NCBI GenBank assembly: GCA_001662655.1
Contig: KV460269.1
Direction: 5' to 3' (one strand)
DNA: 64,000 bases
Origin: Pseudogymnoascus verrucosus
Lineage: Eukaryota
Part shown: piece after piece, positions 1-64,000 of the stretch
Layout of the letters: each line of letters opens with the position of its first letter
How positions within the stretch are numbered: the first letter of the stretch is position 1
The notes under the pieces: generated by a model
Databases searched by the model: none
What the model was told of the DNA's origin: nothing
What the model saw: the letters and a program-made list of their open reading frames with translations, nothing else
Program-made: the position numbers and the translations under genes

Positions 1-797
1 AGGAGTACTGCAAGGAACACAACATTATAACTCTCTGCATGCCTGCTCATTCTTCCCATATACTCCAACCGCTTGATATTAGCTGTTTTGGCCCTTTAAA
101 AAAGGCTTACGGTCGGCAAATTGAAGATATGATGCGAGCTCATATTTCTCACATTACTAAGGATGACTTCTTTCCTGCCTTCCACGCTGCATTTAACATT
201 GCAATGACAGAAAGTAACATTCAAGGAGGCTTCTGAGGTGCTGGACTTCTTCCATTCGACCTAAATAGAGTGATCTCTACACTTGATCTTAAGTTAAAGA
301 CACCAACACCTCCAAGCTCCCGCCCTAGTACCGCTCAACCTTGGGTTTCCCAGACGCCAAACAACCTAATTAAAGCTATGTTACAGTCTACATTTATTAA
401 AACTCGGATTTCACGCCATCAAAATAGCTCTCCAACCTCAATCTATGCAGCTATTGACCAGTTTACAAAGGGCGCATCGCAAATAATGCATCAATTAGCA
501 TTATTAAAGGCAGAGAACCAAAACCTACGACAGGCAAATGAAGTACTAAGCAAGCGCCGGAGGGCAAAAAAAACACGCCTACGGCAAGGAGGATCACTTA
601 GTCAACAGGATGCGCGGGATCTACAGGATGAGAGGGACGTTATGCAGCAAGTAGAGCAGGAAATAAGGGCAAGTGGTCGTCGCAAGCCGAGGGAAGAAAC
701 CCGTGCTCGTCGCTGTGGAAAATGTGGTGGGACTAAGCATAATGCGCGCACTTGTCAGATTGAAATAGACACGTCTGAGGAAGAGGTCTCCGAGTAG
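1..797 (+). pseudogene. DDE transposase C-terminal portion with an in-frame stop
   Basis: ORFs 39-236 and 270-797 share a frame. TGA at 234-236 interrupts GGF*GAGLLPFD, where R is usual in the family. Confidence 0.85.
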
Positions 798-859
798 TTT
801 TAATTGATTTCTAGTATTGTGGTAGATTTATCACAATTCATATGGGGTAGTTGCGATAT

Positions 860-903
860 TTTTGCACATTCGCTTGTTTTGCACATTCGCTATACATGTA
901 CGT
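860..903 (+). repeat. Putative right TIR with two internal 15-bp direct repeats (TTTTGCACATTCGCT)
   Basis: Repeats at 860-874 and 877-891, terminal ACGT. The left TIR is outside the window. Confidence 0.75.
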
Positions 904-1987
904 TAATTAAAGTTCATAGATATAAATGAAGCAAGATAGAATTTACCACCTTTTATCCATGGCAACCGAGGGTAGCTGTACTGAGATGAGCATCGTAGCA
1001 TGGCTTCTGAAAGATCTGCCGGGGTTTGCGGGGATCTGGGGATATTGCGGGGGATCTTCGGGGTTCTAGGTTCTAGCACACGGCTGCCAAAGGTGTCATG
1101 AGATAGGCTTTATCCCCGCACCAATTTCTTTAAGGGTAAAGTAAGTCCTGCATATGGGTATTGACTATACGCGTATTTAAAGCTATACGCGTATTTAAGC
1201 TTGTAAGTTATAACAAAATAGTCATTACTAGCGGGGTAAAAGTGATCCGTCCATAAGCGTATTTGTTGTAAATTAAACTTCCATCCTACCACATCACCGC
1301 GCCAGTGATACAGATTCTCTCGTAGATTGTAGTCAGAATACATCAGGGGCTGCCTTCTTTGAATTTCCAGATATTTTTTTATTCTTTGACCAAGTCTGCT
1401 GTGGCCGGTGCTGAAGGGAGTCTACTCGTACTTGAAGTGGGAGCGGAGCTGGCAATGATACTCTCGTTCTCGATAGGAGACACAGAAAAGAATGAGGGTG
1501 AGTGGTGATGGTATAATGCGGCACCAGCTAGCTCCATCACACCGCCATTCCCAGAACTCATTGGTTTCCTTCTGTTGTATGACATGGTGGTGTGTGAGTG
1601 TTGCTGGTCCTCCCCTCCCCTTTTTCAAAGTGAAAAGGGTAGACTACCTGCAATCGAATCCGGCAAGAAAAAGGCAAAAAGACAGATAACATGTAGATAT
1701 TCGCTAGTATTCATCCAACACTACCAATTTAAGCAATCACTTCCTTTTTCTTTGCTTGGTAATATCTAGCTGTGTGGGTGAGCTCCCTCAGTTATGAGCC
1801 TAGATTCTCAGGCCACAGGGACCCGCGAAAGCCCCATATCGGCCCCATATCGGCTGTGCCCATGAAACTAGTAACGTTCAACACACTGTTACTAACACCG
1901 ACTCGATTTCAGCTGCAATCAACCCTAGTTTTCGGTTCCTAGGAGCTAGTAGCAAGACATTTTTGCTATGATCTCGCCGGAGTCTTT

Positions 1988-4056
1988 ATGTCTAAGCGGG
2001 AGAGAGCAGGGGCGTGCAAGAATTGCCGGTAGGTGACGACGGGTCGACATCATCGCCCCCTGTGCCACTGGATAATAAGACGAGAGCAAAGTTAAAATCA
2101 GTCTTCTTAGGGTGCGCAAACGGCGATGTACTCCTACGGCCCTAGGTCGGTCTTGCCAGCTTTGCAACCAGCTCGCAATGCCGTGCAATCTAGTCACAAG
2201 CTTTGTCCGTGATACGCAGACCCATGTTAGACATGGTGATGGTGGTTCGCGGACACTGCAGAGCAGCGTCGATGCAGGCACTGCAGTTGCTCCTCAGTCT
2301 TTACTTTCGACGTTGATAATCCCATCCTCCCCATACCAAGCATTGCTGGTGTCATCCCAGAACGACTTGCGCGCTAAATCTCGGGAAGAGGCGTCCACGA
2401 GCCTGCTCCCTGGCGGCCAGGTATTGAGAGAGGTAGTTGATATCTACTTCCAGCTCATCCACAATTACCCCCATACCCTCTTTTACAAACCTGGGTTTTG
2501 GGCGGATGTAGAGTCCGGGGAGATCCCGGAGATGATCCTTCTAGGTATGATTGCGCTTTCACTGCGGTAAGTATTCTCACGAGTCTTTGGCGCTGTACGT
2601 CGTCCCTAGGCAGAGGCTAATTGGATCAATAAGTTTCTCACGCAATGAGTGCTTTCGGCCCTTTGATCCGCGTTCCCGGGGTAAGGAATTCGCAGACGAA
2701 GCTAGGCGTCATATCCATATCCAGATGATGAATCCTTCGGTTGCTACTGTCCAAGCCTGCGTTCTTATCGGCCATTACCTCGGTGGTGAGGGCGATGTCA
2801 AGAGTAAACATATCTACCTTGGTCTTGCACGACTCCATGCCCAAGCCATCAGACTATGGGAGATGCCGGTAGACTCGACGATTGTGTCGAGAGAAGTCCG
2901 GCGACGAACATGGCTGTCCGTCATCATAGCCGAAAATTGGAGCGCAACGGATATGTCCACCCAGCCTGTGCTATCTAGTGAGCACGACATGCTATTCCCC
3001 ATCATGGACGAGGTCGAGTTCTTGACTCTTCAACCTGCCGCGTTTAGGGACGGGCTAAACTTCCAGTCCTCACAACGGTGCATGTGGGCCCAGATGGCAG
3101 CCACCATCGATGTTTTCCGCCAGATCAGCGCCATGATCTCGAAGCTCAGTCTAACTCTCCGCACTCTGGATTCTTACCGGAGCGAGATTTCAGATCTCTC
3201 ACAGCGGCTAGATCACTGGGACCAGCGCCTACCTCCAGAACTCCAGTACTCGATGGACAACCTGGTTTACTTTGGAAATGCTGGCCTCGGCCTCACATTC
3301 CTTGGCATGCACATGGGGTACCACCATTTTCGCCAACTACTGTACTATCCTTTCCTCAACTCTCAGGCCAACCACGATATAGCACTCCCGCCTCGCCTAC
3401 TATCGGGTGACATGAATTATGCACGGCTTTGCAAGAAGCACGCCCTGGCCATCTCTGACCTTGTTAAACTCGGTTTCGAAACCAGCGACTGCAACCCCGT
3501 GTACTTCCTTACGGGACATATACTGGTCGTCAGCTCTAGCATCCACCTTCATACTCTACTGTTTGGAGAGGATCAGGCGGCAGCGGATGTTGCGCGCGAG
3601 CGACTGGTCTCGAATTTTGAGATCTTGATGCAGCTTAAGATGTACTGGCCGGTCATTGATTCTTCGGTGGCTCGCCTTCGAGAATTCCAAAACAGCAGGC
3701 GCTTATCAGTTTCTGACTCGTTTGTGCTGGATAACTGGATGCTCAAATTCCTCATGGAACACACTGCGAACCTGGGTCCCGACAGCCACCCAATCCCACA
3801 GACTCAAGATCCACCTCTACATTTCGATCTTGAAGTCGTCCCATTTTCAGGTCCCTCTGATCCTCTCCAGATTGGCAACCAGCCGGTTGTAGGAGAAGGG
3901 GCTGGTATGTCAGAACTGGAACCTGAGAATCTCAGCGGACTTGCTACGAGTAGTTTAAGTACGCTGTTGCAAGATAAGAGTATGAGCAACGAGGCAGTGG
4001 TAGATAATGCGCTACATTGGTTATTAGATCAAGATCTAAAGGCGTCCGAATATTGA
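1988..4056 (+). CDS. Zn(II)2Cys6 fungal transcription factor with fungal-specific TF middle domain
   Basis: Introns 2029-2110 and 2567-2633. Splicing gives CKNCRVRKRRCTPTALGRSCQLCNQLAMPC; EVRRRTW motif in the middle region. Confidence 0.92.
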
Positions 4057-4211
4057 CCACAGTCTTACGAGTTAGAAAATTAAACGACGGCGCTGGAAAG
4101 TTAGCATTTAGAACTAATACGAGATCGAATCATAATAGATGTATAAATATCAATATAATTTAATTTAAGATGTATCACAAGCGACATAATTCTATCCAAG
4201 TAAAAATAACC

Positions 4212-7200
4212 CTACAGATACCCCTTAATACTCCCCCTATCCCATCCTTTCCCCGCCGCAGCCTTCTCATCCGTCATCAACACCCTCACCGCCGTCAGCA
4301 CCCCCATCTCCCTAATCGTATACTCATAACTCCACCACTCACCCGCCGTCCGGAACGCATCCGGACCATACCACTTCGTCAATCCCTCCGGCAGATGCAG
4401 CGCGCCAAACGCATGGTCGCGATTCCCATACGCCGTAATCTGCAGTTTATACTCCCCCGCCGACAGCTCTCCGAGATCAAGAGTGTGCGGCTGGAAGGCG
4501 ATGGCGCCCACGTCGCGGCCGTCGAGCTGCACGGCGAGGAGTGGGGCCACAAAGCGCGGGACTTGGATTGCGGTGCGCTGGGGTCTGGGTCCTTCGACAC
4601 GGAGCGTAAAGTCGTAATGCACATTCCCGACGTAGAAGGGTAGCCCCTGCCTTGTGTAGTCGCCCACAGCTAGTTTGTCGAGTACGAGAGGAACGATGGT
4701 CGCTTTTCGACCGCGTAGATCGACGCCGAATTCTCCGAGGATGTAGACGCGCTCGAGGTTTGTGGCGGGGCCGAAGGGGAGGGATAGGATGAGCTCATGG
4801 GAGCCAGCTGGGATGGGTGGGAGGGGGATCGTGGAGATACTTTCGTCGACCCAGTAACCGCTGGACGAGGCAACGACGGGAGCGCCATCGAGGGAGATGG
4901 TAGCTATGGCAGCGTTCTCAAGCGCAAGATGCGCGCCCCGCACATCGACGGTCGAAGTGAAGTTGAAGCGCAGAGATATCGTATTTGTGGGCGCGGACTT
5001 GGGAGTCGTCCATGGCTGTGCGAATGCGTCTTTCTTTTGGCGTAGGCCGAGATTCTCGCGTGCGATGTTGTCGATGCGGAGGATCTCTTCAGGCGCTTCC
5101 CAGTCGACATCGTTGTTGAGTTTGTGGGATGCGATGTCTAGGAGCAGAACGTTGGGCTCGGATAGTGAGGCTGCACAGTCCACAAGCTCGTGTGAGACTG
5201 TCCAGGCTGGGATTTCAAGGGCCGAGAGGCACGGCTCGTGAGTCACGGGGTAGAGACGGAGGAGGAGTGAGGCACAGCCGTCGAAGTGATGGTGGAATCG
5301 TGTCCATCCTTCGACTACGTCGGTTTTGAAGCTATACGACTTGCCGGAGAAGGTATCCAAAAGCGTTGCGGACCATGCCCCTCGAATATCCACCCTGCAT
5401 TTGCTTGGTTTAACACGATCAGTGTTGCAGATAAATAAATAGCCCTCTTCACCATCAGCTCTCATCTGGTACAGTAGCTTATCGGCTTCCATGCCAGTGT
5501 CTAGGACGATCTTCACATCGCGAACAGTCTCGAGCTCGCGAAGGATATCTAGTCTGGTAAATGGAACGCGTGCAGCAGAGAGAGATTTGGGCTGTAACGA
5601 TGCCTCAACGTCCACGAGCGAAGGGTCTGATCCTGCGACAATTACCCTGCCACTTCCCTTAGCGAAGTCTTCCAGGATCTGTAGCGTAGTGCTGCGGATA
5701 GTTCTCAAGTTTGGTACAATCACCACATCGTATTGTTGTACGCCTACGCACAATTTGCCATTCTCCGTGCGTGGGTTTTGTTCAGGCCTGCTAATTATCA
5801 GTCTATGACGTTTCCGGGGGTGCAATGCTATACTTACAGCAGAGACTCCGAGATGAAGTCAAAATCCACAAGGCCGTAGCATAACCAGTCTGTCAGATCG
5901 GAGAATTGGCGATCTCGCTCATCCTGGTCCACAGAAGTCTCGTTCGGTCCAAAGGAAAGCCAGAAGCTCTCAACCGGATGTATCACTGCTACTCTTACCA
6001 CTGGGGTTCCTCTCGTTAATGCCGTATTCACTCTCGCAAAATGATTCTCAATCAGCGGGTACTCCTTATACCAGGGGCTCTGATATCCAATTGCAGCAGG
6101 ATAATCACGCTTGGCCTCGCCTGCCATTGTGACCCAAGCTAGATGATGTGCTCGAACATTGATTCCCAAAGCTGCCTGCCAGTCACCGCAGCCTTTGTGA
6201 CCTTCAAATGTAAACGTCCAGTTTGTCACGCCATATATTTCGGACAACACCCCGCACCTTCCGTACTGGCGAGAGACGGATTGGGCCTGTTTCGCAGTCG
6301 TGAATTCTCTACGATCGCAGAGCAGATCAATGCCGGGTAAATGCATGTTGCGATAGCAGCGCATCGCTTCGCCGAGGGAGCTAGTTTGGGATCTCAAACT
6401 TGCTTCTTTCATCATGTGGCCGGTGAGAGCAATACCGTTGGTGCTGCACCAGTTGCCGAGGAGATCGATAAATGAGGTTACGAACCGTGTGCAAACTTTA
6501 GCAAGATTAGCAGAGGCTTAGAGATTGCATCATAGAGTTAATTACCATGATCATGATAGTTATATCTGGTTTTCGATGGACCCTTGGTATCCCAAACAAC
6601 CTCGGGAAGGAAATCTAGCAAGTTGGAGCTATATGCATCTTGATAGGTATGTGGTAGATCTAGAGTCCACGGAAGGAATATGTCTCGTTTTCCGTGAGCA
6701 AGCTTGAGCTGATTCTTCAGTGCGAATTGTGGCTCATCAGTGAAGATCGCCGGGACAGTCTTTCCAAATTCGCCGCCCACCGCTTTCTTGTATGGCTCAT
6801 ATGTAAGATCTACAAATCTCTGCATGGCTGGCGCCGATAGTGTATCGACGTAGTAGGATCCGTTGAACCACTCGGATGGTGGGTTGGTCTCGACATAGGC
6901 GTACCAAACACCCTCGAAATCCTCTTCGCTGTCTTCAAGTCGCCGGCTTTCAACAAGAAATCCGTCCTTATCTAGGATAATGCTGTATCGAGCAGCAAGA
7001 AAGCCAAGTTCGCTTCTAGACGCGACAGCTGAGCACGAATGGTTCTCCCTTAAAATGCAATATTAGTAAGCGTCACATTAAGGTATCAGGTAACATACTC
7101 TGCTTGATCCGGTCTATTCGGATCACCATATTTCCACGGAGTAATCAACATATGCCTAGATCGAAATTTATCCTCGTCCTTTGTCACAAGCCCTCCCGCA

Positions 7201-7580
7201 GCACCACTTGGCCAACGATCTTCGTCGTACAGCCAGGCGAGCATGCCCTTCTCCTTAGCGCGCTCGACGCACTTTTTCACCATATGCATGAACTCCTCTC
7301 CCATATATTCGGTGTCGAGACCTACTCTAGAATGCATATGGAAGCCTCCGAGCCCCATCTCCTCCATATGATCAATTTGCCGTAGCAGTTGGTCGAGGTC
7401 GAGCTTCGTGTTCCAGCTCCATAGTGGCGTGCCGCGGTATTCTGATGTGGGATTTGCGAAAAGTGAAGGGGAGAAAGGGAGACGACTTTGAGGGAAGAGA
7501 TTGAAGGATGTGGATGCGGGAGAGGTTGGCAGCTTTGAGGTTGGAATTTGCTCTGGAAGCTGTGCAACGGATGGTGCCAT
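4212..7580 (-). CDS. Large glycoside hydrolase, GH106 alpha-L-rhamnosidase-like (GH-A barrel plus beta domains), no signal peptide
   Basis: Introns 7049-7098, 6496-6545 and 5788-5837 join four ORFs. Motifs PLWSWN, GLGGFHMHSRVGL, WLYDEDRWPSGAAGG, IFTDEP, SEIYGVTNW. Confidence 0.78.
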
Positions 7581-7850
7581 GATTATTGCGGTGATAATTT
7601 CAAAGGAGGACAAGGGGATAAAACGGAAGATTGGACAGAATGACAGAAAACTTGAAAGACTTGAAAGACTTAAGAGACACTCTTCATATATGGAATATGT
7701 AATTGTGGAATTTGTACCAGACTAGCCAATGAGATATACATTATGTAGATTGGCCCCGTTCGGTGTATTAGCTTGCGAAAGGAGCAGGCTCTCTTTGGGC
7801 TTTTGGCCACAGAATAGAGTCGAAACGAGATTACGTCGACCTGCAAGATA

Positions 7851-8423
7851 CCCCGCAAGGTAGAAGACTTCCAGAGCCGCGCATGTAGTGCATAGCCCTC
7901 CGGGATATTATATTCGGGCGGGAAACTCTTGAGGTTATTGGTTGTTCGCCGCCGGCGATGGCGCGTCCTTGGCTTTTAACGGGGAACCCCCCAGAATTCC
8001 AACCCAGATCCCCAAATTCCCCGTCTACCACATGTCTGCGCAATGCCGATCATGCGGGGAACTATGGGGAGGTGCAGAGTGCTGAGAATCTCACCCGCGA
8101 TCTTGGGCTTTCTTAGAATGCAATCCATCATCGCCCCTGTTGTTTCCCACAGTAGCTCGTCTTCGCCTAGTGTGGTGGGGTTTGCGGGCGGCAAAATCGT
8201 GATATTACTGGACAAACGCCGCCTTTAGGAGGAGCACTGTCCCTTAACCGCCTTAGTGTAGAGATCCGGAGGTTTGGTGTGGGGAAGTGGGGTTTTGGTA
8301 GATAGAAAATCCCTGGTCTGGTGGATTTTTCTCCCTCTTACCCCCATTTCCGTCTAAGAGCTAGGCTAGATTCGAGTCAATTGGGACTGCCATTGATGTA
8401 GTTGTGTAAGTGAGGTTGCGGGG
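7851..8423. promoter_or_regulatory. Bidirectional promoter with clustered CreA/Cre1 (SYGGRG) consensus sites
   Basis: Matches at about 7851, 7898, 7989 (reverse) and 8054, 8175, 8266, 8279, 8287, 8418 (forward), between the divergent GH and transporter genes. Confidence 0.55.
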
Positions 8424-8648
8424 GAATGAGGCGTTCCGTACCATAATGCTCGTGCTACTCAATCCAAATTCTCGGACAACTCTCTCGAAGCACATTAACC
8501 CGATGATGCGAAGCCTGCAATTAAGAGAGTATCCCTTTTTGGCCGTGCGACGGGACGTCTGGATATCATCAGAATTGATATTTAAAGGGTGTTGATCGCC
8601 GCATGTTCTCGCCTTTGTTATGCGCAAGGCATCTCTAAGTGTTTAATC

Positions 8649-10391
8649 ATGGGTTATTATATCATAATCGTGGCATTGGTCGTCGCCATCGGCGGCTTTG
8701 TGTTTGGTGTTGATTCCGGCATCATGGGCACAACTCTTGGTCATAATACATTCAAGCTGTATATGCTAGGCCCAACGATGAAGAATCCATCGTTAATTGG
8801 TATATATACTCTCGACAATTTATTAACACCAAATGGCTAACGTTGTTGTAGGGGCAATCGTTTCACTATACAATACTGGACAAGCACTTGGAACCTTTAT
8901 AACAGGTTATTCAGCGGACAGATTTAGTAGAAGGTGGACAATTTGCGCAGCTGGCATTATATGTAAGGGCAAAATAGGCTTTTATTCCATGAACAAGTTC
9001 TAACACCCTACAGCAACCATTGGTGCAGCCTTGCAATCTGGGGCCGCAAATGTTGGGATGATGATCGCTGGTAGATTCATTGCCGGTCTTGGTTGTGGGA
9101 TGATTCTCACAGTCGTTCCCGTATACATCGCTGAAGTGTCGCCGCCCAAACAGCGAGGTATGATTGTGGGACTTCAGGGAATGATGATCTCCATCGGTTT
9201 CTTCACAGCAAATTGTGTGTTCAATTCCCCCAAACATACATCGATTACAACTGACAGTAGATTGTAGGGATAGGATATGGAGGGGATTTTGCGACGGGAG
9301 ACGCACAATGGCGCATTCCGCTTGCTATGCAAATCCCAGGAGCCATTTGTCTCTCCATCGGTTGTTTTTTTATCCCATATAGTCCTCGATGGTGTACGTA
9401 TAAATTGACTTCCGCTGTTTGTGCCAATGGCTAATAGGAGGCTGTAGTAATCCAGAAGGAGCGTTATGAGGAAGCTAAGAAAAGTATATCAACCAGCTCC
9501 TGTAACAGCAATAACCTAGCTAACCTCGAAACAGCTCTACTTGCCCTTTACGGAGATAAAGGAGAAGATTTTCTCAGCCAAGAGTTCTCGCAGATCCACG
9601 ACCAAATTCAACTCGAGCAGACTGCCAGCCGCACAAAGTTCCTGAAAGCTGCCGGGGAGCTCTTCTCCCGACGTTACATCCGGCGCACCGGCACGGCTTG
9701 TTTCATTCTCATGATGGGCCAGTTGAGCGGCTCAACGGTGATCCAGAATTACCAAAACACGTTCTACGCCGCCGTGGGCTTTACTGGGCGGACCGCGCTG
9801 CTAATCAGCGGTGTGTACGGTATCATGGGCGTTATAGGCCAAGTAATCTACCTCGTCGCTGTTGCTGATAAGTGGCCGCGCACCCGCACACTCTGGGTTG
9901 GCTCATTCTTCCTCTGCGTCATGATATCGATCTGCATGGCTCTGTCCGCACAATTTCCGGCAGGAACAACTAGCATTGCAGGTCCCCGCGCCGCTATCGC
10001 GTTCATCTTCATCTACTCCTGCGGCTATGCAGTATTCTTTAACGCCATGGTCTGGGTTGTGCCCTCTGAGCTATTCCCATTTTTTCTCCGCACCAAAGGC
10101 CTCGGATTAGCGGTATTTTCGAAGTCCGTCGTTGCTATTGTTTTGGCACAGATCACACCAGTGGCGATTCAGAACGTAGGATGGAGGTACTACGCCCTAT
10201 TCATTGCGACAAATTTTGCGGCGGCTTTCGTGTACTACTTTTTCCTTCCGGAGACTATGGGGAAATCGCTAGAAGAGATTGCGGAGCTCTTCGGGGATGC
10301 GGTCGTGACAGAGCACCAAGGCGACATCGATAATATAGAGAAAGAGAAGGATGTTATTCCTCAGAGCAAGCATGCTGAGACATCGGTCTAA
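8649..10391 (+). CDS. MFS sugar porter family transporter
   Basis: GGFVFGVDSG, DRFSRR, GRFIAGLG, PVYIAEVSPPKQRG, WVVPSELFP and PETMGKSLEEI motifs; about five GT-AG introns between 8800 and 9534. Confidence 0.93.
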
Positions 10392-10926
10392 GGAGGAACA
10401 TAAGTGTGGACTGGCTTCTGTTCGACTTGCAACTTCAACCTATTATCCTCATAGTCGACACATGCCCCTTCGTGCCAGTCTGGATTAAGTCGGCAAGTCT
10501 CCGTATTCTAGGAAGTGACAGTTACTTATTGCTCTTATTTCAATGTTGAGAGCGACTTTTATGTAGTTTCTTTGGTATATTTTATCATCAAATAATATAT
10601 CCATATATATGTTAAAACAAATCTAACTTAACGATTTGAAATGGTCACGTATTTAATGATATCAGTTCTCCTGGTGCAGATTCTCTTAATGGAATGGCTG
10701 GTCTCAATATTAGTCTTATAGAACTGTCTGCTCGTGAGTCCGATGAACTCTAGGCTCGGGAAGCTGAGAAGATATCGGGATATGCCTTGGCCCCGGTTAT
10801 GACACATACTCATCGGACAAAACAATTTATTCCCATACGATATTACTATGGCAAAGTATTCTGTAAGGTCCATGCTGCGCGGTTGACGCTCAACGGGGCA
10901 AGAGTGCTTATCTGGCGCCATCTCAT

Positions 10927-12199
10927 TTACCAGGTATAGAGAAAGGGAAGACCATACTTCATCTGCCTCTTCCGAGCCCACTGCCAACATTCGGGGGTTT
11001 GCAGGTTGAATCCCCTCATATGCTGATATTTGATAGGCATACGTACGTCGACTCCGGTTCTTGTAAGAGTATTTGGTCCTACCTGAGGCTCAGAACTAGG
11101 GAAATGCGGCTCTCTAGGTGCATCAAAGTAATGTAATCGCTTTTCCCAGAGGTCATTAAGATGCAGATAATCTAGTTGCTCCGTGTCCTTGACTAGGTAA
11201 TCAAGGATGAGCCGAAACTCGCCTGGGCGGCAAAGGTGTACCTCTTCCATCTCTAAGCCGTTGAGCTGCCTCTGGCGTAGAAAAGAAAGGAGTGCAGCCT
11301 CAGAAGTCCTAATCCCCCTTAGAGTGCATCGCTTTAAAAGTGGAAATCGACCCGATTGTATAACGCGGTCGAAAAAAAACTGCTCCTCGGACATCGCACG
11401 TGATAACTTGGATTAGCATAACCTGAACCAGTGGAGGTGAAGATCTTCGAGTACAGAACTACAATGTTTTAGGAAATTGCAGATAGCCATTGTGTGTCGT
11501 TCGCCAGTTATGAGAGCTTGCATTTCGTCGCTTTATTTATCTAGGTCTTTTCCTAGCTTATACACCATATGGTGCGATAGGCTCATCGATAGCCGCTTTA
11601 ACCGTTGTAATGAAGTGTATAGATCGATTTCTTGAATCGTCACTAGTCGATCAAGAGATAAACTGCAGCATGTGACACCGCTAAAAACGTCAAGAGACTC
11701 GATCGGAAGTTCGCTCGCACTAAGTGCATGCATCGTGGCCTCGAAGCAGTCTCCTGCAGTCTCCCAGACTGTCGTCCACTTACTACTGTCTTTTATCCAC
11801 CTGCACGTTTCAAACTTGATTCCATCTTGAACCACAAGAGACGCACAGATGGTAGGCAGGCACCTGATAAGCCGAGATGTAAGTTCTTCATAGACTGCCC
11901 AAGAGCATAGCAGCATCTTCTTGATTGCGAGGTTCTGGAAGGCCAACTAAAGTGTGATGTTTAAGAAGGTAACCGAATCCCTGCCGTTGAGTCACTGACA
12001 CAGCTCGTTGATGCTGCTCGCTCGCACTCATCGTAACCGTCTTGTTATAGAAGTGGCTTTTGAAAATGCCTTGAGATGACTTCGCATTAACTCCACGCCC
12101 TGTTAATCGAAGGCTGCATATGTCAGAGAGTGTGAGTAGAGCGACAATGCTATCTATAATCTCTACCGGCAAGCCATCAAGCCTTGGGCATAAATCCAT
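10927..12199 (-). pseudogene. F-box-like protein pseudogene
   Basis: N-terminal LDGLPVEIIDSIVALL..DICSLRLT F-box motif. At least one frameshift near 11850-11900 and in-frame TAA stops at 11533-11535 and 11413-11415, with no intron signals that would remove them. Confidence 0.7.
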
Positions 12200-13226
12200 C
12201 GTGATAGGTTAGGCGCTTTTCCAAAGAGAATACTATGGCAAACAGACTGATGGGGTTTTGTCGAGGCGGTTCAGAGTAGTTTGCACATGTAGAAGATCAA
12301 ACCCAACAGTGGCGTGGATGTTAGTTATCGTGAACGTCAGCTCGTCTAGTTAGGGTGGAGTAGGGGGTCTCGTTGGAGTCTACTGTATGGAAGTCAATAT
12401 TTGGCTCGTACCCCTCCCTGTACGTACTGTAGATACTGTTGGTTATTTCTCCCTGCTCGATTGGCTAGTATGTAGTAAAAAGCGGGTGGGGATGCATGAG
12501 AAGGCTGGCTATGCCATCAGCGAATTATTGGGTATAAATATAGTTACTGAGTGCAGAAAAGTATAATGTGTTTGGTGTGGTCATAACAGCTATATTTCGG
12601 GTGTTGTTCAACACATCCACAACCGTCCCCTCAAAATATGTCGATGATAAGACTCGAGGTATTGTTATATTTGGGATGCTGTACTTTGGTGAGACCACTT
12701 GATTGATCCGTATGTGATATGATATGTAAGGTAGTTATATTATGGAGCTCCTACTTGTATTTCCGAGTATTTTTATTAAAAAAATGAATGAATATAAACC
12801 TTCAAATGATCAACAGTGCCATCGATGCAGAAATATTTAGTTAATAGGTATAGATTTTTTTTAGCAGGTGAGGAAGAAAGAAAGGTCTATATGAATGCAA
12901 AAAGGGGCGTTGGGGAATACAGGGACGTGTATACATCTGCGAATGGGACTTCGAAAAGCGAGCGGCGGGACGCACTACGAGCAGACTACGGACATCGACG
13001 AGGCTGTGGTGGGGACGGTCTAGTCCAAAATCATTTTCGTTGCATCATCTTCTATCTCTGCCCCTAGCTTTTCCCTCCTACTTGGGCCCTATTATGGCCT
13101 ACACTCAAACGCCCCAGGGCGTTGGCTTTGATATCCACCACCTCCACCCGACCAATTCGGCCAATGCTAGTTAGTGACTCCTACGACCCCCTTTCTCTAT
13201 AGACAATATGCCGCGCGTGCGCTAGC

Positions 13227-16200
13227 TTACCAGTACGATGGCCTCAGACCCGAGAAGTTGCTAGCGAGCGAGTTGTCGCCCGTAGACTCCTTCTTGCGCT
13301 GGCCCGTCAACTGTACAATGTCAGCACCAATCTCACACTAGGGAACTGCCTTCGGCACATCTAAACGGAAAAGGGACATACCTCAAGCTGCACAGAACGG
13401 TGAATATGCACCAACCAATCCACATAACTCTGCGCCTCATTATTCCGATCCTCAATCAACAACCTCGCAAACTCATACTCCGCCCCATCCAACCCTTGCC
13501 TCGCCAACTGTATTGTAAGTGCTTTGCTCCCACGTACCGTACGCAGATACTCCAGGATATTGCGGACCTGCACGTTAAGGTGCGTCTCCAGCACCGGCAG
13601 CGAGCTCACGAACGGATTCAGCGCCTTGAGCGTGTCCTTGCCCTCGCCAAACAGGTCAACGAGAAGGTTCGGTGACGTTTGTGCGTGCAGCCAGAGGTAG
13701 CAGTTTTGTCCGTTGTCGAGGAGATAGACGCCGCCCGGCTCAACGCGCGAGAAGGATGCGCGGGCCGCCGGAGGCATGCGCAGGTGCGAGGTGGTGGCGT
13801 CGGGGAAGCCGTCGGCGGGGTCGAGGTTGTGGATGGGAATCATGCGGGGATAGAGATAGAGGGAGAGCTCGAGGGCGCCCATGGAGCGTAGCATGCGCAT
13901 ATCCTGGACGCGGCGATCGGTGGGTTCGTTGCCGCCCTTGAGAGCGCGCGACTTGACAAGTGCGAGCATGTACATGCTGAACTCCTTGAGGTTCTCCGGC
14001 AGGACAAGTTGGCCGGGAGGGTGAGAGCCGGAGAAGTTCTTGCGGTAGCCGGCGAGGATGTCGACGTTCTTCTCGGCGATGCTGGCGCGGATGTCTTTTA
14101 GGGTGTTCGTGGCCATCTTTGTCGCAGCTTCCTTGGCAATGAGGTTGTAGACTGCGTCCTGGTCGACGAACTTCATGCAATCCTTTGCGTTGTCACTAAC
14201 GCTTGCGATGACGTTGCAACAACGCACGCGACGCTCGCCGCTAGCGGTTGTGTAGAGGAGGGCGCTCTGGAAGTGCGCGTCGAGCTTGGAGTCGAGCTTC
14301 CCATCGTAGCTGAATAGCACACCCATCGCCTTGTCGGCGTCAATGACACCGAGCTCCACATCCGCTCCAAAGGTGTGATGAATGAAGTTGCCATGATAGG
14401 AGGCGACCTGGAGGCCGTTCGAGCAGCGGACCTTCAGTAACGCTTGGTATCCAGTTTCGCGAGTGACCGTGTGCTTAATCTCCTGTGAGAGCTTGGCGGT
14501 GTCACGCGGAGCGTGGAAGTTGGGGTAGTAGAATGTTTCTCCGCCCGTCGAAGCGGACACTTGACCTACAGTTTGTTAGCATGCTATTCGCGTCCATAAT
14601 TCGGAATCCATACCAATAGTAGCAATATCTAAGTAGCCTCCCCCTGGAGCTGCAAGGAAGAAATCGACGCCAATCCCATTTTGAAGCATACTCTCTGCGG
14701 TTTTCTTCCACAAAGGGTTTTCTGTCGTCGCAATCTTCTTGTCGGCTTCTCCGCTTGCTATCCTGTTTTCATCGCGAAGGAAGAGACGTCCGGGTCCCCA
14801 CGTTGGCAAAGCGGCTAGCGAGCATACAATCTTCCCTCCTGTCTTCTCGAGAGCTGCCACAGCGGCGTTCAGCGTTGGGAGCAATGCTGGTTCGGGGTTC
14901 TTGATCGTGGAGAAGAGAGTAGGCAGGTGGTTTAGTAATGATGTGATAATGTCCCTGAATAATGTTAGACCTTGCCATCGTGAGTAAGGTTGCTACATAC
15001 TTGGACTCATAGGGATCTACGAAGAATCCATCGCTGATGGGAACGAAGGGATCATCAACGTCTGGCATGACTATCATTTGGGCTTGCTCAAGAGATGACT
15101 ATAAATGTCAGCTTATTCGTGATTGGAGTGGAAAAGTATCTTACGTTCACGTTGTAAAAATGAATCTCTTTATCGTATGTCATAAAACCGACCTTGGCTC
15201 CAGGAGGGATTGTTCTGTGTGCATTCGGATCTGCCTGTTCGCCTTCACTTGGAGCCTGGACATCCTTGCCGTATAGTGAACTCATAATACCCTCGCAGAA
15301 AGCTTCTAGAAATCCCTTGTTGTATGACTCTTGTGTGACATCGATTATAAACAGCCATCTGATGCCTACCGGTGGTTTCGACCAGTATTCTTTAGGGACC
15401 ATAAACTCCACAGTTCCTCTCATCAACTCAGGCCGTTGTTCTCTGTCAACGCGAGCCCCTTGTGGGTTCGTTGCACAGAAGTATTCTGCCGGGACATCAT
15501 TGGGATACGTGCACATGTTGCACACGAACTTGTTGCCCCCTTGTCGGAAAACCATAAATGGGTTAATATATGCTCGGCATCTATGGCAGCGGGGAGGGCC
15601 AGCTTCGCCAAAGTCCAATACCGGTATCTCGAGCTCGCCAGCCTGCAGCGGTGCCAATGGTTGTAGGACGAGTCCCAAGGGGAGCCCAGTCGATTTTAGA
15701 CCCTCGGCGCTTGAGGGTATATTATTGACCGAAAGCCGTGTGAATTTCGGAGAGGAGTTGCCTTGGTCGTATGCCACGAAAGGGACCACCGCGGGCGGTG
15801 GCAGATGATGCTCGAATGTCGGGTAAACGTTCTCCAGATAATACTGCGCTACAACGTCTCTTGACCTTGGAATGCTGGGAATTTGGTCCGGGTCAACCTT
15901 TCCTTGCGCCGAAGCTTGCACTGGGTCACCACTGAATACTGCGTCGCCCAAAGGTCTGGCATTTGGGTCGATCATAGCAGGGTTGGCAGGGTTGAATGGA
16001 GCGCTGGCCTGCGCTGGGAATTGAGACATGAGTGGAGTGACTGGTCGGCTCACGTTGTGGCCATGTATTGATGGGTCGGCATTGAGGAAATCGGTCTGCG
16101 AGGTGCCAGCGGGCGGGATGCCATTGAACGCAGCGGAAGAGCCACCTGGCGCCTCCAAAGAATGGTATGCATGGCGGTCCTTCTTCTTCTTCCTCCCGTG

Positions 16201-16584
16201 GGCCGCGGGTTCCTCGAGCCCAAGTCCCCCCATTTGCTGCGCCAGACCACCATCTTGAGGCTGTCCACCTAAATGCTGCGGAGCAAAGCCCTGTCCCTGT
16301 CCTTGTGGATATGGCGAGGTCGGACTAAACTGAGTTGGAGGAGAAACGACTTCGTTATATTGCTGGGGTTGCTGGGGTTGCTGGGGCTGTTGGTATTGCT
16401 GGAACTGCTGGGGTTGTTGATACTGGTGGCCATCGCCATATCCCGACCCAGCTTGTTGGTAAGGCGACGGCGCAACCGGCGGACGAAACTGATTCGGTGC
16501 TTGGTTCGGAGGAACTTCTGGGTGCAATGGATCCTCCCCAGGCCTGCCGGACCCTAATGCGTGGTAGAGCTGGTAATCAGACAT
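13227..16584 (-). CDS. SEC24: COPII Sec24-family cargo adaptor (Sec24C/D, Sfb3/Lst1-like)
   Basis: Zn finger PPRCHRCRAYINPF..CNMC, trunk, helical and gelsolin regions, Q/P-rich N-terminus. Four introns; the last (13311-13381) gives ...GLRPSYW*. Confidence 0.93.
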
Positions 16585-17126
16585 CTGGCCATATACCACA
16601 ATGACGCTTGAATGAAGGAGGGGTTCTGCGTGGACTTGAAAGCGAGGGGGATAACGTCGTAAATCGTAACACTACAGAGCAACAAATTCTCAATTCTTAG
16701 AAGCCCCTCGGTGAGTTCATGGCCAAAGTGTCGTGGAGTGGTAGGGAAGTAAATAAAAATTATGGCGGGGAGATCTTGGAAGGGATATCAACACCTGTGC
16801 TTTTTGGGGGTACAAAGTACACATTGAGGTTCAACGCTAACATGGCACTACCCCTGTCATATCGATGTCTGGACGCGACGTGCTCGAAAGCTTGTGCAAA
16901 TGACAGGACTGTCATATAATTTATTGCGCCAACCTCAATAAATTCTATTGTTCGACACCAACGCAGCTCCTCTATTTCACCACAAGGCCGGAATAGGACA
17001 TTGCGCTGCACTATAAGCGCCTTTATGCGGCAGGATGAAGGGTTAGGAAGTCGGCGTGGATTCTTTACATTGAACCTCCAGAGGTGACATCACACACACA
17101 ACCTCTTTCGGACCGCCACCCTCATC

Positions 17127-20081
17127 ATGTTCAACTTCACTCCATTGGCAGGCGCTCAGTCTGAGAGCAGCGCATCACAGTCTCTCCTTGAGCTTGATGG
17201 TGGCGTGAAAGTCCTCATTGACGTCGGATGGGACGAAACCTTTGACGTAGAGAAGCTCCGGAATCTCGAGAAGCACGTTCCGACAATCTCCATCGTCCTC
17301 CTCACCCACGCAACAGTCGCCCATTTAGCAGCGTATGCCCATTGCTGCAAGCATTTCCCGCTGTTTACTCGAATACCGATCTATGCTACAACACCTGTCA
17401 TCTCGCTCGGGCGCACCCTTCTCCAAGACCTGTATGCATCAACTCCACTCGCATCGACCATCATTCCTTCCTCGTTGCTCTCCGAAACGTCCTATTCGTA
17501 CTCGAAGCCAGGTTCTGGGGAGGATGATTCACACATACTCCTACAGTCTCCGACCCACGAAGAGATTGCGAACTACTTTTCCCTCATCCACCCATTGAAA
17601 TACTCGCAACCGCACCAACCGCTTCCGTCACCATTTTCGCCGCCACTCAACGGCCTCACAATTACAGCCTACAATGCAGGACATACGCTAGGTGGGACTA
17701 TCTGGCACATCCAGCATGGTTTAGAATCGATAGTCTATGCCGTGGACTGGAATCAAGCAAGGGAGAATATTCTGGCAGGTGCGGCATGGCTTGGCGGGGC
17801 TGGTGCTGGTGGAGCAGAGGTCATCGAACAACTACGAAAACCTACTGCTCTTATTTGTAGCAGCAAGGGCGCTGAGCGGATAGCTTTGGCTGGGGGGCGG
17901 ACTAAAAGAGATGAGGCGCTTTTGGATATGATCAAGTCCGCTATCGCCAAGGGAGGAACTGTTCTGATACCGACGGACTCCAGTGCGCGGGTGCTGGAAC
18001 TGGCATATCTGCTAGAGCACGCATGGCGCAAGGACGCATCAAACCCGGAAAGCCCATTTCAGAATGCGAATCTATATTTATGCAGCAAGAACATCGGGGC
18101 AACGATGCGCTATACCAGAAGTATGTTGGAATGGATGGACGATGGGATCATCAGAGAGTTCGAAGCCATTGCCGGCGGTATTGATAGACAGCCGAACAAG
18201 CCTTCAGAGCCAAGGCAGGCTGGGGCTGGTCCTTTCGACTTCAAACATGTGCGCCTGATTGAGAGGAAAGGGGGGGTCAGTGCTGTCCTTAACAACGACG
18301 CGACAAAGGATGGCAAGCCGATGGCCAAAGTTATTCTTGCAAGTGACAGGTCACTGGATTGGGGATTTTCGAAAGATATTTTGCGAAATATAGCTGCTGA
18401 TAGCCGCAACCTGGTTATTTTGACGGAGAAAATGAGTAAGCTGCCTGACGGGGGACGAAGCTCGGGAGTTTCGAGGACGTTATGGTCTTGGTGGGATGAG
18501 AGGAAGGATGGTGTTGCGCTCGAGCAAGGCTCAACAGGAGATAGCTTGGAGCAGGTATATGGGGGTGGGCGAGAGTTGACGCTTACGGATGTAAAGCGAG
18601 AGGCATTGGAGGGAAATGAATTGCTATCATACCAACAATGGCTTGCCACTCAGCGTCAGTTACAAACGATAACTCAACCAGGAGGACCAACCGCCTTAGA
18701 CACATCTGCAGACGCAGTTGATGATGCTTCATCTGTGTCATCATCAGATAGTGAAGAATCTGAAACAGAGCAGCAAGGAAAGGCTCTCAATATCTCCACC
18801 GCGTTAGGTCAAGCCGGAAGGAAGAAGATGGGCCTCAGCGATGAAGACCTGGGCATCAACATTCTCTTGCGTCGGAAAGGCGTTCACGATTACGACGTAC
18901 GAGGCAAGAAGGGCCGTGAGAAGATGTTCCCGCTGGTTATTCGACGCAGACGAGCAGACGAATTTGGAGACTTGATTCGACCTGAGGAATATCTCAGAGC
19001 CGAAGAGCGAGATGAAGCTGAGGCACAAGATTCGCGCCAATCTGGCAAGTACGATACCCAGGACACGCTTGGAAAGAAGCGTAGGTGGGACGACGTAGTT
19101 ACCAAAGCGGACCGACGACCGTCAGATAGCGCAAACAAACGACAGCAGACCGGCTTCAATGATAGTGGGGATATTCCTGCAATCAACGACGGCGGATTTG
19201 CCAATGGCGTTTTTGATGAAGACGCTATTGAAGATGAGCTTGATGTTGTTGGACCTGCGAAAGCTATTTTCTCAACAGAATCAATCACCGTTAACTTGCG
19301 CCTGGCGTTCGTCGATTTTGAAGGGCTACACGACAAGCGAAGTCTTCACATGCTGATACCCCTTATCCAGCCAAGAAAGTTGATCCTGGTGTCGGGGTTG
19401 AAGGATGAGACTTTGGCTCTGGCACTTGACTGCCGTCGATTACTAGGAGGCGGAGGAGATAAGCAGGTTGATGTGTATACTCCGGAGGTTGGCGCAACTA
19501 TTGATGCAAGCGTCGATACTAATGCATGGGCTGTTAAGCTCACACATAGCCTTGTCAAGCAGCTTCGATGGCAGAAGGTCAAAGGCCTCGGCATTGTGAC
19601 ACTGAGCGGGCGTTTAGCTGCTGCTTTACCATCATCTACCGAATCAATTGATGGGAGCGAAGGAAACGCAAACAAGAAGCAGAAAATAGATTCGGACAAG
19701 GATTCGGAAGAAGTACCAGACAACGAATCCCAGGCGCTTCAAACCATCCCAGAACCCGAGAAAGCGTCTATGCCAGTCTTGGATACCTTACCAACGAGCA
19801 TGGCATCAGCGACTCGATCTGTAGCTCAGCCGCTACATGTTGGTGATCTCCGGCTTGCTGACTTGAGGAAAATAATGCTCTCCGCCGGATACACGGCTGA
19901 ATTCAGGGGTGAAGGAACACTCTTGATTGATGGCTGCGTTGCTGTCCGCAAACTAGGAACGGGAGCGATCGAAGTCGAGAGTGCTGGGATAGGACAGACT
20001 GGTATACCTCAACAGCGAAATACCTTTTACGCAGTTAAAATGAAGATTTACGAAGGCCTTGCGGTTGTGGCCGGCGGCTAG
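17127..20081 (+). CDS. CFT2: Cleavage and polyadenylation specificity factor subunit 2 (CPSF100)
   Basis: Intronless 984-aa ORF with a degenerate metallo-beta-lactamase/beta-CASP fold (LIDVGWD, YNAGHTLGGTIW, YAVDWNQARE) and the CPSF100 C-terminal GDLRLADLR..AEFRGEG. Confidence 0.93.
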   Translation: MFNFTPLAGAQSESSASQSLLELDGGVKVLIDVGWDETFDVEKLRNLEKHVPTISIVLLTHATVAHLAAYAHCCKHFPLFTRIPIYATTPVISLGRTLLQDLYASTPLASTIIPSSLLSETSYSYSKPGSGEDDSHILLQSPTHEEIANYFSLIHPLKYSQPHQPLPSPFSPPLNGLTITAYNAGHTLGGTIWHIQHGLESIVYAVDWNQARENILAGAAWLGGAGAGGAEVIEQLRKPTALICSSKGAERIALAGGRTKRDEALLDMIKSAIAKGGTVLIPTDSSARVLELAYLLEHAWRKDASNPESPFQNANLYLCSKNIGATMRYTRSMLEWMDDGIIREFEAIAGGIDRQPNKPSEPRQAGAGPFDFKHVRLIERKGGVSAVLNNDATKDGKPMAKVILASDRSLDWGFSKDILRNIAADSRNLVILTEKMSKLPDGGRSSGVSRTLWSWWDERKDGVALEQGSTGDSLEQVYGGGRELTLTDVKREALEGNELLSYQQWLATQRQLQTITQPGGPTALDTSADAVDDASSVSSSDSEESETEQQGKALNISTALGQAGRKKMGLSDEDLGINILLRRKGVHDYDVRGKKGREKMFPLVIRRRRADEFGDLIRPEEYLRAEERDEAEAQDSRQSGKYDTQDTLGKKRRWDDVVTKADRRPSDSANKRQQTGFNDSGDIPAINDGGFANGVFDEDAIEDELDVVGPAKAIFSTESITVNLRLAFVDFEGLHDKRSLHMLIPLIQPRKLILVSGLKDETLALALDCRRLLGGGGDKQVDVYTPEVGATIDASVDTNAWAVKLTHSLVKQLRWQKVKGLGIVTLSGRLAAALPSSTESIDGSEGNANKKQKIDSDKDSEEVPDNESQALQTIPEPEKASMPVLDTLPTSMASATRSVAQPLHVGDLRLADLRKIMLSAGYTAEFRGEGTLLIDGCVAVRKLGTGAIEVESAGIGQTGIPQQRNTFYAVKMKIYEGLAVVAGG

Positions 20082-20606
20082 GAGAGCCAAGAGAGTCATT
20101 ATGACAGCTGGAGCCGATGATAACCTCTGAACGGCTTGTATCATCACTAATTATTGCCGCTTAGCGAGCATTGTTTAAAATACGCTGTACAACTTCAAAA
20201 CCCACTGGTTTGGTTTCGCCATTGCCTCGAGTGAACACTGCAACATTCCACAAGCCATCACGTGAATAATCATCCTATCATTGTTTGTCTCCAGAACTGA
20301 TTCGGAGCTGCGACTATGAATATCCAGTCTGTCATTCACCATTTGCTAGTACGATGGCCACGTATGCTTGTCACATTGAATCACTGCAGCCTACTATATC
20401 TTGACGACGAAAGCCAGCTGGGATTTGAGAATTTCATTCCTTCACATCGACATACTAAAATCACAGCCCACCCAACAAGAGACTAAGTTATAATACCATT
20501 TATTATCTCACACCTGCTCATTCCAGGGTTCTCATATACCCTATCCCTATATTTCTTACTCAACAATCATTCCCCCCGATATCGGCGACGAAAGGGAGTA
20601 CGAGGC

Positions 20607-21359
20607 ATGGCGGATTGGGGATACAACCCGCCTCACGGCTGGGCCCAGGGCCCATGGGATAGTTTCGATGGCTTCTTTTATCAAGATCCCAGCGGCTGGG
20701 CACCCGCAGCTCATGGCTTCTTCCCCGCGCCGCCCGGATTTGGCTGGTACGAACTCCCAGGTGATGGGATGGGCGGCTATTTCGGTGATTTCACAGGCGG
20801 CTTGTCACTTGGGGGATATGGCGGCATGTGCGGCACGATGCCTTGCGACATTGGTGGCATGGGCGGTATCATGGGATACCCCGGCCTCCCGAACTTAGGT
20901 GTCGGTGGCGGTGGGCAATCGTGGCAACAACTCGGGCTCCCTGTGGACGACGGCGGAATCCCTGGGGTCAACATCAAGAATTCCACGGACGGCATCGGAC
21001 TCGAGCCGGGATACAATTACATCTTCGCCAAAGAGCATTGCAAGATCCACGTCATCAAAAGCGCGACAGCGCCCTGGCAAAACGAGGGGAATGAAACGTT
21101 CAACTACACAGCGCATGTGGTTCCGACTTGTGTGACGCTCAAGACTCTGCTCCAGCAGTTCGGATGCGACAATGAAGATCCAGGGAAGAATGTTCTCCAT
21201 GAAGTTGTTCCTGGGGGAGGAGGGAAGTGGTATCGTGGGCTGACGATTAAGGGGGACAATGGAGATCTAATGAAGAAGAAGGTCAGCGAGATGGGGTGGG
21301 ATGAGAAGAGAGATGGGAAGAAGGGAGAAGTGGTGTGGGTCTATTTCACGAAGGATTAG
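20607..21359 (+). CDS. Hypothetical protein: G/Y/F/W-rich low-complexity N-terminus plus compact C-terminal domain
   Basis: 250-aa ATG-initiated ORF with coding-like composition; globular C-terminal ~120 aa. Confidence 0.75.
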   Translation: MADWGYNPPHGWAQGPWDSFDGFFYQDPSGWAPAAHGFFPAPPGFGWYELPGDGMGGYFGDFTGGLSLGGYGGMCGTMPCDIGGMGGIMGYPGLPNLGVGGGGQSWQQLGLPVDDGGIPGVNIKNSTDGIGLEPGYNYIFAKEHCKIHVIKSATAPWQNEGNETFNYTAHVVPTCVTLKTLLQQFGCDNEDPGKNVLHEVVPGGGGKWYRGLTIKGDNGDLMKKKVSEMGWDEKRDGKKGEVVWVYFTKD

Positions 21360-21745
21360 AATGTTGTTACGTGGGAGGAGTCTTGTTGGCTAATTGGGGC
21401 AGTTTGGATGCATGTTGGACAATGATGGACGCCGCTCTTGAAGCGTTCTGCGAGATTTGATTGTGTTGCATAATTTATTCTTCCAGAAATCAATTTACAG
21501 TATGGTTGTCGAATACACCTGTTCGAACACATCCATCAACAATAACTAAGTGCTGAATTTCCCGTTAATCTGAACCTTTGCATCCTCAAATGAACCTGCA
21601 ACCTAACACCGCAAGCCATGCCACCTGTGCCAACTTAAAAGGTATACCACACATCCATTTCCCCTCCGCAACGCCATATAATAGCCACAACCTGACTTTG
21701 AACAATGGAAATACTATATACAATAGTGTACAATATGCATACCAC

Positions 21746-23578
21746 TCAGTAATACTGTCCCAGACCTCCACCCCCCCTCCCCTGTCCTTGTGGCCCAGAT
21801 GGCACGCGACCATATTCGCCCTGCTTCATCCTTTGACCCTCAGTCTGCTGCTTTTGATATGCCGTTGGTAGTGATGGGAAGTCTTCGTATGTGATTCCTG
21901 CGGCATGGCCCTGTTGCACTTGACTTCCAACGTCATCTAGGCTGCGGTAGTTGTGACCGCCTCTTCCCCTTCCTCGTCCAGGAGCAGGTGCAGCACCTCT
22001 TCCACCTCTTCCTCCGCCTCGCCCTTGCTGGTGACGCGGTTGATTAAAGCCGCCCCTCCCACCTCTACCCCCTCCATCACGGTGGTCATTTCTGTGTCCA
22101 CCACGCCCACTGGGACCCCTTGGCACCCCATCGTCTTCAATATGTTTTCGCTTGTAGGACTTATTCGGGAACAGGCTCTCGTACTCGCCCTCTTGTTTGT
22201 CCTCCTCTTCGACGCGTAACAGTACCTTCTCTCCAACTGTGGTCTCAAAAATAAACTGCTTCTCTGGTGGCACTGGTTGCCAGTTTTGTATCTTCGCAGC
22301 ATCTATTGGACGGGCGCCCTTGCGCAACGCCAACACAACAATAGGTACTGGGTTCTCAGTGTAGAACTTCGAGGACTGCGGTACGGGACGCACAGAACAC
22401 GCCCAGACCTTTGACTCAAAACTAGCTGTGCCCGTCACTTCCCAGAGAAGCTTGTTTCCAATGCCACCCACTTTGTCCAGAATCGAATTTGGCGCCGGCC
22501 GCGGCGTGATGAGTATGTTGTTCGCCAGGTACTTGAGTTCGCTCTCGGGCATGTTTTGCGGAGGGTGAACCAGGCTCAGTAGTTTCTGCGTGTCAGGCTG
22601 TGTAATCAGGTAACCGGTGTAGAAAACTGTTTTCTTGATGCACAGCCGTTTTGACCGCACTGTGGCCGTGTCTTTGGTCACGGCACCGTTGTGGTCGTTA
22701 ATTATCCGCTGGATCTCACTGGCCTCTATGACTGGATCTAGAAGCGTCGCACTATCTGCGACTTGAATAACCTCTGCTGTTATGGGACCGCGTGTTGGAT
22801 ATCCGCCAATGCCGTTTTGACGTTTATTGTAGTCCATGAAGAAATCCCTGAAGCCTTTAACATGCTTCACTCGGTCCTCGTAGATGCGTATCTCGTCGGC
22901 CACTTTATATGTCTCCATCAGCGTCTCAAGGAAGGCTTGCTTGAACAGCATCGTGCTACCAAATCGTTGGTTGTTCGGCCCTGCTTTGGGCTTCAGTACG
23001 ACCATGTCAAATGCCAATTCTCTGCTCGCCACCATCCTATTTATCAACTCCGCAAAGCCATGTTCTGAGCGCCCGGTGAGGAGAACGGTGAGTGCATCCT
23101 CTTGCTGCATGCTCAATTGTATCAGCTGTACGATCTGTTCGTTCCACCAACCCGCCCACCCACGCTTCTCTTCGAGGTCGGCTCCTTCGCCTGTTGCTGC
23201 GAGGATGCGCACATCGTGCCACCATCCTCCAGTCGCAAAGACATCCTGGGTCTGAAAGAGGCCAATCGTCGGTCCGTTCCATATCTTCGGGTTCGGTAGA
23301 GGGGAGTTGAAGACTATGAGCTGTCAGTATTCGTCAATGGGCTGGGCGCAAATCGAGGGTCTTACGGGTATTGTCAAAGTCGTAGACGTGGATCGTCTTG
23401 ATTTTATCCACCGCTACAACAGTTAGTTTGTATAGCCAAAGGCAGGATGGGAAGACCTACAAGGCAGCTGTTTGTCCGCCACAGACCAGCGGTTGAGGGC
23501 AGTAGTGGTATGGATTGTTTGCGAAGGGGCCTGCTGGCTCTTGTTGCCCCAAGAATGATGCATGCTTCCCGTGGCCAT
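21746..23578 (-). CDS. HAD-superfamily protein (Swiss Army Knife RNA repair-like HAD domain) with C-terminal RGG tail
   Basis: Introns 23414-23460 and 23314-23365 give HVYDFDNTLF (HAD motif I); LLTGR (motif II), IYEDR (motif IV); RGG repeats. Confidence 0.85.
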
Positions 23579-23920
23579 TGTGGCGCCTCGTGTATGCGTC
23601 AAACAATTGGGTCTGGTGCCTGAAGCAGATGAACTCGAGGACCGAAGCTGCAACCTTGTTTGATCGTTGTTGGTGGTGAGGCGTGGGGTGGGAGGCGCGA
23701 GGCTGACAATTCTCGACGCAAGGTTCGCTTGGGCCCGGAAAAGTTGGGGAAGCCCGTGAAGCCCATCGGAAACACCAATTTGGGCCAATGGTAGAGGAGC
23801 TCTAATAACCATCCGGACGCTGAGGAGGCCAAGTTCAGACCTGCATAATAATAATTATAATATCCGAATCTTTATGGTCTATGAATTTCTATGAATTCGT
23901 GAGGTTTAATTAGGAAAAGA

Positions 23921-24434
23921 ATGTCGACCGGGTTACCAAGACAAGCTATCCGTCTTCTACGGACCGTGACGTATCCAGAGACTTCGTCAATACTCCTCCA
24001 AGTTCACGTGAAGACGGGGGTTAAGCCACCAAAGGAAGATTCTATACTCTCTGTTGAAGAAGATCAGATTAAGCTTCAAGTCCAATCCCCAGGAGTCAAT
24101 GATCGAGCCAACACAGCCGTCAAATTGCTCCTAAGCAAGGTAAATTCCCAGAGATTGCTACCCAAGACGGAGGGTAATGCATAATACAATTATCATTTGA
24201 TCTAACGTCTCGGCCCAGGTTCTAAATGTCCCTAAAACAAATATCAACATCGTCCGAGGCGATAAGGCACACTACAAGAGCCTCTCGGTCACCGATTACA
24301 ACACCAGATGTGAGGACGATACGGAAGAACTCTCGCTCATCAAGGCGTTGCTTCTTAAAAACGCAGTTATATCCAATTCCATACCAACGCCGCCTCCCCC
24401 GCCCAAGCCCCTAGGCAAAACATCAAAGCGTTAG
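23921..24434 (+). CDS. DUF167/UPF0235 (YggU-like) protein
   Basis: LQVHVKTG..IKLQVQSP..RANTAV..LSK|VLNVPKTNINIVRG.K pattern; intron 24140-24218; stop TAG at 24432-24434. Confidence 0.75.
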
Positions 24435-26132
24435 AACTCCATAGCCTCCGGCGCAGCAACGCCCTCTTCTCTCTCACGCTTAACCTTAACCTCCTTCTCA
24501 CTCTCCTTTTCATCCCTGATGATCCCAGCCACGAACGTCCGGAAGTAGTCAATATACGGCTTGAGAGAAGTCTTCTCCCAGTCCTGGACGTTCCTCCCCC
24601 CGACCTCCTCCGGGCCTGTCCATTTATCGATTTCGCCAAGCAACTCTGTCACAGTAGGCACGGCTAGCGGGTCAAACGCCTCGAGCTTTCTCGTATCTAT
24701 AGGCACACAAACTCGCCCAGTGCCCGGATGAACGACGAACGGACTCTTCAGCAAATGGTTTAGCTTCTTGCTGACCTCGATATCGAGACGTGGATACGTA
24801 TACTCGAGAACGATATCCTGTTTGGCCTCCAGGAGCGCTTTCGTATCCAGGGATTTACTGGCTCCAGACTTGGCCAAGGCATCGATATCGGCCCATTTGG
24901 AAGCCGAGGAGCGGCCAGGCGCAGAATCCCACTTCTTGCGCAGGGATTCGTTGAGAGTCCTATCGGGGAGTAATTGTAGCAGGCGGTCGGCCTTCTCTTG
25001 AGTGGCCCAAGGATCTTGGTCTTCCAGGATATCAGCCTGGAAGTGCGATTTAAGCGTTTCTAAACTCCGGCTGGAGGTATATTAGATTTTGAATATAATG
25101 ATAGCAGAAATTCATAGGGGGATAAACTTACGCAAGATGCGGGTGCAATGGCCTCTTGACATTAACTTTCTTCCCGCTCTGTGCACCTCCCTTAATAACC
25201 TCGAGGTACCCCGCGATCGCCCTCCTCTTACTGTCATCCATCGTCCTAGCCTTCTTATCACAAACCCATGCGTGAGCTCCACGACGCCCAGAATACACCC
25301 ACATAATATGCTTAAACCCAAAGTCGTCCCTCAACGCCACATCCACGACCTTGATCGCCATCGTGATGAACTGCCAGCACCGAATACAGATATTCGCCTT
25401 GTCGCAGCACGTCCTAACATCATCGTAATCCGTCAAATCGATATCGAAACACAGCTCCTTCGCGATCGGCTTAAACGCCGTCGATCCCCGCAGTGTCTTC
25501 CTATCTCGCGGGTTCGTCGAATATACCGGCCCAATCTCAAAACGAGACGGCATCAGGCGCAGTACGTCGCGTCGCAGCAGTTCGGAATTCGGAAAGCTCT
25601 GATAACGCAGGTAGGCATCATTGGACAGGGTGAATGCGAATTCGCGGTGCGCGAAGTCGTTGCTGGGCATCGGGCTGTGGTTCAGCCACTGGAACAGGGG
25701 GCGCCAGGGGAACAGGCGCTGGTAGAACGAGCGCATGACTTCTGGGTCCGAAGCTCGCGCGCTGGGACCGATATTTATAGGTGACGGGGCATCTTGAGGC
25801 GACGGGCTGACTTTGGTGTCTGGGGCGGCAGAGCTGGGGAATTCCTCGTCGGACGACATGTCGTCGAAGATGTTTTCGAGGTTAATTTCTTGTTTTACTT
25901 TCGCTGGACTCGGGTCTGGCTTGATATTTTCTTGTGCTGGAGTTGGCTCGTCCATTTCGTCTGAGTCGTCGGTCTTAACAAGTTTCGTTTCTTCGCCATC
26001 GATGTTGCCCATCTCCTCGTCTTCCTTGGTCGGCACTGAGGCCTCGGTATTTTGGACGTCCACCGCTTCTTCCATGGTTTCGTCCCCCGTGGTTCCAGTA
26101 GGTTGCAAGTCGGGAGTGACAGAATGGGGCAT
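24431..26132 (-). CDS. PRI1: DNA primase small (catalytic) subunit
   Basis: HREFAFTL, KELCFDIDLTDYD, VYSGRRGAHAW, YPRLD..HLLKSPFVVHPGTG motifs; intron 25071-25131. Confidence 0.96.
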
Positions 26133-26222
26133 ACTGGTGTGATATAAGAATTTCACTCTTGGAAGTTGCTTGTGTTTACTGCGGGGTTGGCATATAAATT
26201 TATGGAAGTTCGTCAAGTGGAG

Positions 26223-26257
26223 ACGCGTGTGGATGAAGCGTGGGATACGCGACGCGT
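26223..26257. promoter_or_regulatory. MluI cell-cycle boxes (MCB) upstream of PRI1
   Basis: ACGCGT at 26223-26228 and 26252-26257 plus overlapping ACGCGA at 26247, 90-125 bp upstream of the PRI1 ATG. Confidence 0.7.
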
Positions 26258-26542
26258 AAATTGAAATCGCAGCCTTGTCAGCCTTGTGCCGTCTTAGAAA
26301 TCTATGTGAGAACGTTCGAAGATTCCCCAACAATTACAGTACTTCACAAATATGAATATCCAGAATATTAAATGCACAGATTATAATAGATAAAGTCGCT
26401 CATTTATTGCTCTCCAAAAATAACCACTATCCTAAACATCATCAGAAGAAGCCGCTCATTTCGTCTCAACCTCAGTCTTCGTAGCTATAGATAAATGGAA
26501 AATAGTGTAGGAGTGCTGCTATTTTGTGGCCTGGCAGTGGCA

Positions 26543-29052
26543 TCATCGGTCAGAACCCTCATCTGGAAGGTTCGTATTATAGTCTTCAGGAGCTATTCCA
26601 AAGAGATTTTTGGGTTTTGGTGGTACGAATCCGGTGGCAGAGTTCAAGGGCGACACATTGGACGCGTTTCTTAATCCAAATAGATTAGTTGGTGGAGATC
26701 CAAAAAGAGTTCCGGCATTTGATGGTGTGGCAGTGGTGGCAGCATTAGATGGTGAAACACTGGGCTCGTTCCTAAATCCAAAAGGATTAGACGATGAGGA
26801 TTGTGCCGGTACGCCCGCATCGGGGGCTCTGGAAGTAGACCCAAAGAGAGAATGCGAGCTGGGAGCCGGAGTCGAGCGGGCTCCAAGCAAACCGAATGGT
26901 GATGTCGATCCCGTATTTGTGCTTGGGGGTGCAGCTCTACTAGCATCAAAGCCAGAAGTGGACGAAGACTGAGGTGGTGAAAACATCGTAAATCCGCTGC
27001 TAGTGGGCATGTTCGTGCGAGCTGCGGGTCCAGAAGTTGGAAAGAATGAGCCGGGGTTGGTTGTTGATGAGCTTGAGGCTAGCCTTTGACCAAAGATACC
27101 TCCGGCACTGGTCGATCTTGCCGTTAGGGATGGAAGAGGGGAGGCGAGCGGGGAGACCCTGCCAAAGATTGGGTTTGACCCCTGGCTTATAGATCCGGTA
27201 CCGTCGCCGGTATCATTTTGGGGTGCAGCGTTCGATGCCCCGGCTTCAGACGAGCTACCCGCAGGTGTCGTTATAGCGGGAGACGCAGCAGTGGAGGCGG
27301 GCGTATTAGGTGCAGCCGCCGAATTATGGCTAACGGTAGGTTCGGTCTGGTTCATATTAGCTAAATATGTTAGGCCAGTCTCCGCCGTAATACTTACAGA
27401 AACTGGAGCCTGTGGGGGGCTTGAGTTCGCCGATAGGGGTGCAGTAGCTGATGCTTGTGGAGATAAAATATTAGTACCACTGGAATCAAGTCCACCGCCT
27501 TGGGCAGATGACGAAGAGGCTCCTGTTGTCGTTGGATTTGTCGAAGCTGAAGCAGCAACACCCACAAAGTGACTAAACGGACCGCTAGTGCCGAAGGCTG
27601 TTCTCGGTGTACCAAACGGAACGCTACTGTTGCCAAAGCCACCCGTCCCAAACCCTTGTGTTGGCGTCTGGCCGAAGCCAGCTCCCTTCAGCCACGGTCC
27701 CCCCCAATCCATGGTATCACCGGGGCGGCCGAAGGTGTCGTGTGGAGGGCCACCGGTAGTATCATCGTATCCTAACGTTCTCGTGGTATACCCAGTGTTT
27801 GGAAGATACGTTGTATATCTTATTTCACCAGATGATCCAACAGTTGTGCCGCCATCTCCCGATCCAGTGCTCTCAGAACCACCACCACTAGAACGTGCCG
27901 AATTTTGGGGTTTCGTAACAAACGTTTGCCTCGTTGGAGCCCTGGCGTTTAGTATGAACCTTCGAGTCTCACTCACCGCTGGACAGTCCTCTGGCCGATG
28001 TTTGGCATCATGGACATGGTAATCACAGGCTCCATTCACCTTTGGCTTGTGGGCAAGAGACACGTCCACACCAAGGCGGAGTCTCTTGAAGATGTCTTCA
28101 AGGAAGGACGGCCATTGTTCTACCAAGTCCATATTCCTATCAATCTGACCAGCAGCATTAATTTGCGATATAGTTGCATAGGCTGCGAACTTGCGACAAG
28201 GGGACTCTGGATGCGCCCGCTCGTAGATGAGTTCTATATGCTCCGTGGGCATTGGGCGGGGTGCCAGGAAACTCTCGCCTTGTATGTAGGTACTCATAGC
28301 GATGTTGAAAAGGTTCGTCCAGCATATTGTCTCTGCGAACAAGCAAAGGCGGAGAAGCGCCAGTTGGTGGGCTTCCTCGGACTCCATAATCGGTTCGATC
28401 GGTGAACAGTAAGGGATGCCGTCGATTCGACCAGGCGAAACTGGAAAGGGCTGAGGTATGACAGCATTTTCTGGCGATGGTCGTGAAAAATCTGAGAAGC
28501 GATGGTTGAGAGCGTAGTCTTCTAATCGAAGCTCCTCTGGGGAATATTGATTATAATCTGTCTGGGTGCCAATGTGGTCGAATCGATCTCGCATATTATT
28601 ATTTCCCTGTGGCTGCACGAATATTGTTGCTGATACCTCCTCATGCGCTCGATATGCAACGCTGCCTGTCCCACGATTTGGTGGGAGGGCAGCATTTCCT
28701 AACTTGGTTGCTCCCACAAATATACCTCTGGGAAACTCGTCGAAAGGTCCTGGTCCATATCCTAAAACAGGGATCTGATTTTGATACAGCCAGCCGATTA
28801 AAAGGTCAAAGGCATCTGGACTATCCTCTGGTAGGCGGATCGTCTGCTCATCGGCCTCCTTGAATTTGCCATTTAGAGCCTTTTCAAAATACTCCGACTG
28901 CGATGTAAGGAGTGTCTTGTGAACAGAGTAACGCTTCTCTCTAGGTCCGACGTATACTGTCACAATGTCACTGCCCATGAGCCTAGATAGCATTAGTATA
29001 ATATGATGAAATTTGGGGCCACATACTGTGCAAGATTCGGGAAGCCTGCCAT
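26543..29052 (-). CDS. BTB/POZ protein with an inserted GLEBS-like motif and FG-rich low-complexity C-terminus
   Basis: Short exon 29052-29027, intron 28983-29026. VTVYVG..YSVHKTLLTSQSEYF..ALNGKFKEA..IRLPED..AF..GWLY is BTB; RFDHIGTQTDYNQYSPEELRLEDY; 14 FG dipeptides in the S/T/G/P/N-rich tail. Confidence 0.88.
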
Positions 29053-30249
29053 GACCAGGATTTCAGGGTCCAAAGACCGATCTAGCTAGGATAATATGAT
29101 ATGATCTGATGATTTTGATGAAACGACTTGTAGTACGGATCGACCATCCAGCACGCCGCGCACGTGGAAATGTCCAGATTGATAACCAAAACGACTGAAG
29201 TTGTTTGCTCCAGGTAAAGTTATTAGGTCACAACAGGCAGCAGAAAGTTTGTCACAACAAACGCTGCCAACAGGCAAGCGATTGGTCGCAACACCAGCGC
29301 AAACTGTCTCACAATCACTAACAAAGAATCCCTTCAAAAAGGTGAAAATTAAAGCATAATTCTTCCTATTGATGTCAACCCAACTGCAATGGTCGTTAAA
29401 TTGTATGGATCATCGAAATGTTATGATTCGAAACTGAGCTGGACATTCTTAAGATTGATGGTGGTGGCGGTCCAGGCAGCAACAAGGTTAACGACAGGGG
29501 GCTGACGAGGCTGAAAAATGTGCCTGTTCATACGTCAATGTGCCTGTCAGCCTCGTAGTCCCACCGCCAGCCTTAGTTGTTTTGGTAAAGGATTGTTGAC
29601 CCCACAAAACTTGGAATACATCACAGAGACCAATGTGTTAATTTTGAATATAGGCACAGGTAAAGTATTTGGTTCATGCTATGGATATGATTTTAGTTCG
29701 TTCCGGCGGTGGATTGTGGCTGATGTTGGATTGTTGGAACGTGTCTGAAGTAGGTTAAGCGCGTGCATATTCCAACACCCAGGTTCCATTCCCAGCGGCC
29801 CGCAGCACAGGGGTTGGTTCGTCCCGTTTCATGCCCCAGCGTCGGCTGAGGTTTACCTCATAATTAGCTCTACTAGCATGCTAGGAAGCTGCGGAGTGGT
29901 TCGGAGATGAAGCGTATGAAGCAAGGTCCGATGCAGCTCAGCCTGGCCCGGCGCCAAAAACAAAACAATGCCACCGATCCAACCCATCATCTTTCCAGAC
30001 GTGGTGTATAAATGAAGATTCATGTCCCATAGAATTTCCACAGTTCTTAACCAGCGAAACATTTGCACTACCTGCTACTGTAGAGAGATACACAAGTAGT
30101 TACTTGAGCTTCCAGCGTCTATTTTCTTTGTCTTTGTTAGCACTGCTTCTAAATTCTTTCACTTGTTGTTGTACTATATTCTGCTCCCAGTTCACAACTT
30201 TCCTCAAGATCAGTCACGACTCGTTTGCTATCATACTCTGGAATTCACC

Positions 30250-33200
30250 ATGACGGATTCCGCAGATATGGAGCTACCATCTTTGAAAGCACTGCAGACT
30301 GGAGAACAAATGGAGCTTCTCAACATCGTCGATTCTCTTCGTGCTGAAGGCCTTGGCGAGATTACAGCTCTTCCACAACTGATTGTATGCGGAGATCAAT
30401 CCAGTGGCAAGAGCTCTGTGCTAGAGGCCATTTCTGGTATTCCGTTTCCTAGAAAGGAAAACACCTGCACTCGATTCGCAACCGAAGTCATACTTCGCCG
30501 GTCGCCAGAGAGCAGGATATCAGTGTCTGTCGTCCCTTCCAGAGACCGAGAACAAGCCGATCGAGAGAAGTTGTTGAAGTTTCGTCACCAACTAAGCACA
30601 CCAGACGACTTTCCTGACTTGTTTGACAAAGCGAAGGATGCCATGCTCAATGTCCCGGGAAAGTCATTCTCAAAAGATATCTTGAGAATCGAGTTCTGTG
30701 GACCATCTCAACCGCAGCTGACACTCGTCGATCTTCCTGGCCTCATTCACTCACACATCGAAGCTGAACAACAAACACCGGAAGACGTCAAACTTGTCAC
30801 TGAATTAGTATCGGATTATTTGAAAAGTCCTCGAAGCATCATTCTCGCTATCGTATCTGCCAAGTACGACATCAACGTCCAGGTTATTCTCAATCGAGCT
30901 CGAGAGGTCGATCCCCAAGGAATTCGAACCCTAGGCATCATCACCAAGCCTGATACGCTCGTAAAAGGATCAGAATCAGAAGACTCATTTGTTAAATTAG
31001 CCAGAAACGAACGAGTCAAGTTTCGACTGGGCTGGCATGTTGTTAAAAACCTTGACTCTGCACATAAGGAATCCCTGGAATCTACACTCGAGACTCGAAA
31101 CACTGAAGAGAAAGCATTCTTCAAGGGTAGCAATTTCAAGAGTTTACCATCGCAGAACGTAGGCATTGAATCACTGCGTACTCAGTTAAGCAAGATCCTC
31201 TTCAACCAGATTCGACTTGAGTTGCCCCGCCTCGTGGATGATATCGAGCAGCGGATCCTTACTGCCAGAGCTTCAAAGGACAAACTTGGACCTAGCCGCA
31301 CTTCGATTGACGACCAGCGTTCATTCCTGATACAATTAAGTCAAACCTTTCAGACAATTTGCCAAGCGGCCGTTCGGGGCGATTATGACAATGATTTCTT
31401 CCATAGTGATGAACTGCGGGAGAAACGACTTTTCCAAAGTGATGAATTGTCTGAGAAACGTCTTTGCGCCATTTTGATGGACAAACACTTTGGGTTTGCT
31501 GATAACCTGCTGAAAAAGGGTTGTCAATGGACAATCGGGGAACGATCATTCGATACCGTTGGATTTACATTCGATACTAAACGTCGAACCCGTGAGGAGG
31601 CCATAGCAGATGCCTGTAGATTGTTAAAGAGAAGCCGTGGAAGAGAGGTGAAAGCTCCCCTACTTTATGCCCAGAAGCAATCCTATGTAGATTCGAATGC
31701 TAACAAATTTGGATATAGCTGCCTGGTCTTCCGAATCCACTCTTGGTGGGAGAACTTTTCCGTGAATATAGCCGCCCATGGGATACACTTGCTCGGATGC
31801 ATATCAAGAATACCTGGGAAATTACGAACAGATTTCTTGACCTTGTGCTCCAGCACCTGACCGATGATGATGTTCGCGAAAAGATCTTGCGTCTGTGGCT
31901 TGAACCCGTCATGGCGCAAAAGCTAGAGACGGCATACGGCAAACTGGACGAACTTCTTGAGGTTCATAAGGAGCATCCCTTCACCACCAATCACCACTTC
32001 ATGGATAACAGGAAGAAGCTTCAGCAGAAGGATACAAAGGATGAGATACAACAAAAACTGCTAGGTGTTGTAAAAGCCGGCCAAAAGCTATCAGTGGAGG
32101 ACATCACTCTACTCGTAATGAATTTGAAACCCGAGGTGAAGGCTGATATGGACACGATTGCTGCCGAAGATGCCTTTGACAACATGATGGCCTATTACGA
32201 GGTTAATATAACAGTTTGCACAACATCACTACGTAGTTTGCTAACATGGTGCAGGTTGCAATGAAGTTATTCATGGACAATGTGCCAACCTTGGCCATCC
32301 AAGCGCCAATTGTTCGAAAACTAGATGAGGTCCTGTGCCCAACCGCAGTTTTCCGCATGCCACCAGATCTCGTGGCGAAAATAGCCGGAGAATCCGAGGA
32401 GAAGATGCAAGAGCGCGAGGAAATTCTTTCAAAGTTAAGCACCTTGGAAACCGGGGCTCAGATATGCAGACAGTACGCTATGCGTCCTCAGTCCTGTGAG
32501 TATATCTTTGTCTTGTATGGGCGAGATTATGAGACTAATATCCTAGTCGCAACTGCTCCGTTGAACCCGCCATTTAAAGAATCGGCCGTTTCTTCAAGCA
32601 CCTCTTCTAGAACCGGCCTCTTTGGAGGTGGAACGCCATCCAAAGGCCTTTCCACCAATTCTGCATCTGGCGATCCTCCAAGTGCCTCTTCTGGAACCGG
32701 CCTCTTTGGAGGTGGAACGCCATCTAAAGGCCTTTCTACCAATTCTGCATCTGGCGATCCTCCAAGTGCCTCTTCTGGAACCGGCCTCTTTGGAGGTGGA
32801 ACGCCATCCAAAGGTCTTTCCAGCAATGCTGGATTTGGCGCTTCTTTAGGCTTAACCCCTGAAACCGGTCTCTTTGGGTCAGCCGCTAGGCCGCCATCAT
32901 CATCTCAGACTTCACAGACCGGTTTTGGCGGTTTTGGCCCTAGTGGAATCTCTCCAAAACCGAGTTCATCCGTGCTTTCTACCGAAGCGAACGCGCCAAA
33001 ATCCTATGCAACAAACTTTTTTGAGCAGTCAACTTCAGAAAACGCCGAGTTAGTTCCTATAACTTAATCCGTGTAATTAAACTGGCCTCAGGGTGCTAAT
33101 CATTTCCAGGCAGAGCGGAAAACGAAAATAAGCCTTTGCCTTGGCAGCCCATTTTGCCCATACGGTTTACCATGGACGCGTCCAATGGCCGACATGAGTT

Positions 33201-33374
33201 TGAAAATGGACATGGACCTACACCTCACCCCACGTTGCTTCAACACATCTCAGCGATGCCGCAGTGTATAAACTATTCAGCTGAGGTAAGGGCTACCCGT
33301 TACTTTTTGTGTTTGTGCTTATTTGGCATCTATAGGAGCTGAGGCTGTCTGATCTCGCGCACATGGCTAGGTAG
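30250..33374 (+). CDS. Dynamin-family (Mx-like) GTPase with GED, GLFG repeats and a probable C-terminal GLEBS-like motif
   Basis: G1 GDQSSGKS, G2 CTRF, G3 DLPG, G4 TKPD. Introns 31648-31718, 32202-32254, 32496-32546, 33049-33113 (or -33109) and 33286-33335. The 3' exons are less certain than the GTPase core. Confidence 0.85.
32601..32823 (+). repeat. 84-bp coding tandem repeat, about 2.7 copies (SSGTGLFGGGTPSKGLSTNSASGDPPSA)
   Basis: Units start at 32601, 32685 and 32769 and are nearly identical. Confidence 0.95.
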
Positions 33375-34224
33375 GATGAACTTACTGATGTGATCAATCG
33401 AATTCATTTGAAGAAGAGATGAATAAGAACTTCGAGTTGTCGGGTTGCTTTTTAACTATGCTGTTGTGTTTTTCCAATTCTGAAGGCTTGTTTGCTAGTA
33501 GTTACTGAGGTGATAAATCGGAATAGCTGTTCGTATATGGAGAAGTTTGGCTGGGGCTGAAAGTTGTCAGATCAACGGTTAGCTGTAGGTTAGCTGTAGT
33601 CCTTTTTTTGGCCAATATATAGGGCTCGTTTGCTTCGTATGTAGACTTTATTTAATAATGTGGCGATTCTGTGCTTCATCTTGGTTGTTTTTTGTAGTTC
33701 GTTAGGTTTATTTTTCTTGGTAACATATATTAAAATAAACTAAAAATACAATACACCTGAGACAGTTAAATCTCAGGAAACTAAATAACGATACAGGCAA
33801 TGTCATTAGCCATCAGCTTTAACTAATGATATATCCCAGTGTTTATTTTCCTGTCGTTCATTACGTCACGCTGGACTGCTGCGGTGCCTGTGAGCAAGTT
33901 TTTGTTGCCATGCCCGTAGCTCGTACATCAGCTAGCTCGTACATCAGTTAGAAATCTGGTTCTTTTGCCATGTCAATTTTTGCAATTTATTTTATCAATA
34001 ACCAATATTTGAATCGCTGGTTACTAAATACTATAGTAACGACTAAGCTACGTAAAGAGCGAATGTTCGTGAATTTCGTTATGGGAGCCGCCTACATTCT
34101 ATAACATGTAAGCGGCTCCAAAACAAGAAAGGCAGACAGTAGCTGATGGTGCTCTATCCATATTCGCACCAAACTCATATATACATTTCGTGTGCCAGAC
34201 CTATCCTCCTGGTCAACGTCCTGC

Positions 34225-36561
34225 TCACATCACAGAGCACTTAGACCCATAAACAGCCTGCTGGCATTGGGACAAATAGCCCATCTCCTCCTCCCCACCG
34301 CTCGGTCCTGCGCCCTGAATAATATTCCGCACGCCAACGACCTTCAGCCACTGCTCACCCTCATTGTGCCACCACTTCAGCTTCTGCGTCATCCCACCAT
34401 CCTCGTCGAAATGGCCGATACTCCACTTTCCTCCGCTCACCTCGACCACGCACTTATCACTCGGAAAGTGGAATTCGGGCAGGAGAACCTCGGTTGGCGT
34501 ATCCTCTGCCGTCGCACTGTCGGCAGTAAGGCGCATAGTGAAGGTGTAGTTCCGCAGGTCGAAGCCCGACTGAAGAAGCTTTCCGGCTGTGGCGATGGGG
34601 GAGGGTCGGACGTAGGCTTCTGCGGCGCGGTAACCGGGCGCAGCAGTGAGTTCAGGGGCGTTTGAGGGAACGGAGGAAATTGATGGTGTCTTTAAGTTGT
34701 CTTTTAGGTTCCGGGAGTTGATATATGAGTCGCCGAGGGTAGCGGATGATGCATTGACAATGGAGGCATTGGAGGCGGAGACGGGGAGGGCAGATTGAGG
34801 GAGGAGACGATCATCCAGGGAGAAGACGGAGAAATCTTCGCCGTTCCATTGGTCGCCGAGGGCATGTGTGTTCTAGTGGTTGTCAGTGAATTGTTAGGCG
34901 CAAAGATACAAAGAGGGGCTCACATTGCACATGTAAACCCACAGGGTATAGCCAGCCATCATACTTCCCTCCACAGCGAAGTGATTCGCATCCAATGCAC
35001 CCGACTGGCTCGAGTAATCACCTGTTTTATACGCATACTTATCGTCCATGTCGTAAGGGATGCCGAATTCGGTCATGACACATGGGTGATTGCCCATATT
35101 ATCTAAACCTTCCTTCTTCATAGCTGACATTTGATCTCTGAAACAGTTGCGGATTGCTGTCTCGCCAACTTTGATCGCAAAGGCCGGGCTCAGGTACCGG
35201 CCACGGAGAATTCCCAAAACATCAACGTTCCAGAAGCGATTCCACTTCTTCGTCATCAACGTGATACCGTCATAGTAATGAGGAGCGTAAACCATTTTTG
35301 GGTCATCATCCACCGTTCCCTTAATAGTCGGTGGAATTTCGAGAGTTGGTGGCTGGCAGAATAAAATGGAATCCCCGTGGATTGCCCGTATGGTGTCCCT
35401 GTTCTTTCTGTAATAATCCATGAAATAGGTATTGGTGAAGCTCTCATAATTTCCAAGAACCTCTCCAGTTCGAGGATTCGTCTTGAAATAGTCCTTCTTG
35501 AGTAGGACGTCATTTTTTGGGTCCCAAACGCCGTGCTGTGCCCAAATACATTCCCCTAGTTTCCATCCAGGCTCCCGCTTCCAACCATACCTAGAATCAT
35601 CATAGTCGGCATCCAGCCATGCGGATTTTCCTTCTGGATCAACTAATGCTCGCCCGGATTTATATGGGCCCATTCCACCGATATCCCACGTATCAACCTC
35701 ACATGCCCTTCCAGATCCCAACTGGATCGCTTGCCAAGCGGTAGGCGAAGTACCTTTCTGGAGTTTTTGCTCACTCGGTATGACAGAGAGGTCATTATAA
35801 CCAATCAACCCTCTACTGGGTTCATTCATACTTTCCCATCCTATGACTATATCATTTTCTAGGTCGCCGGCCTCGTGGATCTTTTGTGCCAGGTGGCCCA
35901 GTGCACCACAAAAATGATTCTGCAGATAGTCTTGAATATTGATGCCGTCAATAATGCATTTGGGTGCAAAGTCCTTCCCGCCGAAGAAGAGGCTAAACAT
36001 GACTTGGCAGACCAACCTTGTATAGTTGGTCGACCAAATCATCTTCGGGAATTTCTCTGGTTCAGGATACATGCAGTGAACCAGGGCAGCTTCTGTGGCA
36101 ACAAAAGCCTCCGGGTTCAAACCCGCAGCGTATAACGTCCACATAGGCGCTCCAGAGCCCCCAGAAAAGCGAGACCAGACGTCCTGATGGGGGTCCATAA
36201 AGATGTAGAATCCATATTCCCTTGCTGCTCGTAACACTGAGATGGTGTGCTGAATCCACTCTTCGTCGTATATGCCGGGCCCCGCGTGTTCGATTGCCTC
36301 CCAGGTAAAGACATATCTAATAGTATTGTAGCCCCAGCGTTTCAAGCGGGAGAAGTGGATGTGGGCGTCTTCGAGCGGGAATGGGCGTTCATGGAATTCG
36401 ACATTGTCCCCCTCGAAAAAGTCCGCTGATATATGGGATGGTTGCTCGGGTTTGCTTGGATATTTTGCATCGCCAGCAACGTTGATTCCGCGTATGGTTA
36501 TTTGTCTGCCGTGGGAGTCACGAAATTCACCATCCTCAATCGTAAGTCGTAGTTGCGACAT
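34225..36561 (-). CDS. EGH1: GH5 endoglycoceramidase-related protein / steryl-beta-glucosidase (EGCrP2/Egh1-like)
   Basis: MDPHQDVWSRFSGGSGAP, MNEP (acid/base), APHYYD, TEFG (nucleophile), WNGEDFS; intron 34873-34923. Confidence 0.88.
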
Positions 36562-37189
36562 GTCGTGCTGCGTGAAGCTGCAAGTAGTATCCGAGCGGCG
36601 ACGGTTCCCGAAAGGCAGATGCGCCTTTTCGTTATATATAGATATTCAGGGAGCCTCTCAACAGCATCAGAAGGCCGAGGTATAAATTGGGCGGGTTTCT
36701 CGGACTCAAATCGTTCGTGGGCCGCTGGATGTCATTAATGTACCCAAGAATCGTGAGGATTGGATCGTTCTCTTCGTTAAGGGATAAGGAGTCGAAATTA
36801 TGACTCTAGAGAGCGTGGAATCCTTGTGTGCTATATAAATACTTCGAATGTCAGGGCAGGCGTAAGATGTAGTCGTCAATTCTGTGCGCAGTCATGATGG
36901 AGCAAAGCCAAGGTCGTCAACCAAGTCTGGGCCATGATAGTGAGTGACCCTGGAGGTAGGCTAAGACGCGCGTCTGATTGGTCCGCTCGTATAACCAGCA
37001 ACCTTATGACCGAGCCATGGGTTAGAAATCCGGGGAAGAGATGTTCCGGTGATGCGGGACAAGGCTGTGAGATCTGGATGAAGCTCATAATACCCCCCAC
37101 TTGCCAGAGCAACAAATATTGACGTAGTATTGGGATGCACAACAGTACGATTTGAACGTCGGACATGTCCGAAGGTGAAATTTTCGACA

Positions 37190-40100
37190 ATGTCAACGAA
37201 CAAGGCCGCGCTGAAATCCATCGGCTCAGCGATCCAGGCGCGCAATTATGATGACGCTGTTTCCCAAGCACAGAAGCTCCTAGCTAACGATCCACAACAC
37301 TACCAAGGGTTCGTCACCACCTTATTCTTGATATTTACTGTGGCTGTTAGGAAATACCAATTGTTGCTATTGAGCAACATGTCTTTCATTCGGCTTCAGT
37401 GGCTGTAGGGGTTGGACCATTTCTGACACCAAACAGGAACCTATTCTTGGGCTTTGCATACGACAAACTACATAAGGTTGCAGAAGCAGAGCAGGCATAT
37501 GACCGAGCGACAAAATCAAAGCCAGAAGACCCCCAAGCATGGCAAGGCCTTATAAAGCTATATGAGAATCAAGGTAGCGCAAAAGTTGACGCGTACCAAA
37601 ATGCTGCTACAAGATTGGCCACAATATATGTCGAATTGGACGACCGATACAAGTGTCAAGCCGTTATCGACACCTTTACGGCCTTTGCAAAGAATCAAGG
37701 CACTCGAAGACAGCATCTCAAATCACTGGAAGTACTCTTGCCCACCAGTCCAGTGTATGATTACCTCGAGGGAAGAATCCCACACCCTTCATATACGTAC
37801 CAAACAATCGCCCAAATCACCGAGGCCGATGAAAAGGAGCGTATGAACAAGGAAATAGGTGAACGGAGAACTCGACTAGGTGCCAAGATAAACCAAGTCA
37901 CTCTTGAAGTCCGACGTGAGATATTCAGTGAAAGCCCCCTCGAGGATATTTACAGCAAAATTATCGACTGGTCAAATGACGACGATATCAGGCGGCAATA
38001 CGAAGAAAAGCTCTTGCAGCGCTGTTACGATGGGCTACTCGTTTCGCCAGTGGGCTCCCAAGAGTCGAAGCGGGCCAAGGTTCAGAAGCTAGCTGGTGAT
38101 ATGGTTATCATCAAGCACCCCTTCAAGCTGGCATGGGATATAAGTGTAGAATGGCCGGATTATCCGACCTTAGTTGAGTGGGATGCGGGAATTCTTCGCG
38201 AATATAGCTCGTTTTTCCCTGGCAGTGGGCTCGCAAAGGTTCTGAGCGGATACATGACGAGCGAAATATCGCCGTTTCCAGCTCCGCCGCCCTCGGAGAA
38301 GGACGAACTGGACAAAGACTCTGACGATAGCGAAGATGACGATGAAGGGGGTGCTCCTCTAGATCCGAGTGCCCCAATTGAAGATCGCTTACTGCTCATG
38401 ACAGAGGGCATGTCTGAAGCTTCTGGCTCGATTCTTGCTCACCGTGTAATGGGAGAGTACTATGCATTCTTAGATGAACATGAGAGTGTGGTGGAGCTTA
38501 TGCGTGCTGGCCTGAAACTCATTACTTCAGAAAGTACTAAGTCTGGCCTGCCATTTACCAACTCGACACAATATCTGAGGGCTCTCCTGGGCACTGCTTT
38601 AGTCTACTACCAGTCGCCCAAGAACCACCCAGAAGCAAAGACAATTTTTGAGGAATTATTGACACAGAATCCAACATCAACACCGGCATTGATTGGAGTA
38701 GGCCTCATCTATGAAGAAGACGAAGACTTTCCTTCTGCGATCGATTTCCTCGAGCGTGCGCTGCAGAGAGACCCAAATAATATTAGAATCCGAGCAGAGG
38801 CAGCATGGGTGAAAGCCTTGAATGGAGATTACGAAACTGGACGCGATGGGCTGGAGTCCTGTCTGGAAAAAATGGATGGTTCGGATTTACGAAGCCGCGA
38901 ATTACGCGCCGAGACCCAATACCGCATTGGAATATGCATATGGAATTTGGACACATCCAAGGCAGCGCGGAAGGATAGGTCTGGGGCATATTCGTACTTT
39001 TTGGCTGCTCTCAAATCGAACATGAACTTCGCGCCAGCATATACGAGCCTTGGAATATTTTTTGGCGACTACGCGAAGGATAAGAAGCGAGCACGGAAGT
39101 GCTTCCAGAAAGCCTTTGAACTATCATCTGCCGAAGTGGTCGCTGCCGAACGCCTGGCTAAAGCCTTTGCAGAGCAGGGCGACTGGGAGCTTGTCGAAGT
39201 AGTATCACAAAGAGTTGTCGATTCAGGAAAAGTAAAGCCCGCTCCTGGATCCAAGAAGCCTGGAATCAGCTGGCCATTTGCTGCACTGGGTGTTGCAGAA
39301 CTCAATAAGCAAGACTACGCTAGAAGTGTTGCCTCGTTCCAAGCGGCGCTACGAATCTCACCTAAGGATTACCACTCCTGGGTTGGCCTGGGGGAGAGCT
39401 ATCACAACTCGGGGCGATATATCGCAGCAACAAAGGCGTTTACTCATGCCGAAACATTCGAACAGGAGGTCGAGCAGCAAAACACTGGCGACACCTGGTT
39501 TGCTAAGTACATGCTGGCGAATGTTAAAAGAGAGCTGGGTTCTTACGATGATGCTATACAGCGGTACACAGAAGTTCTGGATCTGAAGCCCGAAGAATTG
39601 GGAGTTGAAATGGCTTTGATTCAAACCTACGTGGAAAGTGCTTGGGATAGTATCGACAAGGGACTGTTTGGGAGATCCGCTAAGCTGGCCACAGACGCAA
39701 TTAATTTGGCACAAGCGCTCATTAGTCGGGGGTATGATGCTTTCAATATTTGGAAGTCCCTTGGTGATGCCTGCTCTATATTTTCCTGGGTACAAGGCCG
39801 TCTACCTGACTTTCCTCACCTTGTGATAAAAGAAATCTTCCAGACCGAAGACGCCGGAGAGAGCTCTACGTTGTTCGAAGACATCGACGGTGTTGGAAAG
39901 GATGTCGTCTTAGCCGATGGATTGTTCCCTGATGACGAGCAGGCAGCAGTTAACCTTACACGATGCTTGCACGGCGCGTTGCTTTGCCATAAGCGAGCCA
40001 TACAAGCTTCCGCCAGCGAAGTCCATGCCCAAGCTGTTGCATATTACAACCTGGGCTGGTCGGAATACCGAGCACACGTTTGTCTTCGTCCGAAAGCCAA

Positions 40101-41565
40101 GAAATCTACAAGGTACCTGAAAGCGGCAGTCAGATGCTTCAAACGAGCCATTGAACTTGAGGCTAGCAACGCAGATTTCTGGAACTCTTTGGGCGTTGTC
40201 ACAAGTGAGCTATCGCCGAGGGTCGCTCAGCATTCCTTTGTGAGAAGTTTGTTCTTGAATGAGAGAAGCGCCCAAGCCTGGACAAACCTAGGCACGTTGG
40301 CCTTGCTGCAAAACGACCACCAAGTGGCAAACGAGGCCTTCACTAGGGCGCAATCAACAGACCCTGAGTTTGGCCACGCATGGGTTGGACAAGGCCTCGT
40401 TGCTCTCTTATTTGGTGACCCCAAGGAGGCACGCCTTCTGTTCACCCATGCCATAGAAATATCCGATTCGTCTTCTACCCTTACCAACCGCCAATATGCC
40501 CTCTCGACCTTTGACAGTCTCCTCGGCGCTTCTGCTCAATCCAGAATTGAAGATCTTGTCCAGCCGATCTTCGCTCTCAATCAGCTCCAGATCCTCTCTC
40601 CAACAGAAATCCCCTATCAACATCTCGCAAGCGTATTCCTCGAGCGAGTCGAAAACACCATGGCGGCTCTTTCCATCCTGGAAACTATCTCAACTAATAT
40701 CGAGGCTGACTACGAAGTTACCGAGTCCCCGGTATCTCTCACCCGTTTTGCGCTTGCTCGAGCAGACCTTGCCCGCGCACAGTTCACAGCGGGTGACTAC
40801 ACGTCAGCGATCAACAGCGGAGAGACATCCCTCCAGCTTAGCGCAGAAGACGCTGGAAACGAGCTCACACCTGACCAGCGCCAAAAGTGTAGGCTGTCGG
40901 CCCATCTCACAGTTGGGCTCGCATACTACCATACCGAGAATCCCACTGAGGCAGTCTCCTATATCGAGGCAGCCCTTGCCGAAGCAGCGGGCAATCCAGA
41001 CGCTATATGCCTTCTGGCCCAAGTACTATGGGCGACTGGCTCTCAAGTCTCTTGTGATAAGGCAACGGATAGCCTCTTTGAATCCATCGATGCCAACCCA
41101 GGCCACGTGCAGAGCGTGCTACTTCTTGGCACCATCTCTCTATTAAACGAGGACACCGAGTCTCTCGTCGCCGTAATCGAGGACCTCCACACTCTACGCA
41201 CAAGCTCCAACATCACGGATGAACAGCAAGCAGCCGTAGGGGAACTTTTGCGGGCTTCCGCTGCTCTGGAGGAGGAGAATGCAGAGGCTGCGGTTCTGAG
41301 AGAGGTTCAGACGGATGTGTTTTTGTTCCCGAACCAGCCCCCTGGATGGACCAGAATGGCTGATTTGAGCGGAGATCCGTACGCGAGCGAGATGGCTCTG
41401 CGGACTGCTGTTAAGTCTGCTCCACCCTATGGTCTTGTGGAGGCAACGGAACTTGGAAGGGCGTTTGCAGGTACAGGGAAAGTGGGGGATGCGCAACGTG
41501 GGGTTATGTTTGCGCCGTGGAGGAGAGAGGGGTGGGATACACTGGCTGCCTTGGTGGAGCCGTGA
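37190..41565 (+). CDS. SKI3: Superkiller complex TPR subunit
   Basis: About 1400-aa TPR protein with EIGERRTRLG, AFELS and LGESYHNSGRY; intron 37309-37436. Confidence 0.9.
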
Positions 41566-41738
41566 TTGGGTATCATGGTAGATTAGACATTATAACGAGA
41601 TTTATGTATGGTCATGAAAATAGAAATGGTGACGAAAGATAGCATTGATTTCAAATCGCTTTTTTATTTCATTTCTACGATACTGGACTATTGCTTCGCC
41701 TTAATACCTACCCCGCCACTAATGTGCGCCGGGTTAGA

Positions 41739-44101
41739 TTAGAACATGCCCAACAGATCATCATTCGTCTTCTTTCCATTCTGGCCCTGCAACTGCGTTT
41801 GCGGTGGCGGTGGCTGGGATGATCCGCCAAGATCCATCCCCGCGAACCCATTCATCAAATCGTTACCACCTGGTTGAGATGGCGCTGGTGCGTCAAACAA
41901 GCCCATCATGTCATTCATACTGCTTGTCTGCGGCGCACCGGCGTCTGGGCTTGCAACCCGTTGGGGCGTGCCAGCTAGACCCTCTAGACCTGAAGCGCCA
42001 CCAAGTGGAGGTGCCTCCGATGATGCTGGTGCTGCGCCATCGAAGTCGATGTCCAGGAGGTTCTCCGCATTGTTCTGGGATGTCCCGGCGGTAGTTGCGA
42101 CGGAGGCAGCGATCGGGTTCTCGCGCGCATTCTGCATCTGCTCCTGGATGGCAGCGTGCTGGATGGCATCGGCACCGAAGCGACCCTGGCCAACAAAGGT
42201 CTCCGGCGGCTTGTGGTATACGGACGCGAGAGTAGATAGCTCGGTTAGGAGCGACTCGAGGAGCGAAGGTGGCAGTGAGGTCATCGTTGTGGTGATTGCG
42301 GGCTTGTCGGAGAGGATAACAGATTTGGCAGCGTCGAGGTCGCCGGAAAGGAGACGCCAGTAGACGTAGGCACGGTCGCGGATATCAGGGTTGTCGTTTT
42401 CGGCAGTAGCTTGCTGCAAAACTTGCTGCACAAGTGTTTGATTGTTGTCCGGCTTCTTGAGGAAGAGCTTAACGACAGCTGTGAGGATTTGGAGTTGTGT
42501 CTGGTAACTCAACGTTAGCTAGTGTGGTCTTACCTTGTACAAATGAACAACTGACCTGGGTATTCTCGTCCATGAAGCCTTCAACGAAACCAGATAGGAT
42601 CTCGTCTGCATTGCTGATCTTTTCCGCATACTCTCCAACAATCCATATAAGAGCGCCACGGGCTTCAGGCTCGTCCAACTCGTCGATGTATTTGCATAGT
42701 GTCGGAATAATGCCCTCATACCCTGGGTATTTCCTGAAGATATCCTTGATGACAACAATAGCTTCTTGGACGACGTAATTAACCTTGGTAGCGATAAGAT
42801 CCAATAGCGTATTCACGCACTTCTCACTGGCACTCTCGATTTTAATAGCAACCTGTCCAATGGCCTTAACAGCGCGTCTGACAAAGTCCATATCCACCTC
42901 AGCTCCATATTCTTTCAGCTCCGCCAAAAGTTGATCGACGTTCTTGTCGTTAGCTATCCGTACCATAATTTCAAGTTTCTGTAGTTTGACGTATGGGGGG
43001 TCATTGTATTTGCAGAAGAAAACGCGGAGTTCCTTGCTTAAAATATCGGGCTTTGCTTGCAGGAGGAGGTCGATGTTCCTTAATGCGACATACTGAACTT
43101 CAGGGGCTGAGGCGACGAGTGTGACTATCCAAATTAGCAAAGCACTTCCCCAACAAGCGTAAGGTGGGGTTTCATACCTAACGGAGGGGCCATCTTCCTT
43201 TGATATTGTATTTGCTGCTCTTGTGTAAGGTTCCTCATGTGGAGGAAGACCACCTTCACTGCAGCAAGAACAACGCTGGGGTTGACATGCTGGAATTGTG
43301 GCGATACCCTTTCGCATATATGCTCAGATTCCTTAACATCAGCTGCTTTGTAGTCGGCAAGAGTCGTCAAGATCGTAACCCGACCCCATTCAGTGCATTC
43401 CGTAAGGGCCATGATCATCTTCTTCAGTGTGACAGAAGTAATCCTCAATGCCTTTGTCTCGGGCGCAGCCTCATTTATCTCAACTAAAGCCGTGACAGAG
43501 TTGGCGACAACCATGGGGTTGGGATCGCCAATCAACTCTTGTAGCCTCTCCAGAAAGCCGTTCTCGATGCACATGGTTGGATTTAGGTCGAACAACTTGG
43601 CAACACATATCGCAGCTGTTTTCCGCACGTATGGGGACTCATCCCGGAGAGTCTTTCGTAGCGGCTCCTCCATATAATCCACCATCTTATCCACCCGAAT
43701 GCATCCCATTGTCCGTATGGCAAGAGCTCGCACCAGGGGGTTCGGGTCCTCCGAATCTTGAACAAAGGTATTGACGGCGAGAATGCATAGATCCGGATGC
43801 GACTTTGCGTAATTCCTATAATAAATTGTCAGACAGCATTCAAATAGCATCAAATATCAGGCTAGACCTACATTAAATACAGGTAGACAAGCTTCTTCTG
43901 GTCCAGGTCTGGCGTTGCGATATTCTTCAACACATCTGGGAATAAAGCGGACACATCCTTTCCAAGCGTCATAGACATAATCGTCTTTTGAATAGACTCT
44001 TTTCGTTCCCAGGCGTACTGCGACACCAGGCCAGCCCTGAGCTCGAATGTCTCTCCCTTCTTGGGCGCCGCGAAGGCCCCACGTATCTTATTTACCGCCA
44101 T
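41739..44101 (-). CDS. APL2: AP-1 clathrin adaptor beta subunit
   Basis: [61 protein letters not shown]; three introns. Confidence 0.93.
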
Positions 44102-44488
44102 CGATGCGGTGGATGGCGAGTCGAGGGTCCACCCCTCATACGTTTTAAGCCTGTTTGCAGTAGAAGTTAACCGCGAGGGCTACGAGTATGAAGATATGAG
44201 CAACTCTGGGTGCGACAAAGGTGAGGGTGGCAATGTGGAAGAAGGAGGCAACTGTCGAAGCTATCCACCCGTTGCCCGATATAGCATCCGTGAGTTACTT
44301 ATCAGCCTTCTCGATGCGTCGGAACGCTAGTGGCGGAGCGGAGCGGAGTCTTGGCATTTGTGGTTGTCTATATTGTCATGGACCACAACACCCAACCAGA
44401 GAACATACCGTACAGTATATGCAAGTAAATCGCCCTCTAAAATGGTAAGTTGCAAAGCAAGACATATCTTGATCCAAGTTTTAATATA

Positions 44489-44713
44489 ATGCAGTCTAAT
44501 TTCCCAAATCTACGCCGCCTCTTTGTGGAGGCTCGCACCGATGCTGAAGAAAGTACCTACTCGAGGACAGCTGTGAGATTTCGCGCCTACCCCCTATTTG
44601 GAGTCGAGGCTAATATATCACAGTTCTACAACCTTGTGCTGTTCCTATCTTCAGTCACTGTCTTCAGTCTTGCTGCTCAACGCGTCAGGGGTGGGAAAGT
44701 CACAGCTCCATGA
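44489..44713 (+). CDS. Small (~57 aa) single-pass membrane protein of unknown function
   Basis: In-frame 51-nt intron 44573-44623 (GTGAGA..GCTAAT..CAG); hydrophobic segment FYNLVLFLSSVTVFSLAA. Confidence 0.6.
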   Translation: MQSNFPNLRRLFVEARTDAEESTYSRTAVRFRAYPLFGVEANISQFYNLVLFLSSVTVFSLAAQRVRGGKVTAP

Positions 44714-45164
44714 TGAGTGTCTAACGGTGTCACATGAGCATGTCGGATACCCTTACTTAGGCCTATGACGGATTCTGGCTGTAATCTGGCGGGCACTGGT
44801 ACGAGTATTGCAGATACTATATATGTGGGCTCTGTCGACTTAGCTTGGCGTTCGGGGGTATCCTCTACCTTGGATTTATGAGCGTTCGTAGTCACGGCTC
44901 TGAGGTTGAATATCACGATGGATACCAGTGAGCGGCTGGATGCTGCGTTTTGAAGATTAGGCCGCAAAGAAGAAGCATCAGCACCGAATGGATTGTGGGC
45001 CATCAGAGACTCAGTCGCCAGGAAACAAATGACAAAGCGGGTATATACGAATTCGGATTAGGTATCGCTCAGCTACGCCTGTCATAGTCTCATATAATCT
45101 CATCCTCTAAAGCCAGCCCAAGTGTCGCATAGCCATACTCGAATGGTGCAACTCTACGAGCCAC

Positions 45165-45723
45165 TTAGACAACCTGTCTAACCTTGCCGGTCTCAACCTC
45201 ATACACCCATCCAGTAATGGGCACCTCGTCATTTATCAATGGCGTTTCCTTCAACAACTTCACATCATCCCTGACGGCATCTTCAAGCTGTGGGAATGTC
45301 TTGAAGTCGCCTCCAAAAGCACCCAAAGCCTCCTTCGCCTCCGCACCAAGGTTCTTCTCCACAAGTCCCGTCGCTACGTCGTCGTCGAAAGTGAGCATGC
45401 CACAGCCGGTATGCTTCACGAGGATGATCTCGTTTGTGCCGAGAAGCTGCTGCGAGATAACGATTGAGCGTAAAGCATCTTTGGCATTGGCGCCTGCATT
45501 TCGAACGACGTGGGCATCGCCGAGGTCAATACCATAGGCAGCGGCGGGGTCGATTCTGGCATCCATGCCTTAGGACAGTCAGATGAGAAACGTTTGGGTT
45601 GAAGGGAAACGTACAGGTGAGGACAAGGTACTTCTTTGCAGGTGGCAGTGCAAGATGACCCTTGGTAAATGCAGCGGAATATTCGGTGTTCTTGTCGACG
45701 AGGTTCTTCTGGATCTCCGACAT
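45165..45723 (-). CDS. Beta-class carbonic anhydrase (small clade D type)
   Basis: LTCMDARID (across intron 45569-45614), RNAG, HTGCG zinc ligands. Confidence 0.93.
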
Positions 45724-47019
45724 GATTTCTGATGGGACAGGGATCAAATGCTTTGGTATTTCAGGGTATATATGAGCTTCTTTGAGTAACGAGATGGATG
45801 GTTCCAAGGTTTCGATGTCGTCTTGATATTATATAGGGTTCCTTTTTATCATATTACCTGCATTATCACCGCGGGATGCCTGTTATTATATAATAGCTAG
45901 CCATACAGAAGCTTCCGTCGTCGCACCTGGGAAAGATGAAGCCATACTGTCGATCATCCCCAATGTAGACATTTTAAACCGGCAAACAACTGAATGGGCG
46001 AATTGCACCATGGTAGGCCAATTGTCACCTTTAGATAGGGATGGCACCATACTCCGGGAGTGTTGTTTGAGGTGAAGGTGGTGACAAAATGCACCAAGAT
46101 AGGCCTCATGGTGCATTGGAGGTGTTCATGCTGCCCAATCCTATCAAACCAAGCACACGGATCAAATTCTGTACGATATGATACGGCATGACAGGCACGG
46201 GCCATATAAGGCGTGATGCCTTATTCGGACCTTGCTTGATCCGAACGGGAACTTACACTTCCAGGCTGTAAAGCTACCCCTCACTGTAAAATCATTGCAT
46301 GGTGTAATTCAGAGGAGTTTTACAGCTATCCGAGATAGAGTTATGACACTGCCTATTAAGTCACATATCAGAGCAGCTAATAACTTGTATTGAAGTCCAA
46401 CTTCTGTAGCAACGCATCACAAGAAGCTAGCTCAAAGGCGCTTATGATGGCGGGGTTCAGGGTCCTGCGCCAAGACCATTGTCTCGGCGGGGTTCAAAAA
46501 TAAACTTTTTGGGTTGCGGGGTAGTCGCGTGAAAATCATACGATTTTTTGAAAGCTGCTTTCATAGAAGGTATAAGGAATGGAGTATATAGAGCTACTTT
46601 GCATGCTAGTCTAATAAGCTTAAAATCGAGTATGTGGAGTGCCCGGTGAAAACATGCGAGTTTACCCTGGTTAATTTAGGCATATGGAGGTGATTGAGGT
46701 TATATCACCAGATCGCGAGGCAAGTAACAATAATATGACTCTGGTTCTGGTAAAATAAATGTGCCGTACGCCATAGGAGAAGAATAAATTGGGTCAACAA
46801 CGATGACACACGGAATTTTGTATTCTGCTCAGGTATATGTACCCCTCTTTCTATGTTCATCAACCCGTATACCCAGTCTCAAGTGGGCGGAGGCTTCCCA
46901 CGACACCAGGCATCAATCATGAAGTCCTGTCTATCACCCTCGTGCTCCAGTAGCTGTCATTTCGTAGCTGTCTGCTCCTCTCCTGTATGCACACCTTGAC
47001 CCCTTGCATGACCATCCAC

Positions 47020-47442
47020 CTAAGCTAAGGTTCCCGTCACAACTTCCCCCGTCGTCGCCTTGCCTGGTGCAACAGTGCCAGGGGCCTGTTCTTTCCATTG
47101 TTCCGGTGTATAGCACTTCGGCGTCCACGCATGGATTGCTGCGATCTCCGCCTTGAGTGCGGTGTTCACAAGTCTGTGTCGGGCGAGTGTTGTCTTTTTC
47201 GCAAATTCTGGGGAGACAATGATAGCAGAGAAGGCTTGTCCGCATCCACCTAATTATGTCAGCTTCTGATCTTGTGCTTGCTTCATCTACCATTGCCCTC
47301 TATGCTAGTAGCCTGGAGAGGGAGGTGGTGGGGAGTCGGGCTACTTACCTGACATATCTTCAATTTCCACATGTGTCGCGCCGATCTTCTCAGTGAGTGC
47401 GGCCTTCAGCCCTGCCTCTGTAACGCCCGACGCCTCAGCCAT
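47020..47442 (-). CDS. BOL2: BolA family protein (cytosolic Bol2/Fra2-like)
   Basis: [33 protein letters not shown]; intron 47250-47348; alternative upstream ATGs up to 47538. Confidence 0.85.
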
Positions 47443-47660
47443 GGCGAATATAATACGAAAATCCTCTGTCGGCGTGGGTTTATCGACCTTGTTCTCCGCG
47501 GCGTTATCAACAGTAGTTTTGTAATCAGTCATCGTCATTTTAGCAAACAGTGCAAACAGCTACGGGGCGGGAGCTACTGTAAGCGGCGGGGAGCTTGGCA
47601 CCCCTGTTGATTCGGAGGCAGTTATGACGGAGCTTCGATGCTCCACAAGACTTTGGTGAT

Positions 47661-48937
47661 ATGTACTCGACGACCTTCAGTAGAAGATTTGGGACAGCTG
47701 CAAGAATGTCTAATGCTTCATCGTCGCCGTTTACGCAGGCTGTCGTGGCGGCTGTGAGGAACTTGTACGTGTAACACACCATTCGATGTGTTGTGAGCAA
47801 CGAGACTAATTCCCTTGGAGGTATCCCGAGAAACTGGCGGATAGCAGTTTTGATAACACCGGACGTGAGTTTTATACACCTTATTATTGCTCTTTGTTGC
47901 CTCATAACAAAGAATTATCGCGTCTCTGAATCAAAACTAACACGTGACAGTTCTCCTTGAGGCGCCACATCGGAAGAACCATCTGAAGAACTCGGTGCTT
48001 TTAACGGTAGACCTTACGAAGGGAGTCGCAGATGAAGCAATTAGGAGGAAGGACTCAGTAGTCATTGCATATCGTGAGGCTTATATTCCTATTCAACCAA
48101 GAAGTTTGCTAAAAAACTATTACTAGATCCAATCATTTTCCGAAGCCTGAAAGCTATCACCCTTGCAAACACCCAGCAACAGTCACTCCTCCGGCTAGCT
48201 CAAGAGGGTATCAGTGTTTACTGTCCGCATACAGCGGTTGATGCTGCGCCTGGCGGCCTCAATGACTGGCTCGCAGACGTAGTAACAGGAAAGGCAAACA
48301 GCGAAGGACTAAGGTAACAAACATTCCTAAGCCTACCACAGTACCAGAACTAACTTCCCAAAGCAACGCCGCAGCACATACCAAGGAGGTCATAACCCCA
48401 GTCAAAGATGCCGTTCCAGGCTTCGAAAGCGCCGGTTATGGCCGCATTGTCCGCTTCGAGCAACCTCAACGACTCGGCACGCTAGTAGAACGGATCACAA
48501 ATGGCCTTGGCCCTCTATCAGGAATCTGTCTAGCTGTCCCACAGGATACCCCCACGGGTTCCAAGGCAGATCTTAAAATATCCTCTGTTGGGATTTGTGC
48601 TGGCTCTGGCTCGATGCTTAATGGGCAGGATGTGGACTTGCTGTTCACTGGGGAGCTGAGCCACCACGAGGCGCTGGGGGCGATCGAGCAGGGCAAGGTT
48701 GTTGTCACGGCGTTCCATAGTAACTCGGAGAGGAAATTCCTGAGCCAAGGGATGAAGCAGGACCTGCAGGCGCACATCGCCGAAGCATTGAAGGCCCAGG
48801 CCGCGAGTACGAGGCTGGATGGCGCAAAGCCGGTAGCTGGGGAGGCCCCGTCTGATGTCGCCGACTTTGAGGTGGCGGTTAGCGAGGTGGATAGAGATCC
48901 GTATGAGATTATCGTGGCAGGGTCGAGTGGTTGGTAG
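47661..48937 (+). CDS. NIF3: NIF3/DUF34 family protein
   Basis: YPEKLADSSFDNTG, LLTVDLT, AYHPIIF, YCPHTAVDA..GGLNDWL, GICAGSG, TGELSHH, HSNSER; several short introns. Confidence 0.92.
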
Positions 48938-49024
48938 ATATGAGGGCGAAATGTAAAATAGCTCACATAGCCTGCAACTATTTGATAGGTTTTGAAGTTG
49001 GCATCAGAGTTGTGGCTGTAGAGG

Positions 49025-49988
49025 TTATTTTTTCGCCTTTATATTAACCCAGCTTCGCTCGTTCGGCGGTTCCCCACGTAATGCCGCTTCACCGTCATCA
49101 ATGCAATCCTGCACATCCATTCCGCCTTTGCCTTGCTCTTTCCAAGTCTCTAGAACTCTGAGCACTGGCTCCCACACGTTTCTCGCATCTTCTTCGTTGC
49201 CCTCCGCTACCAAAGTTCGTAATCTCTCAGGGGTATCAAGCACCTTTCGAACCGCATCTCTCGTCTTCCTCCTCTTCACCGCCTTCTCCCTATCTTCTTC
49301 GCTCATCTCTGCCTCGGCATGCTGGGTGGAAGTCATTGAAGCCCTCAGATCAGCCTTGGCAGCATTCGCTCTCTCATATATTTGTGCAATTGCGGGGTCC
49401 AGCGTCGAGGCCATTGGATTCAATGGATCCATATTAGCCCTCATCTTCCTTATCGTCTCGGTCGCAGCAATTAGTTTGGAGTAGTTGTCATAAACAAGGG
49501 CCTTCTTCTCTGCGTCCAAAGCTCTGATGTCTATTTAATAATGGGTTAGCATTTGCCCATCCAGACAGCCGCCAATTCGTCATTATTCCTGGGCTAGGAA
49601 CATATCATCACTAACCTGTCAGAACCCCATTATATGTTCTGAGCAGCTCCTCTAAATTTTGTGTCTCCAGTACCCTCTTCACATACACCTCCCCATCAAA
49701 GCCCTCCTGGTCCATCTCGCTCTCTTGGACATCGCTCTGGTCATTAATCGAGTACTCGCTGCTAGCATCGTCGATATCCCCTTTCCCTGATTCAGCATCC
49801 GCAGATTTAATATTATAGTATTCTCGTAGGGCCGCGCGGTTCCGCCGTGGTGCTGGGCCCCGATTGGGGGATGAGCTACCGATCCGGGGGCTGTCGATAC
49901 TGGCGCGCGAAGAGCCGGTCGGGGTATGAATCTGGGGTATTTGACGGCGGGGGAGAGAGGATTCGCGGGGGGAGGCAATAGTCGACAT
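49025..49988 (-). CDS. VPS51: GARP complex subunit Vps51/Ang2
   Basis: RAALREYY, FD..YV, IRALDAEKKALVYDNYSKLIAATETIRKM; intron 49531-49615. Confidence 0.9.
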
Positions 49989-50289
49989 GGTGGATGGCGG
50001 GATGGTGCTTGGAATTTAGAGTTGGGACAACGATGAAGTTAGAGGTAGGCATCATGCAAGGTACCACCATTCGAATATTTAGCGCAAGGCTACCAACAAG
50101 GCTGTGAGACCTTCATTTACTCGTCATCAACCATTTCTGAAGGAACAACATCTACTTGGACCCTCAGCGCATATGCGTCTTAGGAAGTCCTGCTTGAAGG
50201 TTTCACCACCTTGATGAGAAATGACTATACGACTGTGCCGTTAAATATATACGAGGTTCGGCCAGCAGCTCCCAAGAGCTACCCATGCA

Positions 50290-50979
50290 ATGGCTAGCCT
50301 TCCAGCTGTTACTGATGGCCTCCTCGCGGCCGGCTTTCCCAGGCCCTCCTCACAATGGTTATCGTCCCTCATTTCGGGTGTTCGTGGCAACAACCCACCT
50401 CAGACTGTGCTTGCAGCAACGGCGAAGCACCGCCTGATGCTTCTCGACCTCACTACGCCCTCTCTCTTCGACCCCTCTGCGGTTTCTCTGCCCCCTAGCC
50501 TTTCTGAACCCGTAGTCAAGGAGCGGAAGATTGCACACTCAGTATTGGTTCAGGTATTGGCTGTGGAAGATATGTCAAAGTCGCGCTGGGAGCAGATCGA
50601 GCTTATTGAAGCTATGGAGCGTGGTGAAAAGACGAAGGGAAGAGAGATCATCCGGGATGTGCCAGGAGAGGAAGGGGAGAATGGAGTTCGCGTTGGAGCG
50701 CCACTTGTTGGGCTGAAAGGCGGACCACATAAGCTTCTGCTGGAGGATTGGAAGGGGCAGAGAGTGTACGGCATGGAGATCGTGGGCGTGCCTAAGGTGG
50801 ATCTGGGGATGAGCATTGGTACGAAGATTTTGCTAAAGGGAGTTACGGTAGCAAGGGGCATGGTACTACTTGAGCCAGCAACGACGGTGGTCCTTGGAGG
50901 AAAGATCGATGCGCTGCATGAGGTGTGGATCAAGGACAGGAAGAAGATACTCAAAGAGGCAATCGAGAGTATTGCGTGA
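50290..50979 (+). CDS. RMI1: RecQ-mediated genome instability protein 1 (N-terminal OB-fold form)
   Basis: LVQVLAVED, HKLLLED..VYGME, GTKILL..VARGMVLL..VLGGKI pattern. Confidence 0.85.
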   Translation: MASLPAVTDGLLAAGFPRPSSQWLSSLISGVRGNNPPQTVLAATAKHRLMLLDLTTPSLFDPSAVSLPPSLSEPVVKERKIAHSVLVQVLAVEDMSKSRWEQIELIEAMERGEKTKGREIIRDVPGEEGENGVRVGAPLVGLKGGPHKLLLEDWKGQRVYGMEIVGVPKVDLGMSIGTKILLKGVTVARGMVLLEPATTVVLGGKIDALHEVWIKDRKKILKEAIESIA

Positions 50980-51552
50980 GAATGGGCGTCAACGAATAGC
51001 TATCTAAGTTAGTCCATGCACACAGTATAGGGTTCCATATATGCACCTGCGGCGTTTCTACTGTCATTTAGAACGAATTATCAGTAGAAGTAGTATTCCT
51101 CGCAATATCCACCATACTCTTACATATTAACAATCTTTGAGGATAAGCAAGTGTCTTGATAGAAGGGTTTCACAGTCGGTCCCTATGCCGGATAATCGTA
51201 TGACCGAGATCTTCTATCTTGGTGGGTAACCGTGAACTTCCCAAGGTGGTTATCAAAATAAGCATTCACTTCGTGTACGATTCTATATTTGAAGATTTCT
51301 TATAAATTCTGTCTTGGCATATAGGAGCAGCGCTCTTCAAACTTTCTTTGGCTCTGGTGCAGATTTGCCCAAGTTCGTCCCACGACGCGCCAACAAGCTA
51401 CGACTCACCTCTTTGTCTTGACGCGCATCCAGTTTTACCACCTTCGATAAGATAGACACCCCAACACAAAGGCCTCACATCCCCGCAATCGATGTTGTTT
51501 GACACCGAAACGTCTATTCTAGAGGCCTAACACTCGTTGACTTATTCCAAAG

Positions 51553-54500
51553 ATGAGTGTCTCGGCCGGCCACGACCAAGCACCAGCGGCGTTAGAAACG
51601 AGGCTTGCAAATGGGAGTGACTCGAACCCTCTAGCCCAAATTCACGAAGCTCTCACTGTCGTCCACAGCCCATACTCCTCAAACGAATCTCGGAAACAAG
51701 CTTCTGCATACCTCGAGGGGATTAAGGCGGACAACGCAGCACCGTACCATGGATTTACTCTAGCCAGCGACAAGAACCAAGAGGCGGTTGTCAGCCACTA
51801 CGCCCTATCCCTACTCGAGCACGCCATAAAGCACCGATGGAGCGAATATAACTCATTCGAGGAAGAGGCCATGAGGGGGTGGGTCCTGCAGCTATCCGAG
51901 AATGTCTCGCCGAAAGACCCTCTGTTCATACGGAACAAAACTGCGGAGCTATGGGTGGAAGTGGCAAAGAGGAGCTGGGGGTCACAATGGTTGGATATGG
52001 ATACGCTCCTGGTGAGCCTGTGGAACGTCCCTGGTTCAGTGGTGCACAAGGAATTTGTTCTCTTCGTACTGGAAACCCTATCGGAAGAAGTTTTCAACCG
52101 GGAAGATGGCATCACGGCTATGAGAGAGACTGTTCTAAGCAAGGCATGCGTCGAGATCTTTACGCCCGCACAAGTTCTCCAAGAGGCATTCCCAAACCGC
52201 CAGGTTGGGGCCAATGTGCGCTGTGGTGATGAAGGGTGGCTTGTCAGGCTTGGAGCCTTGTTGGACCAGTGCGTTGAGAACGACGTGGAGAGCAATGAGC
52301 AATACCGCGGCTGTGCAGTTAAGATTCTCTCTGTTTACAAATCAATAATGCCATGGGCTATTCCGAAGGCCATTGCAGCTGCTTCATGCGTGTTTCATAT
52401 CAGCAGAAGTTTGGCTTCACCAAGCGTTGCTGTTCAACAGGTACGTTTTGACTCTCCAGTCTCAGAATTTCAGCTAACAGATCAAGGCCTCACTTGAAGC
52501 ATTACACGCATTATACAGCCGCACTCATTTCACAGACGAGGAGTTTCTTACTCTTGTTAGCCCGATGTATACAACTGAGCGGGTTAATCTCCTCCGCAAA
52601 GTCTATGAATGGTCAATAATCGACCCTAATGACATTGATGACGAGAAATATCTGCTCGGGAAGAGATTCTCAGAGGTATGTTCACCTTGATTCTCTTTTA
52701 AATGCCTTTACTGACAGTTGGCAGATGATGTCTAAATTGGGAAACTTCATTGGCCAAAAAATATCTTCGATCCCAGAGGATTGCGATCTACCAAATCTCC
52801 TAAACCTTTTCTTTTCCATTGTACAAAATCAAAGCTTTGTTGTTGCGATACCCGTCCTCGTTACTTGGACACATTTACTTCGTTCTGAAACTATCGTCGA
52901 TTCTCCTACTACAGCGCACCTTATCGCTCCGCTCCTCGAACTCTGCAGCTCAAGACTTATCAGATATGAGAACCTGCCAGCAGATTCCGAGGACCCTTCA
53001 CTTGCGCTCCTCGTGGAGGATATCGACACGATCCCAGAGCGACATGCCTTCCTTGGAAATTATAGGCGTTACAACGTGCAATGCATTGAGTTGATTGTTC
53101 GGAGAAAGACATCTGACGCAATATACCATATTTTGAGCCAGGTTTGGCACTCAATTGAGAATTTATATGATGGGATCCCACCATTTTCTATCGAGTCATA
53201 TTCGAAAAATTCGCCAGCAATACTCCGTGTCGATGCCCAGTTCACAGTCGTCGAAGCAGCACTAAAGGGCTACATGAAGTGGAGAGATACCCATGGCTCG
53301 AATCCGCAAGAGGACGAGCAAAAGCGAGCCAAGATGGAAGAAGATTTCCAGGGCTGGTGCGAACGCTTATTAGGCATGAGCTTTGAGGACCCAATCATTA
53401 GAATGCGAGCTCTACAGCTTGCCGTTTTATTCTCGACTTCAGCACTAGACAAAAAGCCAAACTTCATGCTCCAGGTCCTTGAGCACGTACTTATGACGCG
53501 ACCCGTTGACCACCCGGAACATCGAGCTTATTCAGATGCAGTCAAGGAATTGACCAGCGATTCGATGCACGAATTGACAAGACTAGCGACGAAAATGCCG
53601 GACCATCTCTTGGAAGTTTATGACCAACTAGAAGCCAAAGTCAGTGAAATTATCGCTGCTGGTAATATCGAATCCAGGCAGGAAATTTCCTACAGAACCT
53701 TCTTATTTATCATAATCCACCGCGCAAAAGGGATCGATCCAGCAGTACGACTAGAACGCTTGCAGTCCTTCATCGTCCCGGTTAAGCAAATGTGGCAAAA
53801 TCCTGCCCTGGATACGTCGTTGTCGTCCTTTGACGGCTTTTGCGACCTTCTGGGCCTTGGAAAAGTTCGGGAATATTTGGTGTCACGACAGGTCCATAAA
53901 ATCCAAGACTGGGGCTCCTCTACCCTCGACGATGAAGGCATCGCAATTCAAACTGAGCTTACTGAACGACTTAAATCTCTACCTCTGCGTCCTACCAAAT
54001 CCTTCTTGGGGTGCTCAACCGACAAAATAGAAAAGGACACAGAGCCATACAATACAACATGCTCCCTCTGGCATGACTCGGTTCCTCTTATGCTTCCCGG
54101 CCTATTGAAATTCCTTGGCCATGCACATGCATTCCATAACCCGGCAAACTGGTCTGGTCTTCCTCAGGAGATGCAGCCCATTGTATCTCGAATATTGACT
54201 GATCGATTCTGGCAGTCTGGTATTTCAGGGGGAAGTAAAGATGACTTTTATGCACGTGTGTCTGGAACAAGAACGACGATGGAGGGATTCGCATCTTCTA
54301 TCCGCGGGACTGTACGAGCAGTGAGAGAAGCTTGCTACTCTATCCTTTATGGTCTCAGTCGCCTCAACGTTCACTTCTATGGATTTCAAGAACTCCCGGG
54401 CCCGTTGGCAAATGCCTTATTCGCAGATGCTCACTTCCTTTCCTCCCACCAGCTTATTAACTTGATGACATTGGTCCGATATATGGTCGATGACTGTCCA

Positions 54501-55484
54501 ATACAGCTGCGAGCTCACTTCGTGCCTCCGATATTGGCTACCTGCTTCAGACAGATGGATGGCAAGATAAGCTCTCAGTGGGAGCTACTGGGTCAGAGGC
54601 AGCAAACTACTTCTGACGAAGTCGGTTTGACTGAAGAAATGAAGGAAGAGAGTTTACTTCGCCAGCTTACCTACACAGCGGTGATGCTAGTGGCCTCTCT
54701 CTTTGACCCCCAACGCGCAAATGGTATTTCTTTCACCTCTTCTACTTACTATGATTCACTAACAACTTTCAAAGAATCCGAAACCTCTCAGCCCACCACT
54801 AACAAGGAAGCATCAACATACACGCCAGGTGAAGGCCCAGGCGGCGCCAAGGAGTGGCCAACAATGCGACGATTCTGCCTCACCGAATCATCCATTCTCG
54901 AATCCCTAATGCTCTTCTCCACCCACGCCATCCGCATGCGAGACACCCGCTGCTGCGGCGTCGTCCTACGCGTCTTCCGCTCCATCATCCCAGCATTTAG
55001 GAACCATCGCGATACCGACCCAGCCACAGCAGCCCCGATCCGCGAGTTCATTAGCACAGAGGTCCTCCAGGCTTCTATCACGTCCCTACACGAGCCCTAC
55101 TTCGTCGAGTTGCAGAAGGATTTGGCTCAGCTGATTGCAGCGATACTGGTCTCCTACTGCGACTTAACCAACACGCCGAAAGCGATCCTGATGTCTCTCC
55201 CTGGACTACAGGAAACTGCAGTTGACAAGTGCATCGACTACGTCAACCGCCCAGGGGTGCAGCCTAGGCAGCAACGTGCTATAGTCCTTGATCTTCTGCG
55301 CGATCTCAAGGGAGTGAGTATCAGCGAGCAAGGGCGCATCTCCAAGACTGCGGCGGTGGTGAGGAAGGAAAGGAGCAAGATGCAGCAGGAGTTTATGCAG
55401 ACGGAGCAGCAGAAGGAGGCGCCGTCGGGGCTTGGAAGGCGGACGCCGGAATTGGAGGGATTGGGGGCTTTGTTTAATATTTAG
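51553..55484 (+). CDS. MSN5: Exportin-5 / karyopherin Msn5
   Basis: Importin-beta N-terminal region (RKQASAYLE, HYALSLLEH, EVAKRSW) and ERHAFLGNYRR; introns 52441-52486, 52676-52724, 54724-54774. Confidence 0.88.
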
Positions 55485-56056
55485 GTTGGCTCATCCTTGA
55501 TGAGCGGGGTGATGTTGGAGTAGCTGTGTAGTTCAACGATAATGTTGTGTAAAATGGAACAGATACAGCAAAACTTCGTTACGTACTTGATGTGTTGTTT
55601 CTGAGCTTGATGGAAGCTTAACATGTTAGTTCGGACACTTGCATGGGTTCGCCGAATAACAAGCTTCTTCAATCCAGCTTGGCTGATGGAGCCTGGAATC
55701 AATCCATGAGGTCTTGGTCACTGTAAGCATAATAGTCTCATATTGTATCCCATAACATCTTCCATTAGTTAGTACTATCTACGTGCCCTTAGTTTGGTAT
55801 CAATTATCTCAAGGAATGTAAGGTTCTCATTATAAATCCCCCTTTTAACATGAAGTCATCAATCTCTGTCCAAAGTTATTTTGAGTGGCGTTATATTTGC
55901 TCTCTTTCCCATTATTCAAGGCCATCAAGGCCGAACTCCTACTTGCCAAATATGTTTTTCAGCCTGGGGTATCTTTATGCCCTTATTATTTTCCAACCAC
56001 AGTTACCTTTCTGTCCCGCAGATTATTCCCTCCTTTTCTCCTCTTCCTTTTTGTAC

Positions 56057-57137
56057 TTATCCCAGGTTCCCCACTGCCCAGAGCTCCACGCCAATTATAT
56101 CGAATTTCTTCCCCTGGTCGCTCAACGGTTCATTGCCAAACGTGAGGCACGTGCTGCTAATCCCGCGATCAAAGCTGTCGTCAAGCCATAGCCCATAATT
56201 ACCATCTCCCCCGCCGATGCTAAAAAACGTCGCGTCGCAAAGCATGAAGTAGTCGTTAATGCCCGAGTATGGAAACGCCTTAAAGCGCACCTGTGAGGGC
56301 GAGGTAGGGCGCGAAGGAGGCGCTGTGGGTGGTGCCAGGGTGTTTGGGCTTCGTGGGTGAGGGCTAGGACTCGGTGATGTGATGTTGAGAGAGGTATTTC
56401 GCTGCATGTTCGTCGTATCCGCCGAGGGCGGTAGGGGGAGCTGACTCAGATCCGCCTGGGAGAAGACGGAGGCACGCCAGAGGAAGCACTCTCCCGTGCC
56501 AAAGTAATGTGGTGATATATGAGGTGCTTCCGTTAGGTACGCTCCGAATAGCTACTGTCAATCAGCAATTGTCTCAACACAAGACGAATCGCGGGGTAAA
56601 TCATACCCCGCCGTCCCCGTCCTTAACCACAAGGACATACCCGTTCCGCAGCCCCATCAGCTGGTCACAGTTTTTGTACATAGTTCCCAGGCTAACCCCG
56701 TCTTGCTCGAGGCTGTATACCAGGTGCCATTCGTCGCAGAGTTGTAATCGCGGCGGTATCAAGAGTCGTATTTCCTCGGCAATCGCCTTACTCATCAGCC
56801 TCGCGCTCTCGTCTGTATTTTCGGAGTATCCACATAATGAGAGCGGGTAGAGGGGCGGCGGTTGGAAGGGCGAGGCGGTCCGTAATGGCGGGGTGTATAT
56901 GGAGCCATGCATGTCGGAATCAGGCTCCTCGAACAAAGTCTGTGAGTTTTCGAGGGACGGGGAGGCTGGGGTAGATGGCGTGGATCCGTATATCGGGCCA
57001 GAGGAGAGTCGTCGCAGGAATTTGCCAATCGAAGGTAGATAGCCAGACGATGAGGTTGTGGCAGTGGTGTTGTCGTCGGTGGTGTTTTCGAAGGTGGAGG
57101 ACCGGGAGAGAGGGGTGCTTGGTGGTGGACTTGACAT
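56057..57137 (-). CDS. OXR1: Oxidation resistance protein 1 (TLDc domain)
   Basis: WHLVYSLEQDGVSL, FGAYL, GGGDGNYGLWLD, TFGNEPLS; intron 56552-56606. Confidence 0.92.
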
Positions 57138-57860
57138 CGGTACGGTTGGGGCTGGGGAACTGGTAATAAGCGCTGGTTTCGCAGGCGCTCTAGTGTCGTG
57201 TAATTGCGCTAAATTGCGATATATAAATAGTGAATTTATTGTTCCGAGATGGCAACGATCGGTGATGCTGTGGTGGATGAGTAGTGGGGCAGGGATTGAT
57301 AAGGTAGGTAGGTGTTGTTGTCAGGGCGGAATAAATAATGGGGGCGGGATGGAGGATGTGGGATTTCCGTTTGCAGGCGCCGTCACTGGCAATACCCCTC
57401 GTGCCCGTCTGGGTAAGCAAAAAAAAGCTTAGCTATTGAGGCTGAATAAGAGATTCTCAATGTCTGAGCCATGATTTAGATAACTGAGAGTCTCATCTAG
57501 ATATTTATCATAATAGTTCCCAAAAGAAATTATAACGAGGGGCATGTATCATTCTTACTATCCAGCACCACAGAAACCATTGTCTCACCTACTACATACA
57601 GCCCACACAACCGTGTCACCGTCAATAATTGCCCACCTGTGATTCTGTGCTGCTGCATTGAAAGGGGAATATTTCTCGGATTGTTACTATAAAGCCATAT
57701 CCAGGCAGGTGAGTAGGGATTCCCCGCGGGGGCGCCATCTATGTAAACAAGGAACAAAAACTCCATCCCATACCAGATACACTGGTTCCCTGAACGCCAT
57801 TGTAAATGCATACACAGCCATATATCATACACCACCAGCACCCTGTTCCTGGCTTCCCAT

Positions 57861-58527
57861 TTATCCACACCTCCCATTCTTCCACCCCGTCCTCCACCTC
57901 TCCTCCCACTTATCGCAATCGAAAGTCTTCTTCCCCAGCTTGACATTCACATCATTATGCGCCTCGCACATCCACCTCCCAAACTCATCCCTGCTCCCCA
58001 CCCGCACCTTCTCGCGCTCCATATATTTCTGAAAGTCCTCACCGCACCAGGTACACGGGTATAGCTTCCCGAACGACTTCACGAAGGACATGGCGCTGGA
58101 TTGCTCAGCGAGTGTCGGCTTCTCCGGATACGCTGCGGTGATGCTGTGCAGGAGCGTCCAGGAGGCGCGCCCGAGGGCTTCGACATCGGGAGGGCAATCG
58201 TCAGGTAGGGCAGCGGGGATTTTTGTGCTTTTGCCCTTCGTAGCTGGGGAATTGGAGGTTTCGGTGGCGGCCATTGCGGACCAGGCGGCGAAGGAGGTAC
58301 AGGAACGGCAACTGGGTAGTGTTAGCTATTTGCACATGCACCCAGGCATCCAATCCAATAGATACGCCTGCATATAGCAGGCAGGTTCTTAAGGGTACAT
58401 ACGGCTTCCCATCTTTCCCCAACACGACACCCTTGGGGTACTTTTTCGGCACCGCGCCAGGTGTCGACGGCGGCGTCACCAGCGCATCCTTTGTCGGCGC
58501 GCTGGCGCTCTGTGCAGGCTCTGCCAT
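57861..58527 (-). CDS. ERV1: Mitochondrial FAD-linked sulfhydryl oxidase
   Basis: PCRSC shuttle motif (intron 58312-58402), LGRASWTLLH, YPCTWC, CEAHNDVNVKLGK. Confidence 0.94.
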
Positions 58528-58797
58528 CCTCTACTCTAGTACACAGATAATCAAATCAGAAACCAAATAAATGAATGAATAAAAACCCTAAATGAAAGTG
58601 TGCGAGCGGTATATATTTACAAAAGTAACAGACGAACGAGAACGAAAGCATTCGCGCTGACCAGACCATCGAGGTTTGTAATACAAAAGCACGGCGGAAC
58701 CTTCCGCCCAAATTTCTTATCGCCGATTATCCCCTCCATCACCTGCCTCCCCACTATCACCTCGGGCTGGCTGCTTCCACAATGCCTCAATCCAACC

Positions 58798-59822
58798 ATG
58801 ACTACCACATCCCCAGATACGGGATCAATTCCCATATTCCTCCTCAAGACAAAATCAACACCCCACGACGGGTATGAAGAGTTCTTCTCCGCTACCAAAC
58901 TCGCAGGCCAAGACCTCGCACCGACTTTCGTCCCGGTCCTCGAACATAAGCTCCTGGAGCCAGGTCTAGATACAGTGCGCCAATTGCTTCGCTCGCGGCG
59001 GATAAACGATAGCGGTGATGAGGGAACGTATGGAGGGATGATCTTTACATCCCAGCGCGCCGTCGAGGCATTCGCAAGTCTAGTCGCTGAAGGTTCGCCC
59101 AGCACCCCCATCTCCCAGCTCCGAGCCAACAGCCAGCTAACCCCCTCAACCCCCCAGGTCCCCCCTCCTCCACCGACGACACCACCTGGCCCTCCCTCTC
59201 CACAACCCCAATCTACACCGTCGGCCCCGCCACCACCCGCGCCCTGCGCTCCATCCCCTCCACACCCCCCCTCCAAATCCACGGCTCGGAGACCGGGAAC
59301 GGCGAAGCCCTCGCCGGATACATGCTCACTCACTACCTCCCCTCCGCCCCCAAGCCACGGCCTCCGCTCCTCTTTCTCGTCGGCGACAACAGGCGTGACA
59401 TAATCCCCAAGACACTCATGAGCGATTCCCTCCCACCCACCGAACGAATCCGTGTCGACGAGCTAGAAGTCTACGGCACGACCACACAATCCAGTTTCCC
59501 CACCGCCTTCGCCTCCATCCTCTCCTCCTCTTCCTCCGCCAAAACGCGATGGGTAGTAGTCTTCTCCCCCACCGGGTGCGAAGCCGCCTTACGAGAACTA
59601 GGATTACTAGACGAAGACACGGGCCGCGTGAAGACAGGGGAGAGGGGAGGCGGGTGCGGGATCAGGAGGGGGAGGCGACAGACGTATGTCGCTACTATTG
59701 GGCCTACGACGAGGGATTACTTGAGGAGGGAGTTTGGGTTTGAGGCGGATGTTTGTGCGGAGGTGCCGAGTCCGGAGGGGGTGGGGGAGGCGATTGGGAG
59801 GTTTATGGTGGGGTTGGAATGA
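58798..59822 (+). CDS. HEM4: Uroporphyrinogen-III synthase
   Basis: LLKTKSTPHDGY, IFTSQRAVEA, VGPAT, VFSPTG, IGPTT; intron 59093-59157. Confidence 0.92.
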
Positions 59823-60327
59823 TTGATATAGGGGTGAGATTATGTTGGCAATATTACTCGTATATAGGAGGCATGAGATGATATGTGTCATTCATTGGGG
59901 GAAAGAGATACTACAGGCTGCCATTTCTCGCATATGTTCGTTTTCGTTACCAACCAACCAACGCTCCCATCTGCCCTGCTATACTGTGTAACTTGCGCAG
60001 GACGCAGCAAAACATCAGTTCAATCTTTTTCTGCCCCCCAAGTGGCTGGTGGTCTCTCCTTTCTTCCCATTTCCATAGATTCGAAAAATAAAACGTCCGA
60101 TTGGGTGGGGACTCCGTTGAGGATAAAATAAAAAGAGATCTATGCTAAATGAACCCCCTCGGCGGCGCTCGTTAATCACAACCCAACCACAATCTCCATC
60201 CCCCGCAAGAATACCAAAAAAATGAGAAGTAGGGGGGAGCGTAGCGGCCGTCCAGCAATATCAATATTCCAACCCGAGCTTTCATCGCCCTTTGTTCTCC
60301 ATCCATCCATCCCGATTTCCCATGGCG

Positions 60328-60352
60328 CCAGCCCAGCCCAGCCCAGCCCAGC
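60328..60352. repeat. (CCCAG)n pentanucleotide microsatellite in the MAPK 3' region
   Basis: CCAGCCCAGCCCAGCCCAGCCCAGC. Confidence 0.85.
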
Positions 60353-60375
60353 CATCCATCCAGTCCGTGCATAAA

Positions 60376-61558
<1,183 letters not shown>

Positions 61559-62844
61559 CTTGACAGATTAAAGTCGATTACTTGGTATATACCGTGGTTC
61601 GAGTTGCTGAAGTTGCAACGAAGCTTACGACAGAGGGTGGCCCAGCTTCAGCGGCGAACCAAATACTATTATCGCCTTGTGCGCTTCTTTGTTGGTAGTT
61701 TCGCCGGAGTGTTGTTAACAATAGAGCTGCCCCTCGGATCGTGCTTTGCTGGCAATTCGTCGGTTGGGCGCCAACGCTTTCGAGCTCGCCAACGTTACAG
61801 CGGGTATAATAGAAGCTTTAGATTAAGTCCGTAGTAATAATGGTAGGGTTGTGATATGATTTGACTTGATTTCTGTGTGCCTATTCCATGCCAACGAGTC
61901 AGTATATGATTTCCAACTATCCGCCAGGAACGAGAGGAAGTCCCAACACGAGAGCCCAAAACACAGCACATCGACGGGGGGAAACAAGGGATGGGAAAGC
62001 GTTTCAACCCGGAAGCGGGCCTCGACTTTCCTCGTACCTTTGTGCTGTAATCCCGAGCGAGTTCCCAGCCGAATAAAGAATAGGTTCAAATGTTCAATCG
62101 ACGACGGTTTGATGTAGGGGGCCAGATTGTTGATTGATTTTCGATGTCTTTCGTGATGGCGGACGCTCCCGGACCCTGGTGCGGGGTTTGAATGGGCGGG
62201 GCTGACGTGCCAACTGTGGGTTTTGCGAGTTACAGTATTATCGGTAGCGCAGAGCGAGTGAAACTCTTGTCGCGAACAGTTCGAGTTTGACGGTGAGGAT
62301 AGAAGAGGATGAAGAGGATCAAGGGATGATGACGAGAAGTCAAGATTTTACTTGTCAGTCTTTTTTTTTGGAGGAGAGAGAAGCACGACGACAAACGGCA
62401 GAGCGGCCGTACTAGCGAAGACGAGCGAGGGGGATGGGGGGGGTGGGATATATGGGGGCTGAGACGAGGATGCCGAAGATGGGATGAATGATGGTTTCGA
62501 AGAGGTCGATGATCCCCGTCGGCCTGGTCTAAGTGGTCTAACTGGTCTAACAGGTCCAAGTTGGTCTAACTTGCTAACTGGTTGGGGAGGTGGTTGGGTG
62601 TGATTTTTGGTAGTTGATGCAGGTGCAGGCAGAGCATTGACGGCGTACTGGTGGTGGTGTAGTACTGGATGCTGTACGGGGATGCTTGTCCCCTGTTGCT
62701 CTGCCCCTAGACTGGCTGGACAATTGTGGACAATATGTGATACTCAGATACTCTGATACTTGGAATAGACAAGCTGCGACCTAAAACAGATAAATAGGGC
62801 TGCTTCGAGAAGTTCGGCGCATACAAGGAGTTGGTCTGAGTAGC

Positions 62845-62876
<32 letters not shown>
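62845..62876. repeat. (TAGT)8 microsatellite
   Basis: Perfect TAGT tandem run. Confidence 0.95.
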
Positions 62877-64000
62877 GCTCGGAGTATATTGATCAAAGCG
62901 GTATAGAGAAAGAGAACAGACTTCTAGCCAGATCTATATATAAATATACGGTTTCAAGGTATAAAGCTATAAAAGTATATAAAGGTACAAATACAAAATA
63001 GAAATAGCTCATAAGGCACAGAGCGAGCACCAAAAGAACCAACAAGCTTCACTTCGGCAGATGGTGATAGTGGTAATAGAGAGATAAACGAAAGGGGTCG
63101 CAGAGATGGTCGCAGTAGTCCAACGGTACCTTAAAGTACATACAATAGACCACATTAGACAAGGTACCAGAAGACGGATAGGATGAGACGGACGGCGGGA
63201 CGATGGGACGATGGGACGAAAAGACCCTTTGAAGCCAAGCTGGTGACCAACCCACTATCTACCAGTCCCCTACAAGTACAAAAAAGTCCTAACAAGCCCA
63301 CAACGCCCACAACGCCCACCATCCCACTAACAGCAACCTGCATCCCCCCAAAACCACATACAACGAACCTTGACAGGCCAACAAACCCCGTCATCCACCA
63401 GTGATTCCCACTCCCTCAATCACCCCCAATCCCACACGCTGATAGGTCCCCTAGCCGCCCGGCGCCGTTGCCATCACAGACCACCGAAAAACCGTAGGCT
63501 AGCTAGATGGTGGGGCATCGCCAACGGGGGGGGACACGGGCGGCCAACCACGCGGGTGTTTCAGTGAGGGCCTTGCGCGGTTTCAGTCATGTCGCGACCA
63601 CGACATCGTGAGACTGCGGGTGCCGCTGAGGAGAGTGGGAAGTGGGAAAGAGTGAGGAGTGCAGGGAGCGAGATGGGGTCGATTAGACATAGCACGGGGG
63701 TGTTAGACAGAGCACGGGGTTGTTGGATGGGGCCAAGGAGGGCACCGCGGCGGCACAGAGCGCACACACAGCCTAGATGGGGGGAGGGGGGGGTTGGCTG
63801 GTTTCGTGCGGCACCATCCATACGGAGTACAAAACGCCTCCACGATACGGATCCAGAGTGTCGGGTATGATATCTATGAACAGTTCGACTCCGTCGTACA
63901 TACAGTAAAGTAAGGTAAGCAACATTCCCTCCCCTCCCCCGTGCCAATGCGCCTCCAACCTCCCAACCATCCCATACCCCCCAATCCTACCCAGCCACCC

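What the first reader, a model, noticed from the sequence alone, without database searches (positions are those of the whole stretch)
26543..33374. Head-to-head BTB and Mx-like dynamin genes, both fused to Nup98-like FG and GLEBS parts: candidate nucleoporin-decoy or pore-targeted module
Seen: two divergent genes ~1.2 kb apart with unrelated cores share the same extra parts. The BTB protein has HIGTQTDYNQYSPEELRLEDY plus 14 FG. The dynamin has 4 GLFG (7 FG in total) plus spliced QHISAMPQCINYSAEELRLSDL. Known: this matches the Nup98/Nup116 Gle2/Rae1-binding sequence (..I.A...Y...S.EELRL.DY). Rae1-Nup98 is hijacked by viral proteins (VSV M, SARS-CoV-2 ORF6), animal Mx GTPases are antiviral (MxB acts at the nuclear pore), and BTB proteins are often Cullin-3 adaptors. 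Head-to-head sensor/executor pairs with integrated decoys are known in plant NLRs and fungal het loci. Inference: a co-regulated pair that docks on Gle2 or the pore, or mimics Nup98, to sense or degrade mRNA-export antagonists. I do not know of a description of this arrangement.
Basis: partly seen in the sequence, partly recalled or inferred. Interest (0 to 1): 0.9.

Follow-up and report, generated by a model that had tools for sequence, protein, structure and literature searches.

The report
Two neighbour genes borrowing nuclear-pore parts
In a Pseudogymnoascus fungus, a BTB scaffold gene and a neighbouring Mx-like GTPase gene both carry pieces copied from the nuclear-pore protein Nup98, an unreported combination, but the GTPase's docking motif is out of frame in the only transcripts seen.

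Summary
The window comes from a Pseudogymnoascus species. It holds a divergent pair of genes whose start codons lie 1.2 kb apart.

- **BTB protein (804 aa):** it has a full-length Nup98-type Gle2/Rae1-binding sequence (GLEBS) in a flexible insert of the BTB fold, plus 14 FG.
- **Mx-type dynamin:** it has a GLFG tail, and its terminal exons encode a second GLEBS.
- **Homology:** a profile of 21 such segments hits only Nup98 GLEBS chains in the PDB (E 1e-10) and 1,937 cluster representatives overall. Separate BTB-only and dynamin-only profiles each find 19 of 19 true nucleoporins.
- **RNA contigs** of a close relative confirm all introns, including the one that splits the dynamin GLEBS. However, they join the FG exon to the upstream AG of a tandem acceptor, which gives a stop 7 codons later. 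The GLEBS isoform is therefore unproven.
- **Adjacency:** it holds in four other Pseudogymnoascus genomes, but no dynamin lies beside any of 5 more distant BTB-GLEBS loci that have enough flank to judge.

Binding to Gle2, Cul3 adaptor activity, co-regulation and any decoy or immune role are untested. This scan had already noted BTB+GLEBS and Mx+GLEBS genes in other genomes. My literature searches found no description of either.

The parts
26546..29052 (-). BTB-GLEBS-FG gene. CDS exons are 29052-29027, 28982-27398 and 27346-26546, with the stop at 26545-26543. The product is 804 aa.
   Evidence: ORF and sequence. Introns 29026-28983 (44 nt) and 27397-27347 (51 nt, in frame) are seen as joints in RNA contigs. 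The script translation gives 804 aa with no stop, the same length as model V499_00756 (P0002).
28766..28963 (-). N-terminal half of the BTB domain
   Evidence: Pfam PF00651 E 1.2e-8, profile positions 13-78 of 110. The AF2 model has pLDDT 80-88 here. The weak Foldseek matches are all BTB domains (SPOP, KLHL26, BCL6), none at E<=0.001.
28499..28681 (-). Nup98-type GLEBS, inserted in a low-confidence loop of about 120 residues between the BTB strands and the following helices
   Evidence: PDB phmmer found only 4 hits, all Nup98 GLEBS chains, E 0.14-0.17. The profile A2 reaches E 1e-10. Residues G108 T109 I141 Y147 S151 E154 L155 R156 D159 Y160 are invariant in 16 homologues, down to 36% identity to the window protein. 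Pfam PF21240 gives only 12.9 bits against a cutoff of 27.
26546..27733 (-). FG tail of the BTB protein. It includes the 51-nt intron at 27347-27397.
   Evidence: The 366-aa stretch scored holds 13 of the protein's 14 FG; the part as drawn here (from 27733) also takes in the 14th, at residue 426. 7.4% of residues are charged and 76% are S/T/G/N/Q/P/A. 0 of 5000 shuffles reach 13 FG.
29053..30249 (.). Shared 5' intergenic region between the two divergent genes
   Evidence: Sequence. The RNA contigs give no depth over 29051-30014, and dynamin contigs start at about 30064-30100.
30250..33048 (+). Mx-type dynamin gene, exons 1-4: 30250-31647, 31719-32201, 32255-32495, 32547-33048
   Evidence: Pfam Dynamin_N 2.5e-32 and Dynamin_M 1.6e-18. 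The top 9 PDB hits are Mx1/Mx2, E 2.6e-35 to 1.3e-29. All three introns appear as GT..AG joints in RNA contigs.
32547..33048 (+). GLFG tail (exon 4), with an 84-nt x2.9 tandem repeat at 32601-32840
   Evidence: P0018 of a related strain has two repeat units instead of three.
33049..33113 (+). Intron 4 with a tandem acceptor CAG|GCAG. The first AG ends at 33109 and the second at 33113.
   Evidence: Sequence. RNA contigs of X1, X2 and X3 join 33048 to 33110. With that joint the frame stops at TAA 33129-33131 and the product is 881 aa.
33114..33374 (+). GLEBS-coding terminal exons 33114-33285 and 33336-33371, with the stop at 33372-33374. Together they give the 944-aa long form.
   Evidence: The frame is open and the motif is completed across the intron. 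The 33285/33336 joint is present in RNA contigs of 3 runs. The same C-terminal motif occurs in annotated relatives. The in-frame link to exon 4 is predicted only.

Best explanation
These are two real, transcribed genes of a Pseudogymnoascus fungus. Each joins an ordinary effector core to parts derived from the GLFG nucleoporin Nup98/Nup145N.

**What is shown.**
- The BTB protein carries a complete Nup98-type Gle2/Rae1-binding sequence in a flexible insert of its BTB fold, and a long, nearly uncharged FG tail.
- Its neighbour is a fungal Mx-type dynamin GTPase with a GLFG tail and two terminal exons that encode a second GLEBS.

**Most likely mechanism (inferred, not shown).**
- The GLEBS clamps its carrier onto the top face of the Gle2 propeller, in the place of Nup98.
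- The FG tail lets the protein partition into the FG phase of the pore.
- The BTB core (as an oligomeriser or a Cul3-type adaptor) and the GTPase would then act on Gle2 or Gle2-bound material at or near the nuclear pore.

**Caveat for the dynamin.** The GLEBS-bearing form needs the downstream AG of a tandem acceptor. The transcripts seen use the upstream AG and end 7 codons later. In this genus the GLEBS form is therefore at best a minor or conditional isoform.

**The pairing.** The head-to-head arrangement is synteny at the level of the genus. Both fusions are older and more widespread than their adjacency, so I do not read the pair as an obligate two-gene module.
For: **GLEBS homology.**
- Profile A2 (12 BTB and 9 dynamin segments) against the PDB: the top 8 of 10 hits are Nup98 chains, E 1.3e-10 to 1.5e-5; the 7 best span Nup98 159-215, the eighth only the C-terminal half of the motif.
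- The same profile against 1.84 billion representatives gave 1,937 hits at E<=1e-3.
- I scanned the 145 newly returned proteins among the best 150 with Pfam. Most pass the PF21240 cutoff, and 19 carry the Nup98 autopeptidase domain.
- The BTB-only and dynamin-only profiles each hit 19 of 19 of those nucleoporins (46.8-213 bits). The best of 950 shuffled decoys scored 6.3 bits.
- The acidic pair that salt-bridges Rae1 (E201/E202 of Nup98; passages of PMC3783196) is E/D-E in 21 of 21 segments.

**Conservation.** The GLEBS residues are invariant across 16 BTB homologues. 14 of 120 annotated dynamin relatives carry the motif at the C-terminus, from Leotiomycetes, Diplodia and Talaromyces.

**Expression.** Spliced RNA contigs cover both genes.

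**Mx likeness.**

**FG enrichment.**

**Adjacency.** Locus tags are consecutive in V499, V492, V493 and V500.
Against: - No binding test could be run because no Gle2 sequence was obtainable.
- Pfam PF21240 is below its cutoff in every protein of both families (best 21.9 bits against 27). It gave no hit at E<=0.5 in P0018, whose GLEBS differs from the window's by a few residues and a 2-residue deletion upstream of an identical core, nor in P0008, P0013, P0014, P0017, P0030, P0031 and P0035. True Leotiomycete Nup98-96 (P0232) is also not listed at 1e-5, so this test is weak.
- RNA contigs of 3 runs (one study) use acceptor 33110, which puts the dynamin GLEBS out of frame. A P. australis gene model (P0024) ends the same way.
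- Within the genus, the final aromatic residue of the dynamin motif is L or I in several species, and P0020 scores only 26.5 bits.
- Foldseek found no match at E<=0.001, so Cul3-adaptor status is open.
- tblastn found no dynamin in any of the 17 metagenome BTB loci. Five of them have 2.8-10 kb upstream of a BTB-GLEBS gene.
Confidence: 0.5

Rival explanations
1. Integrated-decoy immune pair. The two genes form a co-regulated sensor/executor module. Their Nup98-like parts act as bait for antagonists of the Rae1-Nup98 mRNA-export hub, with Mx-type GTPase and ubiquitin-ligase outputs.
For: - Among the 145 newly returned proteins of the best 150 GLEBS-profile hits, the partner domains include HET (P0265, Lithohypha guttulata), PARP with CAP-Gly (P0258), Deltex DTC (P0150, P0238), TRAF zinc finger (P0158), RING (11 proteins, plus one weak), BTB and dynamin (P0222).
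- The GTPase is closest to Mx1/Mx2.
- Viral proteins target Rae1-Nup98 (introduction passage of PMC3783196).
- Human MX2 forms pore-mimicking FG condensates (title and start of the abstract of 10.1101/2023.06.22.545931).
Against: - Neither gene has an NLR or HET part.
- The pairing is absent from 5 of 5 more distant BTB-GLEBS loci with enough flank.
- The neighbours are housekeeping genes.
- There are no data on induction.
- The dynamin GLEBS is out of frame in the transcripts seen.
- The RING and multi-GLEBS hits whose names I looked up come from a plant and a wasp, not from fungi.
Confidence: 0.15
2. In this genus the dynamin's GLEBS exons are a relic. The protein made is an Mx-type GTPase with an FG tail only (881 aa), so the 'shared parts' of the pair reduce to the FG tails.
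For: - The joint 33048 to 33110 appears in RNA contigs of 3 of 3 RNA runs.
- The P0024 gene model ends with the analogous short tail.
- The terminal Y of the motif is replaced by L or I in several Pseudogymnoascus proteins, and P0020 also has R to H and scores 26.5 bits against 58-71 for the other full-length motifs.
- Seven substitutions between the window and the relative are listed within exon 5. By my own reading of the codons, all are amino-acid changing.
Against: - The frame is open through both exons in the window and in relatives' gene models (P0018-P0022, P0025).
- The only indel in exon 5 is 6 nt, which keeps the frame.
- The core of the motif is unchanged between the window and the relative.
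- The intron position inside the motif appears shared with Cadophora, because the P0033 model breaks at the same residue.
- Contigs keep only the dominant path and can hide a minor isoform.
- All three RNA runs come from one study.
Confidence: 0.3
3. Gle2 sponge. The proteins mainly titrate Gle2 away from Nup98 and so damp mRNA or pre-60S export. The BTB and GTPase cores serve only for oligomerisation.
For: Overexpressed Nup98 GLEBS mislocalises Rae1 and causes nuclear poly(A) RNA accumulation in HeLa cells (introduction passage of PMC3783196, which cites earlier work). Many of the profile hits carry 2-8 GLEBS copies.
Against: - The idea does not explain the conserved FG tails or the GTPase.
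- It needs high expression, about which nothing is known.
- Each protein here has a single GLEBS.
Confidence: 0.1
4. The motif docks Bub3, the checkpoint paralogue of Rae1, rather than Gle2.
For: GLEBS-type motifs of Bub1, BubR1 and BuGZ bind Bub3. This rests on recalled knowledge and on paper titles in the listings.
Against: The profile found only Nup98 chains among solved structures and no Bub1 or BubR1 chain at E<=10. It also aligns along its full length with the GLEBS of true Nup98-96 proteins.
Confidence: 0.05

Closest known systems
Nup98 / Nup116 / Nup145N (GLFG nucleoporins with a GLEBS)
   Same: The GLEBS is homologous over its whole ~57 residues, including the acidic pair. The FG/GLFG repeats are cohesive and nearly uncharged. 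The BTB copy closely resembles the GLEBS of Leotiomycete Nup98-96 proteins.
   Different: There is no autopeptidase or pore-anchoring domain (PF04096) and no Nup96 part. The cores are a BTB fold and an Mx-type GTPase. In the BTB protein the GLEBS sits inside the BTB fold; in the dynamin it sits at the extreme C-terminus, after the FG repeats.
Mx GTPases: human MX2/MxB and the fungal MxF clades (PMC11789081)
   Same: The G domain is closest to Mx1/Mx2 among solved structures. There is a thematic link to the pore and to FG nucleoporins.
   Different: From the title and start of the abstract, MX2 gathers FG proteins in trans into condensates. Here the FG repeats are part of the same chain. A term search of the MxF paper found 0 mentions of nucleoporin or Nup98. 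No antiviral activity is known for this protein, and I did not test its placement in MxF1 or MxF2.
BTB-Cul3 substrate adaptors (SPOP, KLHL, KBTBD)
   Same: The N-terminal BTB half matches by Pfam, and weakly by fold (65-73 columns, rmsd 1-2.4 A).
   Different: The would-be substrate-binding part is a linear motif in an insert of the BTB fold, not a MATH or Kelch domain. Cul3-binding features were not tested. No fold match reached E<=0.001.
Bub1 / BubR1 / BuGZ GLEBS motifs that bind Bub3
   Same: These are precedents for a GLEBS-type motif used outside nucleoporins to dock a WD40 propeller (recalled).
   Different: The motif here is of the Nup98 type. The profile matches no Bub1 or BubR1 chain.
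Earlier notes of this scan on other genomes (e1-7578433, e1-7640740, e1-7567081, e1-7701585)
   Same: They describe BTB+GLEBS+FG genes and an Mx-like dynamin with a GLEBS tail.
   Different: Here both lie head to head, and transcript data are available. The transcripts support the BTB gene model but question the dynamin's GLEBS isoform.

Membership tests
Nup98-type GLEBS (Pfam PF21240) | A motif of about 57 residues that aligns along its whole length with Nup98 157-213 | tested here: met
   Profile A2 against the PDB: profile positions 9-68 align with Nup98 159-215, E 1.3e-10 to 6.2e-9. The BTB-only and dynamin-only profiles each hit 19 of 19 autopeptidase-bearing nucleoporins, while the best of 950 decoys scored 6.3 bits. 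Those 19 had been pre-selected by the combined profile.
Nup98-type GLEBS (Pfam PF21240) | The conserved acidic pair that salt-bridges Rae1/Gle2 (E201/E202 of Nup98; E154/E155 of Nup116) | tested here: met
   E/D-E in 21 of 21 aligned segments. The role of these residues is taken from passages of PMC3783196.
Nup98-type GLEBS (Pfam PF21240) | Score above Pfam's gathering cutoff (27 bits) | tested here: not met
   The window BTB protein scores 12.9 bits. The best relative is P0021 at 21.9 bits. There was no hit at E<=0.5 in P0018, P0008, P0013, P0014, P0017, P0030, P0031 or P0035. A true Leotiomycete Nup98-96 (P0232) is likewise not listed at 1e-5, so the model under-detects fungal copies.
Nup98-type GLEBS (Pfam PF21240) | Binds Gle2/Rae1 | not testable with these tools
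   No genome is held for the window, and no Gle2 sequence was available from any permitted source. I therefore did not use complex prediction.
GLFG nucleoporin (Nup98/Nup116/Nup145N orthologue) | C-terminal autopeptidase / pore-anchoring domain (PF04096) | tested here: not met
   Pfam found no PF04096 in either window protein or in the 17 relatives scanned.
GLFG nucleoporin (Nup98/Nup116/Nup145N orthologue) | An FG-repeat domain with few charged residues | tested here: met
   13 FG in 366 aa and 7 FG in 167 aa, with 7-10% charged residues, well above shuffles. PF13634 is only sub-threshold, and only in relatives.
Mx / fungal MxF dynamin-like GTPases | A dynamin G domain plus middle domain, closest to Mx among dynamin-superfamily clades | tested here: met
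   Dynamin_N 2.5e-32 and Dynamin_M 1.6e-18. The top 9 PDB hits are Mx1/Mx2 (125-106 bits), ahead of Drp1 at 104 bits. The margin is modest, and I made no tree against MxF1/MxF2.
Mx / fungal MxF dynamin-like GTPases | Antiviral activity | not testable with these tools
   No data.
BTB-Cul3 substrate adaptor | BTB fold | tested here: met
   PF00651 E 1.2e-8. The AF2 core is confident. The best, weak fold matches are BTB domains.
BTB-Cul3 substrate adaptor | A Cul3-binding surface (3-box and loop motif) and Cul3 binding itself | not tested
   The GLEBS insert lies directly after the N-terminal BTB half. I made no residue-level comparison.
Head-to-head sensor/executor gene pair | Adjacency conserved across lineages that carry both genes | tested here: inconclusive
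   Locus tags are consecutive in 4 other Pseudogymnoascus genomes, where orientation was not checked. In strain O988 the two genes lie on different short contigs. No dynamin was found in 5 of 5 more distant BTB-GLEBS loci with 2.8-10 kb upstream. The two closest loci (L001 and L002) have only 1.15 kb upstream.

The most novel reading that the evidence does not exclude
The Nup98 GLEBS, often together with FG repeats, may be a portable bait or address tag that eukaryotes have repeatedly fused to innate-immunity-type effectors: Mx-like GTPases, HET, BTB, RING, Deltex, PARP and TRAF domains. These fusions would guard the Gle2/Rae1-Nup98 mRNA-export hub. In Pseudogymnoascus, two such guards would have been brought head to head under one promoter region. 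A 4-nt tandem-acceptor switch would decide whether the Mx-like GTPase is made with or without its Gle2 hook.
Probability: 0.12. Interest if true: 0.9.

Novelty: new variant of a known kind. Interest (0 to 1): 0.6.

Why it matters
If the GLEBS and FG parts work as they do in Nup98, these would be the first natural cases of a ubiquitin-ligase-type scaffold and an Mx-type GTPase hard-wired to the Gle2/Rae1 export factor and to the FG phase of the pore. Human MX2 is reported to reach the same end by gathering FG nucleoporins in trans. A fungal Mx relative with FG repeats in cis would therefore give a simple genetic system for asking what Mx proteins do at pores.

The wider survey shows that the GLEBS is a far more mobile module than the literature I searched suggests: 1,937 cluster representatives match the profile, many with 2-8 copies and with RING, DTC, PARP, HET or TRAF partners.

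The transcript result also warns that several database models of the dynamin's C-terminus rest on an unverified acceptor.

Tried and rejected
- **Window's own genome:** none is held, so I could fetch neither the species' Gle2 and Nup98 nor a count of its GLEBS genes.
- **Complex prediction:** not used. No Gle2 sequence was available from the window, the search results or the stated reference scope.
- **RNA search:** The look-up of sequencing runs listed no holder that is on record as RNA. The runs I laid are contigs whose RNA nature I inferred from their GT..AG joints. They cannot give isoform ratios, transcript ends or expression levels.
- **Parts without cover** in the RNA contigs (for example 27846-28327 of the BTB gene) say nothing.
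- **Third homologue search:** restricted to BTB residues 1-335, it added only one protein (Hymenoscyphus fraxineus, P0283), so adjacency outside the genus could not be read from locus tags.
- **Fold search of the BTB model:** no match at E<=0.001. It confirms only the BTB half.
- **Chance motif rejected:** I considered that the EELRL core might be a chance motif. I rejected this because the alignment extends over the whole hairpin, including the N-terminal GTG..[FY] strand.
- **Local exchange rejected:** I considered that the two GLEBS copies were exchanged locally between the neighbours. This is unlikely, because each fusion occurs on its own in other genera.


Full report
**What is there.**
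- The window is fungal. The BTB protein is 98% identical, and dynamin exon 1 100% identical, to models V499_00756 and V499_00757 of Pseudogymnoascus sp. VKM F-103.
- On the minus strand lies a BTB gene. I set its model from the sequence and from spliced RNA contigs: exons 29052-29027, 28982-27398 and 27346-26546, giving 804 aa.
- On the plus strand, 1,197 nt from it, lies a dynamin-family gene with exons 30250-31647, 31719-32201, 32255-32495 and 32547-33048, followed by two short terminal exons.
- The flanking genes are housekeeping: Sec24, CPSF100, a HAD/SAK protein and the DNA primase small subunit on one side; a GH5 glycosidase, a TPR protein and an adaptin on the other.

**The BTB protein.**
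- Pfam finds the N-terminal half of a BTB domain (E 1.2e-8) and a sub-threshold Nup98_GLEBS match (12.9 bits against a cutoff of 27).
- An AlphaFold model of residues 10-340, built on 17 sequences, has mean pLDDT 67. The BTB core and a helical region (model residues 195-302) are confident. The ~120 residues between them are mostly of low confidence, apart from short elements of the GLEBS.
- Foldseek gave no match at E<=0.001. The weak matches are all BTB domains.
- All 16 homologues found, down to Chlorociboria at 39%, keep the insert's key residues unchanged.
- The tail holds 13 FG in 366 residues against 2.6 expected from its own composition (0 of 5000 shuffles reach 13). Its charged-residue content is 7.4%.

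**The dynamin.**
- Exon 1 carries Dynamin_N and Dynamin_M.
- Its 9 best solved relatives are Mx1/Mx2 (125-106 bits), ahead of Drp1 at 104 bits. 'Mx-like' is therefore fair, though by a modest margin.
- A recent paper defines fungal MxF clades. My term search in it found no mention of nucleoporins or Nup98.
- The tail has 4 GLFG and 7 FG, three of them in an 84-nt x2.9 tandem repeat.
- All 18 proteins with 52-100% identity over exon 1 in the search for longer proteins have at least 2 FG after residue 650, and 17 of them have at least 4. Proteins at 48% identity or lower mostly have none.

**Is the motif a true GLEBS?**
- The BTB segment alone found only four PDB sequences, all Nup98 GLEBS chains, at a weak E of 0.14-0.17.
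- A profile of 21 segments (12 BTB, 9 dynamin) gave 10 PDB hits. The top 8 are all Nup98 chains (E 1.3e-10 to 1.5e-5); the 7 best are aligned over Nup98 159-215, the eighth only over the C-terminal half of the motif. The other two are designed TIM barrels.
- Against 1.84 billion cluster representatives the profile found 1,937 proteins at E<=1e-3 and 255 at E<=1e-10.
- Of the best 150, I scanned the 145 new ones with Pfam. Most pass the PF21240 cutoff, and 19 carry the Nup98 autopeptidase.
- Several true Nup98-96 proteins, such as P0232 of Amylocarpus, are matched by my profile at the expected place (residues 184-239, E 5.6e-15) yet are not listed for PF21240 at 1e-5. Failing the Pfam cutoff is therefore weak evidence against membership.
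- Profiles built from the BTB rows alone and from the dynamin rows alone each hit 19 of 19 of these nucleoporins (46.8-213 bits). The best of 950 shuffled decoys scored 6.3 bits. These 19 had been found with the joint profile.
- The acidic pair that salt-bridges Rae1 (passages of PMC3783196) is kept in 21 of 21 segments.

**Transcripts.**
- No run on record as RNA was listed. However, contigs of X1-X3 (one study, a close relative rather than the same strain) skip every predicted intron with GT..AG ends, whereas X7 runs through them as DNA does.
- These contigs confirm both BTB introns, the three internal dynamin introns, and the intron that splits the dynamin GLEBS (33285/33336).
- The joint between the FG exon and the GLEBS exon is 33048>33110 in all three runs.
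- The acceptor is a tandem CAG|GCAG. With the first AG the frame reads 7 more codons to TAA 33129-33131, giving 881 aa. Only the second AG (33114) gives the 944-aa GLEBS form.
- Database models of relatives use the second AG (P0018, P0019). The P. australis model (P0024) ends as the first-AG form does.
- Contigs keep only the dominant path, so a minor isoform cannot be excluded.
- In favour of a coding role: the frame is open through both exons in the window and in relatives, the only indel is 6 nt, and the core of the motif is conserved.
- Against a coding role in this genus: the motif's last aromatic residue is L or I in several species, P0020 is degenerate at 26.5 bits, and the listed substitutions in exon 5 are amino-acid changing by my own reading of the codons.

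**Distribution and pairing.**
- 14 of the 120 annotated dynamin relatives carry the motif at the C-terminus. Nine of these were in the profile. The other five are P0019, P0020, P0025, P0033 and P0131. They come from Leotiomycetes, Diplodia and Talaromyces.
- BTB and dynamin locus tags are consecutive in four other Pseudogymnoascus genomes (V499, V492, V493, V500). In strain O988 the two genes lie on different short contigs.
- A metagenome scan gave 17 BTB loci. Seven show the GLEBS (L001-L006, L008). tblastn with dynamin exons 1 and 2 hit none of the 17.
- Upstream flank is 2.8-10 kb in L003, L004, L006, L007 and L008, but only 0.85-1.15 kb in L001, L002 and L005.
- Both fusions therefore predate their adjacency and occur apart from it.

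**Reading.**
- Shown: two expressed genes, both with Nup98-derived parts.
- Inferred: the parts dock on Gle2 and enter the FG phase.
- Open: Cul3 adaptor activity, coupling of the two genes, and any immune role.
- Literature searches for GLEBS with dynamin or fungi, with BTB, and with ubiquitin ligase found no description of such fusions. For most papers I saw only the listings and the starts of abstracts. I read passages of PMC11789081, PMC3783196 and PMC13189347.
- This scan had already noted BTB+GLEBS+FG genes (three notes) and an Mx-like dynamin with a GLEBS tail (one note) in other genomes.

Noticed in passing
proteins P0138-P0282, not in the window: GLEBS-type motifs occur in 1,937 cluster representatives, often in 2-8 copies. 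Partner domains include RING, Deltex DTC, TRAF zinc finger, PARP with CAP-Gly, and HET (Lithohypha guttulata). Multi-GLEBS proteins come from a plant (Castilleja foliolosa) and a wasp (Microplitis mediator).
   Followed up: partly
P0232 and other Nup98-96 proteins: Pfam PF21240 does not list the GLEBS of several true fungal Nup98-96 proteins at E<=1e-5, although the motif is plainly there. The model seems tuned to other lineages.
   Followed up: partly
window 32601-32840: An 84-nt unit encoding one GLFG is repeated 2.9 times. A related strain's protein (P0018) has one unit fewer, so FG number varies between strains.
   Followed up: partly
window 31399-31465: A 33-nt tandem duplication (82% matches) inside the dynamin stalk-coding region duplicates an 11-residue acidic/basic stretch.
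   Followed up: no
P0009 (Pseudogymnoascus sp. VKM F-3775 model, 1405 aa): This database model fuses the BTB gene with the neighbouring DNA primase small-subunit gene. It is probably an annotation artefact, and it shows that the same left neighbour is present in that genome.
   Followed up: no
L011, L015, L016, L017 around 10001-13200 (three BTB hits each); L012, L013, L014 (two each): Several metagenome contigs hold two or three BTB genes in tandem about 1.5 kb apart. They are distant relatives of the window's BTB core and show no GLEBS match.
   Followed up: no
P0268 (Coleophoma crateriformis) and P0222 (metagenome dynamin-like protein): A BTB protein carries two GLEBS copies, one inside the BTB fold and one after it. 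A dynamin-like protein carries two C-terminal copies.
   Followed up: no
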